Shown here one piece after another: positions 1 through 64,000 of a DNA stretch of 64,000 nucleotides. The position numbers and the translations under genes are program-made. The DNA lies in the NCBI GenBank assembly GCA_051294905.1, contig CM119372.1, forward strand, positions 39,496,001 through 39,560,000. Direction: 5' to 3'. The first letter of the stretch is position 1. Every line of letters starts with the position of its first letter. The stretch comes from Botryllus schlosseri. Taxonomy: Eukaryota. The notes below the pieces were generated by a model. It saw only the letters and a program-made list of their open reading frames with translations, was not told the DNA's origin and ran no database searches.

Positions 1-1200
1 CGTAACTTCTGGGGGGCTCCGCCCCCCAGACCCCCCTTCCGCATCGGTTATTATTATCTATCTTGTACCACCGCAAAAGGTTTGCCCAGGTCCTGGATTC
101 GGCCATGTCTGTTTTGCATGTGTGCGAGGATAGACTACATCAAAACTAAGTAATTCTACCGCATGCAGAGACGACGTGATGATTATCGGGATACGGGACT
201 TTTCTAACAAATGCAGTGATTTGATGATGATTGACACATCTGTACGGAATCATATTCTTGCTTGGTACACGGATTTCCATGTTTATTCGTCATTCTCCTT
301 GAAAAAAGCGCAAAATCCAAATAGGGGGCCCCCTTCGACCAGGGGGGGCCCCGGGCGACCGCCCACCTCGCCCACCCCAAAAGCCACCACTGCCGATACC
401 TAGTGACGACTCGTGCCACATTATGTCACAATTCTGAAGTACCTACCGACTTTTTAAACTTCGCCTTATATATCAACTGGGGCAATCAATTGGTATAATA
501 CTCCCATACAATCAATATTTTACGTCACTTTGCCAACAATTTCGACGAAGACTTGCAGGGGAATACAAGCTTACGTCCTAACGGTCTAGGCCAGACCGGA
601 GTATGTATTCGGAGTCTGAGTATTGCTACATTTATATTGGGCTGAGTGTCAAAAGGGTTTCCATACTTGCTACCGATATTTTCCAATTAACAAGTTATAC
701 AGTAGCCAACACCCCAATCACACGGATTTTTTACGATACAATAAACATATCAAATCAAGATGGTCCCCGTTCACCTGCTAAATTTATTACATTCGACAAC
801 GATGTATTATTTATATGAATTTCGTTGATAGGTTGAATAAGCATCATTCGCTGACCCTACCTACATGTAGCGTATTTGGCTCTTGATATTGTGTGATTGC
901 GGGACAAGCTCGAAGCAGAGAGTCACTGAATATTTACAAACGGAAAACTGAATATTTCAAGCAAACTTCTGTAACAAAGAAAGTACAGCTTTTGAGATTT
1001 TTTAGGTACACTAGTTTCGTGTTGATTTTTATGCTGCCGCAGCGCCATGCATACAATGACCCGCAGTTGAAATGCAATGAATTGTAACCAAAAAATGTTT
1101 TGATGACGTGGAAAAGTGTAATATATCAAAAAGGTTTACAGTGCAGAACCCACCGAGGGTCGGTTGTAAACGTAAACGTCTAAATTTCAGAGGTTCACAC

Positions 1201-3353
1201 CAGACATCGGGTGATTACTTCATGAATGTAATCGATTGCGATTACGATTACGATTACAGCAAAATCGGGAAGTAGTCGATTACGATTACGATTACATTGG
1301 AAAAGTAATCACGATTACTCACGATTACATTTATTTTGCATTTTAGAAGTTGTATTGGAAGACAATATATGGATGGTGCTGAAAAGGCCTAATGAGATAA
1401 CAAACTTCCTTTAAAAAAGATGCGTCATTTGCTTGTTACGTCATAATGTACCCATTGCCCTTATTTATAGAGGACGATTTATCGCACCCAACCAATTGCA
1501 TTCTTGCCAGGTCCATGACTGCCGCACCACAAATTTCCCAATAGGGTGGGGAGCGAGCTCGGAGGGGACTCAAGAGTATTTCGTAAACCAACATAAATTA
1601 TAGAGTATTCTCGAAAGATTTAATTAACTTTAAATCCTCTCTAGAAAAGCTTGATTTTAGAATGCATACGTCTCTCCCTCAACAAAAAAGCATATATAAT
1701 TTATAGTAGGCATGCATTTAAAACAAATGGTTGTTTAAAACACATTGTTTAAAACTTGTTTTGAACAGTGTTTTAAAAAAAGGCAAAAAAAAAACTAAGT
1801 TGTGTTTTTTCAAGTTGTAAAATTATGCCATAATGGTGTAAATGCTTTCCACAATTACCACCCGATTCAGCCGACGAACATCGATATGAGATGGTTGGAA
1901 CCCCTCAAAATATGTCGGTTCAACAGTTATAGTACAGATATTTCGTAAAAGGAGCTATATTTACCCTATATTTTCAATTGTCAATGTCAATCCACATTGG
2001 TGACGTCAAGGCTTGAAAAAAAACATGTTTTAAACAAGGGCATGTTGTAAACATGCTCGCTTTAAATTTATTTTTGTTTTAAATGCAACCCTAATTTATA
2101 GCAACAGGCGTTTAGGTTCAGTCAATACCAAAAGACCAAAAGACAAATGCAATTTCGATCAACACGCGACTTCACGAATTGTGCTACTAAAGAAAGACCT
2201 TGGCCGAAACTTAGGGTACGTGTCCATTGTCAATAGCCGCGCTGGGTGGGCGTGACTAATAGTCCAGTCCTTCCAATCCGAGCCCACAATGCAAATGCCA
2301 CCCGCGGGCACCCACAGAGCAATAACGACATGACAATTTGTGTGTGAGTCTCACGAAAGTTTTTCTTTTAGTCTGCTACGTTAGGGATACAACAATATAT
2401 TTTGATTATATAACAAGCCGGAAATCACGAATTAACAACATACACTAAAGTAATTATAACAAGATAACAGACGTTATAATTATGAATTACGTGCACCCAG
2501 CTCTACAGGTAAATCTGACCATCGAGGGCAGAGAGAGAGAGAGAGAGGAATAAAAATTAATAATAATGTAATGCGATTACCAATGTTATTGACGAAATTC
2601 AGTCTTCAAGTTGAAATTATCGCCCTGTGGGGGCCAAAGACTAACGTTTGGACTGGGGGACGAATAGCTGTTTTGGTCCTGATTCTATAGCTACAACCAA
2701 CGCTAACATAATATATAAGCCCATGGCTATGGCGGCAGGTCCCAATGTTGAGTAAAGAATTATGAAATAACGCGCATGTTTTAAGTAGAGTCATATGAGA
2801 ATAAGATGAAGAGAACATAAAATTCTGACTTCAACTTAATACATATAATGTACTGCAAGCTGCCGCTACGAAAAACGGCTCGGTTGTGATATATATCAGC
2901 AACTGTTGATTTTTATTGCTTCGTTGTGGAAACCGTAATGTTATATTTGACGAGTACAAAATTTCAAATCTCTGTCCAGTGTACGTACGTACTACATAGG
3001 CCTACTGCTCGCCGAGCAGCAACGGTCAAACTGCGTTTGCATAACCAAACATCAATACACAAGTTTCTTGGTAGAGTGGTGATTAATTATCCTGCTCCGG
3101 GGTACTGGCGTGTGGAACGGGTTGATAATACATCTTCCTTGTTCACGAATGTTCAGTTTATGTCATAGTCCTTGTACAAATAAAAAGTAATCGTTCTTTC
3201 ACAAAGAAATCGATTAAATATAGTAAGTAGTCGATTACGATTACGATTACTTCGGAATTTTTTCGAATGTAATCGATTGCGATTACGATTACTTGAAAAT
3301 GCTGTAATCGTCGTAATCGATTACGATTACTAATCGCGATTACCCCATGTCTG
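1201..3353. mobile_element. Non-autonomous hAT-type element (TIR CAGACATGGGG, GATTAC subterminal arrays)
   Basis: Perfect 8-bp TSD GTTCACAC at 1193-1200 and 3354-3361. Inverted copy at 46067-52955. Confidence 0.9.
2530..2546. repeat. (GA)n microsatellite
   Basis: Read directly from the sequence. Confidence 0.8.
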
Positions 3354-3686
3354 GTTCACACACAGAACGCGAGCGTGAACCTCACGTTCGAACCATTCTT
3401 ACTATTTACGGACAAAATCTTGTTTGAACGTCTCCTGCAAACGCCCAGATCTAGCTCTTCGCTACCAAATTATGAGACAATGCAGTGACGTGCGGTGAGG
3501 AACTGACAACCCCCCCTCCCCGCAAACACACGCGCGCGCGTAAGGTACTTCATAAAGATACTGAAGGGTGTGGGTAACAACAACATCATCATCATGAGAA
3601 TGCGGGTTACAATTCTACATTCCACAATACATATTTCATTTTTTCCTTCACTGAACTATTCAGTTATTTTAATTTATTTAATACAG

Positions 3687-3935
3687 ATTGTTCAACGAAA
3701 AGGATGAAAGGACATCCAAAAAACATTTTATTAATGGTCCTAATTTTGGTTTTCTATTGTCTTTTGCTAGTCCAATCAACTGTATCAGCAAAACTAATTA
3801 TGTCACTCACTAACATCAAACTAAATGTTGGAAACATCATTCATAGTGTCAGACTGTAGAAAATCAGGCTTATAGCTATGATTGAAGATGCAGATTTCCT
3901 TAGAATAAGATTCGCAAATATATAAAACCTAGAAG
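3687..3935 (+). other. Candidate upstream (5') exon of the NLR gene, containing a 51-codon ORF (3704-3859)
   Basis: Strong T-rich acceptor ttatttaatacag|. Donor GAAG|gtttgc is phase-compatible with the NACHT exon, but that frame has stops at 3857 and 3923. Confidence 0.35.
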
Positions 3936-4603
3936 GTTTGCTTATTGAGTTGGCGACCTGCTTCTTATCATATTAGTCATGTTCAAACCAAGGCTATCCA
4001 GGCCCGTCTCGCCTTCCAAAAAACTTTTCCAGTTTCGCAAACTAATAAAACAAATCTCTGTGGCTATTCATAACATGACTATTCACGATTTTTGTGCGTA
4101 TATTAAGGTTATAATAATATGAGTAATGAAATAAATCCGGAGTTCACTGGAAACGGACAATTGGCCCATGGACAGTTTAACGTGGGTATTTGGCCTCCAG
4201 TTAGTTCATTACGACTATGCATGCATTGGAATGCGGTCGTAGGCTACATAAGTACTCTAAACGCGTTCATGAATAGCAAAAAGGTTGCTCATCCCTGCTT
4301 TAGTTGCTGAAGAGTGTTGTCAGGTATTATAGGCAGCTCATAGTTCATAATAGAAAGGAAGTGATGACCTTGATATTTTTGGTTGTATTTGTATCTCTTG
4401 AATAAAATATTATTTCTTTTGTGGTAACCATGTCCGTTCCCCACGTTAGAGAGTACAGCGTTGTACTGACGTAGGGTTATCAAAAGGTGGTTGTTGAACT
4501 GCGTTGCCTATTTTTATCTCGATATTTGCCCTTTGAAATCATGCGGCCCGCGGCCTCTACGGGGCCTGTGACCCGTTCTGTCTCGGCGAACCCTGATCTA
4601 CAT

Positions 4604-4931
4604 CATGGGTTCTCAATCAGCGATATTTTTATATATCGACTTTTCAATTAGATAAATAAAAAATGAAAAGGGCAAAAGAAAACAGGAAACAAAAAAAACA
4701 TCAAGATAATCAGTTTTAGGCTCGTATTAAGCGTCTCAGCAATCCGTGGACCTGTTGGAGGTATGAAGCACGAAAGAAAGGGGTACGAGATGCATTGTGG
4801 AATTATACGGTATTTAGAGCCCGGAATTATTTCGCAAATCTACATAGCGTTTCAAGGCGTAACAATATGGGTACGAGGAGTTCTAATAAAATATCACGGT
4901 GTAAGAGCTCTATAAGGTTTAGGAAACACTG
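4604..4931. mobile_element. hAT (Buster/Charlie-type) MITE
   Basis: TSD ATCTACAT on both sides. Degenerate CAG(T/G)G..CTCAA termini. Confidence 0.7.
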
Positions 4932-4987
4932 ATCTACATGGAGAATATATCATGAGTTAAATGCTTGCATTTACAACACCTGTCGAG

Positions 4988-6498
4988 CAATTTTCCCTAT
5001 AAGCTGCGCACGTGCGCAAATGCGCAGTGCTGAAACCGTCTCTGCGCACAGAAAATCTAAGCTGCGCACAAAAAATCCGAAGTGATGTTTTTTTTTTAGT
5101 CGTTGCGCACTGTTGTCCAAGGGATCAAGCAGGCACTCAGACTTGTGAAAAAATTAGAGGGAAGATTGCCAGGGGAAAATAGTGTTAGCACTGAAGTCTG
5201 AAACCGAGGTACAAGTGCGGCCCGCAAAGGTAAATATTACGCTCCGCGAAGAAATGAGAATATGCGATCACGTGCGTCCCACAAAAGAGATTTTTCTTTT
5301 AGTATGGTCTCGTACGCGTGAGCGATACTGATATCATTTCAATAGCGCATTATTTTCTGGGAATGGCGAAATAACATGGTTTAACAAAGTTATAAATAAC
5401 AACGGGCTATCTCGAAGTTAATCTACGAGGAACTAACGAATATTATTCTCCGCGTGGTATAAACACTGCGTAAGATATACTCAGGACCGTAACTGCCGCA
5501 CCCCAAACCCCCCAAATGGAGGGCCAAGCTCGAAGGGGGCCCAAAATTATTTCGTAAATTAACGTAAATCATGATATATTTTTTATCCTTTTCAAAAGCA
5601 AAATCGCGCAATGCGCCATTTAATGTTGTTAAATATTTTGATTATTGGGTACCCTTTCCCCAACAAAAAAATACACGTAATTTATAGAAATGGGCACTTG
5701 GACGTCGGCCATTACCGCACCACGACGCACTAAGACATACGAAGTTATAGGTTATGTAACATGCGACTCCGACAAGTGCGCCAGAACGATCAGCAGCGAG
5801 AAAACCTTGACCTAAAAGAACTGCCCCTGTGCTGATCGACAACATCGATGTATATACAATTGTACATATGTTTAATTGTCAATAGGCGCCTAAATGGCTG
5901 GTACCGACTGTTTCTGTCCTGGCGATCCCAGTCCCACAACAAGATAAATGCCATATCGAGGGAACATTATCTGCCAATAAAGAAATACCAATTTGAAATC
6001 GTGTGCGTCTTCTAGTTTAGTACGTTTGGGCGATTCCAATATCTTTTGATATAGCAGATAGGAGGTCACGAAATGGCATCATGTAACAAAGTTGTTATAC
6101 CAACGAGTACGCCCGAAGATATTTTATTAATATTTAGTGGGCCTATCTTTTTCAACACACCTCACTCGATCAGCTCTACCAGTAAATCTGATTATGTGAG
6201 CAGAAAGAGGATAAAAATTGATAGCAATGTATATACAATTCCCGATCATATTGACCGATTCAATCATGAATCATACAATTTTTTCGCGCTTTTAGGCGAC
6301 ACAACCACTATACGGGCACCCAGTGTAGATGATAAGTACCGGGAGAAAGCGTACAGCCCGAGGTGGGTCTGGGGTCGAAGCCCCCCAGAAGTTCGGTAAA
6401 TCACCCCGTGGGGGGCCTGGTTGCGCACTGTTGTCCACGGGCCTGCGCAGTGACTTGGCGTGTTTGCGCAGACTCGTGAAAAATTAGAGGGAACATTG
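4988..6498. mobile_element. Non-autonomous hAT-type element (TIR CAATGTTCCCTCTAA)
   Basis: TSD CTGTCGAG at 4980-4987 and 6499-6506. Extra internal right end at about 5168. Relatives at 17378-18275 and 27619-27812. Confidence 0.85.
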
Positions 6499-6606
6499 CT
6501 GTCGAGGCATATTTTTGATGAACTTATAAATATAATTAACAGCCGTCATGTGACCCTTTCCACTTTAAACATATAGTGCTCGGTGCACATTATTATTATT
6601 TTTCAG

Positions 6607-8046
6607 AAAATATTTCGGTGCTGATTCAATCAATAACCTATAACACAATGCAAAAGACAAAGGAGAGAATTCTTGAGGACTTCGGTGCCGAGGAGCTTCG
6701 TCCACCAGATTTCGAAGTGAACCCACAGATGAGAAGAGTGAAAGGGTCGGGATATTTCAAAGGCAAATATGAACATGTGCAGGAAATGGTAGTCAAAAGG
6801 AAGACTGGATGGTTTCGGAAACAAAAGACGCAGGTTATTAAAAATCAATTTCGAAAAGAGTTTGGATTTTTCCGCCAGCAACTTGAAGATCGCGATTACA
6901 TTACACTCGGTGAGATTTTTCAAGCGGACATCTATGATAATTCCGTGACCGCCATAGTTGCTTCTGCCGGATCGGGAAAAACCACTCTCATGCGTAGAAT
7001 GGCAAGACGTTCTTGTGAGCATTCGTTTGCAAATCATGCAACCACTTCAGGCTCTCTCCAGTCAAATTATAAACTCGTACATTATGTTGAAGTAAAGGAC
7101 ATACAATGTTCGGAATCAATCAAGCCATCCAAATTTCTCTTCGGCGGAATGTTTCAAAACGTGATCGACGAGGAGCATATGTATGAATGGATGTTGAAAA
7201 ATCCATCGGAATCAATTTTATTTTTCGATGGTTTGGATCAGGCTAAATGGCAAATCAATAGTAAGGTGAACAAGAAGATCAATCCTTTTTCTTCAGCCGA
7301 CTCAGCAACGATCATGTGCAATATTCTCTCACGCAACATTCTTCCTCGTGTAAAAGTCGTCATCTCTTCGCGGGAGTTTCAAATCTCCGATTTACCGGCA
7401 GAAGCGAGACCTGAAGACATCATCACGCTTTCGGGTTTGAGTCTAGATGACGCTAAAAATCTTTTCGTGTTTCTGATAGGTCAGGACGGGGCTAAGGCAT
7501 GGGAGATGATACAAAGGATGTCCCCCAGGCTGCTCAATTTAGTCTCCATCCCTGTATTTCTTGTCCTAACTGCAGTGATAATGTCCAAGGATCCGACAAA
7601 ACCTCCTCCCAAGACGATCACCGAACTCTACAAAATAATCATCTCCACTCTGAGTGATGTGAAAAACATCATAAATGCCGACGATATCGCCGAAATTATC
7701 AAGAAATTGAAAGCGATGGCATATCGTGGTATGAAAGAAGGGAGAGTCGTATTTTATGAGAAGGATTTAGAAATGTTTGGGATCTCGAAAGAAGATGTTC
7801 GTGACCTTATGATGAAAGTTCCCGGAAATAAACTCCTCAGTCGCAATCTAGTGGAAGGCGATTTCATATTCTTTTTCTGTCATCAAAGTTTACAGGAATT
7901 TCTTGCGGCGGAGTTTGTAGCTGAAATGACGATTCGGAAGTTCATAAGCTTCAACCATAAACACCTTCACACAGAGCGATGGTCGGTCGTCCGCAGATTC
8001 GTGTGCGGAATCATTTATGACAACTCGCCAAATCAACTTCATAAAG
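6607..8046 (+). CDS. NLR-family gene, NACHT exon (NACHT NTPase, HD1, winged helix)
   Basis: Lies in ORF 6576-8069. Acceptor ttttcag|6607 and donor AAG|gtgag at 8047 (phase 1/1). Motifs: Walker A ASAGSGKTT, Walker B ILFFDGLDQ, sensor-1 VISSRE, HD1 SIPVFL, WH motif FCHQSLQEFLAA. First in-exon ATG is at 6648 (MQKTKER). Confidence 0.95.
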
Positions 8047-8149
8047 GTGAGATTCCACGTAGAATATAGACTTCGATAATGTACTTTCCTAGGTGTGTAT
8101 GTGTAATTGTGTATGTATTCATATTTCGGTACTTTCAACTCATGAATTA

Positions 8150-10325
8150 CACCGGTCTACAAATTTCGAAAAAAGATTTGCGTCAGAAATTTTAATGATT
8201 GATTTAGGCTAATTCAAGGTTGCTGAATCCGATTCTGGTGTCAGAATTTCTCCATCACGTCAGATTTTTTACGTATGAATTTTTCACGTTTTCTTAAATT
8301 AATAAAATTTCGGCTTTCGTTAGTGACATCGCGGTTAGCATACAACAGCCACAGACCAAATATTGTTATTGAAATTATCTATCACAGAATGAGTGAGTTT
8401 TCGGTGAACTTGAATCCAGTGAATCTCTATCTTCGTTCAATCAGAAGCTCCTTTCCACCCATAAAATTAAACTGGTCTACAAATTTCAAAAAATTTTGCC
8501 CCAAAAATTTAATTGATTCATTTAGGCTAATATTAAATGTCTGAATCTGATTTTGTGCTAACAATTTCTCTATCACGTCAGTCTTTTCGGTATGTATTTT
8601 CTCATTTTCATAAAGGAATCAAATTTCGGCTTTCGTTAGCGATATTACGGTGAGCGTACAACAGCAACAGATCAAATATAGTTATTGAAATCATCTATAC
8701 TAATCAAACCTGGGTTGTTGTAAGACAGAATAACTGAGTTTTCGGTGAACTTGAATCCAGCAGTTCTCTATCTTCCTTCGATCGGGACTTCTTTTTGACC
8801 CATAAATTTATATGTGGATGTGCCTATTTTTAGTCGGTAGCAGTTATCATCTTTATACACCACTCTTCATTTAAAGATCGTGATTAGTAGCTCCGTACCT
8901 AATTCAGTTCCATGCGTCATCTATCGTTATACATCTGTCCTGCAGACTTATTCGATTAATGCAATTTGTGACAGCACACTGGTCATTCGTAAAACGTTGA
9001 AGTTTGCGAACAAAACATCGTACAGTTGGTATATTATGTAGAAGAGAATTGTTCACTCTGACACATGACCCAAATATGTGGCCTTTTAGCTAGTTTTGCA
9101 ACAATAAAAGAAACAAGATGTCTACTTTCCAAAAAAAAGAGTGCTTATCGTAATAACTTGAAAAAAATTATCATCAATAATCTCCGCCAGTACTTATCAT
9201 GCTAGTTCTTCTTCTCGAGATTCCATACACTGTCACATTTCATGGGAATCGAGGAAAGCTGTTTCTGAACTGTTTTTCTTTTGGTTTATTGCCGCGATAT
9301 AAAAGGCTTCTTTTGCATTGCCTATTATAGACAATCAGATGAATGGAAACTGCTTACTAACAGATCAACACGAAACCTGAAGAGCGTGTTACTTCACAAA
9401 AGAAAGAAATACGCATCGGTTATAGTACAGTCGATCCGTCTCAACATAGGACATTCTATGGCCTACACCAAATGCCATGTGTTTTATGCTGAAACAGAGC
9501 CATAGATGAGCATTGGGTAATTTCTAGTGATATTTTTACATGGTTTCGAGGATTTTTGTTAGTGTTTTGCATGATTAAACGCCAGTTCTAAATACAAAAA
9601 GCTTCACATTTCTGGCGGTTTCTGATTTGCCGTAATATTTTACCATGAATTCGAGTGGTCGAAGTGATCGGCGTTGCTACTCACGTAGCACAAGTAAAGC
9701 CTTACATTTCTTCTCAATTAGAATTAGTAATTTCCAAGACAAGTGAAAAATATTTCAAGTAGAAGACGAAATGAAAGGTTTAAAAATTACTTAATGCCAG
9801 TAAATATCCAAATATATTTGGTCGGGGGGTGGGTGGTCGCATGTTTTCAACATTCAGTAGAAGGTGGCTACATATCAAATCGCAAGAAGTATCGTCGCAG
9901 GAAACGCAAAACGACTATAATGACACCACCCATGGGTAGCATCTTCGAAAAAATATATTCAATTACCGTGATCCAGAGGCTATTTCACGAGTTTCATATG
10001 ACAATTGAACTCATGATAGCAGTGCAATAATATGCCTGAACTACTTTCTACTTGACAAAAACCAAATTGCAAACGTTATTAGTTCATCCAGAATACTGCT
10101 CAGGTAGATGTTGGAGTAGTTGTAAAATATTACCACTTCAGTAAGTACTGCAAGCAAGCAAAATCTACTTAAAGATCTCGAAAAAGTTGATATATATTCA
10201 TCGTATATTATACCTCAAAAACGTGATGAGATAGAGCAGAAATAACGCCAGATTCGTATTCAGCGCCCCGAAATTAGGTATAGTTGACCGAAAGAAGTAC
10301 TGGCGCAAAATCGTGTGGACCAGTG
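8150..10325. mobile_element. Chapaev3/CMC-like non-autonomous DNA transposon with tandemly duplicated left terminus
   Basis: CAC(C/T)GGTC...GACCAGTG termini. GCTGAATCCGA / TTCGTATTCAGC subterminal motifs resemble those of the 33191 and 45245 relics. About 320-bp diverged tandem duplication 8150-8810. Confidence 0.55.
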
Positions 10326-10735
10326 TCATCACTTGTCAAACCCGATGACCAAATTAAAAATTCATTTTCTTATTTCAATCGTGAGTGCTGAAATATTTTC
10401 TGGTTCACGAAATAACGGTATTAAGCCTAGAGAATGGATGGTTGCAGTAGCTAAACCCCTTAATACTTACGAAACGTGAACATCATCTAAATTCCTACTG
10501 AATGGGAGATGTAGGCGAGTGTCGATACGATGTATATTCAACTAGCTATTCTTAGTAAATTAATTGCTATATTGATATGCTGCCTTATATATATTACATC
10601 ATCATGCAGCATCTGCTGACATATCAGGGGTATCATATCAGAGTGCTACTTCTTATTCAGGATGATTTGTCACGAAAATAATTTGCTCTTTACCTACTTG
10701 TAACGCCATTAGCGTGAAGATATTTTGCATGACAG

Positions 10736-11043
10736 TTCCAAATCGGCTGGTGAAACAGCAAGTTATCGCTCAATCAATTCTCCGGCGACTCTTGAAGGAT
10801 GATGATAATCGATACAGTTGCATGGAACTATATACAGCAATTTATGAATCAAATGATAAAGGTCTGATAAAGCGACTCTCCGTAATTGATGCTAGCGGTG
10901 TTGCTTTGAGTCGTGATGAAGCTCATATCGTTGGATCACTGGCATCATGCAGGAGAAGCCTGATTAGCTTGAATTTAAGCAACTGCAAAATGAACGACGA
11001 GGTCCTGGCGATCATTACAGGATGTCTGGAAGATCAAATCGAA
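10736..11043 (+). CDS. NLR gene exon: HD2 end and first LRRs (VPNRLVKQQ...LISLNLSNCKMNDEVLAIITGCLEDQIE)
   Basis: gacag|TT acceptor completes the phase-1 codon G|TT from the NACHT exon. Donor GAA|gtaagt. Contains an RI-like LRR LxxLxLxxCxL. Confidence 0.9.
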
Positions 11044-11094
11044 GTAAGTTTAAATTAGCCCATGACTCATAGGATGAAAACCTCAAGTCTAGCC

Positions 11095-11478
11095 CAGTAG
11101 TTACCAACGTGGGCGATATCGCCCCGCGGTAGGCGATTTTAAGAAACAATGGGGCGAAAATACCATAGGGAGCGACTAGGGGGACGAAAATGTTGGAAAG
11201 TCAAGTGAGATATATGTAATTACAGCGGCCAAATGATGCAGGTGAATACGGCTTATTCTGCATATGACTCGAAACTTGTCTGAAATAAAAGGTCAACTCA
11301 ACGGAAACTAGACACGGAAACCGGTTTTCCGAGCACCTACTAGTAAAAATTACCTTTCTCGTTTTAGTCAAGTCACCAGTGATCATGATTTATATACCCC
11401 GTTTTTTTGATCTGTAAATATGAGGGGCGAAAATTTTTGTCGAGGGGGAGATGAGTCGAAAAAGGTTGGGAACCACTG
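11095..11478. mobile_element. hAT MITE (CAGTGGTTCCCAAC family)
   Basis: TIRs present. TSD GTCTAGCC/GTCTAGCT. Confidence 0.8.
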
Positions 11479-11635
11479 GTCTAGCTTTAGTTGGTCTCAT
11501 GTAGCCTGTATGCGGCCTACGAGAAATAGAGTTGAATGTAATCAGCCGGTAGCATGTACGGTCTTTTTCGAAGAGAACACGGAATTCGCACATATACTGT
11601 GTACTCTTTAGAGATCGGGACCTCATCATCTAAAA

Positions 11636-12761
11636 CAGTGGTTCCACACCTTTTTCGACTCATCGCCCCCTTTTGAAGCTCCACAGCGATCTTCACCTCC
11701 CAAGTATTGGGAACTGAAAACAGCACTTCGTCACCCCCCCCCCCGAAAAAAACGTTGGTCTTTGGACCCATATTGTGATAAACAAAACCCCAGACCCCCC
11801 TCAGCCAGTGGGCTTTTTGTCGCTACATATCAGCTATACCCTATTTCATGTAGGCTACTGTTTGGTGAGTCACCGTATTTCCCCTAAACGCGCGAAGCGC
11901 GACAAATTTATATTATTCATGTTTGAATCGGTCAATATGGTCGGTGTGGTATGTTGGAAAAGGTAGGACCCCTAAATAATAAATAAACATCTTCGGGCGG
12001 AATCGTTGTTATATTGACTCCTTTACATGATGCAATTTCGTGACCTCCTATATCTGCTATGTCAGAAGATATGAAAATCATCAAAACGTACCAAACTAAA
12101 AGACGCACATGATTTCATATTGGTATTTCTTTACTGGCAAATAATTTGTTCCTTGCGGGATGGCATTTGTCCTGTAGGGTTAGGGTCGCCAGGACAGGAA
12201 CATTCGGCGCCAGCCATTGAGGCGCCTATGGACAATTAAACATATATGCATATATATCGTAGTTTTCAGTCAGAACAAGGGCATTCCTTTTTGGCCAAGG
12301 TCTTCTCGCTGCTGATCGTTCTGGCACACTTCTCGAAGTCGCATGTTACATGGCCTCTAACTTCATATGTCTTGGTGCGTCGTGGCGCAGTACTGGCCGA
12401 CGCCGAAGTCTCCCATTTCCATAAATCATGCGTATTTTTGTTGGGTGACGGGGACCCAAACATTAAGACACATGACAATATTAAATCGCACCCAGAGCGA
12501 AAAATTTTTGAAAAAGTCGCATGAATTTCTAAAAAATTACTCTATCATTCATGTTAATTCACGAAATAATTCTGGGCTTCCATCGGTTTCGGGCGCCAAA
12601 TCCCCCAATCGGGGGTTTGGAGTGCGGTAGTTACAGTCCCGACTCCAATAAAGCCGTTTTAACGCGCCATCGCCCCCCTATCGCCCCGTTCGTGATTTTC
12701 GCCCCCCTAGACCGCCAAATCGCCCCCTGGGGGGCGATATCGCTCACGTTGGGAACCACTG
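11636..12761. mobile_element. hAT non-autonomous element (CAGTGGTTCCCAAC family), inverted relative of 20266-21952
   Basis: TIRs present. TSD ATCTAAAA/ATCTACAA. Internal homology to 20266-21952. Confidence 0.85.
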
Positions 12762-13406
12762 ATCTACAAGGTCTGAGGTCACGTGAGCACATCAACAGAA
12801 ATATCCTACAGTGCGACTTCATTTTATTGTTAAATTTCCAATTGCCTACCGATACATACATATTGCTGTTTCGAGATGTTTTCTTACGGTGAGTGAAAAA
12901 ATGTAAAGTTGGAATAGAAAAGTCAATTATGGTTAATCTGTCCTAATAAAGCAGTGGTTTCCAACTTTGACGAATTTTATGGAAAAGCGATACAAGCGAT
13001 ACGTGAGTACCAACTGTACCGCTATGCCATAATTAAGAAAAAATGCTGCTGCTGCTGCATGCGGTGAATACATTGAACTGAAAGCATGCAGTTTAGTTCA
13101 GGAAATGAAATAACAGCCCGTTACATACATTTGCTTACAGTGACAAAGTTCCGGCATGACACTTTGTGTCACCTTATTAAAACTTGACCCCCTTAGTAAA
13201 ACCGCTTGACGAAGGTCGACTAAGTCCCGACAGTGCGAGGCCCTCTGGCCCTCATCCTCTGCGCTACAGATATTTCTTTATTTTAGTATTCTATCAATTG
13301 TTTATTCAATATCATGCCAATACTTTTCTGATTTGACTTAACGGTTATAAATTAGCTATCTATAAATTTGTAACCCTGGTAATATCAATTACTGATAAGA
13401 GTCCTG

Positions 13407-14654
13407 CACAGGTTTTCAAGTAGTCAAGAAAGCTACTCGAGTAGAAGTAGAAGTATCGACGAAAGAATCAACTCAAGTACGAGTAGAATTAGTCTTTTTA
13501 ATAGCAACCTCAAACTACTTGAAGTAGAAGTAAAATTTACTGACTTCTAATCTACTCAAGTAAGTAAGTAGTTGAGAATACGATCGTAATTCGTTCGTAT
13601 GGATAGTCAAAAGCTGCAAATTGACCAATGTGTAAGGTGTAGAGATCTTGATTCATATTGACGTATCCCAGGAAGTATCAATTTGTGACTGAATAAGCAT
13701 TCGTCCGCATTATTGGATGCAAATGATAGTATTGATATGTGGAAATCAGATAATGATCCTTTATTTACTCGAACACCTCGTTACAGAATATATCATGGCA
13801 TGGCGCCCTCCCAACCATTTATAAGGGCCGTACTTTAGTCGAGGACAAGTACGGAGAAGATGTATCTGATACGGTGTTAACACTTTGCGCGATTTGGTAA
13901 TAAAAAATATGGATCGTAAAAATGCCATATAGTGCAGCGTTATTTTCCGAAAATAGAGGCAGTGCTACCCTTGCTTTTATGCTTCAACATGCATTTGCTC
14001 GAGACAAAATAATTAAAACTAATTTGAACTCAAAGTACGATACTACGAATTGGGAGAGAAATACAAACACTACTTTTAAAAAGCAGACAATATCTTTCAT
14101 GTCCTTTGTCCAGAAAGTTTCAACCTTTGTCTGCTAAACAATGAGATCCAACGGTAAAAAAAAGTCAGAGTTTCCTTTTCCAGAGTACGACACGCCAGGG
14201 GCTGCTGGATTACGATATTATAGGTAAATTTCAGATTGCGAAACGGTATTTGCAAACGTTATGATGGGTTGTATTTACTGTTATTGCATATGGACGGCAA
14301 TGCGGTGTGAACAGAGCCACACAAGCCGATATCTAAATTATATCCATCGATACTTCCGTGAAAACATAATTGTCACTTTGCACGTATCGCGCCGAAAATT
14401 CTGGACTTTGATGAACTTCTATGAAAACTAAATGTTAATCCGTGAAAACAGCCCCGAAATTTCTCAGACTATCTTTCTGATTGGATTAAACTACTTCTAC
14501 TTGCCTTACTGAAAATAGTGTAAAGTAAGTAAGTCACAAAATATTACATAGTAGAAGTAGCCGAAATTTTGTTAACTCGAGGAAGTACCCCAAGTAGCGG
14601 AAACTACTCGAGTTCTTCGACAAAGTAGAAATACCTCGGTAGGGACCACTTCTG
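13407..14654. mobile_element. hAT-type element with AAGTAG/CTACTT subterminal arrays (TIR CAGAGGTGGTCA)
   Basis: TSD GAGTCCTG on both sides. Inverted copies at 30662-31960 and 53967-55255. Confidence 0.88.
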
Positions 14655-14696
14655 GAGTCCTGATATCGCGAACCACGACATAACTTCGCTCTATAA

Positions 14697-17020
14697 CGGG
14701 GGTCGGGAACCTTTTTCGTCCGAAGAGCGATATTGGCCCATTCCATTTTAACTCCCAAAGAGCCATACATGTCAATCCACTGCTACGCTGCAATAGAAAC
14801 TATTTTGTGATGTCATTACAGCACTAGTTCGAATTCACTTCATTGGATTCGTAGTGTGCGTCCCATTTTCTCTGTAAAAACTTTTACTATCATGCTGGTT
14901 GCCTTATTTAAGCAGGCGAAACTTGAGTAAGTTGAGTTGCTTAGATCTTTTGCTAGTTACATATTGGTAATTTTATTATAGTAAGAAGAGCCGTATGATA
15001 TTTTTCGAAACTTGAGATAAATACCATATACAGCAGATGAAGACAACAGTAAAAGTGTGAAAATACTTTCGTCAGTTATGAGATCGTAAGCTCGTCTTGA
15101 TGCTCTTTTGTAATATGAGGATCAGAGTTGGATCAACTACATTAATTCAGTTCAATTACAATTAAATTACTCCCTTGCATGCTTCAATTACATAACAATT
15201 ACAATTACTCAATGCTAAAAATATCAAATTACAATTACAATTACAATTACTGTTAAACATGTAATTGATTCGGTAGAGAGGTGTTCTTTGACAGCCGTAG
15301 CGACGTAATTAGCAACAATCTCAAGCTATTCCTGTTTCATTCATGATACGTAGACTACCCCTTAATTTAAAAAAAACTCGATCGTATTCGAACTATTCCT
15401 AATCATGAGTACAGAAAACCACAAACACAGAAAATGTTTTAAACGACTGTTAACAACGGGAAGTTTGAGCGGCTAACAGCGAATAAGCTATAGGACAATC
15501 AATGAAATGTAATCAAACGATTAGGCTACTAAGAGATGACTGAGGATAATGAAATGTAATTGGTAAGGCATCAGCGTTTAGGATGATACCGATAAGATGT
15601 GTAAAATTGAAATAAATGCAGAAGGAAAGAACCCCCGGATAACTACTAATTACAACATTTTGGTTCGCATTTACATTCTCACTTGCTCGGAAACTGTTAG
15701 ATTGCATTTGATGAGCATTAAGGTGTGCAAATTTCTGGCCCCAGTAAATTTGGCCAAGATTGGAGGTAAGATTGGGATAACATCTCCACAAATGCGTGAT
15801 CAAGTTTGATGAAGCATTGGTTGGAAACTTGAATTTCGTTTTGCAATTGTTACAGCAAGCCTCGGTACTGGTCAGAGATTTAAAAATATAACTCTGACCC
15901 TGGTGTAGGAAATGGTTCAGCACAGGTTTCAGACCAGTTTATTTGCTGTACATCCGTTTTTGAAATATTACACGTGTAGGGGGAACCAAACATGGTCACT
16001 GCAGCATCACATATATCACGGTAAAAAGTGATACGTCAGTGACGAGGGGTCAGAGAACCCAGAAAGGAAGTGTATCACCTGCCGTCGTGATGACTGAACA
16101 CGTGAACAGCAAATTCTGAAACCTATAATGAATATTGGTATTTTCATCGTTGTTTATGAATGACTAGATTTCGACCATTTTATTCCCAAAATTACGCAAT
16201 TTGCCTATTTATTGTTCGAAAATAAAGCGCGAAAGGAGAGGTGAGGGTAAGGCAAATGTGAGGCTCAACCGGGCCTGATAACTGAGGCCACATATCAAGC
16301 CGCACCTGTGATAGCTCAATTCATGATAAATAGCTTATAATTTTAAATACTTCATGATATTCGAATGTAACTGTCGCATCGATTTTAAAATTCTACATAT
16401 TGATCGACTTCTCAATTCTCAAAGTATTCGGCGGTAACATAACGTTGCGCAACACGCCTACCCTACATTTTACCGCCGGTACAAGAAAGCTATACTTACT
16501 AATCAAGAATATGAACAGTTTGAACACTGACAGCTATGGCGTTGTTTGTACTTTGAATTTGTAATTGCGAATGTCACCTCCACGGCTGTTCGTTTCTCGC
16601 CGTAGACCAGGAAGACAATGCGTATTTCAAAACTGCACCGTCATAGAGGCGTCGCGATGTCTGCTATCTTCTTTGATCATTTGATCAATCAGCGTATCGT
16701 GCATACCGAGATTTCGAGGCGAGCGATGTCGGGCGCATTGATCTCGCGAATGATTCTGGTCGCCGGCGCGAAATCAACTTGAATTTGGGGATTTTAAAAA
16801 GGGGGCAAGAGCCCCTAACCCTGAATACGCCACTGTCTTAACCTCTCAGAGTCATGTTTATAAATCCACGAGAATACTTATTCTGGCCCTGATGAAAATG
16901 CACTAACAAGTTGCTGCAATATTTATAAATTAAGTGCAAAATTAAATGTCGAGCAAAGAGCCACATACTTTACCCAAAATAGCCATATATGGCTTGCCAG
17001 CCACAGGCTCCAGACCATTG
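14697..17020. mobile_element. hAT (Buster-type) non-autonomous element with a nested AATTAC-repeat relic
   Basis: TSD CTCTATAA on both sides. GGCTC/GAGCC subterminal motifs. Relatives at 34318-35004 and about 44810-45237. Confidence 0.8.
15780..15900 (-). pseudogene. BED zinc-finger remnant of a hAT transposase
   Basis: ORF 15513-15923 contains ACCNNCKTKFKFPTNASSNLITHLWRCYP (CxxC...SNLxxHL), next to AATTAC arrays at 15122-15270. Confidence 0.6.
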
Positions 17021-17174
17021 CTCTATAATATAGAATATATCCATGATCCTTCAAAAGCAACGTGAGTTATTGCGGATCAGTGTATCTGTATCTCGACGCC
17101 GATAATTTAATTCAGGACTGAATTTCCCTCATAGTTTTCATTCACATTTCAATAAAATCGTTCCATCGTTCCAG

Positions 17175-17279
17175 GTAAAGGAAGTGGATTTGCGTGACAA
17201 CAAATTCTCAGGAACAGCACTACGTTCACTTCTCGGACATCGCCGCATTGAATCGCTATCTGGAAATTTGGATTGGAAA
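17175..17279 (+). CDS. NLR gene LRR exon (VKEVDLRDNKFSGTALRSLLGHRRIESLSGNLDWK)
   Basis: ttccag| acceptor, |gtgagt donor, 105 nt, phase 0/0, LxxLxLxxNxF LRR pattern. Not in the ORF track. Confidence 0.85.
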
Positions 17280-17748
17280 GTGAGTTTGATTCCATGATTA
17301 GGCTTTGATCTAATCAATTTCATTGGGTGATCACCCTAATAATTCGTGTTTCCGCCAGATGCCCGTCCTGTCGCAACCAATGCCCCCTGTAATTTTCACG
17401 AGTCTGTGCGGTCTCATCAACTCACTGCGCGGTCTCTTGGACGAGAGTGCGTTGCCACGGCTGGACTCCCAATTTACCCGCACTTTGTCAGTAATGTGCG
17501 GTGTTTACTAAAAAATGTCATTTCTTCGGCTCGACTCAAGAATTACCCACTCGACTCCCGGTTTCCTCTGATTTTGCGAAACTATGACGTTCGCTGCGAC
17601 GGACTCGAGTTTGTTTATCGCATTTTAAACACTTTCTACAAAAAGAGATGGTGTCGCTTCGTATGATTATTTTTTCGAACCGCAGGGGCATTTTGTTTTT
17701 GTGCACGGCTCACATTTTGGTGTGCACGCAGACTTTGTCAGCTGAGAA

Positions 17749-18258
17749 CAGGGGCGGGCAACTTCTCCGGTCGGCGGGCATGATGTGGGGAAATGAAGTA
17801 CTTAGCGGGCCGGATTACAGAATAAATACATTAATTGCGTATTTAACCTCTGATGCAAGGAATAAATCGTAGTGTAAACTTTGAGTTTAAAGCACAGAGA
17901 CCAAACAAGTATCTAATGAATTTATCAACAGTAGCTGTTGAAGTCAATCAGACATTTGTGGTCGGTCAAAGTTGTCAACAAGTTCTTTGAACTCTGACTA
18001 CATGTCGTATGTCAGAACCCCTTGTAAAGACTGCACTGCAACATTAGTTATGAACGTAGCCTGTCTCCTTAATCTTCATGGTCGAAAATATATGTACACC
18101 CGAACAGGTTGTCAAAGTTGGATCCATACTGTGATGCATAAAATTCGTCAATACTTTCACGATAGAATTTCACTTTCAGGGTAGAATCTCTCTGCGGCCC
18201 GGTCAAAATCCCTTCGCGAGCCAGATCCGGCACGCCGGCCGTATGTTGCCCGTCCCTG
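17749..18258. mobile_element. hAT MITE (CAGGGGCGGGCAAC family) nested in a CAATGTTCCC-family element 17378-18275
   Basis: TIRs present. Homologous copy at 37959-38483. Confidence 0.75.
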
Positions 18259-18343
18259 ACTTGGAGGGAACATTGATTGCAATCCTCTCCATTTATCCGG
18301 ACTCGGTACCGGCGCTGGTTTACAGTGGATGTTGTTCTTCAGT

Positions 18344-18788
18344 TAGGCTTACCATACGTCCTCTTTTAAGAGGATTTGTACTCTTTTTAGACTTTTTTGA
18401 AAGTGTCCTCGGAGGACGCCCTTTTGTCCACTTTTTTGAGATTTTGTCCTCCTTTTTGAAAATTTAGGTCAGATTTAGAGCAAATTGCGAGTGATATGCC
18501 GCAAATTACCACGGAAGTGACGCTCCGGCGGGTATTTCGGAGTGAAAAACGGTGATTTTAGCTCTGAGCGAAAAGATGATTTTTTTTTTCAGTCATCCAC
18601 CTGGCAATGTGCAGAGAAAAACGGTATTATGAGCTCTGAGCGGAAAAAAAGACCTTTATTTTTTTTCAATCAATCGATCACAAAGTGGGAAAAATTCACC
18701 GGTTTTTGAGAATTCTACTCCGGTTTTGCAAATTGCAAATTTCTGAAAAAGTGTCCTCTTTTTAGATTTCCAAAATATGGTAAGCCTA
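18344..18788. mobile_element. hAT MITE (TIR TAGGCTTACCATA, GAGGAC repeats)
   Basis: Perfect 13-bp TIR. Near-identical inverted copy at 46636-47082. Confidence 0.88.
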
Positions 18789-19075
18789 TCGTCAGCGGCT
18801 GTTTTTTTTCATAACTGACGTTACATGCAACTGACGTAACTGTCTACTGATGATAATTCATGCACGTATTGTCGCAAACTTTTATCGGTGATGACGTTTA
18901 AAGAGCAATGAAAGCGTTTGATGCTCCACTTCTATTTTCAAAACTATTTTTTTTAATGTCATATTTCTCGCTTCCGGTCGTGGAATCGACGACGTTAATG
19001 TATCCGGGTTATTACGTCGCATTATTTCATCGATACTTACCACGATCTCAAGCTTCTTATCTGAACAATATTCAG

Positions 19076-19162
19076 GTTGCCAGGCTGGATGATATTCAAT
19101 TGAGGAACGAAGAAGATGTCATCGAGATAAGCAGTGCTGTTGAAGGTCATTTTAACATAGAG
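19076..19162 (+). CDS. NLR gene exon (VARLDDIQLRNEEDVIEISSAVEGHFNIE)
   Basis: ttcag| acceptor, GAG|gtcggt donor, 87 nt, phase 0/0, degenerate-LRR size. Confidence 0.7.
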
Positions 19163-20265
19163 GTCGGTTATCAAGATTTATTCTAATTTGATAACCATTC
19201 GATGCAAATGATTGAAATCTTACGTCTTTATGTCCATCGCCCATGTTTCTGTCTGTTACTTACATTTTAAATTTTACTTCAACAATATGCAATATGCATT
19301 CATGTTTTAAATTGGTTACGTTATCGTCTCATTTTCTGGGAGTTGTGACCAAAACGAAAGCTAAAACGATGATATCAAATTTCTATGTCGTGAATTGTAA
19401 AGTACGTACACATTTGGATAGATATCGTAGCTTCTACGTGATGGTTGTTATGTTCTTGATCTTGCTTGAACAATAACTCAATACGACGAGGTTTCAATAT
19501 GAAATCAGTATATTATACAGCAGAATAATTTTAAGACAGGCGACACGATCCAGAGTTCAGTTGAACGAAAGACCAGTAGACAACAGAACACAGGGTATAA
19601 ATACAAAGAACGACACACGGGGAAATAATGATTGGCGGTAATTACTAATCCTAGACAAATAAAAGTGAAACGATACCAACGTAAATACACGAACATAACA
19701 GTCCTCCCCTGTAAGTTAAAGGTACAAGGTGATTCACGTTGGCCGATAGAAATCAGTTTGTTTTCTATTTCTAACGGGGTAACGTCTACCCGACGTACGA
19801 GCAGGACTAGCTGCAGGACATTGCGCCATATTACTAACCAATGGTTGCTCAACTTGTGTTTGCTGAGGCTCAGCAACTTCCTGTGTGGCTGTATTATTGC
19901 CAGCTGAAATCAAGCGTCATTGGAGTTGGTTCTTATGCCTTCTCCAATACCCACGATCTGTTTTTACAATGTATACAACACGTCCCAGTATTTCCATCAC
20001 CACGTCAGCGACCCACTTTGGTCAGCGTCGGTAACTGCGAGCGTGAACCGAGGAACCAATCTCGAAATGGGTGATTGATTGTCCAGGCGTAACGGGTTTC
20101 GATTTATCGAAGGGCGAGCACAAACTTAACAAATTTCGCGGCTGCCGACCATGTAAAATCTCAGCAGGCGTTTTCCAGTCTATGCCCGGGTGCGGTGCAC
20201 ATCGGTACGTAGCGAGAAGTGTTTGGAGCGCGATTTTTTATCAATCCAGCTTTTAGAGTCTAGAC

Positions 20266-21952
20266 CAGTGGTTCCCAACGTGGGCGATTTGGCGGTCTAG
20301 GGAGGCGAAAATAACGAAGGGGGCGATAGGGGGGCGATGGCGCGTTAAAACGGCTATTTTGGAGTCGGGACTAGGGCTGGGCACAATGATTCGAGTACTC
20401 GAATCTGAATCGAGTATTAATTTTAATGATTCGAGTCGAGTAGTAAAAGACGAATTTTTCGAGTACTGAAATTATACGCTTCTCGCCACTAAAAGTTAAT
20501 TTATCATCAAAAATTATAGCGTCTATACTATTTTCCACTGTGGAACCCATGAAACCTTAATTATCCGTATTGCAGCATGCAAAACAGTGTATGAAGTAGA
20601 ATTACAAAGCTACGAACGTTACTGGAAATACCACATTTCCGAAGTCATGATCATCCCACAACATTGTCACAAAGTGCAATGGAATCGGGATGGTCGAAAA
20701 TACTAAGTATGGTTAATGTGATGGATAGCACGCATTATATTCTTTGTTGTGGCATAAAGAGGTACAAATTTGAACTTTGACATATCACATTCTGTTATGA
20801 CGTGATAATGAGCGATACTCGAATACTCGACTCGACTCGAAGCAAAATACGTGATTCAGAATCGAATCACTCAGGTACTCGAAAATGCCCAGCCCTAGTC
20901 GGGACCGTAACTGCCGCACCCCAAACCTCCCAATTGGGGTGGGGGGCCCGAACTCGAAAGGGGGCCCAAAATTATTTTGTGAATTAACATAAATTATGGA
21001 GTAACTTATTTAGAAATTCGTGGAACTTTTTCAAAAATTTTTCGCGCTGCGCGCGATTTCATATTTTTATCGATCTTGATTTTCGGATACCAGTCACCCA
21101 ACAAAAATACGAATGATTTATAGAAATAGGAGACTTCGGCGTCGGCCATTACTGGGCCACGACGCACCAAGACATATGAAGTTAGAGGCCATGTAACATG
21201 CGACTCCGAGAAGTATGCCAGAACGATCAGCAGCGATAAGACCTTGGCCGAAAAGGAATGCCCTTGTGCTGACCGAAAACTTCGATAGATATATGTCCAT
21301 AGGCACCTCAATGACTGGCACCGAATGTTCCTGTCCTGGCGACCTTAACCCTACAGGACAGATGCCATCCCGCAAGGAAAAAATTATTTACCAGTTAAGA
21401 AATACCAATTTGAAATCATGTGCGTCTTTTAGTATGGTACGTTTTGACGATTTCCATATCTTCTGACATAGCAGATATAGGAAGTCACGAAAGAGTATCA
21501 TGTAACGAAGTCAATATAGCATCGATTCCGCCAGAAGATGTTAAATTATTATTTAGGGGTCCTACCTTTTCCAACACACACCACACTCACTTCTACCGGA
21601 AAATCTGATACCGTGAGAAGAAAGAGGATATACAATTGATAGTAATATACATGTAATTCCCAATCATATTGACTGATTCAAACATGAATTGTATAAATTT
21701 GTCGCGCTTCGCGCGTTTAGGGAAATACGGTGATTACCATCAAACAGTACAGGAAGTAGGGTATAGCCGATATGTATAGCGACAAAAATCCCACTGGCTG
21801 AGGGGGTTTGGTTTATCACCCTGTGGAGATAAAGACCAACGTTTTTGGGGGCCTGACGAAGTGCTGTTTTTCGGTTCCCAATATTTGGGGGGCGATGGTC
21901 GGTGCGTAGCTTCAAAATGGGGCGATGAGTGGAAAAAGGTTGGGAACCACTG
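20266..21952. mobile_element. hAT element inserted in Gypsy integrase; contains nested 20372-20897 (TIR TAGGGCTGGGCA, TSD GTCGGGAC)
   Basis: TIR CAGTGGTTCCCAAC. Perfect TSD GTCTAGAC. Confidence 0.92.
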
Positions 21953-24681
21953 GTCTAGACGAAACGCTCCTCTTCCCCGTTCGAGGCAGGGTGAAAAGAC
22001 AGTGATACGATATGGCTGATTGCCAAATTCGAACAAAACGTGTCGAATTCATTCGATGTGAATGCGGCCCGTCATCCGTAACAATTGTTACAGGCAAGCT
22101 TTCAATAGAAAAGACTTCCCTCAAAGCGTTGACTACACACAAGGTTGTGGTAGATCCGACATTCATTCCTTTAACGAAAGGATATTTCGAATGCACATCG
22201 ACGATGACAAGACACATTTCATTTTTTATTGAACCTGCGAAATCCAAGTGAATCCGTTCAAAACTTTCAGACGTTTTGGGCCATTCGCGATACTGACGAT
22301 CAGTATCAGTATTCATTACTTTACGACAAGCGTCGCAACTCTTCACGAGATTTTCAATGTTGCGATTAATGGAAGGGCATGCGATGTAACGTCGAGCCAT
22401 CTGCTTCATTTTCGCGATACCCCAATGTCCTTCGTGCAACAATGATAAGGCTCGCGAGCGAAGTGACTGCGGAATTACTACGCGCTGAAAACCATCAATA
22501 TTGAGCATGACTATGTCTTCGTGCAGAGAAAGCGAATGTTTACGAGTCGAAAACCAAGAAAAATCATCAATGTGCGTCTTTGGATTCCAGTTACCATAAG
22601 TGACTGATAATTTTACTAGTATCATGGTTTTGTCTTTCAGCGGTCGCGTTGCGAATTTCATTGCGAGTTAACGGCAAGCCATCGAATGCCATATTATTAG
22701 CGTGAACGATCTCCGCGTTTTCACGAATTTCCAGTTCGTCAAACTCAGGGTCAGGACCCTTTGGTAGGCGAGATAAACCGTCGGCGGTTCGGTGCTGATT
22801 GGTCGGTTTATAGCGAATGTCATATTGATAAGCCATGAGCGTTAGTACCCATCATTATGCTGCAATAATCTGACAAGTGCCAAGCATAAATGACAGATTC
22901 ACCCAGCCCTTACAGCATTCAAGACTTCAATTATATACCAAGACAACATCCTAATGAGATCAGACAAAGTAGTGTCAATGTCAAGCTTTATATTTGTATT
23001 CAATGATGGTACATCCCCTCTGAAACTAGGAATTCGTTTGCCATTTGCATAAGCGCCTTTGCAATATTTTCTCGCTTGTTTTTGTGCTTTCCATCAATGA
23101 AATCAAGGCATACAGGCTACAACGGTTACCGTTACAACAAACCATCCAGTGATGTTTTTAAAGATATTGTAAAGCAGCTGTTCTTTGTTCATCATGTATT
23201 TCGTAAGTCAACATGTTCTGAATTAATCCTAAATCATTATTTGCTGACCAACCTACAACGTGCTTACAGAATCACTGCCATAAGCCGACTCCTTGTCCAG
23301 CTGATCAACAAGCCGCCAACGTCGTGATCATTGAAGCATAGCAGATTAGTCAATCAAACGCCGTGATTTCGTGATTACTAGTCTGCTTGCCGTTCTATGA
23401 TCAATAACAAGCCCACTCTATGACAGCTACTTTCAAACGCATTTAGACAAATGTTAACGACTTTCCCGTGAGCTTATTGCAGGTTCATTGACGTCATTTA
23501 ATCGTAATCTATAGAATGAGACATGTATACGCATAAATTTTGAGATTTTCCAAATTATGGACAACCCTAGTGCCCATCGCTGTAAGCGTTGCGCTGTAGT
23601 CACGGGAATTTTCTTGTCTGACGGGAAAATAGCTAAAAGCGGTTTGTGGTCCGTTACGAGCGTAAATTTTCTACCATACAAGAATTGACGTAATTTAGTG
23701 ACTCCGTAAATGATGGACAGAGCTTCTTTCTCTATTTGAGAGTAGGATTTTCGCGAATCGGAAAGCGTTTTCGATGCGTGCGCGATCGGTCTCTCTTCGC
23801 CATTGTGCTCGATTGAGAGGACAGCGCCGATTCCGAATTGAGAAGCATCCGTTGACAAAATGAGATGCTTGTTTAAATCATAATGAGCTAACTGCGTAGC
23901 GTCGATTACGTCGTTTTTGAGAATGCGAAAAGCTGCGTCACAGTCCGTATTCCAAATGAATTTCGCGTCTTTTTGAAGAAGACGGTACAAGGCAGCGGCT
24001 TTATTCGTGAAATTAGGAATAAACGCGCGATAATAATTGACTTTGCCCAGGAATGCCTGTAGCTGGCGAACATCCTGAGGTTTAGGCAACTGTTTGATTG
24101 CTTCAACGGATTTGTTAGACGGGCGTTTGCCGTCCTTGTCAATTATGTGACCAAGATACTCGATACTACTTTTGAAAAATTCACATTTAGCGAAGTTGAC
24201 TGTGAAACCATATTCGGTGAGGCGTTCAAAGAGTAGCGATAAGTTGCGAAATGATCGCGTTCATTAGTACCAGTAATGATTATGTCATCGATAAAACTAG
24301 CAACACCGGGTAAGCCGGCGATCATGGCATCAATACATCGTTGAAAATTTGCGGGACTAGATGCGACTCCGAAACACATGCGTCGATAACGGAATAGGCC
24401 GAATTGCGTGTTGATGATACACAAACTCTTCGCATCATCATCTAATTTTAGCTGAAAATAAGCATCGGCAAGATCAATTTTCGTGAAAATGCAACCACCC
24501 TGTGACTTTTGAAGAATTTCATCTAAGGAGGGCAGGGGATGTTGATCCGTCTGAATTTGTTGATTCAATGCTTTGAAGTCACCACAAGTGCGTACTGATC
24601 CTTTAGATTTAGTGACGGCAACAATTGGTGCTGCCCAATCACTGTAATTGATTGGTTCGAGAATACCTTGATTGACTAATC

Positions 24682-26134
24682 CAGTGGTTCTCAACCTTTT
24701 TGGCTTCGCGGACCCCTTTTGACCGTCACGGACCCTCGCGGACCCCCTCAAGTTTTAGTACAATTTTAGCTCTATTATGGTGCAACCTTCATATGTCTTG
24801 TGCAAATATGAGCTGTAGGCTTGTGATAAACAGCAAAATATTGATTTTTCTTGAAGATATCATCATACTATTTATGTAGAAATTGGTGGCCTTTTATTAT
24901 TTCAAAGATAATTTTGATGCTGTATTTCATGGAGTACGTGGTCGTGTCTTGAAAATCCGCTTCTTAGTTTTGACATGAACGAGGAGTGCCGAAAACCATT
25001 TCCGCAAAGATAGATAGAGGCTAATGCAATATTAACGCATAACACTTCCGACGATACTTTTGGTGTGATCGCAACATTTATGACACCAAAATGAAGAAAC
25101 ACATATTTTATAAACATATCACGTCCAGCATCTAGCGCAGGGGCGGGCAACATACGGACCGCTGGCCGGATTCGGCCTGCAACGGCATTTTGATCGGCCC
25201 GCAGAGAGTTTCTACCATCAAAGTGAAATCCTAATCTAAAAGTATAGACAAATTTTATGCTCCAAAGAATGGATCCAAGTTTTCCAACCAGAGAGAGACT
25301 GTCATGAAACTATTTGTTCTGTTCGGGTTTACATATATATTTACGACTTTACGAGCAAACATTTTCGACCATGAACAATTGAACATTAACAAGACAAGGC
25401 TGTATACCAATATGACTGGTCATATGAATTTCAGGGTTGGAGCGTAATGCTTTGATAGCAAGGAAACACTTCCTTGTTCATCAAAAAATCAGCCTTGTCC
25501 ATACTCGATAGGGCATCCGCAATAAGAATGCTCAAAATCTGATAGCCGAGGTTTAAGAGCAGGTATATCATTGTCCGATTTATGAAGAGTGTCAGCCGAA
25601 AATATTCGGGTTCATTTCAATATGAATATACTATTTTATTGTATATTAAAGTTCTGTACCTCCGAGAAGCTGTTCCTGCAGTGGGAAAAATTATGGAAAT
25701 ACTTCGGACATTTTTATTTCAAACGACTGTTCACTAATTTGATGAGACTGCTAACTTCAAATCGAAAAGTTTTCGCAGACATTACGAAGTCACCCTACCC
25801 TGATTGATGTTACTATCTCTTTATTTTTATTTTTTCCACAAACCCCAACAAAACATCTCTAAACAGCAATTTGTTTGTATTAGCAGGTTATTGGAAAATT
25901 GGCAATGAAAATGAGTTTCCACACTACGATAGTCCATGTCAGACGATTATCATGATGATATGAGTCATGAGGTTTTAGCAGTTGTGGTGCGAAACTGCCT
26001 CATGCTTTCTCAAATTAAAAAATAAAATAAAAATTAGGCTATCAACCATTTTAAAAATTTAGAGGTCTCGCGGACCCCCTGAAATTGCTTCGCGGACCCC
26101 CAGGGGTCCGCGGACCCCCGGTTGAGAACCGCTG
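24682..26134. mobile_element. hAT element inserted between Gypsy PR and RT
   Basis: TIR CAG(T/C)GGTTCTCAACC. Perfect TSD GACTAATC. CGCGGACCCC subterminal repeats. Confidence 0.92.
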
Positions 26135-26715
26135 GACTAATCTATCCAATTCGGTTTGAACAGCGATTTGCCTTGCGAAAGACAAAGGACGTGGCTTGTT
26201 AAATACGGGCTTGGCATTAGGTTTCAAGTGAATTGTAACCTTTGTCGTGGTGCATCGTCCTAATACATTAGAGAAAACGGAGGGAAATTTGGACTGAAAA
26301 GATACCAATTTGTCGTTCGAATCGCAAATGTCCATAATATTACATGATTGCGATTTGACCATCTGTGAGGAAATTGCATCCAAAGCAGACGTTCCCTTAG
26401 CGGTCATGGAGAAATCATCGCTCCAATCAACACCAAAAATGTTTTTTGCCCACGGTGTTCGTCGAGAACTATACCAATTTTAAGCCAACTCGAACTTCGG
26501 AACCCACCTGCACGGTTACAGTGCAAATAGCTTTCACTTTCAAAGGCTTGTCGCCGTACGTTACGAAAGAGCAATGGTATGCTGAGAGTTTCGGAGAGCC
26601 CAAAGTTTTGTACCCAGTCAATCTCACCATGGCGGAGGGTGCACCAGTGTCCCACTGTGTCGGCAACGGAATGCCGATGATGCTGGAGTTGATTCAGAGC
26701 TGGTTTCCTACACGT

Positions 26716-29007
26716 CTATATAGTTGATCGATGTCGAAGAAGAGGAGTGGCACTGAGCAGAAATTGACGGATGTGACATGTTGCGTGACACTTAGGTTTG
26801 GTGGACATGCACACAGGTTTGGTGTGACGTTTACGGCCACATTTCTGACATACTGCATGTCGATATTGACAGTCTTTTCTCTGGTGATCGATGAAACAGC
26901 AGCTGCAGGATTTCAGTCTTTCCGGGAAGTTGCCCTGGATGGGTTTGGAAGGTTTTTTCCCCTTCTGATAACTTCCCGTCATTTTATTGACGATGGAAGT
27001 ATCTTTACCGTTACTCTCGCCCTGGATAACCCTATCAGTTTCCAGCGTTCTCACGTATGTTGCGGCTACTTTGAGAACGTCGTCGAGGGATGGATTGGTT
27101 TGTGTTAGACAATGCCGTCTCACATCCGCGTGGGGCGTTTCTTTAATGATGAGATCGCGCATTAGCTCATCCACGTAGCTCTTATCACAGCCTTCTCTTG
27201 AGCATGTGAAGTTGCAATCCTTGGAGATTCCGCGTAGAGTAGCGATCCAATCGGCGTACGACTGTCCCGGCTGCATTTTGCAATTGTAAAATTCGTACCT
27301 GGCTGCTTGCACATGAATGGAGTCCCTGAATTGTGTAGACCAGTGGTTCTCAACCTTTTTCACCTCGCGGACCGGTAAAATTTCAAAATATATTTGGCGG
27401 ACCGATGGACCTTAAAAAATTGAAATCAACCCCAAATGTAATGTATGTAGACGATTATCTGCAACTATGGTACTAGAGCAGGGGTGGCCAGCATTCTGAC
27501 TATTCACGGCCGCATTTCTTTTTATCTATATGGCCTACGGCCGCATCCTAGGTCATAGTCGCTAGACACCAAATCCCCATGTTAAACTTTCCATGTCTAT
27601 TTATGATGAAGTCCGGACCAATGTTCCCTCTAAGCTCCGCGCGTGCGCGGCCACGCACTGCTGACAAGGTCGCCACCCATAGCGAAATCTGTGACGCGCA
27701 CGAAAAGCCGAAGTCGACCTTTTTTTTAGTAGTTACTCACTGTTGTCCAAGGGACCGCGCAGTGAGTTGGTAAGTATACGCGCAGACTCGTGAAAAATTA
27801 GAGACAACATTGCTCCGGACTAATCTACTTTAAAATTTCTCAAAAAGTCGGGAGTCAATTCGTAAATTCAATTTTCCTTGTCTAATGGAATTACGTGTCC
27901 ACGGCCGCACAAATTTCCTTCTACGGCCGCAGGTTGGGGCCACCTCTGTATAGTTGAGAGTGACATTTCGATGTTTTGTTTTCGTAATTAAATATGTTTA
28001 TGATAGTATTCATGGGATTTTACGGTTGTGCCTGGTAAATGCTGAGTCGAGGGAAAATTATCTTGTCCAGATAAACATTGGATAATTTCGCGCTGAAGTC
28101 CGTGGATTAACCGACCGCGCCAACTCTTCGGCAACATCCAGAGATGAAACGTTTTGGAGTAGGACCAAGCACCTTGTCGAGCTATCTTGCTCATTTCTCA
28201 CTACTACCAGACATAGCCTACTACGAGTGCAATGCACCGCACGAAAACACCTGACAGCAGCGATACCTGGCCATCCACAAAATTATTGAATCGAAAACGA
28301 ATAATCGTAAGAACAGCGTGGTTTAGCTGGTCAGTTGGTGCTTAGCGAGTCGCTCGCATGTCAACACCGAATACAGCTTGAACTTAAAGTCGAATCGAAC
28401 ATGTTTACGTGCCTAATCTTATCTCACGAAGCTCTGCATCAGTTTAAAATGTGACGTTTAATTTATTTTACCAATGGACAAGCCTTCAACATCTTGCATC
28501 TTGAAATTAAGGTATAAAATCTTAATATACCTCGCGGACCGGCAGAAAAGTCGTCGCGGACCGGCACCGGTCCGCGGACCGGCTGTTGAGAACCACTGGT
28601 GTAGACAACTTCTCAGTCAACGCGTCGAAGGATTGCGCACTGACATCAGCAGCACCTAACAAATTACGTAGGTGCGAGTAGGTTTCGGGTTCAACCCATG
28701 AGAGTAGACACGCTCGTTTCTTCTCCATGTTGAAAATGCCATAAATTGCTAGGTGATGATTGAATGGTTGCATATATTGGTCCCATTTCCCCTTTGATTT
28801 GATAAACGAATCAAACTTGGGAGCGGCTGCTTCAGATGTTGACGCACCGGGATTCAACCTCGTCAATTGCGCCATCTCTGTCATGACTTTTGCCTTTGCT
28901 TCCTCATGCTTTGCTTGTTGCTGCACCTTCATCTCTTGCTGCTTCGCTTGTTGTTGCGCCATAATCTCTTGCTGCTTCTCAAGAATTTTCAAAATACCCG
29001 ATTCCAT
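26716..29007 (-). pseudogene. gag: gag of Mag-like element, split by hAT insertion 27341-28598
   Basis: ORF 28522-29007 (...LTEKLST) joins ORF 26716-27363 (ST|QFRDSIHVQAARYEF...) across the TSD. Two Cys/His knuckles near the C-terminus. Confidence 0.85.
27341..28598. mobile_element. hAT element inserted in gag; contains nested 27479-27948, which contains 27619-27812
   Basis: TIR CAGTGGTTCTCAAC. Perfect TSD GTGTAGAC. Innermost element has TSD (G/C)TCCGGAC. Confidence 0.9.
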
Positions 29008-29433
29008 TATATGTATTCGTCGCAGAAATAACTATGAATCCGACTTCTGACACCAATTGTAATGTTCTTGATCTTGTTTGAACAATAACTCAATACGACG
29101 AGGTTTCAATATGAAATCAGTATATTATACAGCAGAATAACTTTAGGACAGGCGACACGATCCAGAGTTCAGTTAAAGGAAAGACCAGTAGACAACAGAA
29201 CACAGTATATAAATACAAAGCACGACACACGAGGAAATAATGATTGGCGGTAATTACTAATCCCAGACAAATAAGAGTTAAACGATACCAACGTAAATGC
29301 ACGATACCAACGTAAATACACGAACATAACAATGGTCAGTAGCGTACTGGTATATGTTTCATTGCTGCATAACCATTCGGTCGAGGGGTCGAGTCCAAAA
29401 GAAACGAAAGTCGGTTTTTATGTGCATGGTTAG

Positions 29434-29509
29434 ATCCCGCGATGGTTGTTCGATAAATTCTCGAATGTAAATGGATATCCGCAAATCCAAGTTATAAGAT
29501 TCGATCTTG
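29434..29509 (+). CDS. Possible NLR exon (IPRWLFDKFSNVNGYPQIQVIRFDL)
   Basis: ttag| acceptor, open frame in phase 0, G|gtttga donor. Unique sequence just after the LTR element. The donor choice is uncertain. Confidence 0.4.
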
Positions 29510-30661
29510 GTTTGAGATAACCATCAATATGCATCGCGTTATATCATAATCAGAGCGGTTATCAAATTCTTTCCGCGGCGTTTGCATGGTTGCAATGTAT
29601 TAGTGACATGGAATTTCAAGAAGGATTACTAGTAATGATTTGATTTTCAAATATAGTATACAAATTCTTCTATTTCAACAAACGTAATAGCTCTAATTTG
29701 TTATAACCATCATTACAGTACTGTATCGAACAAAATTTACCAGATTTTGGTTTGAGTCTTAAATGCCGACATGAGTAAATATCGAATGTAGCGCATAAAT
29801 TGCTCGGATTTAGCAAATCAAATTGCGCCACTCCCAAGAATTCAATCCCTGATATACATATGAGGCATATTTTTCGGCATCGATTGTTTTTCCCAGTTGT
29901 AGCAAGGTGTCATCCATTCACCTGTTTCATGATCTCATGTTCACAAACCAGCACTATAAAGAGATACACAGTACAAACGCATACACATACTCAGGACCTT
30001 AACAGCACTTCGTCAGGCCCCTACCAAAACGTTGGTCTTGGGTCCTCTATAGGGGGATATACCGAATCCCATACCCCCTCAGTATTTTCGCTATTCCACT
30101 ACTTGTCAGCTACATTGGGTGTACTGTTTAGGAAGTTAGGTGATAACGCCTAAACGCGCCTCACGCGAAAAAATTCTATGGTTCATGATTGAATCCGTCA
30201 ATATGATCGGGAATTGCACATATTTTGCTATAAATTTTTTATCCTCTCTCTGTTCACGTAATCAGATTTACCGGTAATGGAGCTGAATGAGGTGTCTTGG
30301 AAAATGTAGGACCCTTTAAATAATAACTAAACATGTTAGGGCGGACCCGTCGATAGAATGACATCGTAACATGATGCTATTTCGTGACCTCCTATCTGCT
30401 ATATCAAAAGATATTGAAATTGCCCAAACTTACTAGACTAAAAGACGCACACGATTTCAAATTGATATTTCTTTACTGGCTAATATTTCCACCTTCAAAT
30501 TGATATTTCTTTACTGGCTAATATTTTCCCTGCGCGATGGCATTTGTCTTGTGGGGTTCAGATCGCAAGGACGGGAACAATTGGCGTCAGCCATTTAGGC
30601 GCCTATGGACATTTAAACATTTATGTATAGTTGTATCTTGCATATATATCGAAGTTTTCGG

Positions 30662-31960
30662 CAGAGGTGGTCAGTAACGAAGTACCTCTACTTTTAGGAA
30701 GTACTCAAGTAGTTTTCCTCTACTTCTAGTACTTACTCAAGTAGATCTGATTTTCTCCACTTCTACTTCTACTTCGTAATATTTTGCGATCTACTTACTT
30801 ACTTTTCGCTATTTTAGGTTTGTCAAGTAGAAGTAGTTTCATGCCCCAATACGAAAGATAGCCTGAGGAATTTCGGGGCTGTTTACACGGAGTACCAACT
30901 TTTAATATTCATAAAAGTCAAGTAAAACCCCGAAATCTTGTTGCGCTTCGCGCATAGTAGTTATGGACAGACAGATATGTTTTGAAGAAAGTATCAGTGA
31001 ATATAATTTAGGTTCCGGATTGCTAATGGTTCCGTTCACACCGCATTGTCGCCTATATCAAATATTTCATAACTGTAAATATGGCCCACCATAACGTTTG
31101 ATACTACCGTTCCGCAATCTAGCAATTATCTATCCTATCGTTATCTAGCAGCCCATGACGTGCCCTGCTAATCTGAAAAATCCGGCTTTTTAGAACGTTG
31201 CACCTGTTTTAGCATATCACCTTTGAATCTTTATGGACAAAAGACATGAAATATATTTTCTGCTTTTCATAAGTGGTATTTGTATTTTACTTTCAATTCC
31301 GAGTATGATACTCGGAGTATCATACTTTGAGTTCTAATTACTTTCAGTGCTTTTGTCTGCAGAACATACATGTTGAAACATAAAAGCAAGTGTAGCAATG
31401 CCTCTATTTTCCGAAAATAAAGCTACACTAAATATAAATTTTACGATCCCCAATATATGTTATTGACGTATGCTAATCGCGAAAAGTGTTGAAACCGTAT
31501 CTGATACAACTTCTTCGTAATGCACTTCGCCTAAATTTGGAGCCTCAAAATATGAGGTAGGGTGCCATGCCATGATATTCTCTAAAACGGGGTCTTCTAG
31601 TAAACAAAGGGTTAGTATCGCATTTTCATATCAATACTATAATTTGCATCCCATGATTCGAAAGATTGCTTATTCTGTCGAAAATTTATACCTCCTCGGA
31701 TGCATCAATACGAATCAAGCTCTCTGCATCGTTGGCATAGCTCAATTTGCAGCTTTTGGCAGTCCATGCGAACGAATTAAGACTGTTTTCGACACTACTT
31801 ACTTACTTGAGTATATTTAAAGTCAGTCAATTCTACTTCTACTTCAAGTAGTTTTAGGGGGCTTATGAAAGAAGTACTTCTACTCGTACATGAGTAGATT
31901 TTTTCGTCGCTACTTCTACTTCTACTTGAGTAGCTTTCTTGGCTACTTTGACCACTTCTG
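30662..31960. mobile_element. hAT-type element, CTACTT-array family
   Basis: TIR CAGA(G/A)GTGGTCA. Perfect TSD GTTTTCGG. Confidence 0.9.
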
Positions 31961-32458
31961 GTTTTCGGTCAGTACAACGGCAGTCCTTTTCAACCAAGGT
32001 CTTCTCGTTGCTGATCGCTCGGTCACACTTCTCGGAGTCGCATGTTACATGGCCTACAACTTCATATATCTTGGTGCGTCGTGGCGCAGTAATGGCCGAC
32101 ACCCAAATGCCCAATACTATAATTCATGCGTATATTTTGTTGGGGGAAGGGTACTCAATAGATATTTGTGAGCATTACTTCATGGTAATTCTTGATTTTG
32201 GGTCCACTTCGGGCTCGACCCTACCCCCCCCCCCCGTCCCACCAATCTCAATAAGTAGTTATGGGAAGATATTAGGTCATACCTTTATTAGTCACAGGAA
32301 AATTCGACTCCATACGACTTCTTAATCAGCATCATACGAGGGAAGAAGTGACTTTGAAAAGAGGCTTATGATATATTTTCATTCAATGACACTTATGTAT
32401 CATATTTCCGGCTATTATGCATGCGTTTCTTTGGTGTAATATACCGTCTTTGCTCCAG

Positions 32459-32556
32459 CAAAGGGTGCAGATTATGACTCACGTCTAATGAAATTCAAGA
32501 CGAGTTCCATAATATTGTGTTTTCGAATCGAAATAGAAATACCATTATCAATTATC
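32459..32556 (+). CDS. Possible NLR exon (phase 1 to 0; KGADYDSRLMKFKTSSIILCFRIEIEIPLSII)
   Basis: ctttgctccag| acceptor. Restores phase between the 29434 and 32699 exons. Weak gtatta donor. Confidence 0.25.
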
Positions 32557-32698
32557 GTATTACTGCGCCTATAGGAATTATGTGTTCAAATTATTGGTAG
32601 TTGATGCTCATTTGCAGAGTGAAAGTTCTAATTGAGGCTACAATAACAACTTTGTTGATGGGTGATTGTGACCTAATTGACGATACTTGCTTTCGCAG

Positions 32699-32848
32699 GA
32701 ATCCATGTTAGTATTCAAATGCTGTTATCACATCCGTGCAGCGGCATATTTGGAGATTCTTTTCGGAGCTAAAGGGATTCAATTTCCTGAACATCTATAC
32801 GTCAAGTACAAGAATTTGTGGGAGTTATCGAAGTCGAAACTGGAAATA
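32699..32848 (+). CDS. NLR gene exon (ESMLVFKCCYHIRAAAYLEILFGAKGIQFPEHLYVKYKNLWELSKSKLEI)
   Basis: tttcgcag| acceptor, |gtgagt donor, 150 nt open in phase 0/0. Confidence 0.7.
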
Positions 32849-33190
32849 GTGAGTGACTGATATATTTCACTTTTATCATTTATAGATTAAGGTTCAACAG
32901 AAGTTAACCATTGAGCAGATTCAGGTTCAGAATTCCGGGTAAAAAATATGGAATGGTATTGAGTGTATCAAACATAGCATTTCACAGTCAATATTCTGAT
33001 GGGTATGCTTAAATGTAACCGTATACTTTGCACTACACAACGACACTGGTCTCGATTATCAGGATAACCATTATGAAGTAACAAAGTCACAGCCGAAGTA
33101 AACAATCCATTGGCGTCGTTGATCGATATGAAAAAGAACATTACACATATCGGCTTCTTGTGATACGTAAGTTAAATAAACAATGATTAT

Positions 33191-35288
33191 CACTGTGCTG
33201 CGTTTGGAAATTATTTTTTAAAGGTCGAAGATGTTTTAACTGTTTCAGAATCAATTTTTTTGCGCCGAACTCAAAAATTTCAACCAGTTTTTTTCAATCA
33301 GGTCAAGTGTTTTCTTCGTCTCATATTCAATTATGCCAGCTCGTGTCAGGTCAAGTTTTTTCTTCGCCTCATATTCAGTTATGCCAGCTCGTGTCATTAT
33401 TGTATACAAAGGAAATAATTTATGTGGTAGCTTTGTTGGCCGTGCATGTTGTCAATTTTTGCAAGTTATTTGATTCAAGGTTTTTACAATGACAGCCGTT
33501 ATAAATACTACAAAAAGAAATTAAAACAGTTGAAATAAATGCGCGTACAATTAACCAAGAAATCATAAGTTTGTTCAGTGGTGCTCAACCTAACAGAATA
33601 AGGTAGAAGGTAATATGTTACGTTATAGACACGTAAACACTTAACATCACAAGGGATTAAAAGCTTTCAAGCATCTCTTTGACCTGTGCTTCGTGATCAG
33701 GGCTTTTATGCTTTCCAGGGAAGTTTAAAATTACTACTCGGAAAGCTGTCTAAGGTCTGTCGTCTACTGCACCCCGTGTGTACAGTGAGACCTTCGTGTT
33801 TGATCAGTTCACAGATCTGTGGCCTATCAAAGACTCCTCTGGTCGCTTCAAAGATAAGGGGAAATTTGTTTCGTAAAAACTTGAAGGCGGGGCCATCTTT
33901 ATCAAGTGCCCATCAGGTACAGTTTTTTAAGAGATCTAGTGTAATGTGCGGGGGTAGCAAGAGAATATTTCCTGGATTAACTAAATAAGCCGATCATCAC
34001 CCCTCGACTTCCACAGACGCAAAAATGGATGTTTAGTGTAACCGGCCTGTAGTACAAGAAGTATCGAAATCATCAAGTCACCAAATATTTTCCATTTGTG
34101 TTGGCTGTACTAAAGAGATTTGAAAAGGAATTTCAAGTCTTCGTAGCATTCAGTGAACTTCACTGAATTTTTAATAGGCTAAAATCAACAGAACCAATGC
34201 CATTATGTAGCAATACTGCCTTCCAGCACTTGAGAGATGAGTCATCGATCTGCCGAACTTTAGACTATGCGCAAAGGTGATAACAATCCTGAAATATCTT
34301 GACTGTATACTATAAGGCAGTGGTTGGGAACCTATGGCTCGTGAGCCATATATAGCTCTTTTGGGCATAAGATATGGCTCTTTGATATATTTTTTAGTTT
34401 GTACTTAATTTTACCGATTGCAGCAGCTTGTTAGTAAATTTTCATAACGGCCAGAATGATTGTTCTCGTGGCAGAATAAACATGTATTTGAAAGAGCAAG
34501 ACAGTGGCATATTCAGGGTTAACGGCTCGCACCCCTTTAAAAAATCCTCAAATTCAAGTAGCTGAATCGCCAGCGACCCATATCCCGTGCGAATTATGCG
34601 TACGCGATATCGCACTCTGCGTATTCTTGGATTGCTTTATACGTTGGTTGATCAAAGAGAATATGTTACCGCCGAATACTCTGAGAATTGAGAAGTCTTC
34701 AATATTTAGATTTTCGGAATCAGTGCCGTAGTTATATTGGATTAATATCAGCTGTTATAAATTATGAGCTATTTACGACGAATTGCGCTATCACGGGACG
34801 ATTGGTAGCCTACAAGTTTTCACCGAGAAAATATGCCGTCCCTGATGAATCCCATCTGGTGAGTTTGAAGTAGTACTACCATTACGTAACGAATATTCCA
34901 TAGTGACGTAACAATTGATTGATATGTATGGCTCTTTGGAAGTTAAAATGGAAAATACAGGGCCAGCATGGCTCTTCAGACAAAAGCAGTCGAGTCGACC
35001 ATTGCTATATAGGGAATGGTCTTCGTCATAATTGAACTATTTTCTAATCTTTTCATCAAAACTTTATAGCTAAATCATTTTGATGACGTCATAAATCCCA
35101 ATCGTAAATGCTGAAAGCTGAAGTTTTCCAAAATTCAAATGCAATTTGTCAAAAAACAAGACCTGATTGAAGAAAACGGATAACAGTTTTGGGTTCAGCC
35201 TCAAAAGTAGACTGAGAATCGTCAATACTTTAGTAACCTCAAAATTAACGCTGCACAACGTTACCTATTGGTTAAGTGTACTGCAGTG
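33191..35288 (-). mobile_element. Chapaev3-like (CMC) DNA transposon relic with decayed transposase; nested hAT MITE 34318-35004
   Basis: CACTG...CAGTG termini. Minus-strand remnants resembling LLPPxHIxLxL...ALDKDGPAFKFLRNKFP...PQI.EL. Homologous to about 45245-56238. Family assignment is from my recollection of these motifs. Confidence 0.65.
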
Positions 35289-35505
35289 GAACCGCCATTG
35301 CGATATCGACAGAGACCAAATCCAACGTTACGCTTATAGACTCCCCGGTATATTTGGCTGTCGGCTCACTTTTCGATACATATAGCATCAGTGAGTGATC
35401 TCCGCGCGGTATATATCATAAATTTGTATACTTTCCCATTCGTACGTCGTTGGCAGAATGTTCAAATGTTTGGGTAAGCAATAACCTTGACGTACCACAC
35501 ACTAG

Positions 35506-36349
35506 CAGGGGCGGCCAACCCGTGGCCCTCGGGCCAAATGTGACCCGCGCGAAAATTTGGAATGGCCCGCGAGATAATTCTCGAAATTAGTAATCATCTC
35601 AAATAATGGATTACTCAGGTAGGCCAACCAAAAATTTGATTAGCCTGACCGCAAAATTTGGGATGTTGATGACTAAAATATCAGTTCCGACGCATCAGCA
35701 TTGCCAGGGGCCAGTCACATTTTTCGTACATCTTCGTATATGTATATATAGTAGAATACTTCGTCGTAGATTTATTTGACTTGATGTTTTTCTTAGCAAT
35801 TCGCGCGATTTATTGTCACTCAGCTTCTTTCTTTGAGGAACCTCTCCTAAAATTGAAAAAAAAATTACTGGATTGAGTCCGACTATATTCGCAATTATGA
35901 TAGAACGTGTTGGCAAACATTCGACTCGAGTCTGCTCTAGCAGAAAGATGGTCGGCGATAAAACCTTTGCATAATATGATAGACGCATCTTCGCTGAAAT
36001 CTTCAATATTTATATGTCCAAGCGCCGAATAAGCCTGTCCTTGCCAAGTGAGCCCACGATATACAGAGGAGACCCGCAATATATGCAAGTGACTTTAGCA
36101 CGGGCCTAACTTATTCATTGATTTTGAAACAATTTCGCGGATAGGTATTGAGTACATTGTGCACAGTCACTTTTCAGGACATAATCTTTGTCGATTTTCC
36201 TGCGTAGTAATATAAGCCTTGTGTTCATCGTTACCTAATCCGGTTCGCTCCTATCGCACGACTAAAATAGAACATTAGCATTCAAGTGGCCCGCGCAATG
36301 GTTCGCAAATCTGATGTGGCCATTTGTCCGAAAAGGTTGGCCGGCCCTG
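35506..36349. mobile_element. hAT non-autonomous element (CAGGG.CGGCCAACC)
   Basis: TIRs present. Degenerate TSD CACACTAG/CATACAAG. Internal similarity to 48332-49171. Confidence 0.75.
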
Positions 36350-36866
36350 CATACAAGACATTTTACTCGGTATCAAATGCACGAATAACGCAAAAATACC
36401 TAAATACTCACCCCCAAGAACGTTCTTAAGTGAAAATATGGGCCGGAAGAAACTTTACTATACCACATAGCATATTAAAGGTCGATTGCAACATGAATAG
36501 GTAGCCTTTGTGTTGTAGATGTTATGTACTGACCGTTACAACGGACGCTGAGCATAGTGCGTGCGACTGATTGATTGCTCGTAGATTAGTTTCAATAGTG
36601 ATGCTTGATGGTCGTTAATAATGGCCGGCAGGGCTCGTGTGACCCGGGGAGAGAGAGGTCGTATTTGTTGTCGCGTAGCAGTTGTGGTGTTTTCTGTTGT
36701 AATCTTTTTAATATATTTCGCATAAGGCAGGAATGCGAATTAAAATTATGCTGTTTTCGGATATGGAAAGAAAAACTAGTTAATGTAAATATGTAAAGAA
36801 CGATTTGATTTGATGATCAACCACACGACTACGTCATCTATCTCATGGAATCGATATTGAGTTCAG

Positions 36867-36947
36867 ATAAGCAAGATATTGGTCGATTGCACGGAAGAAG
36901 AAATTATCGTTTTGTCGTTGATTGGAACTTTTTCGAAAAATGATCAG
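36867..36947 (+). CDS. NLR gene exon (ISKILVDCTEEEIIVLSLIGTFSKNDQ)
   Basis: ttcag| acceptor, CAG|gtttgg donor, 81 nt, phase 0/0. Confidence 0.55.
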
Positions 36948-37124
36948 GTTTGGTTAGAATCTTCATTCGATTGCTAAATGCTCTGAAACGCTTTTATATT
37001 TTTTTATTATTTCATTGAGCATCAGATCCGATAATCGCTTCGGCGACTATGGTCATGTTAATGTATAATTGTTTCGGTGATGTTTCGTACGTCATATTGA
37101 TAAATATCTCTTCGTCAATTTAAG

Positions 37125-37292
37125 ATTGCGCCGCTGGACATTGCTGTGAATGGCCAAACATCAGCCGACGATTACAATAGAATTTTGGAGCGTGGAAAGG
37201 AAATTTCCGTTTTTATCAAAATCCATGCGATGTTTTATGTTGGGAAAGGGGATAACTCCGGAAGCATAGTCAAAGCTTGTCAGCGAAACAAG
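37125..37292 (+). CDS. NLR gene exon (IAPLDIAVNGQTSADDYNRILERGKEISVFIKIHAMFYVGKGDNSGSIVKACQRNK)
   Basis: tttaag| acceptor, AAG|gtagta donor, 168 nt, phase 0/0. Overlaps ORF 37146-37397. Confidence 0.6.
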
Positions 37293-37574
37293 GTAGTACT
37301 ATCATCTGGTATCAGACGTTTTGAAAGTACATACTCTACCTGCATTGCATCTTTATCATTGAAATTTGTCGTACATCGCGATTTTTCTTCTAATTAATCA
37401 ACTGTTTGTCCCTACTTTAACTATCTACGCTAGTTATGGAATTCGTGTATGGTTTCTAGTAGATACGCACGTCTAAGATTGTTCGTAACAAATTGTTGCC
37501 CATGTGAAAATGCCAATAACGCGTCAAGCCTCGCTATGATACACAATATTAATACTAATCATCGCCCATCTTAG

Positions 37575-37817
37575 ATCGAATATATCAGATGCATTTTCGA
37601 CAAAGGATGTCGTGCGTCACTCGACGAGATTTCGTCTCTCGTCAAAAACTCTCATTCAAAGAAAGTAACCTTGTTGTACAAGGGTAAAGATGATATGTTG
37701 AATGGAGACGAATTGACAAAAGTCAAGATGATTGCAAATGATCTCGATACTGAGTTGGAGGTTACGAAATTACAAGGTGACGAGTATGCGTTTTGGTTAC
37801 AGCGGAAATTTAAATAA
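37575..37817 (+). CDS. NLR gene terminal exon (IEYIRCIFDKGCRASLDEISSLVKNSHSKKVTLLYKG...AFWLQRKFK*)
   Basis: cttag| acceptor, 80 open codons in phase 0 ending in TAA at 37815-37817. Confidence 0.7.
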   Translation: MEYIRCIFDKGCRASLDEISSLVKNSHSKKVTLLYKGKDDMLNGDELTKVKMIANDLDTELEVTKLQGDEYAFWLQRKFK

Positions 37818-37958
37818 GTTATAATATTATAGTACAGAACGGTTGTTATTAATTTCATAATTACTCGACGAACAACGAAAACGAAGCGAGATCAAGTTTG
37901 TCATTATAATTGAGTTGGAAATACGCAATCTCATATTATATCCAATGTTCTTCTATAT

Positions 37959-38483
37959 CATGGGTTGGCAGCTTCACCGATCGGCGGGCCGGATTTGAAA
38001 AAATGAAGCACTTGGCGGGCCGGATTACAGAATATATACAATAAACGCGTATTTGTCCACCTATACAAGGAATAAATCATATTTAATGTAAACTTCAAGT
38101 GTATAGTATATCGACCAAAAACAGTATAAATTTATTAACAGTAGCTGTTGAAGTCAATCAAACATCTGTGGTCGGTCGCAGTTATCAACAAGTTCTTTGA
38201 ACTATGGCTGCATGTCGTATGTAAAAACCCTTAGTGAACACCAGTTATATTGAAACGGAGCGTTGTCTCGTTAATGCTCATGGTCGAAAATATATGTACG
38301 AGTAGCGTACTCCCGAACAGAGCAAGTAGTTTCATGTCCATCTTTCTCGGGTTGGCAAACTTGGATTCATTCTGTGACGCATACAATTTGTCAGTACTTT
38401 CAGAATAGAATTTTATTTTCTGGATGAAAACTCTCTGAGGGCCGGTCAAAATCTCTTCGCGGGCCGTATGTTGCCCACCCCTA
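37959..38483. mobile_element. hAT MITE about 140 bp downstream of the NLR stop codon
   Basis: Perfect TSD TTCTATAT. Homologous to 17749-18258. Confidence 0.85.
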
Positions 38484-39262
38484 TTCTATATGCATCGATC
38501 TTCAAAAGATCATCGAGCATGCTATAGTAATTTAGGATTTCGTCCGTCGTGTGAGGTTCAAATGGAATTTGTATCCAGTTTATACGAAACACATCATTTG
38601 CATCGAGAGCGAATCTCGAACTTATATCGAATTACAGAAACTTCACTGAATCAGAATTAGCTTCGTCACTGTTCAGATATTCCTAGTCCAATGTCATATC
38701 GAAGGAATTATTTCAAAGTGCGTGTATTTTCTTTGAATGTTCGTTCAATTAATATGTTCTTGCACTTGCAACTTGCACGAACCACGTCACTAACGCAATT
38801 AGAAATCAAAATATAGAGAGAATTAGGAAAAGTAATGAGATTTTCGGACTCAGCGCACCTGATATGCCACTAATTCGATATAGCATATCGTGATTTTTGA
38901 AAAACCAAATTTTGTTGGCCTGGGTCCTGATTCGAACGTTTTAAGAGCCGTCACATAATCTAATTCTCACTCAACTATTCGACGGATATCGATTTCCATC
39001 CTCACACTTTACATCCGCAATTTACAATGTCAGAACGAACACCCGCTGCTGATTTCAACACCAATGAGATACATGTAACGCAGACACGAGTGCCTATTAT
39101 TGGAATAGGCTAATAAGACCAACCTACCAATTTGAATTTCCGTACCAATAATCAATAACGCAAACCGAACTGAATAATTTTAGTTTCTTTTAACTTGCTT
39201 GGAACCAAATGACCGTTTCCAAATTGCGCAATATGTTTGCGTCAGCTTAGCATAATCCATAG

Positions 39263-42200
39263 TGTTGTACCCTTTGAAAGAACTCAATGCGATCGGCTCC
39301 TAGGCTTTTATTAGCATAAAAGTAACCTAGTGTATCTGAATGCAACACGGCAATAAAACATAGTTGAAGCAGGTACAACGAACAGAAACGATGCCGCACC
39401 CAACTAGAACAGAATGAACTTAGTCACGACGCGAAGGCAATCAGAAATTAATCAGCAAAAACACCATGTAGTGGGCAAAAGGTACTGAAGCACCACAATC
39501 TCCCTCACTAATAAATGAAAGTCATTATTTAGAGCAGAGGTCTCAAACTCAAATGTGCTCGCGGGCCAATTTCCTACTTTTTGATGGCGACGCGGGCCGC
39601 AGCACCAAACATATTAGGGAATTCAATGTAGACGTTATTTGAAGGGATCTTGCAGACTGACGTTCCACGCGCATCGTGAAAATGTGATTAACTATTGTGA
39701 ATTCACGCCTGGCACGGCACAAAAAATCTCATTTTTAAATATATGAGTAAAATTGTTGCTGTACTTGGCATAGTTTGTCAAAATAATCAGTTGTAGACAC
39801 CATGCGAGAGTACAAATGCATCAGGACATCGTAAAAACTGTTGCGTTATAATTTCGCAGCGAGCAGACATTTGACGCGCCACAATTATAGGTAGAATTTG
39901 AATTATACAAAGATTGATCTGATACCAAAGCATTGGAGCAGTACAGTGCAGCCTAATCCGAGTTTCGGGCATAGGCCTACTCCTGATAACTAGGCTATAT
40001 TGATCATGTCATTACCAAAGTCAAATACTATCAGCGTTACATTTACCTTCGAAAATTGAAACAGATCAATAACAACTTGAACATAATGAATACTGTACCA
40101 TTGCGATAGAAATGTGCAATCGCCGAAGAATCCATTGGTGTTACAGCCGTGAAGCTTAGGCTACGACTACTTATTCCTCGCCACATTCAATTGGCGATAA
40201 TAACATATATGAAGATACCCAAGATGACACAGGATGTAACCAACTATACTTTAAAGGGGCAACATAATGCCAATGGCGGTTGCCATACCGACCTGCTGAG
40301 ATATCTAAATAAACTACGCAACGCAGGCTACGACCTTTTGATATTTTACTATTTCTCATACCAGTTTGATAGTTTATTGCGTCCGTGGTTGTACCAAGTC
40401 ACGGCATTCCGACTCCGAGTCACAAAATTCCTTCCCTGATTGTAACGTCTGACGCGACGAGTACGAGTAATTCCACAGAAGGTCGCGCCCTCAAGTCCAA
40501 ATCACAATTTTCAGTCACGAATCGTGTTTTACCATCATAAACAAGTAATGTCACGTAATAGTTGATCTTCCACTGCGTGGTAACTTTAGAAAGTGATGTA
40601 AGTAATAGTGAAGTTTGATGAGTTGTCTCAGGCTTCTGGAGTAGTTTTAGAGCGAATTTCAAGTTATAAAATTAAAATAAAAATTAGTAGTAAAATATTG
40701 TCCAATACTTCGAAATCCAAAATGCCGTCGCGGGCCGCACAAAATGGTCTCGCGGGCCGCGTGTTTGAGACCTCTGATTTAGAGGATTGTCCATATCGTT
40801 CAGGCGCGCGTCTGATTCTACTTGATCTTCTCAAAGGCGACACTTTTGCGAAGTTTCCAAATAATCTTCCTTGTTGGTAACGTCAGCTGTAGGTTCAACC
40901 AGAGACGAGTTGTCGACCGCTGACTGGTCCGGTTCGACAGCCTAGTCATCATCGACTGGAGACTGCTCGGTAGTGGATGGATAAGGTGCGAGGTTCTTGA
41001 CAGTGACCGTCGATTCCTACCCCGGATGGATGCCAGATCAAGGCATATTTGGAGTTAGCTTCGAGCCAATCGACTTCAATTCCGAGGGGGTCACATTTGC
41101 TTCTCCTTGCGAAGTTCCTAAGCAATACGAAGCCCCCTTGGAGTATCCAATCTGGAACCGATTCCGCGTCATACTTCTCGTACAGAAATTGAAAAATCTG
41201 TCGTGCGGGCACGAATTAGTAGTAGTACACAGAAGCAAACGGATAGAGTGAAGGGCATCAGGCAATACAGTTTCCCATGAACTTTCGGGTAATTTTCGTG
41301 AAGCTAAGAGCATTTTTACCGATCTCCAGACAGTTTGATTCAAACGCTCACAGTGAGAGATTCCAGTGGGATGGTAGGCCTACGGAGTAATTTTGCTCGT
41401 TGCTATGCCGTTGCGGGTGAAAAACGCCGTTACTTCCTTCGATAAGAACGAATTTAAACGATCGCCGTGAACATATTCTGGCAGACCGAACTAGGAAAAT
41501 AAATCAGTGAGACAATTAACAACCGTAGCTGAAGTCATATCTCGGCATGGATAGGCAAACGGATATCTGCTGTATTCGTCAACAATTACGAGCAGGTACT
41601 GTCGAGATCCTTCGACAGGGCCTTGGAAATCAAAACTTATTCCATACCACGGCCTAGTCAATTGGATGAGACGGTGACGGAAGTTTGATTTATAGAGTCA
41701 CGGTTTGATTTCCGAGCATATTCTGCAGTTACCGAAGATCTCTCTGACTTCATCTATAGAGAAAGGCAAGTTTTTCGCTCTAATAAAATGATGCAACTGT
41801 CGCACCCCGGTATGAGCAGGAGCTTCGTGCACATGATTGAGAGACAAGCCCGAGTTTGGCAAAGAGCAGCATACACGAGAAAATGTATCCGGAACAACAT
41901 TCTCAGTACCAGGACAATGAAATGTTTCATACTTAGAGGCGCTCAATTCGAGTTTTCACGCCGACAATTTAGCATTTTTGATTTTACTATCGTGAGTTTT
42001 GCTGAATATGAATGACAACGCTTTTTGATCGGTAACACGGCGGAACTTGTTGCGGTGAAGCAAGTAACCCATTTTTGTTTAGCCTCAATAATAGCGAGGG
42101 CCTCTTTTTCAACGATATTGTGCTTCGACTCGCATTCGGAAAGAGTATGCGACATGAACACTGCAGGTCTGCCTCTTTGACTTATAGTATGGCGGCGATA

Positions 42201-44483
42201 GCCACGTCGGAAGCATCACAAGCAACCTCGAAAGGCTCGTCGTCATATCTACAGCTTGGGCAAGCACCTATAAGACTATTTTTCAACGATTTGATAGCCT
42301 CGAGTTAATCGGTTTTTAACGGGAATTCATTGTTTCTAGTTAATGGTTTCGCCTTTTCCAAAAACAAAGGTATCCTTTAGAAAGCTTCGAAAGCTGTTAA
42401 AGGACGGTCAGACGGGCGAAGCGGCACCTGATGATAGGCGTCGCTTTTTCAGAAAACGAAGGTATCCTTTCGAAAGCTTCAAAAGCTGTTAAAGGACGGT
42501 CGGACGGGCGAAGCGGCACCTGATGATAGGCGGATTTCAGATCGATGGTGCTATATACCGTTCCTTTTGCGACTTCCTTCACACAATGCTCGATATTAGG
42601 TAGCGGATACGCATCCAAGGGTGTATATCTATTAATAGTTCCAGAGTAGTCGATCACTAAGCGCGTTCATCTTTCGTCACCAGAACCTGAGGCCGCCACG
42701 GAGAGACCGACTTCTCTATGACATATTCTTCCAGTAATCTTGACACCTCTTCTTTGGTGAATTTGGCATCATCGGAGCAATAATTTTGTGATTTCACAGC
42801 GATTGGATCGACATTCCTATCTACGAAGCGGAATATCTTAGGTGTCTCCGTAATCTTAGCGCTAGCGACGGAACAGTGAGATTCACCGATAATCAAGTCG
42901 TTTCGAGGCCCGTTGAAATTGAAAATGACGGTCTTGTGAGTTCTCAGAAACTCCAATCCTAAGATCACATCCGCGCACAAGTTGTTTACGACTCCAAAAA
43001 GTGTTTCGCTGTATTTCTGATCCTGTATTGTGAATGACAAAGTAACGTGCCCCAATACTTTGGAGGTGGAATCCTTCGATGCCAGAGTAATAGTGGATTC
43101 CGGTCCGTGCAGAGGGAGTGCGAGCGAATTAGCAAAATACAGTCTCATAAAGCATTCGTAAGCCCCCCCCCCCACCGAGTCGACCAGCGCCTCTATAGCC
43201 AATCCTGCTATAGTGATAATGATAGCCAGTATTTAAGTGATTTCGGTACTCGAATCAACAGGAAAGCTAGATCTGCCACTTCGGCGGAATTAAACGTCAC
43301 GGCACCGGCTCCACCGGCGACTAGAAATGCAAAATAAGAGGCTTTATCATAATCGAACGCTGGCGCAGTAATCTTCCGTTCTGAGTACCATTCTTGCATG
43401 CGTTAGGAAAAGGGCCTTTATATCCACATTTATAGCACTCAGCGTTTTTCGCGGGACAGACCTTTCGCAGAGGGTTGACTGCCGCAATATCGGCAATTCT
43501 TGTATCGTTTGGTAACAATTGCAACTTCACCGGTACCCTCAGTCGTTATATGAACTTAATCGCTACTAGTCGTTCGTTCAGATCCTATAGCACTCACGGT
43601 GGCAGGGACGGGAATCTATATGGTCTCGTAGGAAGACGCAAACTGCTGAGCTCGCTCGAGAGATTCGGCTACCTTAACCACTTTGTCTAATGTCATATCA
43701 TCGTGCTCTAATAATCTAAGACGAATCGTAGGCGAACGTAAGCCAGTTATCGAGGCGTTACGAACTGCTTCATTCTGATGCTCGTCGGCATTCACAGCAG
43801 CGAATATGCGATCTTCAGCGAGAGTGAGCAATTTTAGTGATACATCGGTGACGCTTTCTCCTTGATCCGACGAGCGGTGGCTTAGAGGTGTCTTGGAGTA
43901 GATCAAGTTCTTCGTTATCTTGTAGAGCTTGCATAGCGTCTCAAAAGCGAATTCATACGTAGCGAGGTGTTCTAAAAGATAACACATCCGGCGATATATA
44001 TCCGTATATAATAGCCAATTTATCTATAGTCACTTCAGCTGGAGGGTCAGAATCCGATCGATTGGGAGCCGTTGAGTTTGAAGCGGAAGCCTGCGCGGCA
44101 ACTAAGAATTTTCCAAACATCTTCTCCCAATGATTGAATATCTTCTGTGAGTCAGCCGAGCTGGGCATCACTTCCAGAACTGGCACACGTATGTACTTTT
44201 CTTGAGAGAACGCCATGTTGAGATGACGATTTATGTTAATAAAATTGTTGTACCCTTTGATAGAACTCAATACGATCGGTTCCTAGGCTTTTATTAACAT
44301 AAAAGTAAGCTAGTGTATCGAAATACAACACGGCAATAGAACAGAGTTAAAACAGGTACAACGAACAGAAACGATGCCGCACCCAACTAATACAGAATGA
44401 ACTTGATAGTCACGACGTAAAGGCAATCAGAAAGCAATCAGAAAAAACACCATCTAGTGGGCAAAAGGTACTGAAGCACCACA
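39263..44483 (-). mobile_element. Full-length decayed Ty3/Gypsy LTR retrotransposon without a tRNA PBS
   Basis: LTRs 39263-39497 and 44246-44483. 5-bp TSD CATAG at 39258-39262 and 44484-44488. PPT AGTGAGGGAGAT. gag fragments 43321-44216, PR ALVDS, RT IDYSGTINRYT and IDLKSAYHQV, RH VACDASD and IVEKEALAI, IN H..AH..C..C. Confidence 0.93.
39535..40776. mobile_element. hAT element (TIR CAGAGGTCTCAAAC) nested at the 3' end of the second Gypsy element
   Basis: Perfect 14-bp TIR. Perfect TSD ATTTAGAG. Confidence 0.92.
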
Positions 44484-45370
44484 CATAGGATGCAGAAATC
44501 TAATACTAAATATATTTTACAGTTTGTAAGATATCTCTCGTTTTAGTGATTCGACTAAAGAGTGATGCCTGGGAGCTCCTTGACTACACATTCTATGCCA
44601 GGTGAGTCGTATTATTCGCTAAGTCTGACCGTTCGAAAATGAGAATTGAGACGTATCCTTCCATTTAGTGGTCAATCAATTCTCACTGTCTTCCTGATCT
44701 TTGGCGCGAAATAAACTGTTGTGGATCTGACATTCACAACTAAAAACTCTAAATACAAACTACGTCATAGCTATCCACGTTCTTGATTGGCAACTAAGTA
44801 TTGCACTGTACAGTACCGGCGATAAAATGTAGGCGTGTAGCGGAACGTTATGTTACGGCCGAAAACTTTGAGAATTGAGAAGTCGATATGTATTTAGATT
44901 TTCGGAATAAGTGTGGCAGTCACATTCGATTATTATTAGTTGTAATTAATTCTAAACTACTTACGATGAATTGCCTTATCAATGGTGGGGCTTGGCCCGC
45001 TTGTGCCTCAATTTTCGTTTCGAGCTTTATTTTTCGAACAATAAATACTAGATTTTACAGAGAAAATATGGTGTACACGAGGAATCCCATGTAGTGAGTT
45101 AGAATTAGGACTTCCATGACGTCACGAGTTTAGAATTGTGATGTAACAGTTGATTGGCATGTATGGCTCTTTGGGAGTTGAGATGGAAAAAATAGGACCA
45201 ATATGGCTCTTCGGACAAAAAAGGTTCCCGACCACTGGTATAGACGGTCCTTAGTTTACTTTTTGATGCTGAATCCAAAACTGTTATCCGTTTTCTTCAA
45301 TCAGGTCTACTTTATTGACAAATTGCATTTGAATTTTCGAAAACTGCAGATTTCAGCGTTATGCGATTAA

Positions 45371-45716
45371 GATAGCGTAGATAGCGTAATGGTTAAGCGT
45401 CCGGCTTCTTGATCGGTAGGTCGTGGGTTCGATCCCCGGTCGGGTCAGACCAAAGACCTGATTAGTAGCATTGGTATCCATGGCTTCCCTGCTTGGCGCT
45501 CATGCATTACTGGGATAGCATGGAGGGGTGGTGCATGACTTAGAAAGCCGTAAAGGCTATATCTGCACTTCCTTGTCCAGCGGCATATGCACATCATGCA
45601 CTCATGGTATGCATATGCGCAGATCGTGTGTATGTGTATCATGAGTCGGTGTATATGCCGCAAAAACATCAAGGACAAAAATAAACTACGTCCTTTCCTT
45701 CCTTCCTTTCCTTCCA
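45371..45716 (+). mobile_element. tRNA-derived SINE with a Meta-domain-like core
   Basis: A box TAGCGTAATGG and B box GGTTCGATCCC, then GGGTCAGACCAAAGAC...TGGTATCCATGGCTTCCCTGCTTGGCGCTCA. CCTT-type tail at 45692-45716. Confidence 0.75.
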
Positions 45717-46635
45717 GATTTGTGACGCCATAAAGAGGATTTCGCAATGAAGTTTTGATGGAAAGTTGAGAAAATATTTCGATTATGACGAAGACCATTC
45801 CCTATAACAGGGGCGGGCAACATACGGCCCGCCAGCCGGTGTCCGGTCAATACCGAGAGTGGACACCACCGAGAATAGACATTACCGAGAATGCAATGTA
45901 TGCAATGCAGGCATGTTATGCATATATGCAGGTCGTGTGCATGTGCAATGTACATGACGGCTACGCCACATTCGGTGTCGATTCTTAGATATAAGTTTCT
46001 CGACAACGCGTTTTCAGTAAGTTAGATTCTTGGTCTTGGCCGTTCTCGGTAATGTCCATTATCGCGCAAACATGGGGTAATCGCGATTAGTAATCGTAAT
46101 CGATTACGACGATTACAGCATTTTCAAGTAATCGTAATCGCAATCGATTACATTCGAAAAAATTCCGAAGTAATCTTAATCGTAATCGACTACTTCCCAT
46201 TTCTAATCGATTTCTCTGTGAAAGAACGATTACTTTTTATTTTTGCAAGGACTATGACGTAAACCGAACATTCGTGAACAAGGAAGAGATATTATACCAG
46301 GCTCGTGACAGCACAAACGTCTGATTTTCGAACGCCACAGCTCATTAATACGTCAGAAACAACCTATTAGCTTTGCGCGTCATTGCGTAAGAAGTATCCA
46401 CACTAAATAGATATTCTGTGTACGTATACGTTGTACATTAGTGTCATTGTAAGAACGCCCGCCGTGCTGTGTATCAGGTTATCAACACGTTCCACACGCC
46501 ACTACCTCGCAGCAGTATAATTTATCTCCGCTCGGCCCAGTTTCAAATAGTAACTTATGGTTGATGTTTGTTAAGCTTATGATTAGTTAAACGCAATTTG
46601 ACCGTAGCTGCTTGGCGAGCAATAGGCCTATCTAG

Positions 46636-47082
46636 TAGGCTTACCATATTTCGGAAATGAAAAAAGAGGACACTTTTTCAGAAATTTCAGTCATGCAAAA
46701 CTGGAGATGAATTCTCAAAAACAGGTAAATTTCACCCGCTTCATGATCGGTTGACTAAAAAAAAAAAGGTCATCACTTCCGCTCAGAGCTCAAAAACACG
46801 TTTTTCACTCCACATTGCTAGGTGGATGACTAAAAAAAAAAAAAAGTCTTCATTTCGCTCAGAGCTGAAATCACCGCTTTTTCCTCCGAAATACCCGCCG
46901 GAGCTTCACTTCTGCGCCAATTTGCGGCATATCACTCGCAATTTCCTCTATATCTGACCTAAATTTTCAAAAAAGAGGACAAAATCTCAAAAAAGAGGAC
47001 AAAAGGGCGTCCTCCGAGGACACTTTCAAAAAAGTCAAAAAAGAGGACAAATCCTCTTAAAAGAGGACGTATGGTAAGCCTA
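46636..47082. mobile_element. hAT MITE (TAGGCTTACCATA)
   Basis: Perfect TSD CTATCTAG. Confidence 0.92.
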
Positions 47083-47386
47083 CTATCTAGTACGTACGTA
47101 CACCGGACAAAGATTTGAAATTTTGCACTCGCCAAATAAAACATTGCGATCTCCACTACGAAGCAGTAAAAATCAACAACTGGTGATATATTTATATAAA
47201 AACCAAGCCGTTTTTGCCGTTTCTCGCAACGGCAGCTTGCAGTACAATATCTGCATTAATTTGAAGGCAGAATTTTATGTTCGCTTCGTCTTATTCTCAT
47301 ATGACTCTACTTGAAAGGGCGCCAATCGTTATTTCACAATTCTTTACTCAACATTGGGACCTGCCGCCATCGCCATGGGCTTATAT

Positions 47387-49464
47387 CAGGGCTGTGGAGT
47401 CGGTAAATTTTACCACCGACTCCGGCTCCGACTCCGACTCCACACATTTTCAATATACCGACTCCGACTCCGACTCCGACTCCTGAGTCTTTAAATGTAC
47501 CGACTCCGACTCCGACTCCGACTCCTGGGTCTTTAAACGTGCCGACTCCGACTCCGACTCCGACTCCAGCATTATTACCAATTTACCTCGAAAATTATAT
47601 GCCACATTGTCGGTTGAATGACTATCATACAACCATTAAACATATGCAAACATATGATTAACTGTGGCATGCTGAATTGTTTCATTGTGGCACAGCTCGA
47701 ATTATCCACTATGCAATTAACATGAAATAAAGATTTGCTAAATATCCTTCCTTATTCAAGTTTTTATAACATGGACTCTCTAATATCCTGAAATGTATGA
47801 ATCATTCAAATATGGCAGATATACAATCCTGTATAATAAAAATGTAGATAAAAAATCCAAGTGTAGGTCTTGTGTATGACTCAGCAACTGATAAAGAAAT
47901 TGAACTTACTAATTTTGTCATTACACACTATCCTGATTACAAGCGCAAACACTCTTACTACTAGTAATAGACATTGGTCATAAATGGAATTTAGTTAAGT
48001 AGTCAAAGACCATAGCCTATGTCTATTCTACATGTACTTAATCAAGTATTCAAGGATTGGGACTTGCAGTCTTTCTTAATCATTTGTTCGACCCAAACAG
48101 CTAAGCTACACTACAAATATTTTTAATTTTGTCAAATGGGAAGCATCGTTTGGTCATATTTACATATTTTTACAATTTTACAAAACCAGCCGATGCATTT
48201 TCTCTGTCACAGTATCATGTTATAATTCCAAAAAATGCATCAATTTTGACTGCATCGCGAAAACGCATCTAGCGATTTTCTTCCCCTCTGCAACTGAGTT
48301 GTAATTTGCAAGTAATGTCTTTTATCTATATCAGGGGTGGGCAACTTTTTCGGCGAAAGGGACACCATAGATTTACGAGCCATTGCGCGGGCAACGGGAT
48401 TGTTGACAATCTTTTTTTAGTCGTCGATGGGAGCGAACCGAATTATGAAACATTGCAAACAAGACTTATATTACTACGCTCTAAAATTGATAACATTATG
48501 TCATCCAACTGTGCAGTTCGTAATCAGGCCCAGGTCGCGCGAAGCGCGAAATTTTTTTGCAAGATAACGACTGAATTAGGCTATAGCTATATCAATAAAT
48601 ATGTCGCTAACATGCATTGGGGGTCGCATCTGTATACCACTGGGCTCATTTAGCAAGGACAGGATTATTCGAAGTTTAGACATAGCAAAATCGACGGTAT
48701 TAGTGAACATGCCTCTATCATTTTTTGCAAATGTTTTGTCGACGATCTCGCTGCGAGTGCACAAGCGAAGCCGTATCTCCTAATTGCGAATATAGTTAGA
48801 CTCAATTCTGTGAAGAATATGTTTTTATAATTTTCAAAAGGGGGCTAAAATACTGAATGCAAGAAATCTAGTGACAATGAATCATGCGAAGTTCCGAGAA
48901 AAATTTCAAGTCAAATAAATCTGCTATGAAATATTCTACTTCATGGTCATATACGAAGATCTGGGATAAATGTGGCTGACCCCTGGATACGTCAATGCCT
49001 CAGAACTGTTGTTTTAGTCATCATCAAATTTCTCGGTCATGCTAACCAAATTTTCGTTGGCCTTGCAATTGTACCTGATGTCATAAATAATTTCGAGAAT
49101 TACCTCGCAGGCCACACCTAACCTTCTCGTGTGCCAAATTTGGCCTGCGTGCCACGGGCTGGCCGCACCTGATCTGTATGGTTAATAATAACAGTGATTG
49201 GTGGTACATAAAAATTATATTGAAAATTCTTTGAAAGCAAATGTTTTCCTGATAGAGAAGTTGGAGTCGGAGTCGGAGTCGAAATCATAGTCATTCTCAC
49301 AAACTCCGACTCCGACTCCAGTCAGTATTTTCCCACCGACCCCGACTCCGACTCCGACTCCAGCTATTACAGTTTTCACGACTCCGACTCCGACTCCGAC
49401 TCCATCAAGCGAAAATTACTCCGACTCCGACTCCACCGACTCCGACTCCGACTCCACAGCCCTG
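47387..49464. mobile_element. hAT element with (GACTCC)n subterminal arrays; nested 48332-49171 (TSD ATCT(A/G)TAT)
   Basis: TIR CAGGGCTGTGGAGTCGG. Perfect TSD GCTTATAT. Confidence 0.92.
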
Positions 49465-49638
49465 GCTTATATATCATGTTAGCATGGGTTGTAGCTGGAA
49501 TCAGGACCAAAACAGCAAGTCGTCCCCTATAGGGTGGTAATCGCAAGTTGAAGACTAAATTTCGTCGAAAATTGCATTATATTACTATTGATTTTTAATC
49601 CTCTCTCAGCCCCCGATGGTCAGATTTACCTGTAGAGT

Positions 49639-51773
49639 TTGTTTGAGGTAATCTTGGTGTTTGTCCACTACAACGGTCAGTTACACCAGGCCGATTTTCT
49701 GCATTTTAGATTCCGTATCTGCCGACTTGTAACACGGCCCACTTCTAGTAAGACACCGCTTACGCCAGGGTTCTCAGACCTTTCTTGGCCGTGGCCCATT
49801 TTCTGGTTTGAAAATGTGCTGCGGCCCACCTCTTATCTTGGAGTAATAATCTTGTTCAATGCGTGGTAATCGACAGCGCCGATAAGCCTATTTCTCCAAA
49901 ATATGCGCATCTTTCTCCTAATTTACTGATGATATTTAAATGTAGACCTCTCGACCCATGAAATCGCACGAAACGCGACAAAAATTGTCATGTTCAATAA
50001 ATATCCTCCAACAAACGACCATCGAAATAATCTTGGGCCCCTTCGAGCTCCCGCAATTAGGGGTTTGTATGCAGCAGTTACGGCCTTGGTAGATCATAGG
50101 CTAAAACTCTGTGTATATTATGATCGTCCACTGCTTCATTCGCGTGGCGAAACACAATGATGACATCCACGCATCCGCTGTGTGATTGGGATTATAGTTC
50201 CACTATTGTGGGGAATAATAAAATCATTCTGGGTCAGCACCTTCAAACAATTGATAGGTGAATGAGGCACTACAGAAAAGTGGAGAAAGATTTATTTAAT
50301 ATGCATGCTGTACAATGCACATTGTATGTCTTGTTCCAAACCAACCGAAGTTGCGATGTCAGAATATTCAATCCAATGATACAATCAATTCATGTGACTC
50401 TTGCATTATGTACAATGATTTCCAGGGCGGACATTTTAAACCGACTCCAAAGTTTAATGCGCTCCGCTAAATCCTCAATCCATTATGATTCGTTGTGGCG
50501 ATGCAGTATTTCCTACCTCCACCAGAAGTTGCTAATAATTTGCAATTATGGCTAGTTTTATCTTACAATAATACGATGACTTGCCTAAGTAAAGTAAATC
50601 TATACCATACCTCAATTACACTTCATTCCGATTTTAATGCACACCCCTTTCAACGGCATACGACATATAACCCTGCCGGAATACTTGGTTATTTCAGCAT
50701 TACCTTCCAGCAGGGTTGTAACCAAGTCACAAGGCGCCGAGTCACAAGTCAATCTCACTTTTTATTTTTGACTCGAGTCAAGTCGAGTCATTTTCAATTC
50801 ACCACCGAGTCAAGTCCGAGTCCAAGTCATCGAACAGAGGGTCGAGTCCAAGTCATGGTATTATGACTCGAGTCCGAGTCCAAGTCATTGTGTTGACTGC
50901 TCAGTCTCCAGTTAAAGTGTTGTTAAACCCACTTTTTATAACTCTGTTTGGTGATATCGAATGGTTCGCATTTATAATATACTAATTTTCCTCACTTTTA
51001 GCAGTTTCTGGTCTCGTTTTCAAGTACTGGTACCAATAGACGAAATACCAATCGGGTGGTTACTTTACTACTCTTCGAAATTACAATGAAATGTCGGTAT
51101 TGGCCGTCTGAGTCTCGAGTACTATGACTTGGTTCGAGTCATGTGCAATGACTCGAGTCTAAGTCGAGTCAATACACAGATTGACTCGAGTCGAGCCGAG
51201 TCATGTCTTCATTTTGAGAAATTGACTCGAGTCAAGTCGAGTCATCAGAAAGTCGTGACTCGAGTCGGACTCGAGTCGAGTCGAGTCATGACTCGAGTCA
51301 TTACAACCCTGCCTCCCAGTGTATATTCGAAATTATTTTAGTTGATGTTAGCCGTAGGTTGTTATAGCCAGTGGAAAAAGCCGACGTTGCTCCCTCCCGT
51401 TTTCAACTTGAACATGCTGACTCCATACGTGCCACTACGTCACATCAGAGTCGGATGAAAAGATTTTCGTAGCCTACGTATAATTAGATAATATGAATAT
51501 ATTTTTAGCGATTAACCTAACAAATATGACTGAGCTTACATTAATTCTAAAATTTTCTAAATAGCTTTGTGGCCCACCTCAAATGCTCCTGTGGCCCACC
51601 ACTGGGCCATGGCCCACCCTTTGAGAACCCCTGGCTTACGCGGATGAGGCGGCGAGGAGGAGCCTAGATAAACCTCCAACACTTTGAAAGGAATTCTGAA
51701 GTCGACCTCGGTCGGACTCGAAACCGCAACCCAATGGCGTTAGACGCGGATTATACCACTGCGCTATCTCGCC
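49639..51773 (-). mobile_element. tRNA-derived SINE split by hAT element 49766-51633
   Basis: The two halves join to match the uninterrupted copy at 57706-57976. Confidence 0.8.
49766..51633. mobile_element. hAT element (CAGGG.TTCTCA) with nested GACTCGAGTC-array element 50711-51311
   Basis: Perfect TSD GCTTACGC. Inner element has TIR CAGGGTTGTAA and TSD CCT(T/C)CCAG. Confidence 0.9.
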
Positions 51774-53966
51774 ACACAATTACCTACATGTAGAGCTGAT
51801 GGCGCGTAATTCATAATTATATCCTCTGGTATCTTGTTATAATTACTTTAGTGTATGTTGTTAATTCGTGACTTCCGGTTTGTTATTTAATCAAACGATA
51901 TTGTAGTGGCTCAAGCGTAGCAGACAGGAAAAAAAAAAACTTTCGTGAGACGCACAAACAAATTGTCATGCGTCTTTATATCGGACTGCATGTCTAGCAA
52001 CTCAAGTTGTAAATTACCATGGTCAGTGGCCACATTAACTACAATAGGACATGAAAACATTTTCATCATGGGGAAAAAGCATTTATTCCGTCAATGAGAC
52101 CGTCGAACTTAAAAATCAAGTCAAATGATCCATTGGTTTGATAGTCGGATAGCGATGTAAAACGTGTTGCAACACCACCTGCACTTAATTAAGTCTGATG
52201 ATGAGCAGACTTGAATTTGAGTGACGATCCAAACGCATTTGAGTGTGAGCATACTTTTTGACGTGAGTTGAGTAACGAAATCGTTGCTGAGTAGAGAATC
52301 GCTACTCGACAGCAAAGGAATTGGTCTCCACCCTTAATTATAAACTCCAGATTCCAAGCCAAGCAAGTGTAATTTTTGAATCAATTTTTTTGTTTGTTCC
52401 AAATTGATTTTATAATATTTTTGTTGGATTTTCTAACGTCAATGGGAGCCGCAAGTAGGCTAGCTCGGAGCCGCGGTTGGAAATCACTGATATAGAGAGG
52501 ATTTCCAAGATAATTAGATCTCTCGAAAATACTCTATAACTTATGTTGGTTTACGAAATACTTTTTTAGGACCCTTCGAGCTCGCTCCCCACCCTATTGG
52601 GAAATTTGGGGTGCGGCAATTATGGCCCTGGCAAAAATGCAAATCATTGGGCGCGATAAATTGCACTCTATAAAAATGGGCAATGGTACATTATGACGTA
52701 ACAAGCAAATGACGCATCTCTTTTAAAGAGAGTTTGTTATCTCATTAGGCCTCTTCAGCGCAATCCATATATTGTCTTCCAACATAGCTTCCAAGATGCA
52801 AAATAAATGTAATCGTGAGTAATCGTGATTACTTTTCCAATGTAATCGTAATCGTAATTGACTACTTCCTGATTTTGCCGTAATCGTAATCGCGTCATTC
52901 AGAAGTAATCGTAATCGAAATCGATTACAATCATGAAGTAATCACCCCATGTCTGATTATCGGTATTGGTATAGAACCAATGAATTGATATCTTGGTAAA
53001 TTTGGGGTACCGGGCTTATCGAACGCCTTGAAATCTTAACGAGTGCACCATGCGTTGATTGATCAGAGAGAAGCAGACATGGCGGCGCCTTTATGGCAAT
53101 GGTGTCTCAAATCCACATTGTCTTCGTCATTGTTGGCGTTAAATGGCCTTCAATTGACATTGCTGTCGTTACAATACATTCATTACATGCGATTTATTCC
53201 TTGCGTATATGGATAAAGTGGTGAATAATGTATCGATTCAGCTATCCGGCCCGCCAAGAACTTAATTTTCCTACATGCGGCCCGCCGACCGGAGAAGTTG
53301 CCCGCCCCTGCCCTATAGTATACTCAGTACACTATACTATACTACTATTCTGTAAAGATGTTTCCGGATTATTATCAGCTTTAGGCATAGTCTACAGATC
53401 GGCAGAACGGCGATTGTTTTGGACTCACCTCTAATGAGTTTGAAGGCAGTATTACTACAGAATTACGTAATGGATCTGTTGCTGTTGGACAATTGAACAT
53501 TCACTGAAGCTCACATAACGCGATCAAGACATGACATTCCTTTTGAAGCCTCTTCAGTATAGCCAGCACAAATGGAAAATATTTAGTAAACTGAATAATG
53601 ATTCCGATACTTCTTCACAGGGTCACAGGTCGGTTACACTAAACATCCATTTTTTGTGTCTGTGGAACTCGAGGGCTGATGATGATCACCACTACACACA
53701 AATTAGCTGGACATACACACAGAACAGGTTTTACACCTGATAGTGAAAATGTCGAATCTGCATACACTTGATTTATCCTCAAAATATTCTTTGGCTACCT
53801 CTAAACATTAAACATAGTCTCATAAAAAAACGATACCTTGGCACTTGGTAATGATGGCCCAACTTTCAAGTTCTTAACAAATTAAATTTCCCTGTGTCTC
53901 TGAAGTAAAGCTACGGGTCTGTGAAGCTACAGATCTGTGAACTGATCAAATACGAAGGTTTCACTA

Positions 53967-55255
53967 CAGAGGTGGTCAGTAATGAAGTACTTCTACTTTT
54001 TCGAAGTACTCAAGTAGTTTACATCTACTTCTGGTACTTACTCAAGTAGGTCTGAATTTCGCTACTTCTACTTCTACTTCGTAATTTTTTGTGATCTACT
54101 TACTTACTTTTCGCTATTTTCAGTTTGTCAAGTAGAAGTAGTTTAATCCTTCCTCCAGGAAGATAGCCTGAGGAATTTCGGGACTGTTTTGACGGAGTAT
54201 CAACATTTATTTTTCATAAAAGTTGAGTAAAGCCCAGAATTTTCGTCGCGCTTCGCGCTCAGTGGATACGGAGTAGCCAATATGATTACACGAAAATGTC
54301 GGTGAATATAATTTGGGTAGCGGGTTGGCGTGGTTCCGTTCACACCGCATTGTCGCCCTTTGCCCATATGGAATATTTCACCACAGTATATATGGTTCAT
54401 CATAACGTTTGAAACTGATGTTTCGCAATCTAGCATTTACTTATCATATCGTAATCTAGCAGTCCATGGCGTGTCATAATCTGGAAAAGTGAACTCAGAC
54501 TTTTTTTAGTTTTAGAGCTTTTTTAGCATACCACCTTTGAAACTTTCTGTCTTTAGATATGAAATACATATTCCGCTTTTAGAAGTAGTATTTACATTTC
54601 ACTTTCAATTCCCAGTATCATATACTTTGATCTCTAATAATATCAGTTCTTTTGTCTCGATAAGATACATGATGAAGTATAAAAGCAACTGTAGTAATGT
54701 CTTTAATTTCCGGAAATAAAGCAACACAATATGGCATTTTCACGATCCACCATATTTATTATTCACGTTTTATAATCGCGCAAAGTGCTCACACCGTTTC
54801 CTATACAACTTCTCCTTATTCCTCTTCAACTGCACCACGGGCCTTATAATATGGGGGAGGGCGCCATACCATGATATTTTCTAAAACGGGCTGTTCGATT
54901 AAACAGGATTAGTATCGCATTTCCATATCAATACTATCATTTTATCCCATGATGCGGACGTATGCATATGCTGTCGAAAATTGAATACCTCCTGGTATAC
55001 ATCAATATGAATCAAGCTCGGCACCTTTCACATTGATCAATTTGCACCTTTTGACAATCCATGTGAACGAATTACGATCGTTTTCACAACTACTTACTTA
55101 CTTGAGTAGATTTAAAGTCAGTCAATTCTACTTCTACTTCAAGTAGTTTTAGGTTGCTTATGGAAAAAGTACTTCTACTCGTACTTGAGTAGATTTTTTC
55201 GTCGCTACTTTTACTTCTACTTGAGTAGCTTTCTTGACTACTTTGACCACCTCTG
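53967..55255. mobile_element. hAT-type element, CTACTT-array family, inside the Chapaev3-like transposase relic
   Basis: TIR CAGAGGTGGTCA. Perfect TSD TTTCACTA. Confidence 0.92.
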
Positions 55256-57705
55256 TTTCACTACACACATGGGACATGGGTACAGTAGAAAAAAGACCAT
55301 GGACAGCTTTTCGAGTAGTAATTCAAACTTCCCTGGAAAGCATAGAAGCCCTGATCACGAAGCACGGGTCAAAGAACTGCTTGAAAGCTTTCAATCCCTT
55401 GAAGCCCTGATGTATGTGAAAATGCACTTTCTGAGTTCTGGTTAGGATTACTTTCCAGTCCACTATGGTGATTACAGCGTAAAACAAGAAAAGATATTCC
55501 ACCAAGACCTTCGCAAGATGGACGACGGCGGGTGTCAAGGATACAAGGACGTAAACATGATTGCATATCACCGTTGGTGCTTAAAGAGAGATCCGCACAT
55601 AACTTCAAACAGGGAAGACAATCTTTAAAGTTTAAAGCGACATTTATTGTCAGCTTAAATCATTTGTATCTTATATACGTTTACGTATCCATAGTGTAAC
55701 ATATTAACACCTTCTTCTGTTAGGTTGAGCGCCATTGAACAAAATTATGATATCTTGGTTAATTGTAAGTGCTTTAGTTCAACTGTGTCATTATATGTTA
55801 TTAGTACTTAAAACGGCTATCATTGCAAAAACCTTGAATTCAAATAAGAATACCATCTTGCAAAAATTGACAACATGTGTAACAAGATCTCCGTCTGTAG
55901 TTGATCACATCACACACGATACAACAACTGCTGCAGAGACTTTATTATACGTCCATCCGCCGAAGCGGCCGGAGACAAAAGATGAAGTGAAAGCACGATG
56001 CGATGATACTACAGCTGACGTAAGGGGAAATGTAGAGCACGGCTGCTACACATGCATGACCAATTAAGCTACCAGAGAAATTAGTTTTGTTGTGTGCAAT
56101 AATGACCAGAAGCTGGCATGATTAAATATGCCATAGAAAAAAACTTGACCTGATTAAAAAAACCGGTTGCATAATTGAGTTCAGCGCAAAAAATTGCTAC
56201 AAAAACAGATAAAACATATTTGACCTCGCAGCACAGTGTAATATATAGAATGAGACGCTAACACGGAGTATTTTCGAGATTTTCCTAATTTTGGACAACC
56301 CTAGTGTCTATATATGCTTGGATTCTCTCGTCTTCAACATTGGGTGAACTCACCTTTTCTTTTCCTTGGAATCGATCACATGGAGTAATCTCAACACCAA
56401 AAGCAGTAACTATAGATATGCATATCTCCTGTGACGTCTACTCAACGGTACCGGTGTCCCGACACCGACAACCTCATTCGGTTCCGAGTCGCCGCCGCCG
56501 CGCGCTTCCCTCTGCCACGAGAAAAACGCTCGGCGAGAAGCGTAATGAGGCACTCAAAATTATGATGAATAGACAGAGTTTTCGCCTTTAGTGTAAACCA
56601 GTGTCCACCTGCCTTAAGGCTTACACATTGATGACGGAGGAATCGGACATTTGATCCTCGATCATAGAGCCTCGTATTCAAATATATATTCTAATGTGAC
56701 AATGCCTTCGTTTTATGTGATTTTGTGGATGATATATCCATGTTACTGCTAGCAGTGCGTTGCGAAAGTTCTACATATCATGAGTTTTTGTTGTGATTCC
56801 TAAATAACCCTATACATATTTTACGTTCCGACTTCGATGATTAGGTAACCTACATCGCTTTCATATGGCACAAATGAAAGGAGTATATAATTGGTATATC
56901 AGGGCTGTTGAAATGGATGATTTCATCAAAAATAATTGGAATATAAATGCCGCAAAAATTTCAACATATCAATAAAAGAATATTATCTGAGACGTCGGGT
57001 ATAGCTGCGAAAGTATGGAAAAAAGTATCAAATATGGCATGGAAAAATATTGCTATGACATGAAAAATTCCAAGTATGGTATGGAACGATTGATGCGAGT
57101 ATGGAGTATGGAAATGGAGTATGGAAATTTCCCAATCCATAACATACCATCCTCTGGTCATGTGTTCAATTGCCCCGCACCCAGTCTACTGCGCAACTTT
57201 TGAGTGATGCATCTCTACTGTCTCAAGAGATACTAAGAAAATAACGTCCTTTCATAATTATGAATACAGATTGACTTAATTCTATAAATCAAGCGTAACT
57301 AATGCGATATTTTTTCACTTTTGGTTTTCTAGTTACACTGAACCTCACGAGGCGCGTAAAGAAATATTTCAGGTTTAATGAATTGGTCCAAAAATAGTGT
57401 GTTTATTGCTCATTAAAAATAAATACATAAGAATTGGAGGTGTTGCGCCTTTGGCCCTATGTCAGATAAATATAGCACAGGTAATTAGTTCGTCACTTTC
57501 CGTTTTGGAACATTACACCAAGTTTGGCATGTTTGTTTTCGCTTGGGTAGCTGTTCACTGAAAATAAAGCAAGTGTACTTGCGATCTTTGACTTGAATGA
57601 CGTTGGAATGTTTTGTCACCATCTAAAAATGTTGTCTTTAAACTAATTAAAGATTTTGTAAGACAATGCTTTCACGCTGATAGAATGGCGATAAAAATCT
57701 AGGGA

Positions 57706-57976
57706 TTTGTTTTTTTGGGGTATTCATGGTGTTTGTCGACTACAATGGTCATTTACACCAGGCCGATATTCTTTTCATTTTCCGTAACTGCCGACTTATA
57801 GTACGGCCCACCTCTAGGCTTTTGTAAGATACCGCTGATGCGGATGAGGTGGCGAGGAGGAGCCTAGGTAAACCTCCAACACTTAGGTATCGGAATTCTG
57901 AAGTCGACCTCGGTCGGACTCGAACCCGCACCCATTGGTGTTGCAGCCGCGGATTATACCACTGCCCTATCTCGCC
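57706..57976 (-). mobile_element. tRNA-derived SINE
   Basis: Minus-strand head GGCGAGATAGGGCAGTGGTATAATCC...GGGTTCGAGTCCG (A and B boxes) and an A-rich 3' end. Second copy at 49639-51773. Confidence 0.8.
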
Positions 57977-58394
57977 GCAATCTAGGGATGTGAACTGGCC
58001 CACAGAAAAATTGTGTTGTTACAAGTACCTGAAGAACTATATCAAGTATGCTTATGAAACGTATATATGATATGACATTGCATGTAGTAATGTCTCGGTG
58101 ACTACTTGTATCGATCGTCTTTCTCAGTATCAAAACTATATTGAACAGAGATAGACACCAATTATGTTATTTCCGACTGTCATCAGCGATTCGGATTCTA
58201 TTTTAATCTTTTATATCAGAACAAACACGTTTTGCGAACACGATGCGAAATTGCTAAGAATAAAACAGAATACATAAAATTATCATCTGTCTCCAGTCCG
58301 AATTGAATGTCTCTCATATATCTGTAACTTCGATCCGTTCATAATATATGACTCTGACCCCTAGCTCATGAGTCATTTTGTACGTTACAATTAC

Positions 58395-58917
58395 AATCGT
58401 TGTAATGACTGGAGTCCGACTCGAGTCACGATTTTCTGATGACTCGACTTGACTCCGGTCGTTCCGTGTATTGACTCGACTTGGACGCGAGTCATTGCTC
58501 ATCACTCGAACCGAGTCATATGACTCGAGACTCAAACGGCCTCGGCCGACATTTCATTGTAATTACGAAGTATAGCAAAGTAACCACACCATTGGGATTT
58601 CGTATATTGGTACTGGTACTTGAAAATGCGACCAGAAACTGCTAAAAGTGAGGAAAATTATTATATTATAAATGCGAACCATTCGATGTCACCAAGCAGA
58701 GTTATGAAAAGTGGGTTTAGAAAGACTTTTCCTGGAAACTGAGCAGTCAACACAAGGACTTGGACTCGGACTCGAGTCATAATACCATGACTCGGACTAG
58801 ACCCTCTACTCGCGTACTTGGACTCGGACTTGAAAATGAATCGACTTGACTCGAGTCAAAACTATAAAAGTGAGATTGACTTGTGACTTGGAGCCTTGTG
58901 ACTCGATTACATCCCTG
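58395..58917. mobile_element. GACTCGAGTC-array hAT MITE, inverted copy of 50711-51311
   Basis: Reverse-complement similarity to 50711-51311. TTACATCCCTG end. Confidence 0.85.
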
Positions 58918-59887
58918 ATGATTACTTACGCTACGCACATATGGTCTATAGCCAGTTTTTATATGAATGCCAAAAGTATGACGGCATCTCATTATTAATG
59001 TATATATTGCTCTCCTCAATCGTTATTTATAATTCAGATCAATGGGCCTCAAGAAGGCTATGGTTGCGGAAAGAAAGGCGGATATTGAAAATCACTAAAA
59101 AAAGTATACGCTCTTCACAATCACTCAAGACGCTCATTCGATTCAGCGGACGTGTGCTCAATTTCAGTATATGAATTTAGCTGTGCATTTCACAACTTTG
59201 TAACCAAAAATAAATTTGCAGAGTTTTTCGATTCAACAAAAGCTACTGTTATACCCGATGCCCGATAATTCTTTGATTTATTGCTTTGTGATGCATATAT
59301 ATCAGTGGTTAGTTCATTTTGACAAACGATCCTTTCAATGAGTTCGAACCGTAATAAAGAATTATGTTGTGTGCATAAAGATATGTGTTACACTTAGAAT
59401 GGAATACAGGGTGTTACAATGGACATTCAGCAAAAGTGATTGTCATAGTGTATATATTTTTCGTAAAGAAGCGGTTTGAATTCCAAAATCGCCAAATCTG
59501 GTTCAATTTCCCTGTCGAATTAACAACTCTCTTTCAATTGTAATAAAAAAGATAGATTAACTCAGACTACATCTCGTATCACGCACTATCACGTAAATCA
59601 CTAAGTTTTCCTTTCCCACTCCACTACGTATCTAAAACGAACCTCGGGAAAATTGTAAAAATCAGTTGTAGATATAGGTGTAACTGTAATGCTATGATTT
59701 TATTCTTTAGAACACTAAATACGTCATGATTGCAACAACTGTTTATCAGCATACTATAAATGCCAATATCTGTGTCATATTGACATCACTCCGTCGCTCT
59801 GAAATCTTATCAATAGCGATAAGGGAAAGTAAGCATAGAGGGGGTCAAAATAGTGATCTACCTAATCTATTCATTTTGATGTAAAAT

Positions 59888-60050
59888 GGAAGAAATAAAT
59901 TCTTACCAGTGTTGGGATCAGAGTTGGATCAATTACTTTAATTCGGTTCAATTACAACTGCAATTACAATTACTCCCTTGCATGCTTCATTTACATTACA
60001 ATTACAATTACCCAATTCAAAAAATATCAAATTATAATTACTATCACCGT
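59888..60050. repeat. AATTAC subterminal array (end of a hAT-like element); second copy at 15122-15270
   Basis: CAGAGTTGGATCAA.TAC start shared with the 15122 copy. Confidence 0.65.
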
Positions 60051-60801
60051 TAAACGTGTAGCAAGAAATAAACTGCCCATTTTAAGGCGCAGTGTATGAT
60101 TTCTGTAGTGGGTCCATTGGAAATTCTTGTGCTCAATTATATTGAACGGAATTTGGTTAGGTAAGAATCCCAATGCTTTACGACCAGATCTCATTTCCGT
60201 AGACCGTCATTGGTGGGATTGTCCCTACCCATGACGACGATGGCTTCAAAAAACTCAAAATTAACCTCACCCGAAATAATAACTCACTTTGATCGGAAAT
60301 CAGAATAGAAACTCCCGCCTTTTATCGTGGCAGTGGGCATCCCCTTATTTGTCAGAACCTCCCTCTACCTCGAGATCCAGAGAAAAACCTACGATGCTTC
60401 TTTTGCATAACTCAGTCTAAATTGTTGCCAAAATCATTTAATGTGCTGTCAGTTCAGTTTGGTCAAATTCAAACTCTAAATCTAAATTGATTCTGTCGGT
60501 TTACTTCAATCCCTATCCATTAAAATGTTTTATTACCAACACACACATAGGCTATATTCCTGATATATCACAACGTATTACCAATACAGATGTCGTCAGC
60601 TCTATGCGTACTTGAACAGTGTTTAGTCAATGCGTCATCACGCATGGCATTATGTTTTTGTCTTGATGAAAGTAATATGAGCTGCATGAGCGGGTTACAA
60701 TGCGGAATTCGACTTCCAAGCGACGACATTTCGACTATGTTTCTTATACATATGAGAACAGACAACAAATCAGGTTGGGTGTGTACCTCCATTATCTACA
60801 C

Positions 60802-62001
60802 CAGAGGTCTCAAACACGCGGGCCGCATGCGGCCCGCCGGAGCATTTTGTGCGGCCCGCGTGAACATTTTAGATTTTTAATAATTTGACAATATATAAGT
60901 GTCACATATATCTTTTCAGGTTATAAAGTCAAAATTCCCTCTTAAATTGCTCCAAAAGCCTGAAACTATTCGTTAAACTTCACTATCACATCTATTACAC
61001 ACGCTACCATGAAGGGGAAGATTCACTATTTCACCACATTTCCAATTCATGATGACAAAACCTGACCCTTAGACGATTCGTGACTGAAATTTGTGAGTTG
61101 GAATTGGACGCGACCTTTCTTAGAATTACTCAGACTCGGGCTAACTCGATGGCAAAATGAAAATGACTCCAGTTGACTCGGAGTGACTAGGAATGCCGTG
61201 AATTTGTAAGAATCGTGGACGCAACAAACTAATCGCGTATCAGGGTAATAGTAATAGATCAGAAGGTCGCAGCTTGGTATTTTGCCAACCAAGCAATTAG
61301 TGATGGCAACCATGGGCAATCTGTTAGTTACATCTTTGGTCGCTAAACCATGTTATTAAGGCCACTTCAAGGTACTGAGTACCGTAGTGGTACGCTCCAA
61401 CGATGTAACAATAATGGGCCGTTCGGCGTTCCGACAATTCAATCACTAAGACACATTCATTAATATATTTATATCTTATTCATATTTTTTTCTGCTCCTG
61501 TATTTGAAGATATTTGGCCATGAGACTAATAGCCTACATATCAGAAGTACACCCGAATCCTGGATTGGAATTACAGTGCTTAACCTAAAAATGTTTTGAT
61601 ATCAGATCAGTCTCTAATATCAATCTGTTAAATTCAAAATATTCATAGTAGATGGAAAATTATAATCCGATAGCCTTTATGATGGCATCATACATTTGTC
61701 CGCCCATATGGTGTCTATATCTTATAATTATTATATATCAGATACAACAACAATTCTATTCAAATAGTTATAAATGTGAAGATTCTTTTCGTGCCAGGCC
61801 TAAATTGATACAAGAGCAAATCACATTTTGGCGATGTGTGTTTACTGTCAGTCTGCTGGATCGGCTCACTTTCAATAGGACAATTCATTCCCGCCAAATA
61901 AGGCCTACTAGGAAAGACATATAATACCCCTAGTGCTGCGGCCCGAGGCGTATTCAAACGGGAAAACTGGCCCGTGAGCACATTTGAGTTTGAGACCTCT
62001 G
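60802..62001. mobile_element. hAT element (TIR CAGAGGTCTCAAAC) abutting the FReD stop codon
   Basis: Perfect 14-bp TIR. TSD ATCTACAC/ATCTACAT. Confidence 0.9.
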
Positions 62002-62008
62002 ATCTACA

Positions 62009-62366
62009 TTAATCCATTTCGTTTGGACTTTGAATATTTTGAAGCCATCCTTCATTTGAGAATCTTCTGCGAAATTTCATTTCCGAATAGCGAAGGAGTC
62101 TGTTGTAGGATCCATGATGCCACCAAAATCCCTTCTCATCTGTTTTGTTGAAGTTTCCATTCAGATTGCTTGCGGCGCACCAGTCATACCACCAAGCTCC
62201 TTCGCGGTGAATGGCGCAATTTTGCGGCGGAAGATATCGATCGTGATCGGCATCTTTCGTGGTGAATTCTAGATTGTTGCTATCCGCGAGACCATCGTAT
62301 ACATTTCCGGAGAATCCGGAAATATTCAGTCTGTAGTTGTCAGAACTGGGTCCGAGTTGAAAATTG
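62009..62366 (-). CDS. Terminal exon of a fibrinogen C-terminal domain (FReD) protein, ficolin/FIBCD1/MFAP4/tenascin-like; upstream exons not seen in window
   Basis: Hand translation after the catccag| acceptor (phase 2): NFQLGPSSDNYRLNISGFSGNVYDGLADSNNLEFTTKDADHDRYLPPQNCAIHREGAWWYDWCAASNLNGNFNKTDEKGFWWHHGSYNRLLRYSEMKFRRRFSNEGWLQNIQSPNEMD*. Has the FReD hallmarks FTTxDxDxD, NCA, GAWWYxxCxxSNLNG and SEMK. Confidence 0.93.
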
Positions 62367-62489
62367 CTGGATGATAGAAATTGGTTTAAGAATAAAAATA
62401 AATATAATGTAAATTTTAATGCTTTATATTTTACTTGGAAATTGAAAAATCATAGCAACTACATCGTTTGATATTATCTATTTTATTAA

Positions 62490-63420
62490 CCCTTTTAATG
62501 GAGGGGGGTCACTGGTGACCCAAGTTCAAGTTCATCTCTCAAATTCTCTAAAGATATATGTCGTAGCGGACTGCTTTTGGTTTCTATGGAAAGCCAGCTA
62601 TCATCTGATTTATATGATACATAATTTGAAGGCATAGGGCATGACAATTTTCGAACACCGACGATCTGACATGAGGAGTTTGGCTGAAAATACCCATGCC
62701 TAAAATATCCAGATATCTTCCGAGTAAGAAATATAGTCGGAAATTCTGCCAGAACATCAGAAGTCGGCTTGTACGGTATAATGTGCAATTTTTCACCATT
62801 TCGAACCTCAGACTTTGTTCTGGGGGTTTTCAGAGGCGGTTTGGTAATTTTGGTTACGCTTCGGTGATTTTCAAGAACGTAATCAAGTCCAAGTTCGTGA
62901 CGGAATACAAGTCGCAAACTGGTTTACTATGTCGGCAAATGGTTAGATATGAAAAGGGAAAGTATACCACGTTGTTTCATGCCATTGATCTTGAACTTGA
63001 CCATTATAACCACTCACTGACCACGCCCATATGTAAATTTTTCATGTATTTTTGATTTTACGATATTTGACGAGCCGGGCGGGTTACGGTCGTGGTTGAC
63101 GGCTTGTTTGAAGCCAGGCAACGGTGGCTGCGCACTGAGGCATCATTTTTGACTCTCTGACGCTATACTGGGGGTCTGTCTGGAAAAATGAGAGAGTGAA
63201 AGAGATTTTTCAGAGAAAAAGTTTGTTTATTTAGTCTTATAAAAAAAAACTCTAGACATGTCATGGGGTGTCGATCGAGGGCGGAAACGGCAGAAGGCTA
63301 TACTCCGCCCATTTTTAAACTGGAACAGCTCAGATTAAACTCTTGGTTAGATCACGGTATGAATTTGAAAAGCGATAGTCAGTTCAGCAAAATCTGACCC
63401 CCCCCCCCCCAATAAAAGGG
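62490..63420. mobile_element. piggyBac-like non-autonomous element in the FReD gene intron
   Basis: TTAA at 62486-62489 and 63421-63424. TIR CCCTTTTA(A/T)TGG.GGG. Confidence 0.8.
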
Positions 63421-64000
63421 TTAATACAATCCGGCCCTATAAAATACACTTGAAATCGATTGAGAATGATGATGAATTTGCCCCAATCGCATACTTATCG
63501 TTATAGATATGGAAAGATATAACGGTTTAGTGACCCCGTAAACATAGAATTTGGTGTCGGATTACCCATACTAATTGCGAATATACATGGACGCGAAACG
63601 GAAAGTTAATTTCCATTTTTTTTGACTATGAAATATTTATATTCAAAGACAGCACACGGATGCTGGCCGAGCAGACAATAACTCCAATGTTATCGTATAA
63701 CCACAAGCAGCTAACCAGGGAATAACCGCAAACCCCAAAATTAGAGATGACCGAGCTCGAAGAGAGCTTAAAATTATTTCGGATATCAGAATATATTATC
63801 GAGAAAATTTGGAAGAATAACTTTAATATAGGTACTCCCCATCCTCAGAATAGAATTTAGAGAAGTTGGCAACTCGACGACCGCCAGTAACGAGTCACGA
63901 CACACCACGAAATACGAAGTTTATTACACCCGCAACACCCAGCTCCGTCACATGTGCTGTCAAAACAATCCGCGGCGATAACACCATTGTGTACTCAAAG

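Follow-up and report, generated by a model that had tools for sequence, protein, structure and literature searches.

The window analysed here, 64,000 nucleotides of Botryllus schlosseri DNA, contains on its minus strand a compact Ty3/Gypsy retrotransposon with an LTR at each end. The whole element reads from 44483 to 39263, and its main parts, together with one later insertion, are as follows.

44484..44488, minus strand: TSD of 5 bp, CTATG; its other copy is at 39258-39262, so that the duplication flanks the element on both sides
44246..44483, minus strand: 5' LTR, 238 bp, starting TGTGGTG and ending TACAACA
40777..44216, minus strand: gag-pol region (gag, PR, RT, RH, IN), interrupted by stops and frameshifts
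39535..40776, no strand assigned: later insertion of about 1.2 kb, bounded by terminal inverted repeats; its target duplication is 8 bp long
39498..39509, minus strand: polypurine tract, adjoining the 3' LTR, read from the sequence
39263..39497, minus strand: 3' LTR, 235 bp, with one mismatch in the arm discussed below (39320-39306)

The copy in the window is old, broken and dead. Its two LTRs are 91.5% identical over ungapped columns, about 380 bp are missing from its RT, and a stretch of 92 bp is tandemly duplicated (42349-42532). Elements of this type are about 4.3 kb long, with a single gag-pol frame and a 5-bp TSD, and they are recognized as Ty3/Gypsy by LTRs of the form TG...CA, the TSD, the polypurine tract and the order PR-RT-RH-IN, an order read from a copy at another place in the genome whose frame is naturally uninterrupted. 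Among proteins of solved structure the best relative is the RT of Ty3 (E 3e-52). The genome (495.5 Mb) holds at least 23 copies of the family with a 5' LTR and leader, and four of the eight full-length copies retain an uninterrupted frame of about 1,250 codons in which PR, RT, RH and IN follow one another in Gypsy order.

The insertion at 39535..40776 is presumably hAT-like, judging from its inverted repeats and 8-bp duplication. The window has two copies of this 1.2-kb element (39535-40776 and 60802-62001), which share their terminal inverted repeat and are each bordered by target duplications of 8 bp; one of them lies inside the Gypsy element. Elsewhere in the window, a 509-codon open frame on the plus strand (6540-8069) encodes NACHT and NOD2 winged-helix domains, that is, an exon of an NLR-type immune receptor, and arrays of 42-nt units based on CTCCGA repeats lie at 47407-47567 and 49285-49403.

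The subject of this report is the junction at which the 5' LTR meets the internal region. On the minus strand the LTR is followed by one A (44245) and then, in place of a TGG-type PBS, by TTTTATTAACATAAA (44244-44230). This 15-mer is the exact reverse complement of TTTATGTTAATAAAA within the LTR (44303-44289), with no extension of the pairing on either side. The two arms are 44 nt apart, AATAAA lies within the LTR arm at 44295-44290, and the gag ATG at 44216 leaves a leader of only about 30 nt. An earlier note on this DNA had pointed out the pair, its spacing, the AATAAA, the ATG, the single mismatch in the 3' LTR and the missing TGG, and re-examination of the sequence bears out every one of these observations. 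The features on which the following discussion depends are listed here.

44289..44303, minus strand: LTR arm, a candidate self-primer, whose 3' end pairs with the first PBS base
44289..44299, minus strand: 11-nt core of the arm; the register across 34 aligned rows is A or T, G, Y, Y at the start and AAA at the end
44285..44288, minus strand: GCCT, the four bases that follow the arm; would form the 5' side of a second short stem, with a putative cut site at its border with the arm
44252..44255, minus strand: GGGT, shortly before the LTR ends; predicted to pair with GCC(T) in the second stem
44230..44244, minus strand: PBS position; its 15 nt are complementary to part of the element's own LTR and lie 1 nt past the LTR end, with no TGG

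A pair of this kind might be a chance inverted repeat in AT-rich DNA: the helix has only one G/C pair, and the fold of a wider stretch reaches a z of only -1.8, with 14 of 200 shuffles as good. The fold of 44303-44214 itself has z = -3.07 (2 of 200 shuffles as good), and not one of 1000 dinucleotide shuffles of the window LTR produced a 15-bp helix (mean 4.3, maximum 10). Within the family, the perfect 15-mer pair is present in 17 of the 23 5'-LTR copies, with point changes in the other six. Considering that no shuffle reproduces the helix, that all the families described below pair with other letters, and that 18 control elements lack it, the likelihood of a chance origin is negligible.

Further evidence comes from comparison among related families of the same genome. 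Two gag searches added 60 loci to the eight full-length copies, for a total of 68, from which 13 families were separated by eye and one good copy per family was taken; the LTR ends were fixed by the direct repeat, independently of the helix. In all 13 families, Watson-Crick pairing of the PBS position with the family's own LTR is perfect over 12-19 bp, and for each of them none of 1000 shuffles gave a helix as long. The mean helix of a PBS with its own LTR is 15.0 bp, versus 6.9 bp with the LTRs of other families, where the single value of 15 bp belongs to two families that share the same arm. Compensatory changes are seen in L069 (GTCAATAAAA/TTTTATTGAC), L073 (GTGAATAAAA/TTTTATTCAC) and L076 (GTTAGTAAAA/TTTTACTAAC), and the arms of L085, L109 and L114 are of wholly different sequence. 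The covariation that the earlier note had proposed looking for is thus present, with the helix kept and its letters changed.

An automated scan of the same loci, from which 3 of the 68 were dropped for want of a gag N-terminus, found a helix of at least 11 bp in 48 of 65. In each of the 17 misses the copy is mutated, rearranged or mis-anchored, and TGG is found at the LTR end in none of them. The scan also raised 'ACA..TGG' flags as candidates for a PBS; we rejected these, as the motif lies within the LTR of family I. In family F (L078/L079) the pairing of arm and PBS resumes beyond an interruption and reaches about 20 nt, its end being rich in GC; this is longer than in other families and may record a longer primer. 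One of these loci, L079 (G000:C10:3648000-3657500), consists of nested or tandem family F copies within a 5.9-kb duplication.

The same arrangement was found outside this genome. Among 65 metagenome loci, 36 were dropped for lack of a gag N-terminus, and 27 of the remaining 29 had enough upstream DNA, two more being dropped on that account. A helix of 11-18 bp was found in 22 of these 27; shuffles reached 11 bp or more in 0 of 1040 cases, and the five misses appear by eye to be near-matches with point changes. Of seven loci in genome_contigs, three lacked the gag N-terminus and the other four all agree, which brings the count to 26 of 31 testable outside loci with a self-helix of at least 11 bp. 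Two of the outside loci, L202 and L209, belong to one family and differ by one compensatory pair. Clade members occur in contigs filed as bacterial metagenome-assembled genomes (L275-L281); these are most likely host contamination and were counted only as extra loci. The search of viral_contigs gave one unrelated Gypsy locus, and that of the ESM Atlas returned only unnamed arthropod gag clusters. L274, from a viral-collection contig, has a Gypsy pol followed by a 711-codon frame that is envelope-type in look, and it was used only as a row in the tree. Taking the families inside and outside this genome together, the self-complementary PBS is a clade-wide trait, and the relatives, like the window element, have no TGG-type PBS.

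Other Gypsy elements of this genome served as controls. Twenty loci were examined, and in all 18 with an LTR pair the self-helix was at most 5 bp. TGG lies within a few bases of the LTR end in 16 of the 18, the boundary being unclear in the other two. Two loci of one control family (L257, L260) have TGG about 9 nt past the apparent LTR end, versus 0-4 nt elsewhere. The second Gypsy element of the window, on the minus strand from 19445 to about 29330 (about 9.9 kb, insertions included, with 94% identity between its LTRs), likewise carries a TGG-type PBS, which follows a 5' LTR with an internal duplication. We take the control elements to be Mag, CsRn1 and Osvaldo/Gmr1-like, labels that we assigned from motifs. 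Like the clade they are animal, non-chromovirus Gypsy elements of similar size from the same genome, and the CsRN1 end motif, as given in a table of PMC3601003, fits the LTR start TGTGGTG of the clade. They differ in their TGG-type PBS and lack of a self-helix, and their RT-RH is only about 30% identical and falls outside the clade.

Could a host tRNA fragment or another small RNA be the primer, the match to the LTR being incidental? Half-tRNA priming is known in Ty1/copia lineages (passages of PMC6317226). The comparison with host tRNAs, which the earlier note had recommended, gave no match within the partial set it covered: the longest complement to the PBS was 4-6 nt among 34 tRNA genes of only four isotypes, from an Rfam tRNA search that scored only 63 candidates, and no tRNA gene lay near genomic copies of the 15-mer at the 26 loci scanned (88 matches, 30 fetched). 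Since the PBS of every family is matched by that family's own LTR, priming by such a host RNA is very improbable.

The detailed architecture of the helix was studied in 34 non-redundant rows, 13 from this genome and 21 from outside, after near-duplicates were merged. As a helix of at least 11 bp was required of the outside rows, and the 13 own rows had been chosen by eye for being good copies, full pairing at positions 1-11 is partly by construction; moreover, the rows are related, and the permutation and shuffle values given here are therefore not probabilities. In 32 of 34 rows the PBS starts 1 nt past the LTR; in the other two the distance is 2 nt. The 3' end of the arm pairs with the first base of the PBS, which is the polarity needed by a primer. 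AAA closes the arm in 30 of 34 rows, and in 30 of 34 the next bases are GCC or ACC (RCC). A conserved block starts 11 nt before the end of the arm, with A (26 rows) or T (8 rows) at +1, G at +2 in 30 of 34, and then two pyrimidines; upstream of it the information drops to a T-rich background. Within positions 1-11, seven positions show three or four Watson-Crick pair types. Positions 12-16 pair in a family-specific manner well above permutations (62/68 and 64/102), and pairing is at chance level from position 17 onward. A primer of exactly 11 nt, beginning at an initiator-like A, was considered and is kept only as a lower bound given the pairing at positions 12-16, which implies that the RNA must often start further upstream.

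The helix is very AU-rich, with 1-4 G/C per arm, and the loop between the arms varies from 21 to 69 nt across rows. Beside it, a second stem of the form RCC(W)/(W)GGY is predicted, its partner strand lying at a variable distance. When G-U pairs are counted this stem averages 4.15 bp, versus 2.98 in shuffles (0/1000 as high); with Watson-Crick pairs only the signal is weak, at 2.62 versus 2.18, with a shuffle maximum of 2.65.

No TATA-like peak is seen at -25 to -31 across the rows. In Ciona, transcription starts mostly at CA, TA or TG according to passages of PMC4691747, and such steps are present in the arm, though they are common in AT-rich DNA. Four RNA runs gave 14, 33, 53 and 0 reads on a family copy, and these 100 reads, too few to map ends, show no pile-up of starts or ends and no loose poly(A) end.

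As an alternative or additional role for the helix, the earlier note had suggested that it hides the poly(A) signal in the 5' LTR; if that were its only role, priming would follow some other, unseen route. Such an effect would be specific to the 5' copy, as the partner strand exists only after the 5' LTR, and a canonical hexamer does lie inside the arm in 22 of 34 rows, the window element included. However, the hexamer is only downstream in four rows and is absent from both arm and loop in eight, and these 12 rows (among them families I and J, with an AATAAA apart from the helix, and loci L190 and L208) keep the helix and its register all the same, so that hiding the signal is not the general cause of the helix. 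Nor does hiding call for a spacer fixed at 1 nt or for an AAA/RCC junction that stays in place, and it would provide the element with no primer site. We therefore regard this explanation of the helix as improbable; hiding may at most be a side benefit in families in which hexamer and helix overlap.

A Tf1-like self-priming reaction is the best reading of the window element and its clade, and we consider it likely to be right. What the sequences show is the lack of a tRNA-type PBS, a covarying helix with the element's own LTR, a fixed register, and a conserved junction. Tf1 RNA anneals its first 11 nt to the PBS and is cleaved by RNase H behind base 11 (passages of PMC7175516), and the priming complex is a three-duplex ('pretzel') fold around the PBS (passages of PMC10085805). 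By analogy, transcription of the window element would start in the LTR, either at the arm or shortly upstream of it (about 44299-44305), and the 5' end of the RNA would fold onto the PBS as a helix of 11-16 bp stacked on the short RCC/GGY stem. A cut after AAA, between 44289 and 44288, would probably be made by the RNase H of RT as in Tf1. RT would then continue from the freed 3' end, copying the 1-nt spacer and after it the final 43 nt of the LTR, and the resulting strong-stop DNA of about 44 nt would jump to a short repeat at the RNA's 3' end. The poly(A) site of this RNA would lie slightly downstream of the same arm. During plus-strand synthesis the primer would be copied back into the PBS, which would preserve the perfect match between the arms.

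The arm might instead prime from another RNA end, such as the 3' R copy, a dimer partner or a short LTR transcript ending at AAA, with no Tf1-like fold and no RNase H cut. The arm sequence is present in both LTRs and ends in AAA beside or within the poly(A) signal, and the 100 RNA reads gave no mapped start. We nevertheless think such a primer unlikely, considering that arm and PBS are separated in the 5' leader by the RCC/GGY stem, which suits a fold in cis, and that pairing falls to chance past position 16, as if the RNA began there. Moreover, priming from the genome's own 3' end would presumably consume the repeat needed for the first strand jump.

Self-priming as we propose it has a close precedent in Tf1/sushi. 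Tf1 and Tf2 of Schizosaccharomyces pombe, Tj1 of S. japonicus and the Tf1/sushi group of chromoviruses share the order PR-RT-RH-IN with the clade. In Tf1/sushi, as in the clade, the PBS is complementary to the element's own LTR and not to a tRNA; a further stem lies beside the primer helix, and the 11-nt primer of Tf1 equals the conserved 11-nt core of the clade in length (passages of PMC7175516, PMC10085805 and PMC4600332). The clade differs in its helix of 11-19 bp, which is AU-rich and often lies over the poly(A) hexamer, in its leader of only about 30 nt, in the lack of a chromodomain and in having its own RT-RH branch, the last two compared through proxies.

These proxies for Tf1/sushi were proteins with a chromodomain, taken from fungi, algae, a fish and a frog. 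The profiles for the chromodomain and the Tf2-1-like SH3 (PF00385 and PF24626, E 0.01) matched none of 38 clade proteins, and both matched three proxy proteins; a search of this genome with PF24626 gave no match, nor did its control. In the RT-RH tree, from which three rows were dropped for short coverage, the 31 clade rows are grouped together at SH-aLRT 100, the branch leading to them is long, and the tRNA-primed controls fall elsewhere. Six of the 31 (Ciona, Styela and four moths) are known from protein alone, with no PBS visible. The nearest named relatives are from Styela clava, followed by moths, Ciona and a shrimp. The clade is separate from 13 chromovirus proxies (SH-aLRT 100 and 99, in unrooted quick trees), and a union of the two is rejected at an AU p of 0.016 in a quick unrooted tree of 25 rows with a long stem branch and proxies for Tf1/sushi. 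The RT phylogeny proposed in the earlier note thus places the clade outside the chromoviruses, as far as proxies represent them. Judged by its sequence, the clade would work like Tf1 and yet lies outside Tf1/sushi.

The clade may be the Cigr-1 clade. Its size, single frame and short LTRs agree with those of Cigr-1 of Ciona intestinalis, and the Ciona protein XP_026689427.1 falls inside the clade. A Cigr-1 clade is reported from a tunicate and from molluscs in passages of PMC6238403, which are silent on the PBS.

How much of this is new? Repbase notes are said to call some animal Gypsy elements self-primed; a literature search for such notes found nothing. In the full-text literature searched, a scope with most subscription papers, Repbase and GyDB outside it, the passages found describe no self-priming in a non-chromovirus animal Gypsy. 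Self-priming animal Gypsy elements as such are already described, namely vertebrate Tf1/sushi (passages of PMC6317226 and PMC10085805). Of the animal self-priming lineage suggested in the earlier note, the signature stands, with priming itself the probable explanation. Self-priming has also been predicted outside Tf1/sushi, from complementarity of LTR and PBS, for the Gypsy element Tcn1 and the plant Copia elements TAR, Houba and Osr-1 (passages of PMC6317226); like the clade, Tcn1 and TAR are predicted self-primers, but Tcn1 is a chromovirus and TAR a Copia element, and both are plant or fungal. A PBS figure on Saci2 elements with a variable PBS, in the supplement of PMC12471100, may bear on the question. 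What appears new here is the signature of self-priming in a different, non-chromovirus clade of animal Gypsy elements.

A more specific proposal is that this clade gained self-priming independently of Tf1/sushi, with a single AAA+RCC signal in the LTR, built on the 11-nt core, serving as RNA start, primer and mostly also poly(A) signal, and with RT cutting at the junction of the two helices. We would put this fuller version at about an even chance of being correct.

The clade represents a variant of a known mechanism and no new kind of system. Animal LTR elements are taken to be primed by tRNA as a rule, the Gypsy exception being Tf1/sushi, and a second, distant and widespread self-priming clade, if real, would mean that the mechanism either arose repeatedly or is old and was lost many times. 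Annotation tools that demand a tRNA PBS would under-call such elements. The covarying helix and the fixed AAA/RCC junction lead to base-level predictions of start and cut sites, and the dozens of natural variants could be used to study how RT recognizes an RNA-RNA duplex. If these elements do prime themselves, the clade would presumably also escape control by tRNA supply and by 3' tRNA fragments.
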